This document shows, in pieces, positions 1 to 64,000 of a stretch of 64,000 nucleotides of DNA. Position numbers and translations under genes: made by a program. The stretch comes from Escherichia coli (GTDB lineage: Bacteria > Pseudomonadota > Gammaproteobacteria > Enterobacterales > Enterobacteriaceae): the NCBI RefSeq assembly GCF_017348835.2, contig NZ_CP071375.1; one strand, given 5' to 3'. Every line of letters starts with the position of its first letter. The stretch's first letter is position 1. The notes under the pieces are model-generated. The model did no database searches. It worked only from the letters and a program-made list of their open reading frames with translations, and was not told the origin of the DNA.

Positions 1-6
1 TAAGGC

Positions 7-54
7 TATCCCTTAATTGTGCATGCTGTTGCGACTATGCACAATTAAGGGATA
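7..54. repeat. Perfect 18-bp inverted repeat with 12-nt spacer (TATCCCTTAATTGTGCAT / ATGCACAATTAAGGGATA), about 80-125 nt upstream of the yajQ start
   Basis: Read directly: arms 7-24 and 37-54 are exact reverse complements. Confidence 0.85.
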
Positions 55-131
55 CGTCCTGGTGCAGGACTGTTGGTTATTTAACTTTGCAGGTATTATG
101 CTTCGCATCAAAAATGAAGGGAGAGGAAAAG

Positions 132-623
132 ATGCCATCTTTCGATATTGTCTCTGAAGTTGATCTTCAGGAAGCACGTAACGCGGTCGATAACGCGAGC
201 CGCGAAGTGGAGTCCCGTTTTGACTTCCGTAACGTTGAAGCCTCATTTGAGCTGAACGACGCCAGCAAAACCATCAAAGTGTTGAGCGAGTCCGACTTCC
301 AGGTCAATCAGTTGCTGGATATTCTGCGTGCCAAGCTGCTGAAGCGCGGCATTGAAGGCAGTTCACTGGATGTACCGGAAAATATCGTTCATAGCGGTAA
401 AACCTGGTTTGTGGAAGCGAAACTGAAACAGGGCATTGAGAGCGCCACTCAGAAAAAAATCGTCAAGATGATCAAAGACAGCAAACTGAAAGTGCAGGCG
501 CAAATTCAGGGCGATGAGATCCGCGTGACTGGCAAATCTCGTGATGATTTGCAGGCTGTCATGGCGATGGTGCGCGGTGGCGATCTGGGTCAGCCGTTCC
601 AGTTCAAAAACTTCCGCGATTAA
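132..623 (+). CDS. yajQ: Nucleotide-binding protein YajQ (UPF0234 family), 163 aa
   Basis: ORF-track frame 87..623; start placed at internal Met ([11 protein letters not shown]...) preceded by GGAGAGG about 8 nt upstream; sequence recognised. Confidence 0.93.
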
Positions 624-639
624 TCGCGACAACCTGCGC

Positions 640-750
640 TTTGTTCATGTCAGATGCGGCATGAACGCCTGGTTCGGCCTACAAAGGTTTGTAAATCAGG
701 AGCTTAGTAGGCCTGATAAGCGTAGCGCAGCAGGCAATTTCGCCTCGCTT
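640..750. repeat. REP/BIME: two inverted REP-like units between convergent yajQ and yajR
   Basis: GATGCGGCATGAACGCC...GGCCTAC and inverted GTAGGCCTGATAAGCGTAGCGCA motifs typical of enterobacterial REP. Confidence 0.7.
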
Positions 751-2115
751 TTATGCCTGGCGAATTGCCTGTTCAACATCAAAGCGATTCGTCACTTTGC
801 TGTCGATTTTCACATAAGCTGAATGTTCTTCTTCTGCAATCAACACTTCTTTGATGCCTTCAGTTTCTAGCAAACGCACTTTTAACGCCTCGTTTGCGGC
901 AATGTTCGCCGGGATTTCAATGCGCAAACTGCTGACATTCGGCGGTTCTTTCATGGTACTGGCGACTGCCAGCCACACTGCGGCCAGCATTGCGCCAGCG
1001 AGAAATACGCCCTGACCGTCAAACATGCCGTCAATCCAGCCGCCCAGTGAACCGCCAATCGCCACGCCAAGAAACTGGCTGGTGGAGTAAACACCCATCG
1101 CCGTACCTTTGTAACCTGCTGGCGACTCTTTACTGATAAGTGAGGGCAGGAGGGCTTCCATCAAATTAAACGCCACAAAGAAAAGCTGCACGCCGACCAC
1201 CAGTTGCCAGAACTGCGTTTGCGCGTTCCACAACACAATTTCCGCAACCACGATCAACCCGACGCAGAAGACAAAGACTTGCTTCATTTTGCGCTTAACT
1301 TCAGCGTAGATAATGAAAGGCACGACCGAGCCAAAGGCGATTAGCATTGTCGCCAGATAGACCTTCCAGTGTTCAGCCGCCGGGAACCCTGCATCAGCCA
1401 GTTGTCCGGGCAGGGCAACAAACGTCGACATCAGCAAAATATGCAGACACATAATGCCAAAGTTGAGTTTCAGCAGCCGCGGTTCCGCCAGCACTTTACT
1501 GAAACTGCCTTTCACCATTCCAGACTCACGATTAAGTACGTGAGTGCTACTGTTGGGCACAACCCAAATGGTCAACGCAATGCCGGTCGTTGCCAGAATA
1601 GCGATCATCCAGAACAGCGCGTGCAGCCCAAGTTTGTGAGTGATGATCGGGCCAAGCACCATCGCAATGGCAAAGGTAATGCCAAAACTCACGCCGATAA
1701 ACGCCATTGCTTTGGTGCGGTTTTGTTCGCGCGTGAGATCGGAAAGCAGCGCCATAACGGCAGCGGCAATCGCACCGGAGCCTTGTAGCGCCCGGCCCAG
1801 AATAATTCCCCAGATGGAGTCAGAGAGCGCAGCGATAACGCTACCGGCGGCAAACACTGCCAGCCCACCGACAATTAATGGTTTGCGACCAATGCGGTCG
1901 GAAAGCAGGCCAAACGGAATCTGAAAAACGGCCTGAGTCAGACCATAAATACCAATGGCAATACCGATTAATGCTTCGCTGGCACCTTGCAGAGCCATGC
2001 CGTACGTGGTCAGAACCGGCAGAACCATGAACATGCCCAGCATGCGCAACGAGAATACGGTCCCTAAACCCCAGGTCGCGCGCCGCTCACCTGGCGTCAT
2101 TTTATAATCGTTCAT
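751..2115 (-). CDS. yajR: MFS transporter YajR, 454 aa
   Basis: ORF-track 751..2313 minus; start trimmed to MNDYKMTPGERR... to match known N-terminus and length. Confidence 0.9.
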   Translation of the reverse strand: MNDYKMTPGERRATWGLGTVFSLRMLGMFMVLPVLTTYGMALQGASEALIGIAIGIYGLTQAVFQIPFGLLSDRIGRKPLIVGGLAVFAAGSVIAALSDSIWGIILGRALQGSGAIAAAVMALLSDLTREQNRTKAMAFIGVSFGITFAIAMVLGPIITHKLGLHALFWMIAILATTGIALTIWVVPNSSTHVLNRESGMVKGSFSKVLAEPRLLKLNFGIMCLHILLMSTFVALPGQLADAGFPAAEHWKVYLATMLIAFGSVVPFIIYAEVKRKMKQVFVFCVGLIVVAEIVLWNAQTQFWQLVVGVQLFFVAFNLMEALLPSLISKESPAGYKGTAMGVYSTSQFLGVAIGGSLGGWIDGMFDGQGVFLAGAMLAAVWLAVASTMKEPPNVSSLRIEIPANIAANEALKVRLLETEGIKEVLIAEEEHSAYVKIDSKVTNRFDVEQAIRQA

Positions 2116-2222
2116 TACCACCTCTGTTTTAAATTCGCGACTAGTGTAAAGCGGCAAACGAATGGGGTAAACATGCGGATTTTTTAGTAAATATTTCGAG
2201 AGGGATATGTTTCTAATGCTAA

Positions 2223-2250
2223 GAAAAAAGGTGCCGTAGCACCTTTTTAA
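2223..2250. terminator. Bidirectional intrinsic terminator between convergent-end cyoE and divergent yajR (AAAAAGGTGC-CGTA-GCACCTTTTT)
   Basis: Perfect GC-containing hairpin flanked by A-run and T-run, just after cyoE stop. Confidence 0.7.
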
Positions 2251-2263
2251 TAGAGAGGTTGTG

Positions 2264-3154
2264 TTACCACACAGCAGCCAGCAGCGTATGCGAGTCCGGC
2301 ACCATAAAATCAACGGACATCATCACCGAGAGGGCAGTGATGGCGATGATAGAGAAGCCGAACAGCTTGCGCGCCCAGATTCTGTCATCAGCAACTTTAT
2401 AACCGCGCAGGGCCATACCTAACCACCAGACGCTCACCGCCGCGGCGACCACCAGATATTTATATCCAGCGTAACCGCCAAGAGAGAGCATCAGCGTGGC
2501 AACGGCAAAGGCGATGATATACAGCGTGATGTGATTCTTCGCCACCGAAATGCCTTTTACCACTGGCAATACCGGAATGTTTGCCGCCTGGTAATCCTTA
2601 AAGCGGAAAATGGCGATGGCATAGGAGTGAGGCATCTGCCACAGGCTGAAGATAGCCAGCAGGATCGCTGCGCCGCTATCGAACTCGCCGGTTACTGCAC
2701 AGTAGCCAATCACCGGCGGCGCAGCGCCGGAGAGCGAACCAATCAATGTGCCGTAGACCGAGTGGCGTTTCATGTACAGGCTATAAACGCCGACATAAAC
2801 CACAAAGCCCATCACCCCCAGCCAGCAGGCCAGCGGATTCGCGCCAAACCACAGCAGCATAAAGCCAGCAATACCCAGCAAGGTGGCGTACACCAGCGAG
2901 ACAGCAGGAGAGATCAGGCCTTTAACCAGCACCCGATTCTTCGTCCTTTCCATCTTTCTGTCGATATCCCTGTCGATGTAGTTGTTAAACACACAACCCG
3001 ACGCCACAACCAGTGACACCCCAACCAGCGTGTAGATAAACAGGGGATAATCAATGCTGCCCTTTGAGGCCAGCAGGAATCCCCCAATCACCGAGATCAG
3101 GTTGCCAAAGATGATGCCTGGTTTCGTTACTTGCAGGTATTGCTTAAACATCAT
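2264..3154 (-). CDS. cyoE: Heme O synthase (protoheme IX farnesyltransferase) CyoE, 296 aa
   Basis: ORF-track 2264..3199 minus; start at [19 protein letters not shown] to match known protein. Confidence 0.92.
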
Positions 3155-3165
3155 AACCGCCGCTC

Positions 3166-6102
<2,937 letters not shown>

Positions 6103-6111
6103 TCAACCCCT

Positions 6112-7059
<948 letters not shown>

Positions 7060-7518
7060 TTAACGACCTCAATTCCACGGGATCTGGTGGCGTTTAAAGT
7101 GTGTGGGCATTTTACGGGAAGGTTACATTACTGTAAACATGATTAAATTCCTGTTACTTGGATTTGGCTGTCAGGTCACATATGTTGCAAAACATATCAG
7201 GTTGATTTTAAGAAGCTGTTGCAAAAGGGCGTTATAACAAAAGGGGAGTGCAGAAGGAGTCTGGGCGGGCAATTGGTATAACCAATGCGAAATAAAACAA
7301 TTATTTAACAAATAATTATCATTGGAGTGACAACTGGGTGGTGAGAAAATAAAGACTCATTAGCTGAATCGTGTAAGAAAAATAGAATTTATAAATGGCG
7401 CCAATAATTTCCAAACGCTAAGCCGCACAAAAGAACAAATATTAATAAGCGATGCTGATGTTTATTTAGCCGTAATAATTACGGCGAGTGATTACTACAG
7501 CTAAATAATATTTACAGA
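7060..7518 (-). promoter_or_regulatory. cyoABCDE promoter/regulatory region (459 bp, AT-rich) containing several palindromes
   Basis: Large intergenic region upstream of cyoA; cyo operon is known to be controlled by ArcA/FNR/Cra/Fur/CRP; individual sites not resolved here. Confidence 0.6.
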
Positions 7519-8994
7519 TTACGTCAGATGCGTTTTTCGTAGCGCCAGATAATCCAGCAAACCACCAAGCACGACGCCAGAAAGGGCGACTAAAACCCCG
7601 ACTTCCAGCAGAGCAGGCAGGAAAGAGAAGTGCGTCAAATCCAGCGCGTCCATCGTCAACAGCAGTAACCACACGGCCAACAGGCTGACGCCCGCCGCCA
7701 GTGTCCACATGGCAAAGGCATAACCTGCCGGATATGCGGTACGGGAGATAAAGTTGTCATTTACTCGTGTATATTCAAGCGTCTGGCGGCAAACCAGCAG
7801 CAAAATAAGCCCAGGTACGGCAGCGGCGACGGAGAATAGATAGAATGTCGACCAGCCGTGTGCTTCAACAAACCAACCCGCCACGGGGCCGACATAAACT
7901 CGCCCTACAGCAGAAAGCGCTGAGAGCAGGGCAAATTGAGTAGCGGAAAATGACTTATTACATAGCGTCATTAACAGCGCGACAAAGGCTGATGTGCCCA
8001 TCCCGCCACAGAGGTTTTCGAAAAAGACGGCTGCGCCCATGCTGTAGAGATGCTTATCAGTAATCGACAGCAGCCAGTAACCAGCGTTAGACGCACCTTG
8101 TAAAATGCCGAAAATCAGCAGTGCCCGGAATAGAGACAGGCGCTGCATCAAAATCCCACCGTACAATGCGCCAACAATGGTCGCTAGTAAGCCAAGCGTT
8201 TTGTTTACCACGCCTACTTCACCCGCATCAAACCCGACGCCGCGAATCAAAAACGTGGTTGTCAGGCTCATGGCGAATGCGTCGCCCACCTTATACAGCA
8301 CGATAAGAAGCAAAATAAGCCAGGCATTATTGCGACCAAAGAAATCTCGCAGAGGTGCAACAACCGCTTGTTCCAGCGTTTTGGGCACAGGAATGGTGTC
8401 GGTTGGTTCTGGTGCAAGCAACGTCGCGATAATACAGGGGATCAACAGCGCCGCCATCAACCAGTACATGCCCTGCCAGCCCAGCCATTTATCTGCCAGC
8501 CACAGGGCTAGGCCGCCGGAAACCAGCATCCCTAAACGGTAACCCAGAACGCTGATTGCCGCGCCCGCACCACGTTCTTCTGCCGGGAGCACATCGGTTT
8601 TCCACGCATCGAAGACAATATCCTGGGAGGCAGAGCAAAAAGCGATCACCACCGCCAGCGCCGCCATCCAGCGGAGTTGGGTGCCTGGTTCGAGAAAACC
8701 CATCGCCGCAATGGCGACTAATAACAGGATTTGCGTGGCGAGCAGCCACCCGCGCCGCCGCCCAAAAAATGGGGGCGTGTAGCGGTCCATCAGCGGTGAC
8801 CAGAGGAATTTAAAAACGTAAGCCTGGCCTACCAGAGAGAAGAAACCAATGGTTTTGAGATCGATATTCTCGACCGTCATCCAGGCCTGTAAGGTGCCGG
8901 ATGTCAGGGCGAGCGGTAGCCCGGAAGCAAAACCCAGGATCAGCAATATGGCTGAACGCGGCTGTTGAAAAATACGTAAATATTGACTGGACAT
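7519..8994 (-). CDS. ampG: Muropeptide permease AmpG (MFS), 491 aa
   Basis: ORF-track full length; MSSQYLRIFQQPRSAILLILGF... Confidence 0.95.
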   Translation of the reverse strand: MSSQYLRIFQQPRSAILLILGFASGLPLALTSGTLQAWMTVENIDLKTIGFFSLVGQAYVFKFLWSPLMDRYTPPFFGRRRGWLLATQILLLVAIAAMGFLEPGTQLRWMAALAVVIAFCSASQDIVFDAWKTDVLPAEERGAGAAISVLGYRLGMLVSGGLALWLADKWLGWQGMYWLMAALLIPCIIATLLAPEPTDTIPVPKTLEQAVVAPLRDFFGRNNAWLILLLIVLYKVGDAFAMSLTTTFLIRGVGFDAGEVGVVNKTLGLLATIVGALYGGILMQRLSLFRALLIFGILQGASNAGYWLLSITDKHLYSMGAAVFFENLCGGMGTSAFVALLMTLCNKSFSATQFALLSALSAVGRVYVGPVAGWFVEAHGWSTFYLFSVAAAVPGLILLLVCRQTLEYTRVNDNFISRTAYPAGYAFAMWTLAAGVSLLAVWLLLLTMDALDLTHFSFLPALLEVGVLVALSGVVLGGLLDYLALRKTHLT

Positions 8995-9037
8995 GGGCGT
9001 CTACAGGCCCGGCTTGCACCGGGCCAGAGGGCAGAAA

Positions 9038-9616
9038 TTAACGCGCGTTCTGCTTGATGAATTCGTGAATGCTGGTGTCCTGAGACATATCAGCGATGGT
9101 ATCGGTCAGCACACTGTTAACCGCATCGGCGATATTTTTGTTGGAGGCCTGGAACGCACCTTCAACGTTGTAGCTGGCACGATAGTTTTTGGTCATTTTG
9201 TTGCCATTCTGCGCGGTAGCGATGATGGCGATATCCGCTTTGGTAGCGATGTTGTAGCGCACGTTGCCCTGGGACACGTCAGCATACAGTTGGCTAACGA
9301 TGATTTGCAGATTAACCGGGCCATTCGGACCAACCATGTAACCACGCGCGGTCATCTGTTTTTCCAGCACTTCTTGCAGCAGGAAACGCAGATCGCGGGA
9401 GGCGGTCAGGGTAACGATTTGATTATCGCGGGTGACTTTTGCCAGCGCCTGATCGGTACGCTGATCGGCACCATTAATGCTTACGGTGACGCCCATCAGG
9501 CTTGGATCCTGCTGTGGCAGTGTAATCGTCGGGGAAACTTCAATAGTTGTTGGCGGTTTTGCGCATCCTGCAAGCATAAACAGAGCAACTAACGGGAAGA
9601 GGATTTTTTTGAACAT
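9038..9616 (-). CDS. yajG: Lipoprotein YajG, 192 aa
   Basis: ORF-track 9038..9775 minus; start at MFKKILFPLVALFMLAGC (signal peptide plus lipobox). Confidence 0.9.
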   Translation of the reverse strand: MFKKILFPLVALFMLAGCAKPPTTIEVSPTITLPQQDPSLMGVTVSINGADQRTDQALAKVTRDNQIVTLTASRDLRFLLQEVLEKQMTARGYMVGPNGPVNLQIIVSQLYADVSQGNVRYNIATKADIAIIATAQNGNKMTKNYRASYNVEGAFQASNKNIADAVNSVLTDTIADMSQDTSIHEFIKQNAR

Positions 9617-9920
9617 GTTCGGGCTCTCAGAGACTCTTAAGCGTGTTTGGTAAAAATTCCCGCCATCATAACATTGCCAACGGCGAGGGGAAGTAGGTAA
9701 GGCATGTAAATTCATCATGTTGACGAAATAATCGCCCCTGGTAAAAGAAACGCTGATGCGAGGCCTGTGTTTCAATCTTTAAATCAGTAAACTTCATACG
9801 CTTGACGGAAAAACCAGGACGAAACCTAAATATTTGTTGTTAAGCTGCAATGGAAACGGTAAAAGCGGCTAGTATTTAAAGGGATGGATGACATCTCAGC
9901 GTTGTCGGAGGAGATATTTC

Positions 9921-10238
9921 ATGATGATACGTGAGCGGATAGAAGAAAAATTAAGGGCGGCGTTCCAACCCGTATTCCTCGAAGTAGTGGATGAAAGCTA
10001 TCGTCACAATGTCCCAGCCGGCTCTGAAAGCCATTTTAAAGTTGTGCTGGTCAGCGATCGTTTTACGGGTGAACGTTTTCTGAATCGTCATCGAATGATT
10101 TACAGTACTTTAGCGGAGGAACTCTCTACTACCGTTCATGCGCTGGCTCTGCATACTTACACTATTAAGGAGTGGGAAGGGTTGCAGGACACCGTCTTTG
10201 CCTCTCCTCCCTGTCGTGGAGCAGGAAGCATCGCGTAA
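9921..10238 (+). CDS. bolA: Stress-induced morphogene/transcriptional regulator BolA, 105 aa
   Basis: ORF-track 9888..10238; start at [15 protein letters not shown] to match known protein. Confidence 0.92.
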
Positions 10239-10291
10239 AAACGCATTTGCAACTGTCGGCGCTTTTCCAGTATGTTGCTAAAGATTTTATG

Positions 10292-10319
10292 AAAAACGGC
10301 CTGCGGGCCGTTTTGTTTT
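10292..10319 (+). terminator. bolA intrinsic terminator (AAACGGCC-TGCG-GGCCGTTT followed by T-run)
   Basis: Hairpin plus TTTTGTTTT read downstream of bolA stop. Confidence 0.7.
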
Positions 10320-10572
10320 GTCTGGATTTTGCGCTTTTTGCCCAGCATTCAGACGAAAATTGCCCGGGAATTGTGAAAAAATACGCGACAGCGCGCAATA
10401 ACCGTTCTCGACTCATAAAAGTGATGCCGCTATAATGCCGCGTCCTATTTGAATGCTTTCGGGATGATTCTGGTAACAGGGAATGTGATTGATTATAAGA
10501 ACATCCCGGTTCCGCGAAGCCAACAACCTGTGCTTGCGGGGTAAGAGTTGACCGAGCACTGTGATTTTTTGA

Positions 10573-11880
<1,308 letters not shown>

Positions 11881-11913
11881 TTTACGCAGCATAACGCGCT
11901 AAATTCGCACAAA

Positions 11914-11946
11914 GGCCCGTCACCGCCAGGTGGTGGGCTTTTTTTT
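11914..11946 (+). terminator. tig intrinsic terminator
   Basis: GC-rich imperfect hairpin GCCCGTCACCGCCAGGTGGTGGGC followed by T8. Confidence 0.7.
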
Positions 11947-12017
11947 GTCATGAATTTTGCATGGAACCGTGCGAAAAGCCTCTTTCGGTGTTAGCGTAAC
12001 AACAAAAGATTGTTATG

Positions 12018-12046
12018 CTTGAAATATGGTGATGCCGTACCCATAA
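12018..12046 (+). promoter_or_regulatory. Sigma-32 (heat-shock) promoter of clpP: -35 CTTGAA, -10 CCCATAAC-like
   Basis: Motifs match sigma-32 consensus (TTGAAA / CCCCATNT) with 15-16 bp spacer, about 80 nt upstream of clpP. Confidence 0.5.
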
Positions 12047-12125
12047 CACAGGGACTAGCTGATAATCCGTCCATAAGGTTACAATCGGTACAGCAGGTTT
12101 TTTCAATTTTATCCAGGAGACGGAA

Positions 12126-12749
12126 ATGTCATACAGCGGCGAACGAGATAACTTTGCACCCCATATGGCGCTGGTGCCGATGGTCATTGAACAGACCTCA
12201 CGTGGTGAGCGCTCTTTTGATATCTATTCTCGTCTACTTAAGGAACGCGTCATTTTTCTGACTGGCCAGGTTGAAGACCACATGGCTAACCTGATTGTGG
12301 CGCAGATGCTGTTCCTGGAAGCAGAAAACCCAGAAAAAGATATCTATCTGTACATTAACTCCCCAGGCGGGGTGATCACTGCCGGGATGTCTATCTATGA
12401 CACCATGCAGTTTATCAAGCCTGATGTCAGCACCATCTGTATGGGCCAGGCGGCCTCAATGGGCGCTTTCTTGCTGACCGCAGGGGCAAAAGGTAAACGT
12501 TTTTGCCTGCCGAATTCGCGCGTGATGATTCACCAACCGTTGGGCGGCTACCAGGGCCAGGCGACCGATATCGAAATTCATGCCCGTGAAATTCTGAAAG
12601 TTAAAGGGCGCATGAATGAACTTATGGCGCTTCATACGGGTCAATCATTAGAACAGATTGAACGTGATACCGAGCGCGATCGCTTCCTTTCCGCCCCTGA
12701 AGCGGTGGAATACGGTCTGGTCGATTCGATTCTGACCCATCGTAATTGA
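12126..12749 (+). CDS. clpP: ATP-dependent Clp protease proteolytic subunit ClpP, 207 aa
   Basis: ORF-track full length; [30 protein letters not shown]... Confidence 0.97.
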
Positions 12750-12874
12750 TGCCAGAGGCGCAACTGTGCCGCTATACTTATCCAGGGCGGCACAACGCTG
12801 TAAGCGGCTTGCGCCTGAGAATGGCATTTGCGTCGTCGTGTGCGGCACAAAGAACAAAGAAGAGGTTTTGACCC

Positions 12875-14149
12875 ATGACAGATAAACGCAAAGATGGCTC
12901 AGGCAAATTGCTGTATTGCTCTTTTTGCGGCAAAAGCCAGCATGAAGTGCGCAAGCTGATTGCCGGTCCATCCGTGTATATCTGCGACGAATGTGTTGAT
13001 TTATGTAACGACATCATTCGCGAAGAGATTAAAGAAGTTGCACCGCATCGTGAACGCAGTGCGCTACCGACGCCGCATGAAATTCGTAACCACCTGGACG
13101 ATTACGTTATCGGCCAGGAACAGGCGAAAAAAGTGCTGGCGGTCGCGGTATACAACCATTACAAACGTCTGCGCAACGGCGATACCAGCAATGGTGTCGA
13201 GTTGGGCAAAAGTAACATTCTGCTGATCGGTCCGACTGGTTCCGGTAAAACGCTGCTGGCTGAAACGCTGGCGCGCCTGCTGGACGTCCCGTTCACCATG
13301 GCCGACGCAACCACGCTGACCGAAGCCGGTTATGTGGGCGAAGACGTTGAAAACATCATTCAGAAGCTGTTGCAAAAGTGCGATTACGACGTACAGAAAG
13401 CGCAGCGCGGGATTGTCTACATCGATGAAATCGACAAGATTTCTCGTAAGTCAGACAACCCGTCTATTACCCGTGACGTTTCCGGTGAAGGCGTACAGCA
13501 GGCACTGTTGAAACTGATCGAAGGTACGGTAGCTGCTGTTCCACCGCAAGGTGGGCGTAAACATCCGCAGCAGGAATTCTTGCAGGTTGATACCTCTAAG
13601 ATCCTGTTTATTTGTGGCGGTGCGTTTGCCGGTCTGGATAAAGTGATTTCCCATCGTGTAGAAACCGGCTCCGGCATTGGTTTTGGCGCGACGGTAAAAG
13701 CGAAGTCCGACAAAGCAAGCGAAGGCGAGCTGCTGGCGCAGGTTGAACCGGAAGATCTGATCAAGTTTGGTCTTATCCCTGAGTTTATTGGTCGTCTGCC
13801 GGTTGTCGCAACGTTGAATGAACTGAGCGAAGAAGCTCTGATTCAGATCCTCAAAGAGCCGAAAAACGCCCTGACCAAGCAGTATCAGGCGCTGTTTAAT
13901 CTGGAAGGCGTGGATCTGGAATTCCGTGACGAGGCGCTGGATGCTATCGCTAAGAAAGCGATGGCGCGTAAAACCGGTGCCCGTGGCCTGCGTTCCATCG
14001 TAGAAGCCGCACTGCTCGATACCATGTACGATCTGCCGTCCATGGAAGATGTCGAAAAAGTGGTTATCGACGAGTCGGTAATTGATGGTCAAAGCAAACC
14101 GTTGCTGATTTATGGCAAGCCGGAAGCGCAACAGGCATCTGGTGAATAA
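12875..14149 (+). CDS. clpX: ATP-dependent Clp protease ATP-binding subunit ClpX, 424 aa
   Basis: ORF-track full length; N-terminal zinc-binding CSFCGK...CDEC and Walker A GPTGSGKT. Confidence 0.97.
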
Positions 14150-14180
14150 TTAACCATTCCCATACAATTAGTTAACCAAA

Positions 14181-14211
14181 AAGGGGGGATTTTATCTCCC
14201 CTTTAATTTTT
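14181..14211 (+). terminator. Terminator-like hairpin after clpX (AGGGGGGAT-TTTA-TCTCCCCT followed by T-rich run)
   Basis: Imperfect G/C stem followed by TTTAATTTTT. Confidence 0.45.
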
Positions 14212-14226
14212 CCTCTATTCTCGGCG

Positions 14227-14253
14227 TTGAATGTGGGGGAAACATCCCCATAT
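14227..14253 (+). promoter_or_regulatory. Sigma-32 (heat-shock) promoter of lon: -35 TTGAAT, 13-bp spacer, -10 CCCCATAT
   Basis: Near-consensus sigma-32 elements read about 85-110 nt upstream of lon ATG; coordinates consistent with the lon start frame. Confidence 0.7.
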
Positions 14254-14336
14254 ACTGACGTACATGTTAATAGATGGCGTGAAGCACAGTCGTGTCATCT
14301 GATTACCTGGCGGAAATTAAACTAAGAGAGAGCTCT

Positions 14337-16691
14337 ATGAATCCTGAGCGTTCTGAACGCATTGAAATCCCCGTATTGCCGCTGCGCGATGTGGTGGTTT
14401 ATCCGCACATGGTCATCCCCTTATTTGTCGGGCGGGAAAAATCTATCCGTTGTCTGGAAGCGGCGATGGACCATGATAAAAAAATTATGCTGGTTGCGCA
14501 GAAAGAAGCTTCAACGGATGAGCCGGGTGTAAACGATCTTTTCACCGTCGGGACCGTGGCCTCTATATTGCAGATGCTGAAACTGCCTGACGGCACCGTC
14601 AAAGTGCTGGTCGAGGGGTTACAGCGCGCGCGTATTTCTGCGCTCTCTGACAATGGCGAACACTTTTCTGCGAAGGCGGAGTATCTGGAGTCGCCGACCA
14701 TTGATGAGCGAGAACAGGAAGTGCTGGTGCGTACTGCAATCAGCCAGTTCGAAGGCTACATCAAGCTGAACAAAAAAATCCCACCAGAAGTGCTGACGTC
14801 GTTGAATAGCATCGACGATCCGGCGCGTCTGGCGGATACCATTGCTGCACATATGCCGCTGAAACTGGCTGACAAACAGTCCGTTCTGGAGATGTCCGAC
14901 GTTAACGAACGTCTAGAATATCTGATGGCAATGATGGAATCGGAAATCGATCTGCTGCAGGTTGAGAAACGCATTCGCAACCGCGTTAAAAAGCAGATGG
15001 AGAAATCCCAGCGTGAGTACTATCTGAACGAGCAAATGAAAGCTATTCAGAAAGAACTCGGTGAAATGGACGACGCGCCGGACGAAAACGAAGCCCTGAA
15101 GCGCAAAATCGACGCGGCGAAGATGCCGAAAGAGGCAAAAGAGAAAGCGGAAGCAGAGTTGCAGAAGCTGAAAATGATGTCTCCGATGTCGGCAGAAGCG
15201 ACCGTAGTGCGTGGTTATATCGACTGGATGGTACAGGTACCGTGGAATGCGCGCAGCAAGGTCAAAAAAGACCTGCGTCAGGCGCAGGAAATCCTTGATA
15301 CCGACCATTATGGTCTGGAGCGCGTGAAAGATCGCATCCTTGAGTATCTTGCGGTTCAAAGCCGTGTCAACAAAATCAAGGGACCGATCCTCTGCCTGGT
15401 AGGGCCGCCGGGGGTAGGTAAAACGTCCCTGGGTCAGTCCATCGCCAAAGCCACTGGGCGTAAATATGTCCGTATGGCGCTGGGCGGCGTGCGTGATGAA
15501 GCGGAAATCCGTGGTCACCGCCGTACTTACATCGGTTCTATGCCGGGTAAACTGATCCAGAAAATGGCGAAAGTGGGCGTGAAAAACCCGCTGTTCCTGC
15601 TCGATGAGATCGACAAAATGTCTTCTGACATGCGAGGCGATCCGGCCTCTGCACTGCTTGAAGTGCTGGATCCAGAGCAGAACGTAGCGTTCAGCGACCA
15701 CTACCTGGAAGTGGATTACGATCTCAGCGACGTGATGTTTGTCGCGACGTCGAACTCCATGAACATTCCGGCACCGCTGCTGGATCGTATGGAAGTGATT
15801 CGCCTCTCCGGTTATACCGAAGATGAAAAACTGAACATCGCCAAACGTCACCTGCTGCCGAAGCAGATTGAACGTAATGCACTGAAAAAAGGTGAGCTGA
15901 CCGTCGACGATAGCGCCATTATCGGCATTATTCGTTACTACACCCGTGAGGCGGGCGTGCGTGGTCTGGAGCGTGAAATCTCCAAACTGTGCCGTAAAGC
16001 GGTTAAGCAGTTACTGCTCGATAAGTCATTAAAACATATCGAAATTAACGGCGATAACCTGCATGACTATCTCGGTGTTCAGCGTTTTGACTATGGACGC
16101 GCGGATAACGAAAACCGTGTCGGTCAGGTAACCGGTCTGGCGTGGACTGAAGTGGGCGGTGACTTGCTGACCATTGAAACCGCATGTGTTCCGGGGAAAG
16201 GCAAACTGACCTATACCGGTTCGCTCGGCGAAGTGATGCAGGAGTCCATTCAGGCGGCGTTAACGGTGGTTCGTGCGCGTGCGGAAAAACTGGGGATCAA
16301 CCCTGATTTTTACGAAAAACGCGACATCCACGTCCACGTACCGGAAGGTGCGACGCCGAAAGATGGTCCGAGTGCTGGTATTGCTATGTGCACCGCGCTG
16401 GTTTCTTGCCTGACCGGTAACCCGGTTCGTGCCGATGTGGCAATGACCGGTGAGATCACTCTGCGTGGTCAGGTACTGCCGATCGGTGGTTTGAAAGAAA
16501 AACTACTGGCAGCGCATCGCGGTGGGATTAAAACAGTGTTAATTCCGTTCGAAAATAAACGCGATCTGGAAGAGATTCCTGACAACGTAATTGCCGATCT
16601 GGACATTCATCCTGTGAAGCGCATTGAGGAAGTTCTGACTCTGGCGCTGCAAAATGAACCGTCTGGCATGCAGGTTGTGACTGCAAAATAG
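14337..16691 (+). CDS. lon: ATP-dependent protease Lon, 784 aa
   Basis: ORF-track 14292..16691; start at [25 protein letters not shown]; Walker [10 protein letters not shown]; catalytic serine motif PKDGPSAG. Confidence 0.96.
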
Positions 16692-16723
16692 TGACCTCGC
16701 GCAAAATGCACTAATAAAAACAG

Positions 16724-16760
16724 GGCTGGCAGGCTAATTCGGGCTTGCCAGCCTTTTTTT
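16724..16760 (+). terminator. lon intrinsic terminator (GGCTGGCAGGC...GCTTGCCAGCC followed by T7)
   Basis: Long GC hairpin followed by TTTTTTT. Confidence 0.8.
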
Positions 16761-16899
16761 GTCTCGCTAAGTTAGATGGCGGATCGGGCTTGCCCTTATT
16801 AAGGGGTGTTGTAAGGGGATGGCTGGCCTGATATAACTGCTGCGCGTTCGTACCTTGAAGGATTCAAGTGCGATATAAATTATAAAGAGGAAGAGAAGA

Positions 16900-17172
16900 G
16901 TGAATAAATCTCAATTGATCGACAAGATTGCTGCAGGGGCTGATATCTCTAAAGCTGCGGCTGGCCGTGCGTTAGATGCTATTATTGCTTCCGTAACTGA
17001 ATCTCTGAAAGAAGGGGATGATGTAGCACTGGTAGGTTTTGGTACTTTTGCCGTTAAAGAGCGTGCTGCCCGTACTGGCCGCAACCCGCAGACCGGTAAA
17101 GAGATCACCATCGCTGCCGCTAAAGTACCGAGCTTCCGTGCAGGTAAAGCACTGAAAGACGCGGTAAACTAA
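16900..17172 (+). CDS. hupB: DNA-binding protein HU-beta, 90 aa
   Basis: ORF-track full length; [29 protein letters not shown]... Confidence 0.97.
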
Positions 17173-17207
17173 GCGTTGTCCCCAGTGGGGATGTGACGAA
17201 GTTCAAG

Positions 17208-17235
17208 GGCGCATCTACTGATGTGCCTTTTTTAT
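17208..17235 (+). terminator. hupB intrinsic terminator (GGCGCATC-TACT-GATGTGCC followed by T-run)
   Basis: Hairpin plus TTTTTTATTT read after hupB stop. Confidence 0.7.
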
Positions 17236-17363
17236 TTGTATTCGGTGACTTTCTGTGTCTTGTGGGCTGACAATTGCCCCCGTTTCTTGTCACAATAGGC
17301 CTTTGCGCGCATCGATACGTTGCGTGAGGTACACAGTCATCTACAGCGGAGTGTTGTTACACC

Positions 17364-19341
<1,978 letters not shown>

Positions 19342-19349
19342 ACCGTTAA

Positions 19350-19757
<408 letters not shown>

Positions 19758-19776
19758 TTAATTTGCATAGTGGCAG

Positions 19777-19809
<33 letters not shown>

Positions 19810-19861
19810 TGACCTCTGTACTTATAACAGTTCTTATAACAACAAGTAAGGTTATTGCGCT

Positions 19862-20260
19862 ATGCAAACACAAATTAAAGTTCGTGGATATCATCTTGAT
19901 GTTTACCAGCACGTTAACAACGCCCGCTACCTTGAGTTTCTCGAAGAAGCCCGCTGGGATGGGCTGGAAAACAGCGACAGTTTTCAGTGGATGACCGCCC
20001 ATAACATCGCTTTCGTGGTGGTGAATATCAATATTAACTATCGCCGTCCGGCAGTATTGAGCGACCTGTTAACTATCACCAGTCAGTTGCAGCAATTAAA
20101 TGGAAAGAGCGGCATTTTAAGTCAGGTCATCACTCTTGAGCCGGAAGGGCAGGTGGTAGCCGACGCGCTCATTACGTTTGTTTGTATCGATCTCAAAACG
20201 CAGAAGGCTTTAGCGCTGGAAGGGGAGCTGCGCGAAAAGCTGGAGCAGATGGTTAAGTAA
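19862..20260 (+). CDS. fadM: Long-chain acyl-CoA thioesterase III FadM (hotdog fold), 132 aa
   Basis: ORF-track full length; MQTQIKVRGYHLDVYQHVNNARYLEFLEEARW. Confidence 0.92.
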   Translation: MQTQIKVRGYHLDVYQHVNNARYLEFLEEARWDGLENSDSFQWMTAHNIAFVVVNININYRRPAVLSDLLTITSQLQQLNGKSGILSQVITLEPEGQVVADALITFVCIDLKTQKALALEGELREKLEQMVK

Positions 20261-20264
20261 ACGT

Positions 20265-20310
20265 TTTGTTGTGCCGGATGCTCATGCCGCATCCGGCAAC
20301 ATCCCGAGTA
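20265..20310. repeat. Single REP element between fadM and queC
   Basis: GCCGGATGCTCATGCCGCATCCGGCAAC palindromic REP-like motif. Confidence 0.65.
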
Positions 20311-20311
20311 A

Positions 20312-21007
20312 TTACTTCAACCCGGTCTTCTGCTTCATCGCTGCCATCACCGTCGGTTTATCGGCCAGATAATGATTCAAACCGTTGGCGCGTAAATTAC
20401 ATGCCGCACATTGACCGCAACCGTCGCCTTTAATGCCGTTATAGCAGGTCAGCGTTTCGTTACGGACTAAATCCAGCTTGCCGTAATAATCTGCCAGCGC
20501 CCAGGTTTCCGCTTTATCAATCCACATCAGCGGCGTTTCAAAACGAATCTCTTTCGCCATGCCCAGACTAACGGCATGGTTTAGTGCTTTCACAAATTCA
20601 TCGCGGCAATCCGGGTAACCGGAGAAGTCTGTTTCGCAGACCCCGGTAATCACCGCTTCTGCTTTCACCTGATACGCGTAAATCGCCGCCAGCGTCAGAA
20701 ACAAAATATTACGCCCAGGGACAAACGTATTAGGGATGCCATCGGCTTCAGGTTCATAATCTGGCACTGGAATGCTGTCACGCGTCAGACTGCTGACTGC
20801 CAGCTCATTAAGCAGGGTGACATCCAGCACCTTATGCGCGCGTGCACCCAGTTTCAGCGCCAGATCGCGCGCGACGTCGATCTCTGCGCGATGGCGCTGA
20901 CCGTAATCGAACGTCACGCAATGGACTTCATCATAGTGTTGCAATGCCTGCACCAGACAGGTTGTAGAGTCCTGGCCCCCACTGAATACAACGACAGCAC
21001 GTTTCAT
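20312..21007 (-). CDS. queC: 7-cyano-7-deazaguanine synthase QueC, 231 aa
   Basis: ORF-track full length; N-terminal PP-loop SGGQDS; C-terminal Zn-binding cysteines (CGQCAAC). Confidence 0.95.
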
Positions 21008-21070
21008 AAATCATCCTGCTAAATCGATAAAACGTTATGGTAACCCCTGTGGTTAACCCGGACCAGCTCT

Positions 21071-22771
21071 TCATTGCGACGGTGCGGGTAGCCAGGCTTC
21101 GGTAAATTCAAACCAGCCGCGCGGTGTCAGTCGCACACCGTTTACTCCGGGCGGCGCGCTAATGCGATAGTGATAGTTGAACAGTGGTGTCAGCGTTGCG
21201 TCTGCCATTAACTGGCTAAACACCGTTTTCAGGGCATTAAATCGGTTTTCCTCATAAGGCATTACTTGCACGGCATCCAGCGTTGATTGCAGATGTGCGT
21301 ATGTACTGGCAGTAAAAACATGCGGCCACAGCGGATCGCAGCGCAGCCACTGTTCAAGGGTATATTCCGGTGCTTCGCCAATTAATCTGTCGCCCATCAT
21401 GAGGTCTGCTTGATCCAGTGGCGTGGCACCGTCCCAGTTTTTCGCGTTATGAAAAACAATCTTTAGCTCGCAACCTTCTTCTGCCAGCGTCGTTCGTAGC
21501 TGTTCTGCCATGGCGTGAAGTTCCACGGGTAGGTGATAAACCAGCGTCAGTGTTTCAGGTAGTTTGACTTCCTCCGGAACTTGCCATTGTGGAATGGTCC
21601 AGCCTGGAAGCAATGCATTACTGGCGGTGATCAGGTTTTCTCCGACTTCTAACGTTTGTAGTAAGCCGGATTGATGAATAATGGTGATCACTTTTCGAGC
21701 CTGCCAGAGCGTCAGTCGGGGGCTTTTGCGCAACGTTAAATAGCAAAAACCTAAACTGATGCCGCTACTGACCTGACTGACCCGTTGCAGCTCCTCCGGT
21801 TTGCCGATGGTGATTTGCACGGGATGCCGACAACTGGTTCCCAAATCTTTTTCGAAAAGCGGCGGAGTTATCCAGTACTCAACCGCTTTAAGCAGCGGAT
21901 GACGTAAATGGTAATAATCATGGCTTTCCAGGCGCACCAGCTCCGCTGTGAATTGTGTTAAGCGAAAAGGACCCGTGCCGATCAGTGGGAATTGCGGATG
22001 CGCCAGATGGCTGCAATAGCTCGCCAGCCGGTGCGCAAGCCAGTAATCAGGGCGATGTAAAAAGAAGGTCAGACACTGCGGATGGGTGACTTCAATACGC
22101 TTCACGCTAATAAATAATTGATCCAGTGCTGGCAGTTGTAACAGCATCAATAATCGCTGGTGTAAGTGTGAGGCTTTTACTGCATCGCCGTTATGCCAGT
22201 GTAGGGTTGAACGAAGATAAAAGTCCCAGCGTAACCCGTCAGTAGAGGTTTCCCAGTGATGTGCTAAATCGCCAATCGGGCGCTGGGTATTATTATCGAA
22301 GCGGGTCAGGCCGGAAAATATCTGTCCGGCGAGATGCTGCTCAGCACGGCCGGGCAAAAAGCCCGGTTGTAGCGGTTCGAGCGGGCGATAGTAGGGAATA
22401 CGCAACGTGGGTGTATCGTTTTGCCATTGTCCGCCCATAAACGGCTGTAACAGAGTGCGCAGCTCACCTGGGGCCAGTTGCGCCAGCTCCAGCACATCTT
22501 GCTGCTTTCCGGTTTCCAGTGCCTTTTCCATCATCGCATTGCGTAGCGATTCTGGCGTGACCAGAAAGCGTAATTGTCCGCGCTTTCCGCGTCCTGACTG
22601 CGCCTGCCACTCCAGCCATCCCGCCTCTTGTGCCTGACGCAACAGCGTACGAACATGGCGTTCGCTGCAAAAACAGCGTTCGGCCAGTTCGCTGACGGTG
22701 ACGGTTTGCGGCTTTCCGGCGGAAGGTTGCCACAGACGTTGATACTGGTTAAGACGGTTGAGCAGTCGCAT
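21071..22771 (-). CDS. ybaE: Uncharacterised YbaE: N-terminal SgrR-like HTH fused to periplasmic solute-binding-like domain, 566 aa
   Basis: ORF-track 21071..22786 minus; start at MRLLNRLNQYQRLWQ; family assignment from recognition of the K-12 protein. Confidence 0.85.
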   Translation of the reverse strand: MRLLNRLNQYQRLWQPSAGKPQTVTVSELAERCFCSERHVRTLLRQAQEAGWLEWQAQSGRGKRGQLRFLVTPESLRNAMMEKALETGKQQDVLELAQLAPGELRTLLQPFMGGQWQNDTPTLRIPYYRPLEPLQPGFLPGRAEQHLAGQIFSGLTRFDNNTQRPIGDLAHHWETSTDGLRWDFYLRSTLHWHNGDAVKASHLHQRLLMLLQLPALDQLFISVKRIEVTHPQCLTFFLHRPDYWLAHRLASYCSHLAHPQFPLIGTGPFRLTQFTAELVRLESHDYYHLRHPLLKAVEYWITPPLFEKDLGTSCRHPVQITIGKPEELQRVSQVSSGISLGFCYLTLRKSPRLTLWQARKVITIIHQSGLLQTLEVGENLITASNALLPGWTIPQWQVPEEVKLPETLTLVYHLPVELHAMAEQLRTTLAEEGCELKIVFHNAKNWDGATPLDQADLMMGDRLIGEAPEYTLEQWLRCDPLWPHVFTASTYAHLQSTLDAVQVMPYEENRFNALKTVFSQLMADATLTPLFNYHYRISAPPGVNGVRLTPRGWFEFTEAWLPAPSQ

Positions 22772-22870
22772 ATAAACCCGGAACAATATTATTTAACTAT
22801 TCACTATTACTTCCGTATATATCAGGTGATACTCAATCACCATTAACCGTGTCACAGAGTGGAGAAAGAA

Positions 22871-23689
22871 ATGGCTCGTCTGGCAGCATTTGATATGGAT
22901 GGCACTTTATTGATGCCTGACCATCATTTAGGTGAGAAAACCCTCTCTACTTTGGCGCGACTGCGTGAACGCGACATTACCCTCACTTTTGCCACGGGGC
23001 GTCATGCGCTGGAGATGCAGCATATTCTCGGGGCGCTATCGCTGGATGCGTATTTGATTACCGGCAACGGAACGCGCGTGCATTCTCTGGAAGGTGAACT
23101 TTTACATCGTGATGATTTACCTGCGGATGTCGCGGAGCTGGTGCTGTATCAGCAATGGGATACCCGAGCAAGCATGCATATCTTCAATGACGATGGTTGG
23201 TTTACCGGGAAAGAGATCCCTGCGTTGTTGCAGGCATTTGTCTATAGCGGTTTTCGTTATCAGATAATCGATGTCAAAAAAATGCCACTCGGCAGCGTCA
23301 CCAAGATCTGCTTCTGTGGCGATCACGACGATCTTACACGCTTGCAGATCCAGCTACACGAAGCATTATCCGAGCGTGCACATTTGTGTTTTTCCGCCAC
23401 GGATTGCCTCGAAGTGCTGCCGGTGGGCTGCAATAAAGGCGCTGCACTGACGGTGCTGACCCAACATTTAGGTTTATCGTTGCGCGATTGCATGGCCTTT
23501 GGTGATGCGATGAACGATCGCGAAATGTTAGGCAGCGTCGGTAGCGGATTTATTATGGGCAATGCGATGCCGCAACTGCGCGCGGAGCTCCCGCATTTAC
23601 CGGTGATTGGACATTGCCGAAATCAGGCTGTCTCTCACTATTTGACGCACTGGCTGGACTATCCACATCTACCTTATTCCCCCGAATAA
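22871..23689 (+). CDS. cof: HMP-PP phosphatase Cof (HAD superfamily), 272 aa
   Basis: ORF-track 22859..23689; start at [14 protein letters not shown] (HAD motif I DxDGT). Confidence 0.93.
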
Positions 23690-23842
23690 CGAGATCCCTT
23701 CCAGCACCGGGCAATTGCCCGGTTTTTTTTTGCGTTGAATTTGTCATTTTGTGCCGTGGTGTTTAAACCGCACAGAATAAATTGTCGTGATTTCACCTTT
23801 AAAATAAAATTAAAAGAGAAAAAAATTCTCTGTGGAAGGGCT

Positions 23843-24301
23843 ATGTTAGATAAAATTGACCGTAAGCTGCTGGCCTTACTGCAGCAGGATTGCACCCTCT
23901 CTTTGCAGGCACTGGCTGAAGCCGTTAATCTGACAACCACCCCTTGCTGGAAGCGCCTGAAACGGCTGGAGGACGACGGTATCCTTATCGGCAAAGTCGC
24001 CCTGCTGGATCCGGAAAAAATAGGCCTCGGCCTGACCGCCTTTGTGCTGATAAAAACGCAACATCACAGCAGCGAATGGTATTGCCGCTTTGTCACGGTG
24101 GTTACCGAAATGCCAGAAGTGCTGGGGTTCTGGCGCATGGCTGGTGAATACGATTATCTGATGCGCGTCCAGGTTGCCGACATGAAACGCTACGACGAGT
24201 TTTATAAGCGTCTGGTAAACAGCGTGCCGGGGCTGTCGGACGTCACTTCCAGCTTCGCGATGGAACAGATTAAATACACCACTTCTTTACCCATCGAATA
24301 A
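23843..24301 (+). CDS. decR: Lrp/AsnC-family transcriptional regulator DecR (YbaO), 152 aa
   Basis: ORF-track 23735..24301; start at [16 protein letters not shown]; N-terminal HTH typical of AsnC family. Confidence 0.9.
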
Positions 24302-24330
24302 ATATCCAGAATCAGGTCAGGACACAACGC

Positions 24331-27877
<3,547 letters not shown>

Positions 27878-27920
27878 TTCGCGCAAAATTTCATCGTTGG
27901 TGCAAAAATGTAACGCACTG

Positions 27921-27937
27921 TGCACTGTCATAGTGCG
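27921..27937 (+). promoter_or_regulatory. NtrC-type enhancer site (TGCACTGTCATAGTGCG) upstream of glnK
   Basis: 17-bp element with TGCAC...GTGCG half-sites matching NtrC consensus architecture; coordinates frame-checked. Confidence 0.55.
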
Positions 27938-27989
27938 TTTTCATTTTCAATCTTCTTAACTTCCTGCTCTCTTTCTCGTTTTTCATTTC

Positions 27990-28005
27990 TGGCACACCGC
28001 TTGCA
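27990..28005 (+). promoter_or_regulatory. Sigma-54 promoter of glnK-amtB (TGGCAC-N5-TTGCA)
   Basis: Exact -24 GG / -12 GC consensus read in sequence, about 55 nt upstream of glnK ATG; coordinates frame-checked. Confidence 0.85.
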
Positions 28006-28057
28006 ATATCTTCTTCGTGTAGCAGAACCATTACCGAATTCTGACCGGAGGGGATCT

Positions 28058-28396
28058 ATGAAGCTGGTGACCGTGATAATCAAACCATTCAAGCTGGAAG
28101 ACGTTCGTGAAGCGTTATCTTCCATTGGTATTCAGGGCCTGACCGTCACCGAAGTGAAAGGTTTCGGGCGTCAGAAAGGGCATGCCGAGCTGTACCGGGG
28201 GGCGGAATACAGCGTCAACTTCCTGCCAAAAGTAAAAATTGATGTGGCGATTGCTGATGACCAACTCGATGAAGTGATCGATATCGTCAGTAAGGCGGCT
28301 TACACCGGAAAAATTGGCGACGGCAAAATCTTCGTCGCTGAATTGCAACGCGTCATTCGTATTCGTACCGGCGAAGCCGACGAAGCGGCGCTGTAA
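28058..28396 (+). CDS. glnK: Nitrogen regulatory protein PII-2 GlnK, 112 aa
   Basis: ORF-track 27920..28396; start at MKLVTVIIKPFKLEDVREAL. Confidence 0.96.
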   Translation: MKLVTVIIKPFKLEDVREALSSIGIQGLTVTEVKGFGRQKGHAELYRGAEYSVNFLPKVKIDVAIADDQLDEVIDIVSKAAYTGKIGDGKIFVAELQRVIRIRTGEADEAAL

Positions 28397-28425
28397 TCTC
28401 TGGCACACAGCAACAGGAACGAAAA

Positions 28426-29712
28426 ATGAAGATAGCGACGATAAAAACTGGGCTTGCTTCACTGGCGATGCTGCCGGGACTGGTAATGGCTGCACCTGCG
28501 GTGGCCGATAAAGCCGACAATGCGTTTATGATGATTTGTACTGCGCTGGTGCTGTTTATGACTATTCCGGGGATTGCCCTGTTTTACGGTGGGTTGATTC
28601 GCGGCAAAAACGTGCTGTCGATGCTGACGCAGGTGACGGTGACGTTTGCACTGGTCTGTATTCTCTGGGTGGTTTACGGTTACTCGCTGGCGTTTGGTGA
28701 GGGCAACAACTTCTTCGGCAACATTAACTGGCTGATGCTGAAAAACATCGAACTGACGGCGGTGATGGGCAGCATTTGTCAGTATATCCACGTAGCGTTT
28801 CAGGGATCGTTTGCCTGCATTACCGTAGGCTTGATAGTTGGGGCGCTGGCGGAACGAATCCGCTTCTCAGCTGTGTTGATTTTCGTGGTGGTATGGCTGA
28901 CGCTCTCTTACATTCCAATTGCGCATATGGTCTGGGGCGGTGGTTTGCTGGCTTCTCACGGTGCGCTGGATTTCGCGGGTGGCACGGTGGTGCACATTAA
29001 CGCCGCAATCGCCGGTCTGGTGGGCGCGTATCTGATAGGAAAACGCGTGGGCTTCGGTAAAGAGGCGTTTAAACCGCACAACCTGCCGATGGTCTTCACC
29101 GGGACTGCCATTCTCTATATCGGTTGGTTTGGCTTTAACGCCGGGTCAGCGGGCACGGCGAAAGAAATCGCGGCACTGGCATTTGTGAATACTGTGGTCG
29201 CAACGGCGGCGGCAATTCTTGGCTGGATCTTCGGTGAATGGGCGCTGCGTGGTAAGCCTTCACTGCTGGGGGCGTGTTCTGGCGCGATTGCCGGTCTGGT
29301 CGGCGTGACGCCAGCCTGTGGCTACATTGGTGTTGGCGGCGCGTTGATTATCGGCGTGGTAGCTGGTCTGGCGGGCTTGTGGGGCGTTACCATGCTCAAA
29401 CGCTTGCTGCGGGTGGATGATCCCTGCGATGTCTTCGGTGTGCACGGCGTTTGTGGCATTGTCGGCTGTATCATGACCGGGATTTTTGCCGCCAGTTCGC
29501 TGGGCGGCGTGGGCTTCGCTGAAGGTGTGACGATGGGCCATCAGTTGCTGGTACAGTTGGAAAGCATTGCCATTACGATCGTCTGGTCCGGTGTGGTGGC
29601 ATTTATTGGCTACAAACTGGCGGATCTGACGGTTGGCCTGCGTGTGCCGGAAGAACAGGAGCGAGAAGGGCTGGACGTCAACAGTCACGGCGAGAATGCC
29701 TATAACGCGTAA
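28426..29712 (+). CDS. amtB: Ammonium channel AmtB, 428 aa
   Basis: ORF-track full length; signal peptide then multi-TM Amt fold. Confidence 0.96.
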   Translation: MKIATIKTGLASLAMLPGLVMAAPAVADKADNAFMMICTALVLFMTIPGIALFYGGLIRGKNVLSMLTQVTVTFALVCILWVVYGYSLAFGEGNNFFGNINWLMLKNIELTAVMGSICQYIHVAFQGSFACITVGLIVGALAERIRFSAVLIFVVVWLTLSYIPIAHMVWGGGLLASHGALDFAGGTVVHINAAIAGLVGAYLIGKRVGFGKEAFKPHNLPMVFTGTAILYIGWFGFNAGSAGTAKEIAALAFVNTVVATAAAILGWIFGEWALRGKPSLLGACSGAIAGLVGVTPACGYIGVGGALIIGVVAGLAGLWGVTMLKRLLRVDDPCDVFGVHGVCGIVGCIMTGIFAASSLGGVGFAEGVTMGHQLLVQLESIAITIVWSGVVAFIGYKLADLTVGLRVPEEQEREGLDVNSHGENAYNA

Positions 29713-29722
29713 CAAGCACTGC

Positions 29723-29762
29723 AAAAAACAGCCGGACGGTTTTCACCTCCGGCTATTTTTTT
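29723..29762. terminator. Bidirectional intrinsic terminator shared by convergent amtB and tesB (AGCCGGA...TCCGGCT flanked by A-run and T-run)
   Basis: Hairpin with A6 upstream and T8 downstream read directly. Confidence 0.75.
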
Positions 29763-30621
29763 AATTGTGATTACGCATCACCCCTTCCTGAACGGTCGAG
29801 GCAACCAGTACGCCGTCCTGGGTATAAAACTCACCGCGCACAAAGCCACGTGCGCTGGACGCCGAGGTGCTCTCCACGCTATACAGCAGCCATTCATTCA
29901 AATTAAACGGGCGATGGAACCACATGGAATGGTCAATGGTGGCAATCTGAATCCCCGGTTCGAGAAAACCGATGCCGTGCGGCTGTAGAGCTACCGGCAG
30001 GAAGTTAAGATCAGAAGCGTAACCGAGCAGATACTGATGAACGCGCAGGTCATCCGGCACGCTACCATTTGCGCGGATCCACACCTGACGATGTGGTTCT
30101 GCGACGTGACCTTTCAGTGGGTTATGAAACTCCACCGGACGGACTTCCAGCGGACGATCGCAGATGAATTTATCTTTAAGCACTGGCGGCAGCAGGTGCG
30201 CCAGCGACTGGGCGATTTGCGTTTCCGAAGGCAGGCCATCAGGCGCTGGCGCGGACGGCATTGTTTTTTGATGTTCGAAACCCGCTTCTGGTGCCTGGAA
30301 AGAGGCCGTCATATAAAAAATCGGTTTGCCGTTTTGAATAGCAGCAACCCGGCGGGCGCTGAAGCTGTTACCGTCACGCAGCGTTTCGACATCATAAATA
30401 ATCGGCTTCTTACTATCGCCAGGGCGAAGAAAATAGCTGTGAAACGAATGTACCAGCCGCTCTTCAGGGACGGTCTCTTTTGCAGCATACAAGGCCTGCC
30501 CCACGACCTGGCCGCCAAATACCTGGCGTAAACCTAAATCTTCACTCTGGCCGCGAAAGAGTCCTTCCTCAATTTTTTCCAGATTTAACAATGTCAGTAA
30601 ATTTTTTAGCGCCTGACTCAT
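29761..30621 (-). CDS. tesB: Acyl-CoA thioesterase II TesB, 286 aa
   Basis: ORF-track 29761..30639 minus; start at [24 protein letters not shown]. Confidence 0.94.
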
Positions 30622-30838
30622 ATAACTCTCCAGTAACAAAGCTGCCGCAGCAAGCCAAAGTGAGTTGAGTATAACGCAAATTTGCTACTGGTCCGATGGG
30701 TGCAATGGTCTGAATTACGGGCTAATTACAGGCAGAAATGCGTGATGTGTGCCACAATTGTTGACGTTACTATTTTGTTAACCACTCTTCCGGCGAGGAA
30801 AGTTAGCCCGCTGGTGCATTGATAATAAGGAGAAATGA

Positions 30839-31411
30839 ATGAAACTCGTGCACATGGCCAGTGGTTTAGCGGTTGCGATTGCGTTGGCGGCTTGCGCAGA
30901 TAAAAGCGCGGATATTCAGACGCCAGCCCCGGCTGCAAATACGTCTATTTCAGCAACACAACAACCTGCTATCCAGCAACCGAATGTCTCCGGTACCGTC
31001 TGGATCCGTCAGAAAGTCGCACTGCCGCCTGATGCTGTGCTGACCGTGACACTTTCTGACGCGTCGTTAGCCGATGCACCGTCAAAAGTGCTGGCGCAGA
31101 AAGCGGTGCGTACTGAAGGTAAACAGTCACCATTCAGCTTTGTTCTGCCATTTAACCCGGCAGATGTTCAGCCGAACGCGCGTATTCTGTTGAGTGCGGC
31201 GATTACCGTGAATGACAAACTGGTATTTATCACCGATACCGTTCAGCCGGTGATCAACCAGGGCGGAACTAAAGCCGACCTGACATTGGTGCCGGTACAG
31301 CAAACCGCCGTGCCGGTTCAGGCCAGCGGTGGCGCAACGACTACCGTACCTTCGACTTCACCAACTCAGGTGAATCCGTCTTCGGCAGTTCCAGCTCCTA
31401 CGCAATATTAA
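30839..31411 (+). CDS. ybaY: Lipoprotein YbaY, 190 aa
   Basis: ORF-track full length; lipobox LAAC; Pro/Ala/Thr-rich low-complexity tail. Confidence 0.9.
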   Translation: MKLVHMASGLAVAIALAACADKSADIQTPAPAANTSISATQQPAIQQPNVSGTVWIRQKVALPPDAVLTVTLSDASLADAPSKVLAQKAVRTEGKQSPFSFVLPFNPADVQPNARILLSAAITVNDKLVFITDTVQPVINQGGTKADLTLVPVQQTAVPVQASGGATTTVPSTSPTQVNPSSAVPAPTQY

Positions 31412-31441
31412 GCGACATTAACCCTCTCCGCCCGGAGAGGG

Positions 31442-31831
31442 TTAGTAGTTCCAGCGATAACGCTGCAAGTCGATTTGCCCGCTTCCCGATACCATCACAC
31501 CTTCTGCCAGTAATGCCTGTCGCTGACGCTGTAAATCCGGTCCGGTTAGCGAAATTGTGCCGTGGCGATTAACCACCCGGTGCCAGGGTAAGGTGCTGCC
31601 TTCAGGGAGACGCTTTAACACACCGCCCACCTGGCGCGCGGCGCGGGGCGATCCCGCCAGTTTCGCCACATCACCGTAAGTGGTTACATAGCCTTCGGGA
31701 ATAGCGGCGACGATTTGCCAGACGCGTTGGGGAAATGAATCTTCTTTTTCCATCTTTTCTTCCTGAGGTAATTTTTCAGCATAATCTGGAAAAACGCCCG
31801 AGTGAAGTCGCATTGCGCAAGAAACCAGCAT
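31442..31831 (-). CDS. atl: Alkyltransferase-like DNA-damage recognition protein Atl (YbaZ), 129 aa
   Basis: ORF-track 31442..31852 minus; C-terminal sequence recognised; start chosen at second in-frame start to give 129 aa; alternatives at 31852 (TTG) and 31813 (ATG). Confidence 0.8.
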   Translation of the reverse strand: MLVSCAMRLHSGVFPDYAEKLPQEEKMEKEDSFPQRVWQIVAAIPEGYVTTYGDVAKLAGSPRAARQVGGVLKRLPEGSTLPWHRVVNRHGTISLTGPDLQRQRQALLAEGVMVSGSGQIDLQRYRWNY

Positions 31832-31907
31832 CTGGCACGCAATGGGTTGCAATTAGCCGGGGCAGCAGTGATAATGCGCCTGCGCGTTGGTTCTCAACGC
31901 TCTCAAT

Positions 31908-32021
31908 GGGGGCTCTGTTGGTTCTCCCGCAACGCTACTCTGTTTACCAGGTCAGGTCCGGAAGGAAGCAGCCAAGGCAGATGACGCGTGTGCCGGGATG
32001 TAGCTGGCAGGGCCCCCACCC
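31908..32021 (+). ncRNA. ffs: 4.5S RNA (signal recognition particle RNA), 114 nt
   Basis: Exact match to remembered 4.5S RNA sequence GGGGGCUCUGUUGGUUCUCCCGCAACGC...GGCAGGGCCCCCACCC; conserved SRP domain IV motif GGAAGGAAGCAGCC present; coordinates frame-checked against overlapping ORF-track translation. Confidence 0.95.
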
Positions 32022-32131
32022 ATTTCTGCCTCCCACCGTTTCGTCAAAAAATCCCAACATGGCTAAACTTTAACCACAACTGACGTCGCAAGAATTGTCT
32101 GGCTGCGCAGTACGCTTCGGAGGTATGTCTG

Positions 32132-32485
32132 ATGAAGTATGTTGATGGTTTTGTGGTTGCCGTTCCTGCCGATAAAAAGGATGCCTATCGGGAAATGGCC
32201 GCTAAGGCCGCGCCATTGTTTAAAGAGTTTGGCGCGCTTCGTATTGTCGAATGCTGGGCCAGCGATGTACCGGATGGCAAAGTGACCGATTTTCGTATGG
32301 CGGTGAAAGCGGAAGAGAATGAAGAGGTTGTCTTTAGCTGGATTGAATACCCTTCAAAAGAGGTCCGCGACGCTGCTAATCAAAAGATGATGTCGGATCC
32401 ACGGATGAAAGAGTTCGGCGAGTCCATGCCGTTTGATGGTAAGCGAATGATCTATGGCGGATTCGAGTCAATCATCGACGAATAG
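32132..32485 (+). CDS. ybaA: Uncharacterised protein YbaA (DUF1428), 117 aa
   Basis: ORF-track full length; MKYVDGFVVAVPADKKDAYREMAAKAAP. Confidence 0.9.
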   Translation: MKYVDGFVVAVPADKKDAYREMAAKAAPLFKEFGALRIVECWASDVPDGKVTDFRMAVKAEENEEVVFSWIEYPSKEVRDAANQKMMSDPRMKEFGESMPFDGKRMIYGGFESIIDE

Positions 32486-32526
32486 GTAGCGTGACGGGCT
32501 GTGCGGCGTGCCGTCAGCCCAAAAAT

Positions 32527-34077
32527 TCACAAATGTTGCTCGGCCCAGCGTAAGAAATCTTCTTTCGGTAATGCCTTGCTGTAGAGCCAGCCCTGACCGT
32601 AGTGCACGCCATGCTGGCGTAGCCACTCTTCTTGTTTACTGGTTTCGATTCCCTCCGCTACCATTTTCAGTTTCAGTGTTTTTGCCATTTCGATGATATG
32701 CGGCGTGACATTTTTATATTCCAGCGCATCAACGAAAGATTTATCGATCTTCAGAATGTCGACATCCAGATCCTGTAAATAACTTAAACTTGAATACCCC
32801 GTACCAAAATCATCAAGATAAATTTCATGGCCCGCCTCCCGGTAGCGAGAAATTATCGGGGCGCTGGTTTTCGGATCGGCAAACTCGCGTTCAGTGAGTT
32901 CAAGCGCGATCTGTCTGGGATTAACCTGATAGTGATTGATCATTTCACGCAGCAATTGCGGGATTTTTTCCGAGGTGAGCACGGTGGATTCAAGATTGAT
33001 CGAAATATGCTGCTGTGGATGCTGACGCAGCCAGTCGCCCATATCTTCAAAGACGCTTCTTATAATCAGTAGCGTCAATGGCTCAGAAAGGCCCGTTTGC
33101 TGTGCCAGCGGAATAAAACTATCTGGTGACAACCAACTACCGTCTGTCTGCGGCCAGCGCGCCAGTGCCTCAGCACCGACAATTTTGCCATTGGCTAAGG
33201 AGACAATCGGCTGATAGTGCACGCAAATATCACGATTTTCGATAGCATCCTGCAGCCGATGATGCGGTGACTGGATACGGCGCAAAATACGCAGCACAAA
33301 CATCGCTGCCAGCAGGCCAATCACCAACCCGAGCGGTAACCAAATAAAGACTTGCCGATGCCAGCCTTTCTGCAACATTTTCGTTGAAGCCCAGGTGATG
33401 ATCGAAATATTCATCTCCGGGAAGGGCAGGATATCGTAAATGATTCCATTATTTTCGATATGCTCACCGGGTGTTTTTTGTAGCCTGGTAATAATTCCCT
33501 GAGCAATTTCATCGCTGCTGGTTATGACAACGTTATGGGCATTGCCAATAATGGCGGCATCAATTTGCCATGAGCTATAGGGAATGACATCAATAAAGGA
33601 AGCGGGGTCGATCATGACGACATAATGTGCCGTTCCCATGGCGACCATGTAACGGATAATGCCTAAATCGTTATGCGATGTTAACCAGACACGATAACCA
33701 TCTTTCGAAATTTTACCTGGCTCGGGGAAGGTATCGGGCGGACTTTCATGCTCCAGAGACGAACACTGGGGAACGTTGTTATCGATATAAACCACTTCCT
33801 GAATATAGCGATAACTGTAAGATACCCGACGCATTTCCATGAGATGGGCTTCGCTACAGGCAGCGCCTTGCCATCTTTCCAGCTCTTGCAGCGCATCTTT
33901 CCCTTGTGTCGCCACCTTATTGGCCCGAATAGCGACGCGGGAGGAATAGGTATTCAGCTCTTCAATAAACGATGTTTCTACCTGCTGATGGGCCAGCCAG
34001 ATGCTTAAGCCGACAGGCAGCAATACTGAAATAATCAGTACTCCCGAAATAAGGCCGACCAGATGTCGTGTTCTCAC
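32527..34077 (-). CDS. pdeB: c-di-GMP phosphodiesterase PdeB (YlaB), CSS-motif sensor plus EAL domain, 516 aa (GTG start; upstream ATG at 34083 would give 518 aa)
   Basis: ORF-track 32527..34083 minus; EAL-domain motifs (QIALELTE, DDFGTGYSSL); N-terminal TM then periplasmic domain. Confidence 0.88.
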   Translation of the reverse strand: MRTRHLVGLISGVLIISVLLPVGLSIWLAHQQVETSFIEELNTYSSRVAIRANKVATQGKDALQELERWQGAACSEAHLMEMRRVSYSYRYIQEVVYIDNNVPQCSSLEHESPPDTFPEPGKISKDGYRVWLTSHNDLGIIRYMVAMGTAHYVVMIDPASFIDVIPYSSWQIDAAIIGNAHNVVITSSDEIAQGIITRLQKTPGEHIENNGIIYDILPFPEMNISIITWASTKMLQKGWHRQVFIWLPLGLVIGLLAAMFVLRILRRIQSPHHRLQDAIENRDICVHYQPIVSLANGKIVGAEALARWPQTDGSWLSPDSFIPLAQQTGLSEPLTLLIIRSVFEDMGDWLRQHPQQHISINLESTVLTSEKIPQLLREMINHYQVNPRQIALELTEREFADPKTSAPIISRYREAGHEIYLDDFGTGYSSLSYLQDLDVDILKIDKSFVDALEYKNVTPHIIEMAKTLKLKMVAEGIETSKQEEWLRQHGVHYGQGWLYSKALPKEDFLRWAEQHL

Positions 34078-34240
34078 CAGCATATCCTTATTAACACAGT
34101 GTAGGGAAAGTATATCTGATTGTGGAAAAAGGCTGGCAGGAGATAAGGAGGTAGAGCTGGTATTTCATGAAGTGATGGGTGGAAACGATCATTGTCATTT
34201 GACCAGGCGCAGAGCTTTACGCCTGGTATGTAACCCTAAC

Positions 34241-34711
34241 TTAAGATGTTGATTCGGCGCGAGCGAGGGTAAAAATATCGTAAAAAGACAGTTCACCTTT
34301 ACGGACGATCATTTTTTGCAGTTGTTCCTTATGAACATCCGCGACACGCGGAGAGTTCAAGATGGCTTCAACCAGCGCGGCAGGTACAAAGCGCGTGTTG
34401 TACCATTCGCCGTTATAGCAAACGCGGAAATCCAGCACGTCGATATCTTCATAGCGGTAGCGTGGGTAGACATCGAAAAAGAAGAAACCATTAAGCAGGA
34501 TAAATAATACAACCAGTAGCCAGACAGAGCCTGAAAGCGTTTCGGACTGCAACATCACCGCCAGGGTGGCAAAAAAAGCAACGTACATACCGATAAACAG
34601 CCCCGGATGTTTACGGATAAAACTGATACTAAAGCGGGGTTTGTTGTCGCGTTTTTCGCGGGTATTCAGAGACTCAATCGTTTCGGTCAGCAGGCGTTGT
34701 ATTTCGGTCAT
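34241..34711 (-). CDS. ylaC: Inner membrane protein YlaC, 156 aa
   Basis: ORF-track 34241..34750 minus; start at [15 protein letters not shown]; two predicted TM helices. Confidence 0.88.
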
Positions 34712-34826
34712 CGTTTGCCTTCGTGGTATCTGCAACTTTCCAGGGAACACCCTATTTTAACGTGGGAATAGTAGAGGGAAAGTAACAGATTTACCACAAT
34801 TTTGCATAACAGTTGCGAAAAACCGA

Positions 34827-35378
34827 TTACAATTTTTTAATCATTCTGGCTGGATTACCGCCCACGACAACGTTGTCCGGGACATCTTTTGTGACAACTG
34901 CACCTGAGGCTACCACGACGTTATCACCAATGGTCACACCAGGGTTAATGACCGCGCGTCCGCCAATCCAGACGTTATTACCGATGGTGACGGGTTTCCC
35001 CAGTTCAGCACCGCTATTACGTGCTACAGGGTCGATGGGATGTGTTGCCGTGTAGATATGAACGCCTGGTGCCAACATACAGTTATCACCGATGCGAATA
35101 GGGCAGACATCAAGCATCACGCAATCGAAGTTGGCGAAAAAATTATTACCGAGAAAAATGTTATAGCCATAGTCACAGCGAAACGTTGGCTCAATATAAG
35201 CCTCTGTCACCTGACCGAATAAATCAGCGAGAATTTGCTGGCGTAATGTGTGCTCTTCCGCCAGGGAATGATTGTATCGGTGAATAAGCTGACGAGCGTG
35301 CAGGCGATCGCGAGATAACGTCTCATCTGCCGAGCGATACAACTCACCAGCAATCATCTTTTCTTTTTCTGTGCTCAT
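34827..35378 (-). CDS. maa: Maltose O-acetyltransferase Maa (hexapeptide-repeat family), 183 aa
   Basis: ORF-track full length; left-handed beta-helix hexapeptide repeats ([14 protein letters not shown]..., [25 protein letters not shown]). Confidence 0.93.
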
Positions 35379-35455
35379 TACTGACCTCCGGTTGCTGAAA
35401 ATGCGGCAACACAGTAAGACGAAAAGTCAGTGAAGAGAACGTTCCCATTACATCT

Positions 35456-35472
35456 GTGTGATAAAGATCACA
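35456..35472. promoter_or_regulatory. CRP-like site TGTGA-N6-TCACA upstream of maa
   Basis: Both consensus CRP half-sites with canonical 6-bp spacer read in sequence about 85 bp upstream of maa start; function inferred. Confidence 0.45.
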
Positions 35473-35549
35473 TAGGGTATGTCTTCATGGCGAAAAAGTA
35501 TAAAATTCTTAATAAACAGCCGGTTATAGCTCCGAAAGCGAATTATTTA

Positions 35550-35768
35550 TTAGCGAATAAATTTCCATACTGAGGAAGGGATCTTGTCGTACAGTTTATT
35601 CATGGTCAATTCGGCGAGGCGGTGATCTGCGGCTGAGTAAAATACCGCCAGTTCATTATCTGATAATTCGTATTTATTTTTCTCGATAACACGCTCCAGC
35701 GTGTCAATTGTCTGGCAACGACGTAAACGCATTAAATAATCGGTTTTCGTTAAAGGTTTTTCGGACAT
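35550..35768 (-). CDS. hha: Hemolysin expression-modulating protein Hha, 72 aa
   Basis: C-terminal 72 codons of ORF-track 35550..36014; start at [20 protein letters not shown] to match known protein. Confidence 0.92.
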
Positions 35769-35793
35769 ACTTCTACCCATGGTTGTAATAATT

Positions 35794-36168
35794 CTAACAA
35801 GATAAACTCGCAGGATTCTCTTTCGTCGCATTGACAAAACAACGGAATAGTCGATTACCTGACTTCCGCCATTTCTGAAGATCCTGCATATTAATACCAT
35901 AACTACTGAACAACATAAAGGTGTCATCCAGATATTCGTCGATCTGCTCAATGAGCTTATTGTCTTCATTATACTTAATTTTGTAATTAAGTGCGAAGGT
36001 CGCAATATGCTCAATCAGTTCATTCAACTGGAGGTTGATCGCCGAGGTTGGGTCGTTAACCCAGCCATGATTGCTTTCTTCAAGGTTTGCAAGGCAGTCA
36101 TGATACAGAGTTTCACAGAGAAACTTAAGCTGTGCGATATCATGTCTTTTGGGTGAGTATTCATCCAT
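35794..36168 (-). CDS. tomB: Hha toxicity modulator TomB (YbaJ), 124 aa
   Basis: ORF-track full length; [31 protein letters not shown]. Confidence 0.92.
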
Positions 36169-36670
36169 AACGCGTCCCCTTCTTAGCGGTTGAACTAACG
36201 GACACCTTTCGGGATGGAAAAAACTTACTGACCTGGACTTGCCCTCTCGTTTGTTAGCTTAACTATAAGCCACTCTTTGCAGGTTTTCATCGCATTATTA
36301 CGAAAAATTACAATTAGGAAGGAAGCGGGACAGGGCTCACTTTTTCATACTAGCACCAACCCGCAGCAGGTAAAAGCAGTTTGCTCGAACTGTTCATAAC
36401 ATTTCAGGATTATCGCCAGATGAAATTGGTGACACTAATACCAGGATTGCTCTGAATATGACGTAATAACCGAGGAATGAATAAAGAATTACCGCAAATA
36501 ATTAAGAATAGCCTCTAAATGATTATGGATTATTAAATCTATTAGCGCTACTTAATATAAATTAACTAACAATCAGTATTTTTTATGAATTTTATCCGTG
36601 GTTAATACTGGTTTTCGTATGAGATCCTGAGTTGGTGGTTCAATTACTCCTTAATGTTCGTAGGTTATGC

Positions 36671-36696
36671 ATAAAAAAGGCCGCTTACGCGGCCTT
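36671..36696 (-). terminator. acrAB intrinsic terminator (AAGGCCGC-GTAA-GCGGCCTT followed by T-run on minus strand)
   Basis: Perfect 8-bp GC stem directly after acrB stop; plus-strand ATAAAAAA gives the minus-strand U-tract. Confidence 0.8.
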
Positions 36697-36713
36697 AGTG
36701 ATTACACGTTGTA

Positions 36714-39866
<3,153 letters not shown>

Positions 39867-39885
39867 TTAACGGCTCCTGTTTAAG

Positions 39886-41079
39886 TTAAGACTTGGACTG
39901 TTCAGGCTGAGCACCGCTTGCGGCTTGCTGGTTATTATCAGCGGTAACTTCTTGTGCTTTTACCTGGACACCAGGACGCACTTTCTGCAGCCCACTTATT
40001 ACTACGCGATCGCCTGCTTTCAGACCTTCTGTCACCAGCCACTTATCTCCAATAGCCTGGCTTGCAACGATCGGACGGGTTTCCACTTTGTCATCCGCGC
40101 CAACTACCAGTACGGTGGCATCGCCACGCGGCGTACGGGTTACGCCCTGTTGCGGGACTAAAATAGCGTTTGGATTAAGCCCTTCTTCCAGACGTGCGCG
40201 CACGAACATACCCGGCAGCAGAGTGTGATCCGGGTTCGGGAAGATAGCGCGTAGGGTGATAGACCCAGTGGTCTGATCAACGGTAACGTCAGAGAATTCC
40301 AGCGTACCGTCCTGCGGGAACTTAATGCCGTCACTGGTGATCAGCGACACTTTGGCTTTGCCGTTCTCTTGTTTCAGCGTGCCATTCGCCAGTTCCTGTT
40401 TCAGGCGCAGGAAGTCGTTGCTGGACTGGGTCACATCAACGTAGATCGGATCAAGTTGCTGCACGGTTGCCAGCGCAGTCGCCTGACCGTTCTGTACCAA
40501 TGCGCCTTCCGTCACGTTCGACTTACCAATGCGACCGCTAATCGGAGAGGTGACTTTGGTGTAAGCCAGATTGATCCGCGCAGTTTCAACAGCAGCTTTC
40601 GCCGCAGTTACCGCAGCATTCGCCTGTTGCGCATCAGCCAGAGCCTGATCGTACTCTTGCTTACTGATGTACTGAGTACCGAGCAGTTTCTGATAACGAT
40701 TCACCGTCAATTGCGCGATATTGGCTGCAGCCTGGGCTTTCGCCAGATCACCTTTCGCACTGTCGTATGTCGCCTGATAGGTCGCAGGATCAATCTGATA
40801 GAGAGAGACACCTGCTTCGATGTCGCTACCTTCTTTGAAATTACGCTTCAGGATAATCCCGCTAACTTGAGGACGAACTTCTGCGATCCGGTAGGCACTG
40901 GTGCGACCCGGAAGCTCGGTTGTGATCTGCAGAGGTTCAGTTTTGACTGTTACTACGCCAACGGCGGGCATCTGCTGGCCACCTTGTTGGGCCTGTTTGT
41001 CGTCACATCCTGTTAGGGCTAAGCTGCCTGAGAGCATCAGAACGACCGCCAGAGGCGTAAACCCTCTGTTTTTGTTCAT
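39886..41079 (-). CDS. acrA: RND efflux periplasmic adaptor (membrane fusion lipoprotein) AcrA, 397 aa
   Basis: ORF-track 39886..41115 minus; start at MNKNRGFTPLAVVLMLSGSLALTGC (lipobox). Confidence 0.95.
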   Translation of the reverse strand: MNKNRGFTPLAVVLMLSGSLALTGCDDKQAQQGGQQMPAVGVVTVKTEPLQITTELPGRTSAYRIAEVRPQVSGIILKRNFKEGSDIEAGVSLYQIDPATYQATYDSAKGDLAKAQAAANIAQLTVNRYQKLLGTQYISKQEYDQALADAQQANAAVTAAKAAVETARINLAYTKVTSPISGRIGKSNVTEGALVQNGQATALATVQQLDPIYVDVTQSSNDFLRLKQELANGTLKQENGKAKVSLITSDGIKFPQDGTLEFSDVTVDQTTGSITLRAIFPNPDHTLLPGMFVRARLEEGLNPNAILVPQQGVTRTPRGDATVLVVGADDKVETRPIVASQAIGDKWLVTEGLKAGDRVVISGLQKVRPGVQVKAQEVTADNNQQAASGAQPEQSKS

Positions 41080-41168
41080 ATGTAAACCTCGAGTGTCCGA
41101 TTTCAAATTGGTCAATGGTCAAAAGTTAATAAACCCATTGCTGCGTTTATATTATCGTCGTGCTATGG

Positions 41169-41192
41169 TACATACATTCACAAATGTATGTA
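41169..41192. promoter_or_regulatory. AcrR operator: 24-bp palindrome TACATACATT-CACA-AATGTATGTA in the acrR-acrA divergent promoter region
   Basis: 10-bp perfect inverted arms read in sequence 29 bp upstream of acrR ATG; matches the known AcrR operator. Confidence 0.85.
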
Positions 41193-41220
41193 AATCTAAC
41201 GCCTGTAAATTCACGAACAT

Positions 41221-41868
41221 ATGGCACGAAAAACCAAACAAGAAGCGCAAGAAACGCGCCAACACATCCTCGATGTGGCTCTACGTCTTTTCTCACAGCA
41301 GGGGGTATCATCCACCTCGCTGGGTGAGATTGCAAAAGCAGCTGGCGTTACGCGCGGTGCAATCTACTGGCATTTTAAAGACAAGTCGGATTTGTTCAGT
41401 GAGATCTGGGAACTGTCAGAATCCAATATTGGTGAACTAGAGCTTGAGTATCAGGCAAAATTCCCTGGCGATCCACTCTCAGTATTAAGAGAGATATTAA
41501 TTCATGTTCTTGAATCCACGGTGACAGAAGAACGGCGTCGATTATTGATGGAGATTATATTCCACAAATGCGAATTTGTCGGAGAAATGGCTGTTGTGCA
41601 ACAGGCACAACGTAATCTCTGTCTGGAAAGTTATGACCGTATAGAACAAACGTTAAAACATTGTATTGAAGCGAAAATGTTGCCTGCGGATTTAATGACG
41701 CGTCGGGCAGCAATTATTATGCGCGGCTATATTTCCGGCCTGATGGAAAACTGGCTCTTTGCCCCGCAATCTTTTGATCTTAAAAAAGAAGCCCGCGATT
41801 ACGTCGCCATCTTACTGGAGATGTATCTCCTGTGCCCCACGCTTCGTAACCCTGCCACTAACGAATAA
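41221..41868 (+). CDS. acrR: TetR-family repressor AcrR, 215 aa
   Basis: ORF-track full length; N-terminal TetR HTH ([37 protein letters not shown]). Confidence 0.96.
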
Positions 41869-41995
41869 CCCTGAATCTGACTCCAGGATTTTTCCTGGAC
41901 ATTTTCGTCGTTGCTATTCTGGTTCACTGCGTCGTGATATTCTTGCGGTTTGACTTTTTCAGGTCGTTCTTCAGGTTCAGAAACCTTCATTCATC

Positions 41996-44900
41996 ATGAC
42001 TATGTTCCAGTATTACAAACGATCACGGCATTTTGTTTTTTCAGCATTTATTGCTTTTGTTTTTGTCTTGTTATGCCAGAACACGGCGTTTGCGCGGGCG
42101 TCATCGAATGGTGATCTGCCGACAAAAGCGGACCTGCAGGCGCAACTTGACTCATTAAATAAACAAAAAGATCTTTCTGCTCAGGACAAACTGGTGCAGC
42201 AGGATCTGACAGATACATTAGCCACCCTCGATAAAATTGATCGCGTAAAAGAAGAGACCGTTCAGCTACGGCAAAAAGTCGCTGAAGCGCCGGAAAAAAT
42301 GCGCCAGGCGACGGCGGCGTTAACAGCACTTAGCGATGTCGATAACGACGAAGAAACGCGCAAAATTCTGAGCACGCTTTCGTTGCGCCAGCTGGAAACT
42401 CGCGTTGCCCAGGCGCTGGACGATTTGCAAAACGCACAAAACGATCTGGCGTCTTATAACAGCCAGCTGGTTTCGTTACAGACGCAGCCCGAACGCGTGC
42501 AAAATGCGATGTATAACGCTTCGCAGCAGCTGCAACAAATTCGCAGTCGTCTGGATGGGACTGATGTCGGCGAGACTGCCTTACGTCCCAGCCAGAAAGT
42601 GTTAATGCAGGCTCAGCAGGCGTTGCTGAATGCGGAGATTGACCAGCAGCGTAAAAGCCTGGAAGGGAATACCGTCTTGCAGGATACCTTGCAAAAGCAA
42701 CGTGATTACGTGACGGCGAACAGCGCCCGTCTGGAGCACCAGTTACAACTGTTGCAAGAAGCGGTAAACAGCAAGCGCCTGACTTTAACCGAAAAAACGG
42801 CGCAGGAAGCCGTCTCCCCGGATGAAGCCGCGCGTATTCAGGCTAATCCGCTGGTGAAGCAGGAACTGGAAATTAACCAGCAGTTAAGTCAGCGTCTGAT
42901 TACCGCGACTGAAAACGGTAATCAGTTGATGCAGCAAAACATTAAAGTCAAAAACTGGCTGGAGCGGGCGCTGCAATCGGAACGCAATATTAAAGAGCAG
43001 ATTGCCGTCCTGAAGGGCAGCCTGCTGTTGTCTCGTATCCTTTACCAGCAACAACAAACGCTGCCCTCGGCGGATGAACTGGAAAACATGACCAACCGCA
43101 TCGCGGATTTGCGTCTCGAACAGTTTGAAGTTAACCAGCAGCGTGATGCACTCTTCCAGAGCGATGCGTTCGTCAACAAACTGGAAGAAGGTCACACCAA
43201 CGAAGTCAACAGCGAAGTTCACGATGCGTTATTACAAGTGGTTGATATGCGTCGCGAATTGCTGGATCAACTCAACAAACAGTTGGGTAACCAGCTGATG
43301 ATGGCCATTAACCTGCAAATCAACCAGCAGCAGTTAATGAGTGTGTCGAAAAACCTGAAATCCATCCTGACTCAGCAAATCTTTTGGGTGAACAGTAACC
43401 GTCCAATGGACTGGGACTGGATCAAAGCGTTCCCGCAAAGCCTGAAAGATGAATTTAAGTCGATGAAAATTACGGTGAACTGGGAAAAAGCCTGGCCCGC
43501 CGTTTTTATCGCTTTCCTCGCTGGTTTGCCGCTGCTGTTGATTGCCGGGCTGATCCACTGGCGTCTGGGGTGGCTGAAAGCGTATCAACAAAAACTGGCT
43601 TCCGCTGTGGGTTCCCTGCGTAACGATAGCCAGCTCAACACACCAAAAGCGATCCTTATCGACCTGATCCGCGCGCTGCCGGTGTGCCTGATTATTCTCG
43701 CGGTTGGCCTGATTCTGTTGACCATGCAGCTCAACATTAGCGAACTGCTATGGTCGTTCAGCAAAAAACTGGCGATTTTCTGGCTGGTGTTTGGCCTGTG
43801 CTGGAAGGTACTGGAGAAAAACGGCGTTGCCGTGCGTCACTTCGGCATGCCGGAGCAGCAGACCAGCCACTGGCGTCGGCAAATTGTCCGCATCAGTCTC
43901 GCGTTGCTGCCTATCCATTTCTGGTCTGTGGTGGCAGAACTTTCCCCGCTGCATCTGATGGATGATGTGCTGGGGCAGGCGATGATTTTCTTCAACCTGC
44001 TGCTGATTGCCTTCCTGGTGTGGCCGATGTGCCGCGAAAGCTGGCGTGATAAAGAGTCGCACACCATGCGACTGGTCACCATTACCGTGCTGTCGATTAT
44101 CCCGATTGCGTTGATGGTGCTGACTGCCACGGGTTATTTCTACACCACGCTGCGCCTCTCCGGGCGTTGGATTGAAACCGTTTATTTGGTGATCATCTGG
44201 AACCTGCTGTACCAGACGGTATTGCGCGGCTTAAGCGTAGCGGCGCGGCGTATCGCCTGGCGTCGTGCGCTGGCGCGTCGGCAGAATCTGGTGAAAGAGG
44301 GCGCAGAAGGTGCCGAACCGCCGGAAGAACCCACCATTGCACTGGAACAGGTTAACCAGCAGACGCTGCGTATTACCATGTTGCTGATGTTTGCGCTGTT
44401 CGGTGTCATGTTCTGGGCAATTTGGTCCGATTTGATCACCGTGTTCAGCTATCTCGACAGCATCACGCTCTGGCATTACAACGGCACTGAAGCTGGCGCT
44501 GCGGTGGTGAAAAACGTCACCATGGGCAGTCTGTTGTTTGCGATTATCGCCTCAATGGTGGCCTGGGCGTTGATTCGCAACCTGCCTGGTTTGCTGGAAG
44601 TGCTGGTGCTCTCGCGACTGAATATGCGCCAGGGCGCGTCGTATGCCATTACTACCATCCTTAACTACATCATTATTGCTGTTGGTGCGATGACGGTGTT
44701 CGGATCGCTGGGCGTCTCTTGGGATAAACTCCAGTGGCTGGCAGCAGCATTATCCGTAGGTCTTGGTTTTGGTTTACAAGAAATTTTCGGTAACTTCGTC
44801 TCCGGTTTGATCATTCTATTCGAACGTCCGGTGCGTATTGGCGATACGGTAACCATTGGTAGCTTCTCGGGGACGGTAAGTAAGATCCGTATTCGTGCGA

Positions 44901-45358
44901 CAACGATTACCGATTTCGATCGCAAAGAAGTGATCATCCCGAACAAAGCGTTTGTTACCGAGCGTCTGATCAACTGGTCGTTGACTGACACTACTACGCG
45001 TCTGGTGATCCGTCTCGGCGTGGCCTATGGCTCCGATCTGGAAAAAGTGCGTAAAGTGTTACTGAAGGCGGCGACTGAGCACCCAAGGGTGATGCACGAA
45101 CCAATGCCGGAAGTCTTCTTTACGGCGTTTGGTGCCAGCACGTTGGATCATGAGCTGCGTCTGTATGTGCGTGAACTGCGTGACCGTAGTCGTACTGTCG
45201 ATGAGCTGAACCGTACTATCGATCAGCTGTGCCGTGAAAACGACATCAACATTGCCTTTAACCAGCTTGAAGTGCATCTGCACAACGAGAAGGGCGATGA
45301 GGTGACGGAAGTAAAACGCGACTACAAAGGCGACGATCCGACGCCAGCGGTAGGGTAA
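41996..45358 (+). CDS. mscK: Potassium-dependent mechanosensitive channel MscK (KefA), 1120 aa
   Basis: ORF-track full length; signal peptide, long coiled-coil periplasmic region, C-terminal MscS-like domain. Confidence 0.95.
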   Translation: MTMFQYYKRSRHFVFSAFIAFVFVLLCQNTAFARASSNGDLPTKADLQAQLDSLNKQKDLSAQDKLVQQDLTDTLATLDKIDRVKEETVQLRQKVAEAPEKMRQATAALTALSDVDNDEETRKILSTLSLRQLETRVAQALDDLQNAQNDLASYNSQLVSLQTQPERVQNAMYNASQQLQQIRSRLDGTDVGETALRPSQKVLMQAQQALLNAEIDQQRKSLEGNTVLQDTLQKQRDYVTANSARLEHQLQLLQEAVNSKRLTLTEKTAQEAVSPDEAARIQANPLVKQELEINQQLSQRLITATENGNQLMQQNIKVKNWLERALQSERNIKEQIAVLKGSLLLSRILYQQQQTLPSADELENMTNRIADLRLEQFEVNQQRDALFQSDAFVNKLEEGHTNEVNSEVHDALLQVVDMRRELLDQLNKQLGNQLMMAINLQINQQQLMSVSKNLKSILTQQIFWVNSNRPMDWDWIKAFPQSLKDEFKSMKITVNWEKAWPAVFIAFLAGLPLLLIAGLIHWRLGWLKAYQQKLASAVGSLRNDSQLNTPKAILIDLIRALPVCLIILAVGLILLTMQLNISELLWSFSKKLAIFWLVFGLCWKVLEKNGVAVRHFGMPEQQTSHWRRQIVRISLALLPIHFWSVVAELSPLHLMDDVLGQAMIFFNLLLIAFLVWPMCRESWRDKESHTMRLVTITVLSIIPIALMVLTATGYFYTTLRLSGRWIETVYLVIIWNLLYQTVLRGLSVAARRIAWRRALARRQNLVKEGAEGAEPPEEPTIALEQVNQQTLRITMLLMFALFGVMFWAIWSDLITVFSYLDSITLWHYNGTEAGAAVVKNVTMGSLLFAIIASMVAWALIRNLPGLLEVLVLSRLNMRQGASYAITTILNYIIIAVGAMTVFGSLGVSWDKLQWLAAALSVGLGFGLQEIFGNFVSGLIILFERPVRIGDTVTIGSFSGTVSKIRIRATTITDFDRKEVIIPNKAFVTERLINWSLTDTTTRLVIRLGVAYGSDLEKVRKVLLKAATEHPRVMHEPMPEVFFTAFGASTLDHELRLYVRELRDRSRTVDELNRTIDQLCRENDINIAFNQLEVHLHNEKGDEVTEVKRDYKGDDPTPAVG

Positions 45359-45394
45359 TAACGAAAGGGGGCGACATTTTGTTGCCCCGAGATT

Positions 45395-45530
45395 GCTAAC
45401 AAAGTGCGCGTTGTTCATGCCGGATGCGGCGTGACCGCCTTATCCGGCCTACGAAACCGCAAAAATTCAATATATTGCAGGAGCGGTGTAGGCCTGATAA
45501 GCGTAGCGCATCAGGCAGTTTTGCGTTTGC
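45395..45530. repeat. REP/BIME: two inverted REP units after mscK
   Basis: GCCGGATGCGGCGTGACCGCCTTATCCGGCCTAC and inverted GTAGGCCTGATAAGCGTAGCGCATCAGGCA. Confidence 0.8.
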
Positions 45531-45569
45531 CCGCAACCTTAGGGGACATTTAGCCACCCCATTTATTTC

Positions 45570-45731
45570 TCACTTTTCCGCCTCATCATCGCGCGTTAAT
45601 TTCTTTTCATAATCGCGTTTTACAATATCCAGCGCGCGCAGCACGGTACTGGCAGGGATCTGATTTTCCTCCAGCAGCACAATCAAATCGACAGCCAGTT
45701 TGACATCGTCAGGGGCATTTTCCAGTGACAT
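45570..45731 (-). CDS. ybaM: Small protein YbaM (DUF2496), 53 aa; below ORF-track size cutoff
   Basis: Manual translation of minus strand: [53 protein letters not shown]; stop position frame-checked against overlapping plus-strand ORF. Confidence 0.8.
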
Positions 45732-45744
45732 ACTCTCTCCATTG

Positions 45745-46272
45745 CTAGCGGGTTAAACGCGCTAACCTGTTTTCGATTTTTTCCAGCGCATGGCGACACC
45801 GCGCCAGGCGCGCTTCATAGGCTTCCACTTCACGATGCAGCGTTTGCTGTTCCACGAGATCGGTCACCCGCGCCAGGCGGGCTCTGCGTTCGGCAACCAT
45901 CTCACGTAGCCGCCGCTCAAAATCCTGATGCTGAATACGTTTACGCTGCCAGCGGGCAATTTTCGGTGGCGCACTGTCCCACTCGCGCAATGACCAGGCG
46001 GAGGCTTCACGCGCGATGGCTTCCAGTTGTGCCGCCAGATGTTCCGCCAGCCAGGCCACTTGCGGCAGCTGTTGCTGCTCAACTGCATGACGAAGCGCAG
46101 CCAGATTATCGCCCGCCTCGTCGAGACAAGCCTGTAGTGTTGTCGCACGAGTCTGAAAAAGATGCCCGTCGAAACGAGCACTTAGCGTGGCGAACTGTGA
46201 CACCGGGGCACAACGCTGACGCAGCGTAGCGAGCTGTCCTTCCAGTTTTTCCAGCAGCAGGGCGGTTTTCAC
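45745..46272 (-). CDS. priC: Primosomal replication protein N'' PriC, 175 aa
   Basis: ORF-track full length; [27 protein letters not shown]. Confidence 0.93.
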
Positions 46273-46341
46273 GATAAGACCTCAATGAAAATGATAATTG
46301 TTATGCTAAAGTAGCCACTCTGTAAGCTGACAACACTCAAT

Positions 46342-46719
46342 ATGCAACGAATCATTTTAATCATCATTGGCTGGCTGGCGGTAGTGCTGGGTACGCTGGG
46401 CGTGGTATTACCGGTATTACCGACGACGCCGTTTATCCTGCTGGCGGCCTGGTGCTTTGCCCGTTCTTCCCCGCGCTTTCACGCCTGGTTGCTGTACCGC
46501 TCATGGTTTGGCAGCTATCTACGTTTCTGGCAGAAACATCATGCGATGCCGCGCGGCGTCAAACCGCGGGCGATTTTGCTTATTTTGCTCACGTTTGCCA
46601 TTTCTCTGTGGTTCGTCCAGATGCCATGGGTGCGCATCATGTTGCTGGTAATTCTCGCCTGTTTGCTTTTCTATATGTGGCGAATTCCGGTGATTGATGA
46701 AAAGCAAGAAAAGCACTGA
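46342..46719 (+). CDS. ybaN: Inner membrane protein YbaN (DUF454), 125 aa
   Basis: ORF-track full length; hydrophobic TM segments. Confidence 0.9.
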
Positions 46720-46871
46720 AGCACAACAATCGCAGTTGCAATTATTGCGTACAGCCAGTACATTCTGGCGTTTTCGAGCACAGGCGCAGGCGGTCAAAGG
46801 TTAAACAACTGTTACTTTTGATACGTTTAAAACGCGCCGTGAGTACCACCGTAACAAGCAGGCATACACTT

Positions 46872-47423
46872 ATGACCGCGACTGCACAGCAGCTTGAGTA
46901 TCTCAAAAATAGCATCAAAAGCATTCAGGACTACCCAAAACCCGGCATTCTTTTCCGCGATGTCACCAGCTTACTGGAAGACCCGAAAGCTTACGCTCTC
47001 AGCATCGACTTGCTGGTTGAGCGTTACAAAAATGCGGGCATTACCAAAGTTGTCGGCACCGAAGCGCGTGGCTTCTTGTTTGGCGCTCCGGTAGCTCTGG
47101 GTCTGGGCGTTGGCTTTGTGCCGGTCCGTAAACCGGGCAAACTGCCGCGTGAAACCATCAGTGAAACTTACGACCTGGAATACGGCACCGATCAGCTGGA
47201 AATCCACGTTGATGCCATCAAACCGGGCGACAAAGTTCTGGTGGTGGACGATCTGCTGGCAACCGGCGGCACTATCGAAGCGACCGTTAAACTGATCCGT
47301 CGTCTGGGTGGTGAAGTGGCTGACGCTGCGTTCATTATCAACCTGTTCGATCTCGGCGGCGAACAGCGTCTCGAAAAACAGGGCATTACCAGCTACAGCC
47401 TTGTCCCGTTCCCGGGCCATTAA
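46872..47423 (+). CDS. apt: Adenine phosphoribosyltransferase Apt, 183 aa
   Basis: ORF-track 46818..47423; start at [30 protein letters not shown]; PRPP-binding motif [13 protein letters not shown]. Confidence 0.95.
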
Positions 47424-47551
47424 TTATCGCCAGTCTTGTGCTGCCCACGCTACGGACAGCACAAGATGTGCATTCAGCCTCGCCGTTCTGACGGGGCTGT
47501 GTTAGCATTACCCCTTCGTGAATCCACCTTCCAGCGTTTCAGAGCCTGCCA

Positions 47552-48846
47552 ATGAGTTATCAGGTCTTAGCCCGAAAATGGCGCCCACAAACCTTTGCTG
47601 ACGTCGTCGGCCAGGAACATGTGCTGACCGCACTGGCGAACGGCTTGTCGTTAGGGCGTATTCATCATGCTTATCTTTTTTCCGGTACCCGTGGCGTCGG
47701 AAAAACCTCTATCGCCCGACTGCTGGCGAAGGGGCTAAACTGCGAAACCGGCATTACCGCGACGCCGTGCGGCGTGTGCGATAACTGTCGTGAAATCGAG
47801 CAGGGGCGCTTTGTCGATCTGATTGAAATCGACGCCGCCTCGCGCACCAAAGTTGAAGATACCCGCGACCTGCTGGATAACGTCCAGTACGCTCCGGCGC
47901 GTGGTCGTTTCAAAGTTTATCTCATCGACGAAGTGCATATGCTGTCGCGCCACAGCTTTAACGCACTGTTAAAAACTCTTGAAGAGCCGCCGGAGCACGT
48001 TAAGTTTCTGCTGGCGACGACCGATCCACAGAAATTGCCGGTGACGATTTTGTCGCGCTGTTTGCAATTTCATCTCAAGGCGCTGGATGTCGAGCAAATT
48101 CGCCATCAACTTGAGCACATCCTCAATGAAGAACATATCGCTCACGAGCCGCGGGCGCTGCAATTGCTGGCGCGCGCCGCTGAAGGCAGCCTGCGAGATG
48201 CCTTAAGTCTGACCGACCAGGCGATTGCCAGCGGTGACGGCCAGGTTTCAACCCAGGCGGTCAGTGCGATGCTGGGTACGCTTGACGACGATCAGGCGCT
48301 GTCGCTGGTTGAAGCGATGGTCGAGGCCAACGGCGAGCGCGTAATGGCACTGATTAATGAAACCGCTGCCCGTGGTATCGAGTGGGAAGCGTTGCTGGTG
48401 GAAATGCTCGGCTTGTTGCATCGTATTGCGATGGTACAACTTTCGCCTGCTGCACTTGGCAACGACATGGCCGCCATCGAGCTGCGGATGCGTGAACTGG
48501 CGCGCACCATACCGCCGACGGATATTCAGCTTTACTATCAGACGCTGTTGATTGGTCGCAAAGAATTACCGTATGCGCCGGACCGCCGTATGGGCGTTGA
48601 GATGACGCTGCTGCGCGCGCTGGCGTTCCATCCGCGTATGCCGCTGCCTGAGCCAGAAGTGCCACGCCAGTCCTTTGCACCCGTCGCGCCAACGGCAGTA
48701 ATGACGCCACCCCAGGTGCCGCCGCAACCGCAATCAGCGCCGCAGCAGGCACCGACTGTACCGCTCCCGGAAACCACCAGCCAGGTGCTGGCGGCGCGCC
48801 AGCAGTTGCAGCGCGTGCAGGGAGCAACCAAAGCAAAAAAGAGTGA
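47552..48846 (+). CDS. dnaX: DNA polymerase III gamma subunit, 431 aa, produced by programmed -1 frameshift at 48835-48841 then Glu and TGA stop at 48844-48846
   Basis: Slippery heptamer A AAA AAG in frame at codons 428-430; -1 frame reads GAG TGA immediately after; established mechanism. Confidence 0.85.
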
Positions 48847-49483
48847 ACCGGCAGCCGCTACCCGCGCGCGGCCGGTGAATAACGCTGCGCTGGAAAGACT
48901 GGCTTCGGTCACCGATCGCGTTCAGGCGCGTCCGGTGCCATCGGCGCTGGAAAAAGCGCCAGCCAAAAAAGAAGCGTATCGCTGGAAGGCGACCACTCCG
49001 GTGATGCAGCAAAAAGAAGTGGTCGCCACACCGAAGGCGCTGAAAAAAGCGCTGGAACATGAAAAAACGCCGGAACTGGCGGCGAAGCTGGCGGCAGAAG
49101 CCATTGAGCGCGACGCGTGGGCGGCTCAGGTGAGTCAACTTTCGCTACCAAAACTGGTCGAACAGGTGGCGTTAAATGCCTGGAAAGAGGAGAGTGATAA
49201 CGCAGTATGTTTGCATTTGCGCTCCTCTCAGCGGCATTTGAACAACCGCGGTGCACAGCAAAAACTGGCTGAAGCGTTGAGCATGTTAAAAGGTTCAACG
49301 GTTGAACTGACTATCGTTGAAGATGATAATCCCGCGGTGCGTACGCCGCTGGAGTGGCGTCAGGCGATATACGAAGAAAAACTTGCGCAGGCGCGCGAGT
49401 CCATTATTGCGGATAATAATATTCAGACCCTGCGTCGGTTTTTCGATGCGGAGCTGGATGAAGAAAGTATCCGCCCCATTTGA
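47552..49483 (+). CDS. dnaX: DNA polymerase III tau subunit DnaX, 643 aa (full-length product)
   Basis: ORF-track full length; Walker A GTRGVGKTS; zinc-binding CGVCDNC. Confidence 0.97.
   Translation: MSYQVLARKWRPQTFADVVGQEHVLTALANGLSLGRIHHAYLFSGTRGVGKTSIARLLAKGLNCETGITATPCGVCDNCREIEQGRFVDLIEIDAASRTKVEDTRDLLDNVQYAPARGRFKVYLIDEVHMLSRHSFNALLKTLEEPPEHVKFLLATTDPQKLPVTILSRCLQFHLKALDVEQIRHQLEHILNEEHIAHEPRALQLLARAAEGSLRDALSLTDQAIASGDGQVSTQAVSAMLGTLDDDQALSLVEAMVEANGERVMALINETAARGIEWEALLVEMLGLLHRIAMVQLSPAALGNDMAAIELRMRELARTIPPTDIQLYYQTLLIGRKELPYAPDRRMGVEMTLLRALAFHPRMPLPEPEVPRQSFAPVAPTAVMTPPQVPPQPQSAPQQAPTVPLPETTSQVLAARQQLQRVQGATKAKKSEPAAATRARPVNNAALERLASVTDRVQARPVPSALEKAPAKKEAYRWKATTPVMQQKEVVATPKALKKALEHEKTPELAAKLAAEAIERDAWAAQVSQLSLPKLVEQVALNAWKEESDNAVCLHLRSSQRHLNNRGAQQKLAEALSMLKGSTVELTIVEDDNPAVRTPLEWRQAIYEEKLAQARESIIADNNIQTLRRFFDAELDEESIRPI
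48835..48875 (+). other. dnaX: dnaX programmed ribosomal frameshift cassette: slippery site A_AAA_AAG (48835-48841) plus downstream stem-loop CCGGCAGCCGCTACCCGCGCGCGGCCGG (48848-48875)
   Basis: Heptamer and GC-rich hairpin 6 nt downstream read directly; frame verified from the dnaX start. Confidence 0.9.
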
Positions 49484-49520
49484 TCGTAAGCACAGCTTAC
49501 GTTCGTCATCCTTAACGTGA

Positions 49521-49864
<344 letters not shown>

Positions 49865-49865
<1 letters not shown>

Positions 49866-50470
49866 TGCAAACCAGCCCGCTGTTAACACAGCTTATGGAA
49901 GCACTGCGCTGTCTGCCGGGCGTTGGCCCGAAGTCGGCGCAGCGTATGGCGTTCACGCTGCTTCAGCGCGATCGTAGCGGCGGGATGCGTCTGGCGCAGG
50001 CGCTCACCCGGGCGATGTCGGAAATCGGCCACTGCGCCGATTGCCGCACTTTCACCGAACAGGAAGTCTGTAACATCTGTTCGAATCCGCGTCGTCAGGA
50101 AAACGGTCAAATCTGTGTGGTGGAGAGTCCGGCGGACATTTACGCCATTGAGCAGACGGGGCAGTTTTCAGGTCGTTATTTTGTGTTGATGGGGCATCTG
50201 TCACCGCTGGACGGCATCGGTCCGGATGATATCGGGCTTGATCGTCTGGAACAGCGTCTGGCAGAGGAAAAAATCACTGAAGTGATCCTCGCCACCAATC
50301 CCACGGTTGAAGGTGAAGCTACCGCTAACTACATTGCCGAGCTTTGCGCGCAATATGACGTGGAAGCCAGCCGAATCGCTCATGGCGTACCGGTTGGCGG
50401 CGAACTGGAAATGGTCGATGGCACCACGTTGTCGCATTCCCTTGCCGGGCGTCATAAGATTCGTTTTTAA
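49865..50470 (+). CDS. recR: Recombination protein RecR, 201 aa
   Basis: ORF-track full length; C4 zinc finger ([16 protein letters not shown]); Toprim region; start overlaps ybaB stop (TGATG). Confidence 0.96.
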
Positions 50471-50499
50471 GCAAACGAGAGCAGGATCACCTGCTCTCG

Positions 50500-50528
50500 C
50501 TTGAAATTATTCTCCCTTGTCCCCATCT
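50500..50528 (+). promoter_or_regulatory. Sigma-32 (heat-shock) promoter of htpG: -35 CTTGAAA, 15-bp spacer, -10 CCCCATCT
   Basis: Near-consensus sigma-32 elements read about 50-80 nt upstream of htpG ATG. Confidence 0.7.
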
Positions 50529-50579
50529 CTCCCTCATCCTGTTTTTAACCTTAAAATGGCATTATTGAGGTAGACCTAC

Positions 50580-52454
50580 ATGAAAGGACAAGAAACTCGT
50601 GGTTTTCAGTCAGAAGTGAAACAGCTTCTGCACCTGATGATCCATTCTCTCTATTCCAATAAAGAAATCTTCCTGCGTGAGCTTATCTCTAACGCCTCCG
50701 ATGCGGCGGACAAGCTGCGTTTCCGTGCGCTCTCTAACCCGGACCTGTACGAAGGTGATGGCGAACTGCGCGTTCGTGTCTCTTTCGATAAAGACAAGCG
50801 CACGCTGACCATCTCCGATAACGGCGTGGGGATGACCCGCGACGAAGTGATTGACCATCTGGGGACTATCGCTAAATCCGGTACCAAATCATTCCTCAAA
50901 TCCCTGGGTTCTGACCAGGCGAAAGACAGCCAGCTGATCGGTCAGTTTGGTGTTGGTTTCTACTCTGCGTTTATCGTGGCCGACAAAGTGACCGTGCGTA
51001 CTCGCGCGGCAGGCGAAAAACCACAAAATGGCGTCTTCTGGGAATCGGCTGGCGAAGGTGAATACACCGTTGCCGACATCACCAAAGAAGATCGTGGTAC
51101 TGAAATCACCCTGCATCTGCGTGAAGGCGAAGACGAGTTCCTCGATGACTGGCGCGTGCGTTCCATCATCAGCAAATACTCCGACCATATCGCGCTGCCG
51201 GTAGAGATCGAAAAACGCGAAGAGAAAGATGGCGAAACCGTTATCTCCTGGGAAAAAATCAACAAAGCGCAGGCGCTGTGGACTCGTAACAAGTCGGAAA
51301 TCACCGATGAAGAGTATAAAGAGTTCTACAAACACATCGCCCACGACTTTAACGATCCGCTGACCTGGAGCCACAACCGCGTTGAAGGTAAGCAGGAGTA
51401 CACCAGCCTGCTGTACATCCCGTCCCAGGCTCCGTGGGATATGTGGAACCGTGATCATAAACACGGCCTGAAACTGTATGTTCAGCGTGTGTTCATCATG
51501 GACGACGCAGAACAGTTCATGCCGAACTATCTGCGCTTCGTGCGTGGTCTGATTGACTCCAGCGATCTGCCGCTGAACGTTTCCCGTGAAATCCTCCAGG
51601 ACAGCACGGTAACGCGTAACCTGCGCAATGCGCTGACCAAGCGTGTGCTGCAAATGCTGGAAAAACTGGCGAAAGACGACGCGGAAAAATACCAGACCTT
51701 CTGGCAACAGTTTGGCCTGGTACTGAAAGAAGGTCCGGCGGAAGATTTCGCTAACCAGGAAGCGATCGCCAAACTGCTGCGTTTTGCTTCTACTCATACC
51801 GATTCTTCTGCGCAGACCGTGTCCCTGGAAGACTACGTTTCCCGCATGAAAGAAGGGCAGGAGAAAATCTACTACATCACTGCAGACAGCTATGCGGCAG
51901 CGAAGAGCAGCCCGCACCTGGAACTGCTGCGTAAGAAAGGCATCGAAGTTCTGCTGCTTTCCGACCGCATCGATGAGTGGATGATGAACTATCTGACTGA
52001 GTTCGACGGTAAACCGTTCCAGTCGGTGTCTAAAGTTGACGAGTCGCTGGAAAAACTGGCTGACGAAGTTGATGAGAGCGCGAAAGAAGCGGAGAAAGCA
52101 CTGACTCCGTTCATCGACCGTGTGAAAGCCCTGCTCGGCGAGCGCGTGAAAGATGTCCGTCTGACTCACCGTCTGACCGATACGCCAGCGATCGTTTCGA
52201 CCGACGCGGACGAAATGAGCACTCAGATGGCGAAACTGTTCGCTGCGGCGGGCCAGAAAGTGCCAGAAGTGAAATACATCTTCGAACTGAACCCGGATCA
52301 CGTACTGGTGAAACGTGCGGCAGATACTGAAGATGAAGCGAAGTTCAGCGAGTGGGTAGAACTGCTGCTGGATCAGGCGCTGCTGGCAGAACGCGGCACG
52401 CTGGAAGATCCGAACCTGTTTATTCGTCGTATGAACCAGCTGCTGGTTTCCTGA
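50580..52454 (+). CDS. htpG: Chaperone HtpG (Hsp90), 624 aa
   Basis: ORF-track full length; GHKL ATPase N-terminal motifs ([17 protein letters not shown]). Confidence 0.97.
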
Positions 52455-52457
52455 TGT

Positions 52458-52495
52458 AATGCCGGATGACCTTCGTGTCATCCGGCATTTTTCTT
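52458..52495 (+). terminator. htpG intrinsic terminator (ATGCCGGATGAC...GTCATCCGGCAT followed by T-run)
   Basis: Long inverted repeat immediately after stop, followed by TTTTTCTTTT. Confidence 0.75.
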
Positions 52496-52562
52496 TTCAT
52501 CATCTGCACTTTCCGCAAATTATCTCGCCATTAACCGTTTCAGCCTCAGGTGCCTTTCTTGA

Positions 52563-53279
<717 letters not shown>

Positions 53280-53410
53280 TCAAGCCGCAGCAGATCTGCT
53301 TTCGGGCAGGTCTGCTCATCCACCTCAGGCAATACCTCTCACAGCAATTAGTTCTTCTTCCTCACTTTTCCGCTACAATTATCAACAAGTTGAATCGATA
53401 AGAGGCGGTA

Positions 53411-54373
53411 ATGCGTCAGACTAAAACCGGTATCCTGCTGGCAAACCTGGGTACGCCCGATGCCCCCACACCTGAAGCGGTAAAACGCTATCTGAAACAA
53501 TTTTTAAGCGACAGACGCGTGGTTGATACCTCACGGTTGTTATGGTGGCCATTGCTGCGCGGCGTGATTTTGCCGCTGCGCTCGCCGCGTGTGGCGAAGC
53601 TGTATGCCTCTGTCTGGATGGAAGGTGGCTCGCCACTGATGGTTTACAGCCGCCAGCAACAGCAGGCGCTGGCACAACGTTTACCGGAGACGCCCGTAGC
53701 GCTGGGAATGAGCTACGGCTCGCCATCACTGGAAAGCGCCGTAGACGAACTCCTGGCAGAGCATGTAGATCATATTGTGGTGCTGCCGCTTTATCCGCAA
53801 TTCTCCTGTTCTACGGTCGGTGCGGTATGGGATGAACTGGCACGCATTCTGGCGCGCAAACGTAGCATTCCGGGGATATCGTTTATACGTGATTACGCCG
53901 ATAACCACGATTACATTAATGCACTGGCGAACAGCGTACGCACTTCTTTTGCCAAACATGGCGAACCGGATCTGCTACTGCTCTCTTATCATGGCATTCC
54001 CCAGCGTTATGCAGATGAAGGCGATGATTACCCGCAACGTTGCCGCACAACGACTCGTGAACTGGCTTCCGCATTGGGGATGGCACCGGAAAAAGTGATG
54101 ATGACCTTTCAGTCGCGCTTTGGTCGGGAACCCTGGCTGATGCCTTATACCGACGAAACGCTGAAAATGCTCGGAGAAAAAGGCGTAGGTCATATTCAGG
54201 TGATGTGTCCGGGCTTTGCTGCGGATTGTCTGGAGACGCTGGAAGAGATTGCCGAGCAAAACCGTGAGGTCTTCCTCGGTGCCGGCGGGAAAAAATATGA
54301 ATATATTCCGGCGCTTAATGCCACGCCGGAACATATCGAAATGATGGCTAATCTTGTTGCCGAGTATCGCTAA
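53411..54373 (+). CDS. hemH: Ferrochelatase HemH, 320 aa
   Basis: ORF-track full length; [28 protein letters not shown]. Confidence 0.95.
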
Positions 54374-55329
54374 AGCTGAGCGGTAAAGAACTGAGCGCCG
54401 TCGCGAAGAGCCTCGTCGGCGGTTTTCATCATCCGTGAATAATGCAAAAAGGCGTGCAGTGTGCCTGGGTAGAGTTTGAACTCACAGGGCTGCTGATGCG
54501 CCGCTAACGTCTGGTAAAGCAGACGGCTGTCATCCAGCAGCGGATCGAACTCCGCCCCGGCAATAAAACAGGGCGGAACTTCGCGAGTGAGATCATTATT
54601 AAACAGACAGTAATACGGCGACTCGCGGTCCGCGTCGTTGCTTAAATACGCCTCTTCATACATCTGCAAATCCTGTTGCGTTAAGCCATCCCAGACACCG
54701 CCCAACAGACGACGAGTCACGGAATCCCGTAATCCGTAAAGCCCATACCACAGCAAAACACCCGCAACTTTACCGCAATCGATCTGTTTATCACGCAACC
54801 ACAACGCACTGGCGAGCGCCAGCATGGCACCTGCGGAATCACCGGCAAAGCCAATGCGGGACATATTGATTTGATAATCCTCCACCTGCTGGTGGAAATA
54901 ACAACAAGCAGCCACAATTTCCTCTATCGCTTGCGGAAAACGCGCTTCAGGTGAAAGGGTGTAATCAATACCAATCACCGTACATTGGCTGTAGCTTGCC
55001 AGCAGGCGCATGATGCGATCGTGGGTATCGAGATTGCCGAGAATAAAACCGCCTCCATGCAAATAAAATAGCGTCGCTGGGCTATCTGGCTGCGGACAAA
55101 AGAGACGTGTTTCCACCTGCCCATATTTTGTGGGAACCATGTAAGCTCTGGTTGCCATTTCTGGAGCGCCCGCATTCCAGAATCGGCGCTCAAGCGTGTA
55201 ATACTGTCGTTGCTCAGCAATCGTTCCCGTTGCGGGCCAGGGCGGTAAATCCGGCTGAAGAGTATTCACAACGGTCTTCATTTCAGCAGAAATAAGGTCC
55301 AGAACAGGTAATTTGTTTTCCGGCTTCAT
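54370..55329 (-). CDS. aes: Acetyl esterase Aes (alpha/beta hydrolase, HSL family), 319 aa
   Basis: ORF-track full length; oxyanion motif HGGGF and nucleophile elbow GDSAG. Confidence 0.95.
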
Positions 55330-55480
55330 ACAAAAACTCCTTTCAAATTACGTCATTGTAAGGAACCACTGCCATGAAAATGCGATCCCGCCTGCTGATA
55401 TTGAAACTGGCTGCGTCTCGCGCGCTCCCGTCAGATTGTGTTAACATTCGCCGCTCAGTTAACCACCCGTAAAAACAACC

Positions 55481-56785
55481 ATGAAATTTCCCGGTAAACG
55501 TAAATCCAAACATTACTTCCCCGTAAATGCACGCGATCCGCTGCTTCAGCAATTCCAGCCAGAAAACGAAACCAGCGCCGCCTGGGTAGTGGGTATCGAT
55601 CAAACGCTGGTCGATATTGAAGCGAAAGTGGATGATGAATTCATTGAGCGTTATGGATTAAGCGCCGGGCATTCACTGGTGATTGAGGATGACGTAGCCG
55701 AAGCGCTTTATCAGGAACTAAAACAGAAAAACCTGATTACCCATCAGTTTGCGGGTGGCACCATTGGTAACACCATGCACAACTACTCGGTGCTCGCGGA
55801 CGACCGTTCGGTGCTGCTGGGCGTCATGTGCAGCAATATTGAAATTGGCAGCTATGCCTATCGTTACCTGTGTAACACCTCCAGCCGTACCGATCTTAAC
55901 TATCTACAAGGCGTGGATGGCCCGATTGGTCGTTGCTTTACGCTGATTGGCGAGTCCGGGGAACGTACCTTTGCTATCAGCCCTGGCCACATGAACCAGC
56001 TGCGGGCTGAAAGTATTCCGGAAGATGTGATTGCCGGAGCCTCGGCTCTGGTTCTCACCTCTTATCTGGTGCGTTGCAAGCCGGGTGAACCCATGCCGGA
56101 AGCAACCATGAAAGCCATTGAGTACGCGAAGAAATATAACGTACCGGTGGTGCTGACGCTGGGCACCAAGTTTGTCATTGCAGAGAATCCGCAGTGGTGG
56201 CAGCAATTCCTCAAAGACCACGTTTCTATCCTTGCGATGAACGAAGATGAAGCCGAAGCGTTGACCGGAGAAAGCGATCCATTGTTGGCATCTGACAAGG
56301 CGCTGGACTGGGTAGATCTGGTGCTGTGCACCGCCGGGCCAATCGGCTTGTATATGGCGGGCTTTACCGAAGACGAAGCGAAACGTAAAACCCAGCATCC
56401 GCTGCTGCCGGGCGCTATAGCGGAATTCAACCAGTATGAGTTTAGCCGCGCCATGCGCCACAAGGATTGCCAGAATCCGCTGCGTGTCTATTCGCACATT
56501 GCGCCGTACATGGGCGGGCCGGAAAAAATCATGAACACCAACGGAGCAGGGGATGGCGCACTGGCAGCGTTGCTGCATGACATTACCGCCAACAGCTACC
56601 ACCGTAGCAACGTACCAAACTCCAGCAAACATAAATTCACCTGGTTAACTTATTCATCGTTAGCGCAGGTGTGTAAATATGCTAACCGTGTGAGCTATCA
56701 GGTACTGAACCAGCATTCACCTCGTTTAACGCGCGGCTTGCCGGAGCGTGAAGACAGTCTGGAAGAGTCTTACTGGGATCGTTAA
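55481..56785 (+). CDS. gsk: Inosine-guanosine kinase Gsk, 434 aa
   Basis: ORF-track full length; MKFPGKRKSKHYFPVNARDPLLQQF; PfkB-type C-terminal motif. Confidence 0.95.
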   Translation: MKFPGKRKSKHYFPVNARDPLLQQFQPENETSAAWVVGIDQTLVDIEAKVDDEFIERYGLSAGHSLVIEDDVAEALYQELKQKNLITHQFAGGTIGNTMHNYSVLADDRSVLLGVMCSNIEIGSYAYRYLCNTSSRTDLNYLQGVDGPIGRCFTLIGESGERTFAISPGHMNQLRAESIPEDVIAGASALVLTSYLVRCKPGEPMPEATMKAIEYAKKYNVPVVLTLGTKFVIAENPQWWQQFLKDHVSILAMNEDEAEALTGESDPLLASDKALDWVDLVLCTAGPIGLYMAGFTEDEAKRKTQHPLLPGAIAEFNQYEFSRAMRHKDCQNPLRVYSHIAPYMGGPEKIMNTNGAGDGALAALLHDITANSYHRSNVPNSSKHKFTWLTYSSLAQVCKYANRVSYQVLNQHSPRLTRGLPEREDSLEESYWDR

Positions 56786-56794
56786 GTTATCGTC

Positions 56795-56890
56795 GGTTCG
56801 TAGGCCAGATAAGGCGTTCACGCCGCATCTGGCATTTGGCATCTCGATGCCTGATGCGACGCTGGCGCGTCTTATCATGCCTACATATTT
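56795..56890. repeat. REP/BIME: two inverted REP units after gsk
   Basis: GTAGGCCAGATAAGGCGTTCACGCCGCATCTGGCA and GATGCCTGATGCGACGCTGGCGCGTCTTATCATGCCTAC. Confidence 0.8.
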
Positions 56891-56918
56891 TTCATATTTT
56901 ACATCCGGCAACCACCGT

Positions 56919-58595
56919 TTACCCCGTCACCACCTCACCCGCCGGTGGCGTTTCCAGCAGTTCCAGCATAGTACGGGCAATTTCACGCTCACCCATCACT
57001 ACCTGATTCGCGCCACGTTCGGTGATATACGCCACTTCATCGTCGTAATGGGCGCGGGCGATAATCTCAATATCCGGGTTTTTCGCGCGGGCAGACGCCA
57101 CAATCTCGCCTGCTTCATAACCGTTGGGAATCGTCAGGATCAGCCATTTTGCACATTCCAGATGCGCCAGTTGCATAATTTCTTCGTTCGCCGCATTGCC
57201 CAATACAGCGCGGACCCCACGCTCTCGCAGCTCATCAACACGGGTTCGTGACGTCTCAATCACCACCAGCGGAATATCAGAGGCGAGCAATTTCTCCCCC
57301 AGCAGGCTGCCTACACGACCGTAACCAACCAGTAGCGCATGGTTGCAAATATCCACTGGGATCTGCTTCTCTTCTTCGATTGCCTCTTCCAGCGTCTGCT
57401 CTTCCAGCGTTTCGGTCTTCGCCAGATATTTCTCCAGCAGCGCAAACAGGACCGGGTTGAGCATAATCGACAAAATCGCACCTGCCAGTACCAGGTTCTG
57501 CCCGGCTTGCGGCAACAGATCCAGCGCCATGCCCAGTCCCGCCAGGATAAACGCGAACTCACCAATTTGCGCCAGGCTGGCGGCGATAGTTAATGCCGTA
57601 CGTTGGGAGTGACCAAACAGTCGCACCAGGAAAAACGCGGCTAACGATTTACCAAACAGAATAATCGCCAGCGTCGCCAGCACTGCCAGCGGTTGCTGAA
57701 TCAGAATTAACGGATCAAACAACATCCCGACGGAGACAAAAAACAGCACCGCAAACGCGTCGCGCAATGGCAGCGTATCGTGGGCGGCACGGTGACTCAG
57801 TTCAGACTCGTTCAGTACCATCCCGGCAAAGAACGCACCGAGTGCAAAGGAGACATCAAACAGCTCCACCGCACCAAAGGCAATCCCTAACGCCAGCGCC
57901 AGCACCGACAGGGTAAACAGCTCGCGAGAACCGGTTGCCGCGCTGCGTGCCATAATCCACGGCACCAGACGGCGACCTACCAGCATCATAATGGCGATAA
58001 ACGCGATCACTTTGCCGATGGTGATCCCCATATCGACTGCAAGAGTGGCAAAGCCCACATCGCCCTGTTCCATCATTCCTGCCACTGCGGGCAGCAACAC
58101 CAGCGTCAGAACCATTACCAGGTCTTCCACAATCAACCAACCGATGGCGATTTGCCCACGTTGACTATCAATTAATTGCCGTTCTTCAAGTGCGCGCAGT
58201 AACACCACGGTACTGGCGGTGGAAAGACATAAGCCGAACACGATACCGGTCATTAACGACCAGCCCAGCACGGCAGAGAGCGCCATACCCAGCAGCGTCG
58301 CCACGGCTATCTGGGCGATCGCGCCGGGAATGGCGATGGCCTTTACCGCCATCAAATCCTTCAGCGAAAAGTGCAGACCCACGCCAAACATCAACAGAAT
58401 GACGCCCAGTTCAGCCAGTTCCGGCGCAAGCTTGGTATCGGCAACAAAGCCCGGAGTGAATGGTCCTGCCAGCACACCCGCTAACAGATATCCCACCAGA
58501 GGAGAAATACGTAGTTTATTGGCCAGCATGCCGAGGATAAAGGCGAGCACAAGGCCGCCAACAATGGTGGTGATAAGCGGGGTGGCGTGATGCAT
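56919..58595 (-). CDS. ybaL: CPA2-family monovalent cation:proton antiporter with C-terminal RCK/TrkA-N domain YbaL, 558 aa
   Basis: ORF-track full length; multi-TM N-terminus; Rossmann-like GYGRVG in C-terminal domain. Confidence 0.93.
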   Translation of the reverse strand: MHHATPLITTIVGGLVLAFILGMLANKLRISPLVGYLLAGVLAGPFTPGFVADTKLAPELAELGVILLMFGVGLHFSLKDLMAVKAIAIPGAIAQIAVATLLGMALSAVLGWSLMTGIVFGLCLSTASTVVLLRALEERQLIDSQRGQIAIGWLIVEDLVMVLTLVLLPAVAGMMEQGDVGFATLAVDMGITIGKVIAFIAIMMLVGRRLVPWIMARSAATGSRELFTLSVLALALGIAFGAVELFDVSFALGAFFAGMVLNESELSHRAAHDTLPLRDAFAVLFFVSVGMLFDPLILIQQPLAVLATLAIILFGKSLAAFFLVRLFGHSQRTALTIAASLAQIGEFAFILAGLGMALDLLPQAGQNLVLAGAILSIMLNPVLFALLEKYLAKTETLEEQTLEEAIEEEKQIPVDICNHALLVGYGRVGSLLGEKLLASDIPLVVIETSRTRVDELRERGVRAVLGNAANEEIMQLAHLECAKWLILTIPNGYEAGEIVASARAKNPDIEIIARAHYDDEVAYITERGANQVVMGEREIARTMLELLETPPAGEVVTG

Positions 58596-58800
58596 TCCGT
58601 CTCCTTTTCCTGGTGGTTATTGTCCATTTTTGGCCGGGAAAACCAAAATTACAGGTAATAGTTTATGACAATTTCATTGATGATGTTCATGAATAATTAT
58701 TGAATTTTGCAGAAAAATGGAATTAGCTGCAAAAAAAGCACGGATCGGAAAACAGAAGGCGGTTTAACAGAGGAAAGGCTTATGGCGACTGTAAAACGAT

Positions 58801-58825
58801 GCAGCCAAAGTTTGCCTTTGGCTGC
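58801..58825 (-). terminator. fsr terminator-like hairpin (perfect 10-bp stem GCAGCCAAAG-TTTGC-CTTTGGCTGC)
   Basis: Perfect inverted repeat immediately downstream of fsr stop; weak U-tract on minus strand. Confidence 0.5.
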
Positions 58826-58832
58826 AATGAAA

Positions 58833-60053
58833 TCAGTCTTTATGCCGGTTATCAGGCAGGAATATGGTCAACATCCCCAATAGTGGCAGGAAAGCACAGA
58901 TTTTATAGACTAACTCGATGCTGGTGTGATCGGCGATAAGCCCCAGAACTGCCGCTCCCAGACCTCCCATGCCGAAAGCAAAACCGAAAAAGAGTCCAGA
59001 AACCATACCGATACGTCCCGGAAGCAGCTCCTGAGCGTAGACCAGAATGGCAGAGAATGCCGAAGCGAGGATAAATCCAATAATCACCGTTAAAACCCCC
59101 GTCCAGTGCAGGCTGGCGTAGGGTAAAATCAGCGTAAACGGCGCAACGCCGAGGATAGAGCCCCAAATCACATATTTCCGCCCAATTTTATCCCCTACAG
59201 GCCCGCCGATCACCGTACCTGCCGCAACGGCAAACAGGAAGGCAAACAGATGAAGCTGAGCATTCTGGATAGATAATCCGAATTTTTGCATCAGATAAAA
59301 GGTGTAATAGCTGCTGATGCTCGCCATATAGAAATATTTCGAGAAAATGAGGATTAACAGAATGCTGACCGCCAGTACCACTTTGTTGCGCGGCAGTGGA
59401 TTGATAATCGTCGCTTTGGGTTTTCCTTTATTCATTCGGTGCTGTGCCGAGTACCAACGGCTGATTTGCGCCAACACCACGATCGCCAGCAGTGCCGCAA
59501 GCACAAACCAGGCAACGTTGCCTTTGCCATAAGGCGCGATAATCACCGCCGCCAGCAAGGGTCCCAGGGAACTGCCAAAGTTGCCGCCGACCTGAAAGAT
59601 AGATTGCGCCAGGCCATGCCGCCCGCCGGAAGCCATACGGGCTACGCGAGAAGATTCCGGATGAAAGACCGATGAACCGGTACCGACCAGCGCCGCCGCC
59701 AGCAGAACTGCGCCAAAACTGCCCGCCAGCGCAAGCAGCACCAGACCACTTAAGGTAAAGCACATGCCAATTGGCAACGACCACGGCATCGGATATTTAT
59801 CGGTCCAGTAGCCGACCACTGGTTGCAGTAGCGAAGAGGCGAGCTGGAAGGTGAGGGTTATCATGCCAATCTGCATAAATGTCAGAGAAAATTCTGACTG
59901 AAGCAGCGGATAAATCGCCAGAATCAGCGATTGGATCATGTCGTTCAGCAGATGTGAGAGGCTGATAGCACCTAAAATACCAAACGATGTTCGGGCCTTG
60001 GTCGTTGACGCAGCCGCGCCCGCCACAGGCTGGGTTTGTTCACTCATTGCCAT
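58833..60053 (-). CDS. fsr: Fosmidomycin resistance MFS transporter Fsr, 406 aa
   Basis: ORF-track full length; MAMSEQTQPVAGAAASTTKARTSFGILG. Confidence 0.94.
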   Translation of the reverse strand: MAMSEQTQPVAGAAASTTKARTSFGILGAISLSHLLNDMIQSLILAIYPLLQSEFSLTFMQIGMITLTFQLASSLLQPVVGYWTDKYPMPWSLPIGMCFTLSGLVLLALAGSFGAVLLAAALVGTGSSVFHPESSRVARMASGGRHGLAQSIFQVGGNFGSSLGPLLAAVIIAPYGKGNVAWFVLAALLAIVVLAQISRWYSAQHRMNKGKPKATIINPLPRNKVVLAVSILLILIFSKYFYMASISSYYTFYLMQKFGLSIQNAQLHLFAFLFAVAAGTVIGGPVGDKIGRKYVIWGSILGVAPFTLILPYASLHWTGVLTVIIGFILASAFSAILVYAQELLPGRIGMVSGLFFGFAFGMGGLGAAVLGLIADHTSIELVYKICAFLPLLGMLTIFLPDNRHKD

Positions 60054-60270
60054 AGGAAAGTCACTTTTTCAGGGTTGCGATGTAAAGAATGATCTTATTT
60101 GTGATTATTACCCGACTAACATACCTGTATGCGTCGCCTGAAGGAAGTCTCAACGCTGAATACAGAATTTCTAATCTGGATGCAGATTTATCTTCACCGG
60201 ACGCAGACTTGTCTATGATGTCGCGTCATACTATTTTTCAACACGTTGAAATCAGGTCAGGGAGAGAAGT

Positions 60271-61923
60271 ATGAAATTATTGCAGCGGGGCGTGGCGTTA
60301 GCACTGTTAACCACATTTACACTGGCGAGTGAAGCTGCTCTGGCGTATGAGCAGGATAAAACCTACAAAATTACAGTTCTGCATACCAATGATCATCATG
60401 GGCATTTTTGGCGCAATGAATATGGCGAATATGGTCTGGCGGCGCAAAAAACGCTGGTGGATGGTATCCGCAAAGAGGTTGCGGCTGAAGGCGGTAGCGT
60501 GCTGCTACTTTCCGGTGGCGACATTAACACTGGCGTGCCCGAGTCTGACTTACAGGATGCCGAACCTGATTTTCGCGGTATGAATCTGGTGGGCTATGAC
60601 GCGATGGCGATCGGTAATCATGAATTTGATAATCCGCTCACCGTATTACGCCAGCAGGAAAAGTGGGCCAAGTTCCCGTTGCTTTCCGCGAATATCTACC
60701 AGAAAAGTACCGGCGAGCGCCTGTTTAAACCATGGGCGCTATTTAAGCGTCAGGATCTGAAAATTGCCGTTATTGGCCTGACGACGGATGACACAGCGAA
60801 GTTAGGCAACCCAGAAAACTTCACCGATATTGAGTTCCGTAAGCCCGCTGATGAAGCGAAGCTAGTGATTCAGGAGCTGCAACAGACAGAAAAGCCAGAC
60901 ATTATTATCGCGGCGACCCATATGGGGCATTACGACAATGGTGAGCACGGCTCTAACGCACCGGGCGATGTGGAGATGGCGCGCGCGCTGCCTGCCGGAT
61001 CGCTGGCGATGATCGTCGGTGGTCACTCGCAAGATCCGGTCTGCATGGCGGCAGAAAACAAAAAACAGGTCGATTACGTGCCGGGTACGCCATGCAAACC
61101 GGATCAACAAAACGGCATCTGGATTGTGCAGGCGCATGAGTGGGGCAAATACGTGGGACGGGCTGATTTTGAGTTTCGTAATGGCGAAATGAAAATGGTT
61201 AACTATCAGCTGATTCCGGTGAACCTGAAGAAGAAAGTGACCTGGGAAGACGGGAAAAGCGAGCGCGTGCTGTACACCCCTGAAATCGCTGAAAACCAGC
61301 AAATGATCTCGCTGTTATCGCCGTTCCAGAACAAAGGCAAAGCGCAGCTGGAAGTGAAAATAGGCGAAACCAATGGTCGTCTGGAAGGCGATCGTGACAA
61401 AGTGCGTTTTGTACAGACCAATATGGGGCGGTTAATTCTGGCAGCACAAATGGATCGCACTGGTGCCGACTTTGCGGTGATGAGCGGAGGCGGAATTCGT
61501 GATTCTATCGAAGCAGGCGATATCAGCTATAAAAACGTGCTGAAAGTGCAGCCATTCGGCAATGTGGTGGTGTATGCCGACATGACCGGTAAAGAGGTGA
61601 TTGATTACCTGACCGCCGTCGCGCAGATGAAGCCAGATTCAGGTGCCTACCCGCAATTTGCCAACGTTAGCTTTGTGGCGAAAGACGGCAAACTGAACGA
61701 CCTTAAAATCAAAGGCGAACCGGTCGATCCAGCGAAAACTTACCGTATGGCGACATTAAACTTCAATGCCACCGGCGGTGATGGCTATCCGCGCCTTGAT
61801 AACAAACCGGGCTATGTGAATACCGGCTTTATTGATGCCGAAGTGCTGAAAGCGTATATCCAGAAAAGCTCGCCGCTGGATGTGAGTGTTTATGAACCGA
61901 AAGGTGAGGTGAGCTGGCAGTAA
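60271..61923 (+). CDS. ushA: Periplasmic UDP-sugar hydrolase / 5'-nucleotidase UshA, 550 aa
   Basis: ORF-track full length; signal peptide; metallophosphoesterase motifs (HTNDHHG, GGDINTG, GNHEFD). Confidence 0.96.
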   Translation: MKLLQRGVALALLTTFTLASEAALAYEQDKTYKITVLHTNDHHGHFWRNEYGEYGLAAQKTLVDGIRKEVAAEGGSVLLLSGGDINTGVPESDLQDAEPDFRGMNLVGYDAMAIGNHEFDNPLTVLRQQEKWAKFPLLSANIYQKSTGERLFKPWALFKRQDLKIAVIGLTTDDTAKLGNPENFTDIEFRKPADEAKLVIQELQQTEKPDIIIAATHMGHYDNGEHGSNAPGDVEMARALPAGSLAMIVGGHSQDPVCMAAENKKQVDYVPGTPCKPDQQNGIWIVQAHEWGKYVGRADFEFRNGEMKMVNYQLIPVNLKKKVTWEDGKSERVLYTPEIAENQQMISLLSPFQNKGKAQLEVKIGETNGRLEGDRDKVRFVQTNMGRLILAAQMDRTGADFAVMSGGGIRDSIEAGDISYKNVLKVQPFGNVVVYADMTGKEVIDYLTAVAQMKPDSGAYPQFANVSFVAKDGKLNDLKIKGEPVDPAKTYRMATLNFNATGGDGYPRLDNKPGYVNTGFIDAEVLKAYIQKSSPLDVSVYEPKGEVSWQ

Positions 61924-61930
61924 TCCGAAA

Positions 61931-61954
61931 GTGCCGGATATTTGCATCCGGCAC
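61931..61954. terminator. Hairpin between convergent ushA and ybaK (GTGCCGGAT-ATTTGC-ATCCGGCAC)
   Basis: Perfect 9-bp stem between the two stop codons; flanking U-tracts weak. Confidence 0.5.
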
Positions 61955-61959
61955 AATGC

Positions 61960-62454
<495 letters not shown>

Positions 62455-62525
62455 TTAAACAAAAAAACGAAGCAAGCATACGCCTGATGGCGGTCCAAAA
62501 AAAAGAGTCATCTTGCCTAAGAGTA

Positions 62526-62558
62526 TTGGCAGGATGGTGAGATTGAGCGACAATCGAG
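62526..62558 (+). promoter_or_regulatory. Putative sigma-70 promoter of chiX: -35 TTGGCA, 17-bp spacer, -10 GACAAT
   Basis: Hexamers read directly upstream of the ChiX 5' end; transcription start site not verified. Confidence 0.45.
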
Positions 62559-62560
62559 TT

Positions 62561-62644
62561 ACACCGTCGCTTAAAGTGACGGCATAATAATAAAAAAATG
62601 AAATTCCTCTTTGACGGGCCAATAGCGATATTGGCCATTTTTTT
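62561..62644 (+). ncRNA. chiX: ChiX (MicM/SroB) Hfq-dependent small RNA, about 84 nt, with terminator hairpin GGCCAATAGCGATATTGGCC plus U7
   Basis: Sequence ACACCGTCGCTTAAAGTGACGGCATAATAATAAAAAAATGAAATTCCTCTTTGACGGGCCAATAGCGATATTGGCCATTTTTTT matches remembered ChiX including seed CUCUUUGACGGG; coordinates frame-checked. Confidence 0.9.
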
Positions 62645-63437
62645 AGCGCAACATTTGCGGTAAATTCCCTTCTCCATACAGGTGTAGTGCACCGACCGCG
62701 ACCACATATCGCCCCGGCGGCATGGCGCGTAATTTATCCCGCCAGGCGAGATTTCGCTGATGCATCAGCACATCGTACAGCGACTGACTGAACGTATTGG
62801 GCAGCGTTATTTCATTATTTTGCGGCGGCGCATTCAGCCACCAGCTCATCATTTGTTGCAGCAACCGTGCGTTGGTATGCCAGTGGGTCAGCGTATCGTC
62901 CAGCAGTGCCAGTCCTTTGTCAGGGAGCTGGAGCAACATGGTAATCTGGTTTTCAGCCCCTTCCAGTTCAATCACGGGTTTATGTTGTTGCTTCGCCGCC
63001 TGCAATAACTGGTAATCGATACCGTATTCTGCCCGCAGCCCCAGTTTTTGTGCCTGCGTCGCCTGAAGAACCATCGCGATTTGCCACAGCGGTTGGGTAG
63101 AAAAGAGTGACGGAGAAATGCCCATCACCTGGCTAATGTGCTGCAGATTTTGTAATTGCTCCTCGCTAATGCGCTCTTCCAGCGCCTCACAGGCAGGCAA
63201 ATTAGCAAAAGGCGTATCGCTGGTGGAAACATCCGCCTCGACGATCAGCGCATCGGCGTTTTTGAGCTTTTTGAGCAAACGGGTGGGCAGGGGAGCCATA
63301 TCGTGGCTACCCATATGAATACTGCCGAGCAGATGAAAATGGCGATTGCCGGGGAGGGTGATATCAATGGCAGGCCAGGTGTAATGATTACCGCGCAGCG
63401 CGGCCCAAAGCGTTTTTACCCGGTACAACAGATCCAT
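62643..63437 (-). CDS. ybaP: TraB/GumN (Tiki-like) family protein YbaP, 264 aa; function unknown
   Basis: ORF-track full length; GxxH-type motif HLLGSIHMGSHDM typical of the family. Confidence 0.9.
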   Translation of the reverse strand: MDLLYRVKTLWAALRGNHYTWPAIDITLPGNRHFHLLGSIHMGSHDMAPLPTRLLKKLKNADALIVEADVSTSDTPFANLPACEALEERISEEQLQNLQHISQVMGISPSLFSTQPLWQIAMVLQATQAQKLGLRAEYGIDYQLLQAAKQQHKPVIELEGAENQITMLLQLPDKGLALLDDTLTHWHTNARLLQQMMSWWLNAPPQNNEITLPNTFSQSLYDVLMHQRNLAWRDKLRAMPPGRYVVAVGALHLYGEGNLPQMLR

Positions 63438-63574
63438 ACGACCTCCCTTTGTGAAATATCATGCTAGCGCGCGGGGAGGGATGGCGCAAATGGAGTTGGG
63501 GACTTGTTTAATGTGTTTGTATGATTCAGTATGTTCTTGTATCGCTATTCACAGGGAAGCAACAGTTAAAAACT

Positions 63575-63916
63575 ATGAAACAGGCAACAAGAAAACCGAC
63601 GACACCCGGAGATATTCTTCTCTATGAATATCTGGAACCGCTCGCTTTGAAAATCAATGAGTTAGCAGAGTTGCTGCATGTTCATCGTAATAGCGTCAGT
63701 ACACTGATCAATAATAATCGTAAACTCACCACTGAGATGGCATTCCGTCTGGCGAAAGTTTTTGATACCACAGTCGATTTTTGGCTAAACCTCCAGGCGG
63801 CAGTTGATCTTTGGGAAGTTGAAAACAACATGCGCACCCAGGAAGAATTGGGACGGATTGAAACAGTGGCTGAATATTTGGCACGCCGTGAAGAGCGTGC
63901 AAAAAAGGTCGCGTAA
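63575..63916 (+). CDS. ybaQ: XRE/HigA-like helix-turn-helix protein YbaQ, 113 aa (in-frame upstream ATG at 63521 would give 131 aa)
   Basis: ORF-track 63521..63916; start at MKQATRKPTTPGDILLYEYLEPLALKINELAELLHVHRNSVSTLINNNRKLTTEMAFRLAKVF (HTH). Confidence 0.85.
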   Translation: MKQATRKPTTPGDILLYEYLEPLALKINELAELLHVHRNSVSTLINNNRKLTTEMAFRLAKVFDTTVDFWLNLQAAVDLWEVENNMRTQEELGRIETVAEYLARREERAKKVA

Positions 63917-63934
63917 GGCCAAAACATCGCTTCA

Positions 63935-64000
63935 TCTCGTAGGCCGGATAAGGCGTTCACGCCGCATCCGGCATCCGAGTACCATTGCCTGATGCGACGC
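63935..64000. repeat. REP elements after ybaQ (second unit truncated by window end)
   Basis: GTAGGCCGGATAAGGCGTTCACGCCGCATCCGGCA and partial GCCTGATGCGACGC. Confidence 0.75.

What the first reader, a model, noticed from the sequence alone, without database searches (positions are those of the whole stretch)
58801..58825. Perfect 10-bp-stem hairpin immediately downstream of fsr
GCAGCCAAAG-TTTGC-CTTTGGCTGC begins 8 nt after the fsr stop. The U-tract is weak, so it may be a stabilising 3' structure or a protein-dependent terminator. The 237-bp ybaL-fsr spacer also contains a second 8-bp palindrome (TTTTGCAG...CTGCAAAA, about 58707-58738).
Basis: seen in the sequence. Interest (0 to 1): 0.12.

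Follow-up and report, generated by a model that had tools for sequence, protein, structure and literature searches.

The report
Stem-loop ending the fsr mRNA
The hairpin is real and is the conserved RNA stem-loop that marks and protects the 3' end of the E. coli fsr (fosmidomycin-efflux) transcript, an ordinary kind of gene-end signal rather than anything new.

Summary
It starts 6-7 nt after the fsr stop and folds at -25.8 kcal/mol (z = -5.6). The window is E. coli: gsk, ybaL(-), fsr(-), ushA.

In 30 Enterobacteriaceae the same hairpin follows fsr. 11 of 13 pairs show changes on both sides, and the helix interior has seven G·U pairs and no A·C. It is therefore a selected RNA structure on the fsr-sense strand.

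The U-tract is not conserved: 5 of 8 U in Escherichia, 1-2 of 8 in Enterobacter. In all 31 sequences compared (window plus 30 relatives), the 70-80 nt after the hairpin are C-rich, G-poor and YC-rich; in most they are also nearly unstructured, and in nearly all they end in a conserved T-run. This matches the published class of U-less protective stem-loops followed by a rut site (Rho-dependent termination plus exonuclease trimming). In Escherichia the hairpin may also act as a weak intrinsic terminator.

SMRT-Cappable-seq lists fsr and ybaL as separate single-gene transcripts. No published 3' end at the hairpin was found in the tables I could read.

The second palindrome is weak, near chance level, and specific to Escherichia. 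The finding is ordinary and of low interest.

The parts
58833..58835 (-). fsr stop codon (TGA)
   Evidence: ORF 58833-60053 (-), 406 aa. Annotated as fsr, fosmidomycin MFS transporter, in identical E. coli records.
58800..58826 (-). fsr 3' stem-loop. 5' arm 58826-58816 (UGCAGCCAAAG), loop 58815-58811 (GCAAA), 3' arm 58810-58800 (CUUUGGCUGCA).
   Evidence: Sequence. Fold -25.8 kcal/mol, z = -5.6. Top terminator-like site in the consensus scan. Helix supported by covariation in 30 species: 85% of cells paired, 11 of 13 pairs changed on both sides, 0 of 500 shuffles as good. RNAalifold predicts the same helix independently. Interior wobbles are all G·U on this strand. One copy per E. coli genome; the 65-nt region is identical in 5117 of 5419 genomes.
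58790..58799 (-). Tail UCGUUUUACA: an imperfect U-tract and the expected position of the steady-state 3' end
   Evidence: 5 of the first 8 are U, 1 of the first 3. Not conserved: UCGUAUUGCA in a divergent E. coli, ACACCCUGAU or CCCCCCUGAU in the Lelliottia/Enterobacter group.
58738..58799 (-). C-rich, G-poor, unstructured spacer: a candidate Rho-utilisation (rut) region
   Evidence: The 80 nt after the hairpin are C 30% and G 15% in the window; the mean over 31 sequences (window plus 30 relatives) is C 31% and G 14.5%. Only 3.9% of 80-nt windows in the 64 kb are as C-over-G skewed. The 45 nt before the T-run fold at about 0 to -4 kcal/mol in most species. YC dinucleotides number 13 here, with a mean of 14.5 across species, against a background of 8.0 +/- 2.9.
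58731..58737 (-). T7 run (U7 in the read-through RNA), about 63-69 nt after the hairpin: a candidate pause or release point
   Evidence: A T-run is present at this aligned position in nearly all 31 sequences. In Cedecea, Enterobacter sp. R1 and Bisph1 it is preceded by its own hairpin, which gives a canonical terminator there. A role in E. coli is inferred, not shown.
58705..58734 (-). Second palindrome UUUUGCAG-N14-CUGCAAAA: a weak hairpin, probably incidental
   Evidence: -8.3 kcal/mol, z = -2.7. Chance probability about 0.16. Present only in Escherichia; absent in Citrobacter, Enterobacter and the others.
58652..58689 (-). ybaL promoter, the unit that the fsr 3' element insulates: -35 TGAACA 58689-58684, -10 TAAACT 58665-58660, TSS 58652
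   Evidence: SMRT-Cappable-seq TSS for b0478 is at MG1655 503295 (PMC6131387 Suppl. Data 2), which is window 58652 using offset 444643. The two hexamers fall in the two most conserved blocks of the spacer. The hexamer assignment is my inference.

Best explanation
The palindrome works as RNA on the fsr-sense (-) strand. It is the 3'-terminal stem-loop of the monocistronic fsr mRNA.

Proposed mechanism:
1. The ribosome releases at the fsr stop, 6-7 nt upstream, and the hairpin forms.
2. The C-rich, G-poor, unstructured 60-70 nt that follow are left untranslated and serve as a Rho loading (rut) site.
3. Rho terminates transcription before or around the conserved T-run, upstream of the ybaL promoter.
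4. 3'-to-5' exonucleases (PNPase, RNase II) trim the tail back to the base of the hairpin, which then defines and protects the steady-state 3' end.
5. In Escherichia the tail UCGUUUUA probably lets some polymerases terminate at the hairpin without Rho, making a mixed or transitional terminator.

What is shown: the hairpin exists, selection maintains its pairing, the functional strand is the fsr-sense strand, there is no conserved U-tract, the flank has a conserved rut-like composition, and published full-length reads give separate fsr and ybaL transcripts.

What is inferred: Rho dependence, exonuclease trimming, the position of the 3' end, and any role of the T-run.
For: Structure and stability.

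Selection for pairing: in 30 Enterobacteriaceae, 85.4% of cells are paired against 23-47% when partners are slid. 11 of 13 pairs change on both sides, and 0 of 500 shuffles reach the observed values. RNAalifold finds the same helix independently.

Strand: interior pairs (columns 11-18) contain 7 G·U/U·G and 0 A·C/C·A, arising in several separate lineages. These would be mismatches in the antisense RNA.

Not a classical terminator in most genera: the tail has 1-3 U in 8 in most genera.

Rut-like flank, conserved in composition but not in sequence: C 31% and G 14.5%, near-zero folding energy, 14.5 YC per 70 nt against a background of 8.0 +/- 2.9.

Published paradigm: Rho-dependent E. coli transcripts end just after stable stem-loops without U-rich tails, followed by C-over-G enrichment. 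They are trimmed by PNPase and RNase II, and terminators may switch type by changing uridine content (PMC6061677).

Transcript architecture: SMRT-Cappable-seq lists b0479 alone from TSSs 504749 and 504754, and b0478 alone from TSS 503295. fsr does not appear among the extended operons (PMC6131387).

Synteny: fsr, then 217-255 bp, then ybaL, in all 30 relatives.
Against: No 3' end has been mapped at the hairpin. The uncut Term-seq tables of PMC7815308 have no fsr entry and no coordinate in 5031xx-5036xx, and its Rho-region table has none there either. SMRT-Cappable-seq defined no TTS for fsr. Low fsr expression is the likely reason, but that is an assumption.

In E. coli the tail has 5 U in 8, and the consensus scan ranks the site as terminator-like. 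Purely intrinsic termination is therefore not excluded.

C-richness of the flank could reflect other constraints.

The ybaL promoter lies only about 110-150 nt downstream of the hairpin, so Rho would have to act over a short distance.

The near-invariant apical CCAAAG/CUUUGG and the fixed 5-nt spacing go beyond what a simple exonuclease block requires.
Confidence: 0.55

Rival explanations
1. In E. coli the hairpin plus UCGUUUUA is a self-sufficient intrinsic (Rho-independent) terminator of fsr. The hairpin forms in the RNA exit channel while the U-rich hybrid is in the active site and releases the transcript 7-9 nt after the stem, with no need for Rho.
For: An 11-bp stem with 6 G-C pairs, a 5-nt loop, and 5 U in the 8 nt after the stem. 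It is the strongest terminator-like site in the 4-kb scan. It folds at -25.8 kcal/mol and lies immediately after the stop codon on the sense strand. fsr and ybaL are recorded as separate transcripts. One E. coli variant has G to A in the tail (UCAUUUUA), which weakens the hybrid further.
Against: Only 1 of the first 3 tail positions is U, and C and G occupy positions 2-3. From general knowledge of terminators, not tested here, the stem-proximal U residues matter most. The tail is degraded in a divergent E. coli lineage (UCGUAUUG). It is absent in most genera that keep the hairpin (1-2 U in 8 in Enterobacter, Lelliottia, Pseudocitrobacter), so the conserved function of the hairpin cannot be classical intrinsic termination. 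There is no A-tract upstream.
Confidence: 0.3
2. fsr and ybaL are co-transcribed to a meaningful extent, and the hairpin is an intercistronic stabiliser or processing barrier. It protects the upstream fsr segment after cleavage and sets different levels for the two genes, as REP hairpins do in some operons.
For: The genes share an orientation, and the fsr-ybaL synteny with a 217-255 bp spacer is strictly conserved. The hairpin would block 3' exonucleases in this scenario as well.
Against: SMRT-Cappable-seq found no read covering both genes. fsr is 'same' as the single-gene RegulonDB operon and is absent from the extended-operon list. ybaL has its own TSS at 503295 within a strongly conserved promoter block.
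Confidence: 0.06
3. The palindrome is a double-stranded DNA operator, GCCAAAG-N5-CTTTGGC, bound by a dimeric transcription factor that regulates ybaL or fsr.
For: The apical 6-7 bp and the 5-bp spacing are almost invariant in 30 species. The motif is unique in the window.
Against: The outer stem positions change freely but stay complementary, with 4 to 12 double changes per pair. This is selection for pairing, not for sequence. G·U but never A·C occurs inside the helix, which has no meaning for duplex DNA. The site lies about 150-175 bp upstream of the ybaL TSS and about 1.3 kb downstream of the fsr TSSs. I could match no known factor motif; a PurR-box resemblance recalled from memory fails on central spacing, and the loop is not conserved.
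Confidence: 0.04
4. The element functions on the + strand, as part of a 33-codon ORF (58782-58883, preceded by GAGGA) or of an antisense RNA to the fsr 3' end.
For: A good Shine-Dalgarno sequence with 7-nt spacing to an ATG, and an open frame through the hairpin. The SD-ATG block is conserved in Escherichia, Citrobacter and part of Enterobacter.
Against: The ORF is not conserved: 10 aa in E. albertii, 10-41 aa elsewhere, a different frame through the hairpin, and the ATG lost in many species. G·U pairs favour the - strand. It is not annotated in MG1655, and no + strand TSS or 3' end is listed here.
Confidence: 0.02

Closest known systems
[quoted passage not shown]
   Same: A stable stem-loop just after the gene, energetically like a terminator hairpin. 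It has no conserved U-tract, it is followed by C-over-G enrichment and an unstructured stretch (candidate rut), and the gene is weakly expressed. The authors also describe intermediate cases with reduced uridine content, which fits the Escherichia tail.
   Different: Rho dependence, exonuclease trimming and the exact 3' end have not been measured for fsr. The E. coli tail is more U-rich than typical for that class. The apical stem sequence is unusually conserved.
Canonical intrinsic (Rho-independent) terminators
   Same: A G+C-rich 11-bp stem, a 5-nt loop, a position a few nt after the stop codon on the sense strand, and a tail with a UUUU run.
   Different: The tail begins UCG and has 5 U in 8 rather than a contiguous proximal U-tract. 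The tail is not conserved, while the hairpin is. No upstream A-tract.
REP/BIME extragenic palindromes acting as mRNA 3' stabilisers
   Same: An extragenic hairpin downstream of a gene that could stop 3' exonucleases.
   Different: It is single-copy (1 place per genome) and has no REP consensus. The window's REP-like hairpins (for example 20272-20298 and 52458-52489) look quite different.

Membership tests
Intrinsic (Rho-independent) terminator | Stable G+C-rich stem-loop (about 5-14 bp stem, 3-8 nt loop) on the sense strand downstream of a gene | tested here: met
   11 bp, 6 G-C pairs, 5-nt loop, 6 nt after the fsr stop. -25.8 kcal/mol, z = -5.6.
Intrinsic (Rho-independent) terminator | A 7-8 nt U-tract immediately 3' of the stem, U-rich from the first positions | tested here: inconclusive
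   In E. coli UCGUUUUA has 5 U in 8 but 1 in the first 3. This passes a lenient scan. Across 30 relatives that keep the hairpin, most have 1-3 U in 8, so the feature is not met as a conserved property.
Intrinsic (Rho-independent) terminator | Factor-independent transcript release in vitro at a fixed position after the stem | not testable with these tools
   Needs single-round in vitro transcription.
Rho-dependent terminator with protective 3' stem-loop | Stable stem-loop not followed by a U-rich tract | tested here: met
   Met in most genera. Escherichia is intermediate at 4-5 U in 8.
Rho-dependent terminator with protective 3' stem-loop | C-rich, G-poor, poorly structured RNA downstream (rut-like) | tested here: met
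   C 31% and G 14.5% in all 31 sequences. Folding energy about 0 to -4 kcal/mol per 45 nt in most. YC count 14.5 against 8.0 +/- 2.9.
Rho-dependent terminator with protective 3' stem-loop | Bicyclomycin-sensitive read-through at the site | tested here: inconclusive
   The Rho-region table of PMC7815308 has no entry in 5031xx-5036xx. fsr may be too weakly expressed to score. The supplements of PMC6061677 are not held.
Rho-dependent terminator with protective 3' stem-loop | Steady-state 3' end at the base of the stem-loop, with longer tails in pnp/rnb mutants | not testable with these tools
   No fsr 3' end appears in the held Term-seq or SMRT-Cappable tables.
REP/BIME repeat | Many copies per genome sharing a consensus | tested here: not met
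   One place per genome in 5419-5422 E. coli genomes. The motif is unique in the window.
Any curated Rfam RNA family | Covariance-model match | tested here: not met
   cmscan of 58400-59000 at E <= 10 gave only a chance snoRNA match (E = 5.8) inside ybaL.
Hfq-dependent 3'UTR-derived sRNA | Hfq-associated RNA-RNA interactions, and a terminator with a long U-tail | tested here: not met
   No fsr node appears in the RIL-seq-derived tables of PMC8175672. There is no long U-tail. The absence may reflect low expression.

The most novel reading that the evidence does not exclude
The apical half of the stem (CCAAAG/CUUUGG) and the 5-nt distance between its arms are almost invariant across about 30 genus-level lineages, while the basal half covaries freely. 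The most novel reading not excluded is that the hairpin is a sequence-specific recognition element for an unidentified trans-acting factor, such as an RNA-binding protein, a ribonuclease or an sRNA. Such a factor would control fsr mRNA fate or read-through into ybaL, so the hairpin would be more than a generic exonuclease barrier.
Probability: 0.07. Interest if true: 0.4.

Novelty: new member of a known kind. Interest (0 to 1): 0.1.

Why it matters
It matters little beyond annotation. The result gives fsr a defined 3' boundary and explains why fsr and ybaL behave as separate transcription units despite their conserved tandem arrangement.

It is also a clean comparative illustration of a published idea. 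A terminator-type hairpin can be kept for tens of millions of years while the U-tract comes and goes, so lineages appear to drift between Rho-dependent, mixed and intrinsic termination. Canonical U-tract hairpins follow fsr in Shimwellia, Pantoea and Erwinia, and U-less ones in Enterobacter and Citrobacter.

For engineering fsr, for example in isoprenoid or anthocyanin export work, the hairpin and about 70 nt downstream should be kept together as the functional 3' end.

Tried and rejected
**Rfam.** A scan of the spacer found no family.

**Direct 3'-end evidence.**
- Adams 2021 Term-seq and Rho tables (uncut): no fsr entry and no coordinates 5031xx-5036xx.
- Dar & Sorek 2018, Conway 2014, Grünberger 2022 and BacTermFinder: no supplements held.
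- Ju 2019 SEnd-seq and Peters 2012: papers not held.
- SMRT-Cappable-seq: gave TSSs and operon calls but no fsr TTS.

**Literature searches.** Searches on fsr, ybaL and terminator returned unrelated 'fsr' usages. The one relevant paper (PMC10634445) only notes structural variation of the locus in Salmonella.

**RIL-seq.** The derived tables contain no fsr node.

**Antisense 33-aa ORF with a strong SD.** Rejected, because its length, frame and start codon are not conserved.

**REP or repeat-family membership.** Rejected, because the element is single-copy.

**Second palindrome as a functional partner.** Rejected as near chance, weak and Escherichia-only.

**T-run as the U-tract of a second intrinsic terminator in E. 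coli.** Rejected, because no hairpin precedes it there, although one does in Cedecea, Enterobacter sp. R1 and Bisph1.

**PurR-box-like reading of CAAAGTTTG.** Recalled from memory and not tool-tested. Rejected because the central spacing is one base short and the loop is not conserved.

Full report
**1. What is there**

The window is E. coli chromosome. It carries gsk (+, 55481-56785), ybaL (-, 56919-58595), fsr (-, 58833-60053) and ushA (+, 60271-61923). The 237-bp ybaL-fsr spacer is identical to that of MG1655, although the flanking genes differ from MG1655 at 51 positions. In this spacer the MG1655 coordinate equals the window coordinate plus 444643.

The reported palindrome is exact. With T58800:A58826 it forms an 11-bp perfect stem with a 5-nt loop, beginning 6 nt after the fsr stop. 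As fsr-sense RNA it folds at -25.8 kcal/mol (z = -5.6). The consensus scan lists it as the strongest terminator-like site in the surrounding 4 kb, with tail UCGUUUUACA.

Perfect hairpins of this size are far more frequent in the window than chance allows: 8 against 0.17 expected. The probability of one in a spacer of this composition is about 0.005. The only corrections are the extra base pair and the coordinates of the second palindrome, which lies at 58705-58712 / 58727-58734.

**2. Comparative anatomy**

I fetched 80 fsr loci from one-genome-per-species collections. In 30 Enterobacteriaceae, fsr is followed after 217-255 bp by ybaL. These include Escherichia, Citrobacter, Enterobacter, Lelliottia, Kluyvera, Pseudocitrobacter, Cedecea, Pluralibacter and Pseudescherichia. 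The same hairpin sits at the same distance from the stop codon in each.

On the alignment of these sequences, a 13-pair helix is 85.4% paired, against 23-47% when the 3' partners are slid by 1-3 columns. 11 of 13 pairs show changes on both sides, and no shuffle out of 500 reaches the observed pairing or covariation. RNAalifold recovers the same helix unaided.

Inside the helix (columns 11-18) there are seven G·U or U·G pairs and no A·C or C·A. The wobbles occur in separate lineages: E. albertii, C. youngae, Kluyvera, RIT691, Cedecea sulfonylureivorans and Bisph1. They would be mismatches in the antisense RNA and are meaningless in duplex DNA. The selected object is therefore an RNA hairpin in the fsr transcript.

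Within E. coli the 65-nt region is identical in 5117 of 5419 complete genomes and occurs once per genome. The sampled variants alter the loop or the tail, not the pairing.

**3. What is not conserved, and what is**

The U-rich tail is confined to Escherichia and two or three other lineages. Enterobacter, Lelliottia, Pseudocitrobacter and several others have 1-2 U in the first 8 nt. A divergent E. coli lineage has UCGUAUUG. A hairpin kept this carefully without its U-tract cannot owe its conservation to classical intrinsic termination.

By contrast, the composition of the next 70-80 nt is conserved although the sequence is not:
- mean C 31% and G 14.5% in all 31 sequences, with only 3.9% of 80-nt windows in the 64 kb as skewed;
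- folding energy about 0 to -4 kcal/mol for the 45 nt preceding a conserved T-run in most species;
- 14.5 YC dinucleotides per 70 nt against a background of 8.0 +/- 2.9.

These are the accepted hallmarks of a Rho loading site.

A T-run 63-69 nt after the hairpin (window 58731-58737) is present in nearly all species. In Cedecea, Enterobacter sp. R1 and Bisph1 it is preceded by its own small hairpin, which makes a canonical terminator there. In E. coli nothing folds in front of it.

More distant Enterobacterales have unrelated hairpins after fsr. Some have textbook U-tracts (Shimwellia, Pantoea, Erwinia) and some have none (Rahnella, Photorhabdus). This shows turnover of hairpin and tail.

**4. 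Experimental record**

SMRT-Cappable-seq (PMC6131387) sequences full-length 5'-triphosphate transcripts. It lists b0479 (fsr) alone from TSSs 504749 and 504754, and b0478 (ybaL) alone from TSS 503295. fsr is not among the operons extended by even a single read, but no fsr TTS reached that study's threshold. fsr transcripts therefore cover fsr but never the whole of ybaL, and ybaL has its own promoter.

That TSS corresponds to window 58652. It lies 7 nt downstream of a conserved TAAACT, with a conserved TGAACA/TAAACA 18 nt further upstream. These two hexamers fall in the two most conserved blocks of the spacer.

Term-seq and bicyclomycin tables from PMC7815308 are held uncut. They contain no fsr entry and nothing between 503100 and 503699. 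I attribute this to weak expression, but it means that the 3' end and Rho dependence remain unmeasured. Other candidate data sets were not available.

**5. Mechanism**

The pattern matches the class described by Dar & Sorek (PMC6061677). In that class, Rho-dependent E. coli transcripts end immediately after stable stem-loops. The stem-loops are energetically like terminator hairpins but lack U-rich tails, and they are followed by C-over-G enrichment where rut sites were localised. Termination occurs downstream, and PNPase and RNase II trim back to the hairpin. The authors also predicted evolutionary switching between terminator types through changes in uridine content, with mixed cases as transition states.

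I therefore propose that the fsr hairpin is the protective and defining 3' stem-loop of a mainly Rho-dependent terminator, whose rut is the C-rich spacer (window about 58738-58799). The T-run would be a plausible pause or release point. In Escherichia there may be some additional hairpin-driven termination at UCGUUUUA.

Confidence that this is an fsr-sense 3'-end RNA stem-loop (terminator or stabiliser) is high, about 0.85. Confidence in the mainly-Rho version is about 0.55, and in a self-sufficient intrinsic terminator in E. coli about 0.3.

The proximity of the stem to the stop codon means that a terminating ribosome must leave before the hairpin can form. This comes from general knowledge of ribosome footprints and was not tested here.

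**6. Rivals**

- **Intercistronic stabiliser in an fsr-ybaL operon.** Disfavoured by the long-read data.
- **DNA operator.** Contradicted by the free but complementary variation of the outer stem and by the G·U asymmetry.
- **+ strand function.** A 33-codon ORF at 58782-58883 has a good Shine-Dalgarno sequence, but its length, frame and start codon are not conserved.
- **Known families.** There is no Rfam match. The element is not a REP-type repeat. fsr does not appear in RIL-seq-derived tables.

**7. Residual oddity**

The apical six pairs (CCAAAG/CUUUGG) and the 5-nt distance between the arms hardly vary: 0-2 double changes per pair. The basal pairs show 4-12. A plain exonuclease barrier does not require this. 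I give a small probability, about 0.07, to recognition by a specific factor.

**8. The second palindrome**

It forms a weak hairpin of -8.3 kcal/mol and has a probability of about 0.16 of arising by chance in such a spacer. It exists only in Escherichia and lies at about -53 to -82 relative to the ybaL TSS. I treat it as incidental.

**9. Verdict**

The feature is real and is an ordinary example of a known kind of 3'-end element. Interest is low.

Noticed in passing
window 58640-58705 (- strand): This is the most conserved part of the ybaL-fsr spacer, more so than the hairpin: AAAATTCAAyAATTATTCATAAACAT..N10..AAATTGTCATAAACTATTAC, with TCATAAAC occurring twice about 29 bp apart. The published ybaL TSS (MG1655 503295 = window 58652) fits a -10 TAAACT (58665-58660) and a -35 TGAACA (58689-58684). 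The conserved AT-rich block upstream of the -35 (about 58690-58708) could be an UP element or an activator site.
   Followed up: partly
window 58738-58752 (- strand: TTTTCCGATCCGTGC, directly 5' of the T-run): This 15-nt motif is conserved almost unchanged in Escherichia, Citrobacter, RIT691, Pluralibacter UBA7423, Superficieibacter and BIGb0383. The surrounding 3' flank has diverged completely. The Enterobacter group has a different conserved block (AATTTATCAAAATGCGC) at the same place. Its function is unknown.
   Followed up: no
window 58770-58784 and + strand ORF 58782-58883: On the + strand, GAGGAAAGGCTTATG (a Shine-Dalgarno sequence plus ATG) opens a 33-codon ORF, MATVKRCSQSLPLAAMKSVFMPVIRQEYGQHPQ. 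It is antisense to the fsr 3' end and runs through the hairpin. The SD-ATG block is conserved in Escherichia, Citrobacter and part of Enterobacter, but the ORF's length, frame and start codon are not. It is probably not a gene.
   Followed up: yes
loci L032 (Shimwellia), L044 (Pantoea), L053 (Erwinia), L036/L041 (Rahnella), L037-L039 (Photorhabdus); the 70 nt after the fsr stop: Outside the core Enterobacteriaceae, fsr is followed by unrelated hairpins. Some have textbook U-tracts (GGGGUUUUCUCUUUCU in Shimwellia, CCCCGUUUUACAU in Pantoea). Others have none. This shows evolutionary turnover of both the hairpin and the terminator type at one gene end.
   Followed up: partly
window 2225-2248, 19793-19817, 20272-20298, 31419-31444, 41169-41192, 50476-50499, 52458-52489: Seven other perfect hairpins of at least 10 bp lie in the window. 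2225-2248 has an A5/T5-flanked stem, like a bidirectional terminator. 20272-20298 and 52458-52489 carry the GCCGGATG...CATCCGGC core typical of REP elements, and the latter is followed by TTTCTTTT.
   Followed up: no
about window 56888 (+ strand), between the gsk stop (56785) and the ybaL 3' end: The Rho-termination table of PMC7815308 lists a bicyclomycin-sensitive region at MG1655 501531 (+), annotated as antisense to ybaL. gsk transcription therefore appears to be stopped by Rho after running into the convergent ybaL 3' end. The coordinate conversion is approximate, because the window differs from MG1655 by an indel in this area.
   Followed up: no
window 60106 and 60111 (- strand): The published fsr TSSs (MG1655 504749 and 504754, SMRT-Cappable-seq) fall 53-58 nt upstream of the fsr ATG, in the 217-bp divergent fsr-ushA spacer. 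The ushA TSS, at MG1655 504882, lies 32 nt upstream of the ushA ATG.
   Followed up: no

Follow-up and report, generated by a model that had tools for sequence, protein, structure and literature searches.

ChiX, for which SroB, MicM and RybC serve as synonyms, is a textbook small RNA (sRNA) under the control of a decoy transcript. In Escherichia coli, it continuously represses chiP, and the induced chb mRNA titrates it and triggers its decay (PMC4098024). Conversely, ChiX is itself sponged by ChiZ, a 5′ fragment of the chiP transcript (PMC7815308). As a class II sRNA, ChiX engages the proximal face of Hfq via its U-tail and the distal face via a strong AAN motif (PMC7987339). Its prominence among Hfq ligands is evident from RIL-seq, in which ~5.3 of the 8.1 million Hfq-bound fragments of one library derive from ChiX; in vivo chimeras, also counted in one library, include 2117 of the chbBC-ChiX type and 1594 of the chiZ-ChiX type (PMC10954441). 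In the K-12 MG1655 record, chiX (b4585) occupies 507204-507287 on the plus strand and is flanked by ybaK and ybaP, both on the minus strand. The same annotation places ybaP at 507286-508080 (-) and hence has the two genes share 2 nt.

The DNA analyzed here, referred to as the window, is a stretch of 64,000 nt from an E. coli chromosome (NZ_CP071375.1). With a probability of roughly 97%, its plus-strand segment 62561-62644 is the chromosomal chiX gene, whose product is a trans-acting sRNA dependent on Hfq. The copy is ChiX itself and not a variant, it is already known, and it is identical to the one that has been studied, such that its description adds little beyond confirming the annotation. 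The identity, anatomy, seed complementarity, synteny and overlap conservation described below were computed in this analysis; what is said of Hfq binding, the regulation of targets and the position of the 3′ end comes from published work on K-12, whose ChiX sequence is the same.

Identity and genomic setting of chiX

A scan of window positions 58000-64000 with Rfam places the family RF00368 (sroB) at 62561-62644 (+), where model positions 1-83 of 83 are covered at 82.1 bits, the gathering threshold being 44. The original prediction, which was made from the letters alone, had recognized ChiX at precisely these coordinates, and the Rfam score and the alignment to the K-12 sroB/chiX locus both sustain it. 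The segment is 84 nt long and shares 100% identity with K-12 chiX. When the alignment to MG1655 is extended to 62440-62700, a single mismatch is found in 261 bases, and it falls inside ybaP; the 121 bases 5′ of ChiX show no change. A 321-base query around ChiX is also 100% identical to an O157:H7 genome, among others. Across complete E. coli genomes, one copy of ChiX is present in 5422 of 5426, with 5011 of those copies being at least 99% identical.

These results leave a negligible chance that the match is a decayed or fortuitous look-alike that gives rise to no functional RNA. Such a reading is at odds with a full-length model match at E = 1.7e-11, with the base-for-base identity to an expressed K-12 gene and its promoter region, and with the near-universal occurrence of ChiX in E. 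coli as a single-copy gene. No point in its support was found, and it is refuted by the Rfam score, the K-12 identity and the E. coli distribution. Two of the 5422 E. coli matches are on records typed as plasmids.

The gene order in the window is the canonical ushA / ybaK(-) / chiX(+) / ybaP(-) / ybaQ. The UshA gene spans 60271-61923 (+), as judged from the open reading frame (ORF) list and a check of the neighbors. It is followed by ybaK at 61960-62439 (-), which encodes the Cys-tRNA(Pro) deacylase (NCBIfam NF007951, E = 2e-99) and forms the upstream flank of chiX. On the other side lies ybaP at 62643-63437 (-), a 264-residue member of the TraB/PrgY/GumN family that is supported by the ORF list, a Pfam match (PF01963, E = 5e-43) and the K-12 annotation. 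Next comes ybaQ at 63575-63916 (+), coding for a HigA-family antitoxin-like DNA-binding protein (TIGR02607, E = 3e-30). The placement of ChiX between ybaK and ybaP, as originally claimed, is thus confirmed for both neighbors by family searches and by the K-12 annotation.

Two further features of the region were noted. Antisense to chiX, mechanical ORFs run at 62423-62707 (-) and 62455-62622 (-) across the intergenic region that holds the known RNA gene. At the far end, 63942-64000 gives a partial match to naRNA4 (REP-derived) on both strands, which is clipped by the end of the window and scores 50.7 bits on the plus strand, short of the gathering threshold of 59.5; it probably represents a REP element downstream of ybaQ.

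The PGAP-annotated complete E. coli genomes among the matches listed (H1-H27) carry ybaP as the sole feature under the ChiX match, apparently owing to the 2-nt overlap between the two genes, and leave chiX unannotated. The K-12 reference record, unlike these genomes, annotates chiX.

Candidate promoter, fold and seed of ChiX

The start site of ChiX is that of the K-12 annotation, transferred from the identical sequence. Upstream of it, a candidate promoter at 62526-62554 (+) consists of a -35 element TTGGCA (62526-62531), a 17-nt spacer and a -10 element GACAAT (62549-62554). It agrees with the consensus at 9 of 12 positions, ends 7 nt upstream of the annotated 5′ end, and is the sole sigma-70-like site in 62300-63600 when both strands are scanned. 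The heptamer TTGGCAG and the element GAGCGACAAT are conserved across Enterobacteriaceae homologues. A run of eight A residues at 62498-62505 (+), roughly 63 to 56 nt upstream of the ChiX start, could act as an UP-element-like A-tract for this promoter; on the minus strand, the same run reads as U8 upstream of ybaK.

ChiX folds into a 5′ hairpin, an unpaired segment comprising an A-rich linker and the seed, and a terminator stem, with a free energy of -24.1 kcal/mol (z = -3.9 versus shuffles). The 5′ stem-loop at 62564-62582 (+) has 8 bp, CCGUCGCU/AGUGACGG, closed by a UAA loop in both the minimum-free-energy and the centroid folds. The linker at 62586-62603 (+), as read from the sequence, starts with AAU AAU AAA AAA (62586-62597) and continues with AUG AAA, and it probably provides the contact with the Hfq distal face. 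The intrinsic terminator, 62617-62644 (+), comprises an 8-bp stem, GGCCAAUA/UAUUGGCC (62617-62636), with a GCGA loop, followed by an A and seven U residues (62638-62644); four of the eight pairs are G-C, according to the terminator scan and the fold. The sequence therefore contains both traits of a class II sRNA, namely four consecutive AAN triplets and a terminator with a U-tail. Term-seq maps the ChiX 3′ end to K-12 position 507287 (+), which corresponds to window position 62644, under three growth conditions and with very high scores (PMC7815308 supplementary file 1).

Homologues were collected with a pattern made of the seed and the start of the terminator (AAATTCCTCTTTGACNGGCC), taking one genome per species, which returned at least 120 loci. 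The invariance of the seed in this set is circular, since the pattern required it. Nearly all of the matched loci are from Enterobacterales. Of the loci tested against the sroB model, all 11 from different Enterobacterales genera score at or above the gathering threshold, and the one non-enterobacterial control falls short of it. A match in a Lindowbacteria metagenome-assembled genome was set aside as a chance hit of the pattern, as it lacks the T tract, an sroB hit, ybaK and ybaP.

The consensus fold of the 107 distinct homologue sequences recovers the terminator alone. Its six terminator stem pairs are paired in 107/107 sequences, and AU-to-GC compensatory changes are found at two terminator stem pairs. 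In the 5′ hairpin, the sequence varies between homologues and a hairpin at the same position can be seen by eye; no covariation is claimed for this stem because MAFFT misaligned the divergent 5′ hairpins of the 107 sequences.

The seed consists of two overlapping 12-mers at 62605-62618 (+), defined by their complementarity to K-12 targets. Pairing was assessed on the K-12 chiP and chb sequences, both genes lying outside the window. The first 12-mer, TCCTCTTTGACG (62605-62616, ChiX nt 45-56), is perfectly complementary to CGTCAAAGAGGA in the K-12 chiP leader; this pairing covers the Shine-Dalgarno sequence and stops 8 nt short of the chiP start codon, ATG. The second, CTCTTTGACGGG (62607-62618, ChiX nt 47-58), is perfectly complementary to CCCGTCAAAGAG in the K-12 chbB-chbC spacer. 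By our own estimate, ~7e-4 12-mer matches would be expected by chance at such sequence lengths. Folding of whole-length duplexes between ChiX and the chiP leader or the chbBC spacer yielded overly long pairings interrupted by large internal loops and was discarded in favor of the exact 12-mers. No difference from K-12 was found in the seed, a change that would have counted against the original prediction.

Taken with the published work on K-12, these features outline how the RNA is expected to operate. ChiX would be transcribed from its own sigma-70 promoter and stop at its intrinsic terminator, after which Hfq would hold the U-tail on its proximal face and the A-rich AAN linker on its distal face. 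The single-stranded seed (UCCUCUUUGACGGG) would then pair with the ribosome-binding site of the chiP mRNA and thereby block chitoporin synthesis. Upon induction of the chb operon by chitosugars, the chbB-chbC spacer would pair with the same seed and lead to ChiX decay, with the chiP-derived ChiZ fragment acting as a further sponge. The original prediction had the seed silencing both chiP and chb mRNAs. The former is the silenced target; chb is mainly a decoy, for which silencing is a loose term (PMC4098024, PMC7815308).

The ChiX tail and the ybaP stop codon

The TAA stop codon of ybaP on the minus strand reads TTA at 62643-62645 on the plus strand, where the T tract of the terminator occupies 62638-62644. 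The bases common to both genes are therefore 62643-62644, where the run of seven T ends, and the third base of the stop codon is the A that follows. With the Term-seq 3′ end at 62644, it is the ChiX RNA itself, beyond the gene model, that reaches into the ybaP stop codon; the Term-seq authors class this end as "primary chiX, antisense ybaP" (PMC7815308 supplementary file 1). It had been proposed that the U-tract contains the ybaP stop codon, rendering the sRNA and the ybaP 3′ end physically interlocked. The overlap is real, though this wording goes a little too far, with two of the three stop bases in the tract and the third outside. As a description of the DNA layout, interlocking is accurate and agrees with the K-12 annotation, but no evidence was found of a functional coupling between ChiX and ybaP. 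On the practical side, a clean chiX deletion or a terminator swap removes or alters the stop codon of ybaP, which calls for caution in genome editing.

Among the matches listed, the order ybaK(-)-chiX(+)-ybaP(-) is present at 108 of 121 loci, and the exceptions are mostly truncated contigs. Stop codons were classed over the 116 loci among these matches that have ybaP downstream, and the classes sum to 116. The E. coli arrangement, with TAA on the last two T, accounts for 88 of them; a 1-nt overlap (TGA) is found in 4, a stop inside chiX in 5, and a gap of 4-231 nt in 19. Pantoea and Buttiauxella are examples in which the ybaP stop codon stands apart from the terminator. The 2-nt class is represented in 24 of the 30 named genera among the matches listed (about three quarters of the Enterobacterales species sampled), including Escherichia, Salmonella, Klebsiella, Citrobacter, Serratia, Yersinia, Rahnella and Mixta. 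Members of this class have between 11 and 15 YbaP residues following the conserved LHL motif.

Departures from this arrangement take several forms. In Phytobacter/Kosakonia types, a G takes the place of the A next to the T tract, and the ybaP ORF runs five codons into the terminator (tail …QKNGQ*). At four loci of this type (L042, L049, L067 and L095), the ybaP stop lies 16 nt inside chiX; at a fifth (L027), it lies 86 nt inside, and the ORF extends 29 codons into anti-ChiX. In Proteus (Proteus cibi and Proteus faecis), ybaP adjoins ybaK, with a gap of ~50 nt in Proteus cibi, and an sroB-family RNA lies ~1.5 kb away instead of between the two genes. This would reflect either an insertion of chiX between ybaK and ybaP in the other families or a relocation of chiX in Proteus.

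The overlap is read here as ancestral and doubly constrained. Both genes constrain the junction, since the A after the T tract completes the TAA of ybaP. The T tract would be kept for termination and Hfq binding, and the following A would be kept as part of the ybaP stop, its loss lengthening the protein. The 2-nt overlap would then amount to tight convergent packing, most likely inherited from an early Enterobacterales ancestor, and parsimony would assign it no regulatory role. No selection for coupling is claimed because the events are few, with ~four frame-preserving and two frame-breaking shifts. The overlap is already in the K-12 annotation, and the conservation of the 2-nt junction across genera is a small descriptive addition.

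Transcript ends, a possible antisense RNA and comparison with known systems

A different view of the junction would have the shared hairpin function as a two-way 3′-end element and its conserved overlap as the product of selection. Under this proposal, ybaP, which has no U-tract of its own, would be stopped at the ChiX hairpin through head-on collisions with polymerases that depart from the strong chiX promoter; protection of the ybaP mRNA 3′ end by the hairpin would follow. Precedent exists in the collision-driven bidirectional terminators reported for hundreds of convergent E. coli genes, which are unlike intrinsic ones and require a stem-loop (bioRxiv 10.1101/2022.10.23.513370). On the minus strand, the hairpin comes directly after the ybaP stop codon and is followed by CGUCAAAGAGG instead of U residues, and therefore the ChiX hairpin is not an intrinsic terminator for ybaP. 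The retention of the 2-nt overlap in 24 of the 30 genera despite YbaP tails of varying length would fit selection, but it is equally explained by each gene constraining its own bases, and the shifts of the frame are too few to show selection. The loci with gaps between chiX and ybaP, along with the displaced chiX of Proteus, indicate that coupling is dispensable. Moreover, the Term-seq tables (PMC7815308 supplementary file 1) list the plus-strand end of ChiX and no minus-strand end of ybaP, in disagreement with what is expected of a bidirectional terminator, although ybaP expression may be too weak for detection by Term-seq. A part played by the ChiX hairpin in forming the ybaP 3′ end is conceivable; a two-way element maintained by selection is, on balance, unlikely.

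The next gene pair in the window also has a common hairpin, which speaks for the same proposal. The genes ushA (+) and ybaK (-) are convergent and share a 9-bp hairpin, GTGCCGGAT/ATCCGGCAC, at 61931-61954. By Term-seq, the ushA 3′ end is at K-12 506602, equivalent to window position 61959 (PMC7815308 supplementary file 1), a position 1 nt short of the stop codon of ybaK (61960-61962). No clear U-tract follows this hairpin in the plus direction, and it looks like a shared, bidirectional-type terminator.

The scan for terminators of ybaP on the minus strand gave a sole candidate, 62486-62473, which was rejected for its weak 5-bp stem; it lies ~30 nt upstream of the ybaK start codon.

With ybaP, anti-chiX and ybaK on one strand and no convincing intrinsic terminator after ybaP, read-through of ybaP would produce an RNA fully complementary to ChiX. 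This RNA could act as a cis-encoded sponge, or ChiX could destabilize the mRNA of ybaP and possibly that of ybaK. A candidate for such an RNA is found in the RIL-seq tables (PMC10954441), which contain an Hfq-associated "ybaP.EST3UTR" on the minus strand at K-12 507215-507289 (about window 62572-62646). It is represented by ~9,300 fragments in one library and forms chimeras with the sense strands of ArcZ and SdsR, a pattern that goes beyond a simple strand flip of whole fragments. The RIL-seq authors, however, treat these reads as ChiX and relabel them accordingly, and the fragments amount to ~0.17% of the 5.3 million assigned to ChiX, a proportion that reverse-transcriptase template switching onto ChiX cDNA could yield. 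The chimera with ArcZ has a low odds ratio of 2.6. Neither strand of ChiX pairs convincingly by seed with ArcZ or SdsR: for ChiX or its antisense against these two sRNAs, no convincing seed was found, with z ranging from -0.2 to -2.1. Term-seq likewise lists no minus-strand end at the chiX/ybaP locus. The simplest reading of "ybaP.EST3UTR" is an artefact, e.g., template switching onto the abundant ChiX cDNA, and a ybaP read-through RNA that acts on ChiX or exposes ybaP mRNA to it is very improbable.

Considered together, the forms of selected coupling, in which the hairpin sets the ybaP 3′ end via collisions or ybaP read-through yields an Hfq-bound anti-ChiX sponge, are distinctly doubtful. 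If coupling held in its read-through form, the ChiX circuit would gain a cis-encoded sponge.

Published data also point to transcription past ChiX in the plus direction. A published Rho-dependent region, antisense to ybaP, is centered near K-12 507468 (about window 62825), ~180 nt past the ChiX terminator. Its downstream coverage is 22/1492 reads without bicyclomycin and 115/2100 with it (Rho score 3.7, p = 4e-10), which suggests that a small read-through fraction of ChiX is stopped by Rho inside the ybaP antisense region.

Of the described systems, K-12 ChiX (b4585; RF00368) is the closest, with the same 84 nt, promoter region, flanking genes and 2-nt ybaP overlap. The differences lie around it: the surrounding window is not K-12, one substitution falls inside ybaP, and the loop of the ushA terminator departs from the K-12 sequence in the Term-seq table. 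The bidirectional, collision-type terminators of E. coli resemble the junction in having convergent units with one boundary stem-loop, whereas, read in the plus direction, the ChiX hairpin has the U-tract of a canonical intrinsic terminator. The interlock between an sRNA terminator and a convergent stop codon is not unique to ChiX and ybaP. In E. coli K-12, the intrinsic terminator of ArcZ, likewise an Hfq-dependent sRNA, extends into the 3′ end of arcB, a protein gene convergent with it. The ArcZ/arcB overlap is deeper, at 9 nt (K-12 3350689-3350697): the arcB stop TGA separates the ArcZ terminator stem from the T tract, which encodes the last two lysines of ArcB. In ChiX/ybaP, unlike ArcZ/arcB, the stop codon alone touches the T tract.

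Follow-up and report, generated by a model that had tools for sequence, protein, structure and literature searches.

The ybaP–ybaQ locus

The window (the whole stretch of Escherichia coli DNA that was analysed, 64,000 nucleotides long) is 100% identical to strain PE164, in which the same two genes are annotated by RefSeq. The gene ybaP (62643..63437, minus strand) encodes a 264-residue TraB/GumN/Tiki-family protein, and the divergent ybaQ (63575..63916, plus strand) encodes a 113-residue HigA-family helix-turn-helix (HTH) antitoxin/repressor, here without a toxin; the spacer between them (63438-63574) measures 137 nt. The open reading frames lie exactly where the initial annotation had placed them, in the divergent layout it described. 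It had also stated that no HigB-like reading frame fits upstream of ybaQ, which is correct: the cognate toxin gene is 303 nt long, and the spacer is thus too small to hold it. HigB-like sequence was found neither in the spacer nor in the whole 64-kb window, in which the best tblastn match (E 0.62) lies away from the locus.

An ATG at 63521, which would extend ybaQ to a 131-residue frame, was rejected as the true start. It lies within a 70-nt segment specific to one state of the locus (discussed below), homologues all begin with MKQ, MNQ, or MAQ, and both RefSeq and PDB entry 2EBY use the 113-residue form. To call both genes poorly characterised is right for ybaP but only partly so for ybaQ: its protein has been crystallised and its structure solved (2EBY), the ClpXP degron is defined, ChIP-exo data exist, and the absence of the toxin has a published explanation.

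YbaQ as a HigA-type antitoxin

YbaQ matches the NCBIfam model TIGR02607 (antidote_HigA) at 103.8 bits, against a cut-off of 47.7, and HTH_3 at E 1.8e-9, with the domain covering residues 16–70 (63620-63784); its relatives in the PDB are HigA/VapI antitoxins. These matches and the lack of any HigB match uphold the description of YbaQ as a HigA-type HTH protein that has no toxin partner in this strain. The E. coli YbaQ whose structure is given in PDB 2EBY is identical to the window protein at 111 of 113 residues. The window allele carries D24A and A43T, the latter in the putative recognition helix at a position that is otherwise invariant in the homologue alignment. K-12 YbaQ is identical to the toxin-linked protein of B2 strains, and the window and B2 alleles differ at 5 of 342 nt.

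The C-terminal tail RREERAKKVA (codons at 63884..63913, plus strand) is a ClpXP recognition tag, as identified by alignment and from a report in which the tag of YbaQ is used as a ClpXP/ClpAP degron, with Flynn et al. 2003 as its source (PMC2907309). All intact YbaQ homologues keep a small or hydrophobic two-residue end (VA, AA, or IA). On toxin neutralisation, Rousset et al. (bioRxiv 10.1101/2020.05.25.114553) report that ybaQ is essential only if the strain carries an intact higB-1; they also report that higB-1 is derepressed when ybaQ is knocked down. The remaining hallmarks of a HigBA module are an operon in which the toxin gene directly precedes the antitoxin gene, an arrangement missing from the window and found at the orthologous site in other E. 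coli genomes, and a palindromic operator over the operon promoter, which the window spacer lacks. The window ybaQ is a HigA family member by descent, and the module is incomplete here.

YbaP and its upstream region

YbaP matches Pfam PF01963 (TraB_PrgY_gumN) over residues 30–264 (E 4.7e-43; 148.4 bits, cut-off 26.8). Its GxxH signature reads G38-S-I-H41, with G38 and H41 at least 90% conserved among 77 diverse homologues (25%–47% identity); in the same set, G255 reaches that level too, and no variation is seen at E67, E159, R228, G249, or H252. The C-terminal GxxHxxG motif of the family, including G249-x-x-H252, is likewise present. YbaP belongs by fold to the TraB/PrgY/GumN/Tiki family, and its earlier assignment as a TraB/GumN/Tiki-like protein with a GxxH signature stands on both the domain match and the conservation of the motifs. 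Relatives in this superfamily include the TIKI1/2 Wnt proteases, Enterococcus PrgY/TraB, and TRABD and, more distantly, ChaN, EreA, and RRSP; compared with its characterised members, YbaP has appeared only as a hit in screens, for example, for blue-light hypersensitivity (PMC10782963). By analogy with TIKI, it may be a hydrolase, perhaps a metal-dependent protease. The consensus of many homologues includes an N-terminal hydrophobic leader, which YbaP, judged by eye, appears to lack.

The ybaP gene is a core member of the enterobacterial copA-ybaP-ybaK backbone. Its 5′ leader and promoter-like block, delimited by conservation, occupy 63438..63498 (minus strand) and comprise TTGCGC (63489..63484), a 17-nt spacer, and TAGCAT (63466..63461), followed by the ribosome-binding site GGGAGG. 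This segment is 100% identical in the window, in the higB-1-bearing strain SF-088, and in MLI106K1, which lacks ybaQ; in PCN033, also without ybaQ, it is identical save for a 7-nt duplication. The arrangement TTGCRC-N17-TAGCAT is kept in ybaQ-less Citrobacter, Kluyvera, Klebsiella indica, [Enterobacter] lignolyticus, and Pseudocitrobacter. Scans of the window and B2 spacers for the sigma-70 consensus and for terminators gave no match, with both the ybaP block and the higB promoter scoring below the threshold of the sigma-70 scan. Conservation suggests that the block may serve as ybaP's own promoter, and it is immediately upstream of this block that the higBA/ybaQ insertion starts.

Three states of the locus in E. 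coli

Across 5426 complete E. coli genomes, higB-1 lies between ybaP and ybaQ in 1266 (as in SF-088, where ybaP is divergent from higB-1 and ybaQ), whilst ybaQ is absent from about 594. The window-type state, with ybaQ and no higB-1, is marked by a 70-nt segment that is present once in each of 3566 genomes, K-12 included. This segment (63499..63568, plus strand) was delimited by comparison of junctions, is found only in genomes that have ybaQ and lack higB-1, and stands in place of 404 nt of B2-type strains, namely, the operator/promoter, higB-1, and the intercistronic spacer. Any promoter from which ybaQ is now transcribed must lie within it. A 12-nt direct repeat (63511-63522 and 63531-63542) is present and, in the few ybaQ-bearing sequences without higB-1 that were compared, the segment is more variable than the adjacent ybaP promoter block.

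Global and local alignments of the 70 nt to the B2 sequence, as well as alignments to a concatenated form representing precise higB deletion, were no better than those of shuffled sequences, and an apparent match to the 5′ coding region of higB was discarded as no better than chance. A simple deletion from the B2 sequence does not account for the 70 nt; nor was a source copy found elsewhere in any of the 5426 E. coli genomes or in the loci fetched for comparison. The exchange of 404 nt for an unrelated 70 nt hints at an unusual event in the loss of the toxin. B2/F strains may instead have reacquired the whole module, a reverse order of events that is formally still allowed.

Two ybaQ-less strains show further junctions. 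In PCN033, the first 25 nt of the 70-nt segment are joined to the last 21 nt of ybaQ, and the insert of MLI106K1 has no significant similarity to the 70 nt. The MLI106K1 insert does contain a 15-nt match to the 3′ part of higB-1, equalled in 3 of 300 shuffles, which is suggestive only.

The operator of the HigB/HigA module

Each of the 14 toxin-linked loci, those of D6-like phage-plasmids included, carries the operator of this family, a double palindrome of 25 bp that reads GCAC-N4-GCAC-N-GTGC-N4-GTGC; its core, TGCACTTGCGCACAGTGC, is common to the phage-plasmid modules and the chromosomal higB-1 promoter. A position weight matrix built from toxin-linked operators only scores real operators at 49–60 bits, against −1.5 bits for the best site in the window spacer (rank 6 of 127,910). 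The spacer, 63438-63574, has no inverted repeat, only the direct repeat, and the stretch 63495-63540 is at most an eroded operator relic. The palindromic YbaQ operator that the initial annotation proposed to seek here is thus absent by both measures.

Some observations nevertheless favour local control of ybaP by YbaQ, beginning with the divergent genes and the short spacer. Gao et al. 2018 (PMC6237786) give ChIP-exo peaks and a palindromic motif for YbaQ in K-12, and the protein genuinely binds DNA. In B2 strains, the higB-1 operator is only about 30 nt upstream of the −35-like hexamer of ybaP, so cross-talk would be geometrically possible there. YbaQ may yet bind near ybaP in K-12, and the in silico analysis would allow it a different, weaker way of binding at the 12-nt direct repeats. 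Against this, the expression changes that followed CRISPRi of ybaQ in K-12 were only 'limited or broad', and no effect on ybaP is reported.

Distribution of the two genes

A regulatory pair had been expected to show conserved co-occurrence, which is lacking in either direction. Ten YbaQ homologues outside the Escherichia ybaP site (among them those of Trabulsiella, Enterobacter, E. albertii, Kluyvera, Sodalis, and Brenneria) all have HigB-homologous sequence directly upstream, with one of the ten upstream sequences frameshifted and one possibly truncated at the N terminus; neither ybaP nor copA lies within 3 kb of any of the homologues. Conversely, the order copA-ybaP-ybaK without ybaQ was found at all six ybaP orthologue loci from other Enterobacteriaceae, which represent five named genera and one Citrobacter-like metagenome contig. 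Kluyvera sichuanensis carries the module at one place (L016) and a module-free copA-ybaP-ybaK at another (L020). In Salmonella, ybaP occurs without ybaQ, and scwA occupies the same spot (PMC7933661). Two closer YbaP relatives, traced in order to date the insertion, led to the Citrobacter-like contig and an E. coli variant rather than to E. albertii or E. fergusonii.

The module is mobile, with homologues on phage-plasmids of about 90 kb and on phage D6; the antitoxins of these elements are 77%–81% identical to YbaQ, and the HigB of D6-like phage-plasmids is a 79% identical toxin. In Escherichia sp. E1V33, ybaQ is frameshifted.

Origin of the gene pair

The most credible reading, in which we have high confidence, is that ybaP and ybaQ are adjacent through an accident of insertion and do not form a regulatory pair, with ybaQ being the antitoxin left behind after loss of its toxin. 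The ancestral enterobacterial order would have been copA-ybaP-ybaK on one strand, with a short promoter region proper to ybaP lying just behind the terminator of copA. A mobile type II toxin-antitoxin module would then have inserted between copA and ybaP in the Escherichia lineage, at the upstream edge of the ybaP promoter block, with its toxin gene first: higB-1, encoding a PF05015 RelE-like toxin and presumed mRNase, followed by ybaQ, encoding the HigA antitoxin. Within the complete module, dimeric YbaQ, an XRE-type HTH protein, would repress the higB-1 promoter through the 25-bp double palindrome, which overlaps the −35 hexamer and the promoter spacer. YbaQ would also neutralise HigB-1, and its C-terminal ClpXP tag would render it labile, as is usual for antitoxins.

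The window strain, like roughly two in three complete E. coli genomes (K-12 among them), would then have lost the toxin gene together with its operator-bearing promoter, and some strains would subsequently have lost ybaQ as well. As the solitary ybaQ has no cognate operator in front of it, YbaQ is probably neither auto-repressing nor acting on ybaP in the window strain, and it presumably leaves the window spacer unbound.

Fate of the solitary antitoxin

It is possible, though doubtful, that the solitary ybaQ is a functionless remnant decaying towards loss. Such decay would fit the disappearance of toxin and operator, the independent losses of the gene together with the E1V33 frameshift, the greater variability of the 70-nt segment in the few sequences compared, and the A43T change of the window allele. 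Free decay would not, however, be expected to leave only 5 of 342 nt different between window and B2 alleles or the K-12 and B2 proteins identical, although the elapsed time may be short. The 2003 study of Flynn and colleagues, from which the tag of YbaQ comes, was reportedly a ClpXP substrate-trapping study, so YbaQ would be made in vivo, which also speaks against decay.

Less probable is that the gene is kept because it is useful. YbaQ would then either provide anti-addiction or immunity when HigB/HigA modules arrive on D6-like phage-plasmids and other mobile elements, by cross-repressing their conserved operator or cross-neutralising their toxin, or be a domesticated regulator with new chromosomal targets. 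A residual function is hinted at by the survival of an intact ybaQ in 3566 of 5426 genomes; its unchanged K-12 protein, the closeness of the phage-plasmid antitoxins and their shared operator core TGCACTTGCGCACAGTGC, and the K-12 ChIP-exo peaks (PMC6237786) point the same way, and other functions were also suggested by Rousset et al. (bioRxiv 10.1101/2020.05.25.114553). Usefulness is, however, at odds with a gene that is not essential, has been lost from about 594 genomes, is frameshifted in E1V33, and in the window bears A43T at an otherwise invariant putative recognition-helix position. A specific form of this idea, somewhat less likely again, is that toxin-less ybaQ is retained as an anti-addiction/immunity gene, with YbaQ binding the operator of the HigB/HigA modules of D6-like, P1-type phage-plasmids and perhaps neutralising their toxin; if so, each route would weaken post-segregational killing or change how the phage-plasmids establish themselves in most E. 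coli.

That YbaQ is a local regulator of ybaP acting through an operator in the shared 137-nt spacer, as the divergent layout had been taken to suggest, is highly improbable, given a spacer with no operator-like site or inverted repeat, two genes that do not co-occur, and a ybaP promoter block that persists unchanged in ybaQ-less genomes. Nothing in the in silico comparison indicates control of ybaP by YbaQ.

Relation to known systems and implications

The window represents the state that Rousset et al. (2020/2021) describe as 'higB-1 lost' in K-12 and the majority of phylogroups; their higB-1/ybaQ locus of phylogroups B2 and F occupies the same site between ybaP and copA and encodes the same antitoxin. 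Compared with that locus, the window lacks higB-1 and the 25-bp operator, its ybaQ is non-essential, and its YbaQ bears D24A and A43T. Canonical HigBA systems (Proteus vulgaris Rts1 HigBA; E. coli K-12 HigBA/YgjNM; PDB 4MCX, 6CHV, and 2ICP) are toxin-first, as is the higB-1/ybaQ module, and the two have in common a PF05015 RelE-fold toxin, an HTH_3/TIGR02607 antitoxin, and autorepression via palindromes that overlap the promoter. YbaQ differs from them in its low identity (E 1e-6 to 1e-9 to PDB chains of 4MCX, 6CHV, and 2ICP), a longer C-terminal tail that ends in the ClpXP tag, and an operator sequence of its own, and the window keeps the antitoxin only. Orphan antitoxins and anti-addiction modules, such as the chromosomal ccd of Erwinia chrysanthemi (reviewed in PMC7354431), resemble ybaQ in being chromosomal antitoxins without a linked toxin and in that complete homologous modules circulate on plasmids and phage-plasmids; by analogy with them, YbaQ might cross-neutralise or cross-repress such modules.

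The orphan-antitoxin account of ybaQ is already published (RASTA 2007, PMC2374986; Rousset et al. 2020/21; PDB 2EBY), as is the main point for E. coli, that ybaQ is essential only where higB-1 survives. The present additions are modest: the exact junctions, the counts of the three states (1266, 3566, and about 594 of 5426 genomes), a consensus for the operator of this HigBA subfamily, an operator that higB-less strains lack, the conserved promoter block of ybaP, and the finding that D6-like phage-plasmids carry the module. Their importance reaches little beyond annotation hygiene. YbaP is a conserved Tiki/TraB-like protein on whose role this locus gives no handle, and a divergent HTH gene beside an uncharacterised one should not be read as a sign of regulation where that HTH gene has been left over from a mobile toxin-antitoxin module.

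Three states of the ybaP–copA site in E. coli

In the window, ybaQ is the antitoxin gene of a HigB/HigA module from which the toxin is missing. A search of 5426 complete E. coli genomes with window positions 63300–63700, together with two follow-up searches, separates the locus into three states that total 5426: ybaP divergent from higB-1 plus ybaQ (1266 genomes); ybaP divergent from ybaQ with the toxin absent, as in the window (3566 genomes, tallied by a diagnostic 70-nt segment at 63499–63568); and ybaQ absent (about 594 genomes). The additional gene of the first state, for example in strain SF-088, encodes a 100-aa RelE/ParE toxin that matches PF05015 (HigB-like_toxin) at 110 bits.

This situation is already published: essentiality of ybaQ is confined to B2/F strains with higB-1 upstream, higB-1 is derepressed upon ybaQ knock-down in strain S88, K-12 and most phylogroups do not carry higB-1, and phylogroup D has neither gene (Rousset et al., bioRxiv 10.1101/2020.05.25.114553). 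The missing toxin is explained by that account, which the present comparisons reproduce and refine.

Gene identities at the window end

The window end corresponds to the ushA–ybaK–ybaP–ybaQ–(copA) region of E. coli; positions 62400–64000 are 100% identical to E. coli PE164 and have matches in nearly every complete E. coli genome. The ORF list reproduces both genes as initially annotated: ybaP at 62643–63437 on the minus strand (264 aa; RefSeq 'TraB/GumN family protein') and ybaQ at 63575–63916 on the plus strand (113 aa; RefSeq 'HigA family addiction module antitoxin'), with a 137-nt spacer between them. The family assignments are likewise upheld, with YbaP matching Pfam PF01963 TraB_PrgY_gumN (E 4.7e-43) and YbaQ matching Pfam HTH_3 and NCBIfam TIGR02607 antidote_HigA (103.8 bits; cut-off 47.7); YbaQ does stand without a toxin partner, a search of all 64 kb of the window, spacer included, having found no HigB-like sequence. 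An in-frame upstream ATG creates a 131-aa ORF (63521–63916, plus strand) that is reported by some gene callers, as in the 131-aa product of one comparison locus (L028); this upstream start is not conserved and its use as the real ybaQ start is improbable.

Two further elements flank the pair. The sRNA sroB (ChiX/MicM) lies between ybaK and ybaP at 62561–62644 on the plus strand (Rfam RF00368, scoring 82.1 bits where the gathering score is 44) and is convergent with ybaP, its 3′ end sharing 2 nt with the ybaP stop codon. Downstream of ybaQ, a REP-type repeat occupies 63942–64000 on both strands (Rfam naRNA4 at 50.7 bits, short of the 59.5 gathering score, the window end truncating the repeat), and it explains the dozens of additional BLAST hits in each genome.

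At E ≤ 0.001, an exhaustive profile search detects 4335 relatives of YbaP. Among 77 aligned homologues (25%–47% identity), no variation occurs at E67, E159, W200, R228, G249, and H252, and conservation is 90% or more at G38, H41, N229, and G255. These positions make up the GxxH and GxxHxxG motifs, plus acidic and arginine residues, typical of the Tiki/TraB family, and the GxxH signature ascribed to YbaP is thereby borne out. A sequence search of the PDB returned no relatives, and the literature hits for YbaP were screen entries only, such as blue-light hypersensitivity (PMC10782963).

Probable loss of the toxin gene

The 61 nt beside the ybaP start codon (63438–63498) are identical in the window and the B2 strain, and identity resumes at 63569 (AAAACTATG...) and runs into ybaQ. 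Between these junctions the window has 70 nt, whereas the B2 strain has 404 nt comprising the operator/promoter, higB-1, and the intercistronic spacer. Flank divergence is ordinary for E. coli (5/342 nt in ybaQ, 26/795 nt in ybaP). No alignment of the 70 nt to the B2 404 nt scores above shuffled sequence, whether long gaps are allowed or the higB coding sequence is assumed to have been excised precisely; moreover, the segment occurs once per genome in 3566 genomes, and no source copy was found elsewhere in E. coli genomes or in any fetched locus. Together, the lack of alignment and of a source copy argues that higB-1 was lost through replacement or very fast local divergence, and not through a clean deletion.

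In strain PCN033 (L003 3138–3330), the 70-nt segment breaks off after 25 nt and runs directly into the final 21 nt of ybaQ, which indicates that ybaQ in this lineage was lost from a window-like state. In MLI106K1, the ybaP–copA gap is 428 nt and about 360 nt of GC-rich sequence stands in place of ybaQ (L004 3199–3560); this insert yields only a weak TwoAYGGAY RNA match (27.5 bits versus 43) and a 15-nt stretch with 14/15 matches to the 3′ part of higB-1, a score reached by 3/300 shuffles. At the ybaP site of Escherichia sp. E1V33 (L009 3001–3323), ybaQ is frameshifted after codon 93, and an intact higB–ybaQ homologue lies elsewhere in that genome (L010).

Operator and promoter sequences in the spacer

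All toxin-linked loci, whether from E. coli of the B2 and F types, from ten other species, or from two phage-plasmids, have a common sequence 35–60 nt upstream of higB, (A)TGCACTTGCGCACAGTGCAT..GTGCG.TA..AT. This is a double palindrome, GCAC-N4-GCAC-N-GTGC-N4-GTGC, which overlaps a TTGCGC −35-like hexamer and is followed 17 nt on by a TAnnAT −10-like hexamer. A weight matrix was built from 11 of these sites; their own scores of 49–60 bits are circular, since they are the training set. Within the window spacer the highest score, −1.5 bits, falls at 63495–63540. This site ranks 6th of 127,910 positions over the whole window and has all four GCAC/GTGC half-sites changed (GGAC, TAAT, GTGT, TATG); it may be an eroded operator relic at the expected position. 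A repeat finder detected no inverted repeat in the spacer, and thus the palindromic YbaQ operator anticipated there was not recovered. The only repeat is a 12-nt direct one (ATGTGTTTGTAT / ATGTTCTTGTAT, 20 nt apart), possibly by chance.

The ybaP side of the spacer carries a promoter-like block on the minus strand: TTGCGC (63489..63484), a 17-nt spacer, TAGCAT (63466..63461), followed by a leader containing GGGAGG. These 61 nt do not vary among the E. coli states compared, save for a 7-nt duplication (CGCAAAT) adjoining the −35-like hexamer in PCN033. A TTGCRC-N17-TAGCAT block also precedes ybaP in 5/5 other genera, there directly behind the copA terminator hairpin, and the higBA/ybaQ insertion starts immediately upstream of it. 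It appears, then, that ybaP has its own control region; we infer the promoter function from conservation, as the block falls under the threshold of a consensus promoter scanner.

Co-occurrence of ybaP and ybaQ across genomes

Scanning one genome per species (GTDB) for YbaQ homologues gave 13 loci. The three at the Escherichia ybaP–copA site have YbaP or CopA within 3 kb and no HigB-1 homologue upstream; the other ten (Trabulsiella, two Enterobacter, E. albertii, the second locus of Escherichia sp. E1V33, Escherichia sp. ESNIH1, two Kluyvera, Sodalis, and Brenneria) all have a HigB-1 homologue upstream (58%–79% identical) and neither YbaP nor CopA within 3 kb. Among these ten, higB is frameshifted in Enterobacter sp. 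Bisph1 (L011 2653–2939) and perhaps N-terminally truncated in one other, for which the start estimate may be off.

From the YbaP side, copA, ybaP, and ybaK lie on the same strand in five genera (Citrobacter freundii, Kluyvera sichuanensis, Klebsiella indica, [Enterobacter] lignolyticus, and Pseudocitrobacter corydidari), with a copA–ybaP gap of only 88–153 nt and no HTH gene within it; a Citrobacter-like metagenome contig has the same arrangement. K. sichuanensis carries its higB–ybaQ homologue away from ybaP (L016), and in Salmonella enterica the unrelated gene scwA occupies the copA–ybaP spot, where S. bongori has nothing (PMC7933661). Thus, the copA–ybaP spacer is an insertion hot spot and ybaQ a passenger in it. 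Neither conserved co-occurrence of ybaP and ybaQ nor an operator-like palindrome in the spacer was found, the two outcomes that the initial annotation named as refuting, and its suggestion that YbaQ may regulate ybaP is unsupported.

YbaQ and the mobility of its module

YbaQ of K-12 (crystal structure, PDB 2EBY) does not differ in sequence from its toxin-linked B2 counterpart. The window protein differs by D24A (codon 24, 63644–63646) and A43T (codon 43, 63701–63703), an allele present also in Escherichia sp. MOD1-EC7003; position 43, within the putative recognition helix (HVHRNSVS-A-LINNNRK), is occupied by alanine in 17/17 other homologues compared. In every intact YbaQ homologue the last two residues are small/hydrophobic (VA, AA, or IA). 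The YbaQ tail has been employed as a degron for ClpXP/ClpAP (PMC2907309, citing Flynn et al. 2003), which is compatible with YbaQ being a labile antitoxin. For K-12 YbaQ, Gao et al. 2018 (PMC6237786) describe ChIP-exo peaks and a palindromic motif; in a 2025 CRISPRi single-cell screen, responses for ybaQ were no more than 'limited or broad'.

Short tandem repeats accompany some modules: about four copies of GCACTTAC just upstream of the operator and about seven of GACCCGTA in the higB–higA spacer of Brenneria sp. 4F2 (L015, about 2500–3000), and ATGACCA four times at the higB start in E. albertii (L017, about 2600–2630). These could produce variable expression.

Escherichia phage D6 and non-mobilisable plasmids of about 90 kb from E. 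coli and Salmonella encode antitoxins 77%–81% identical to YbaQ; these lie among phage tail genes, each behind a RelE/ParE toxin gene and the operator described above. The presence of YbaQ-like modules on these elements supports a mobile origin of the higB–ybaQ module, and the chromosomal orphan ybaQ might serve an anti-addiction function.
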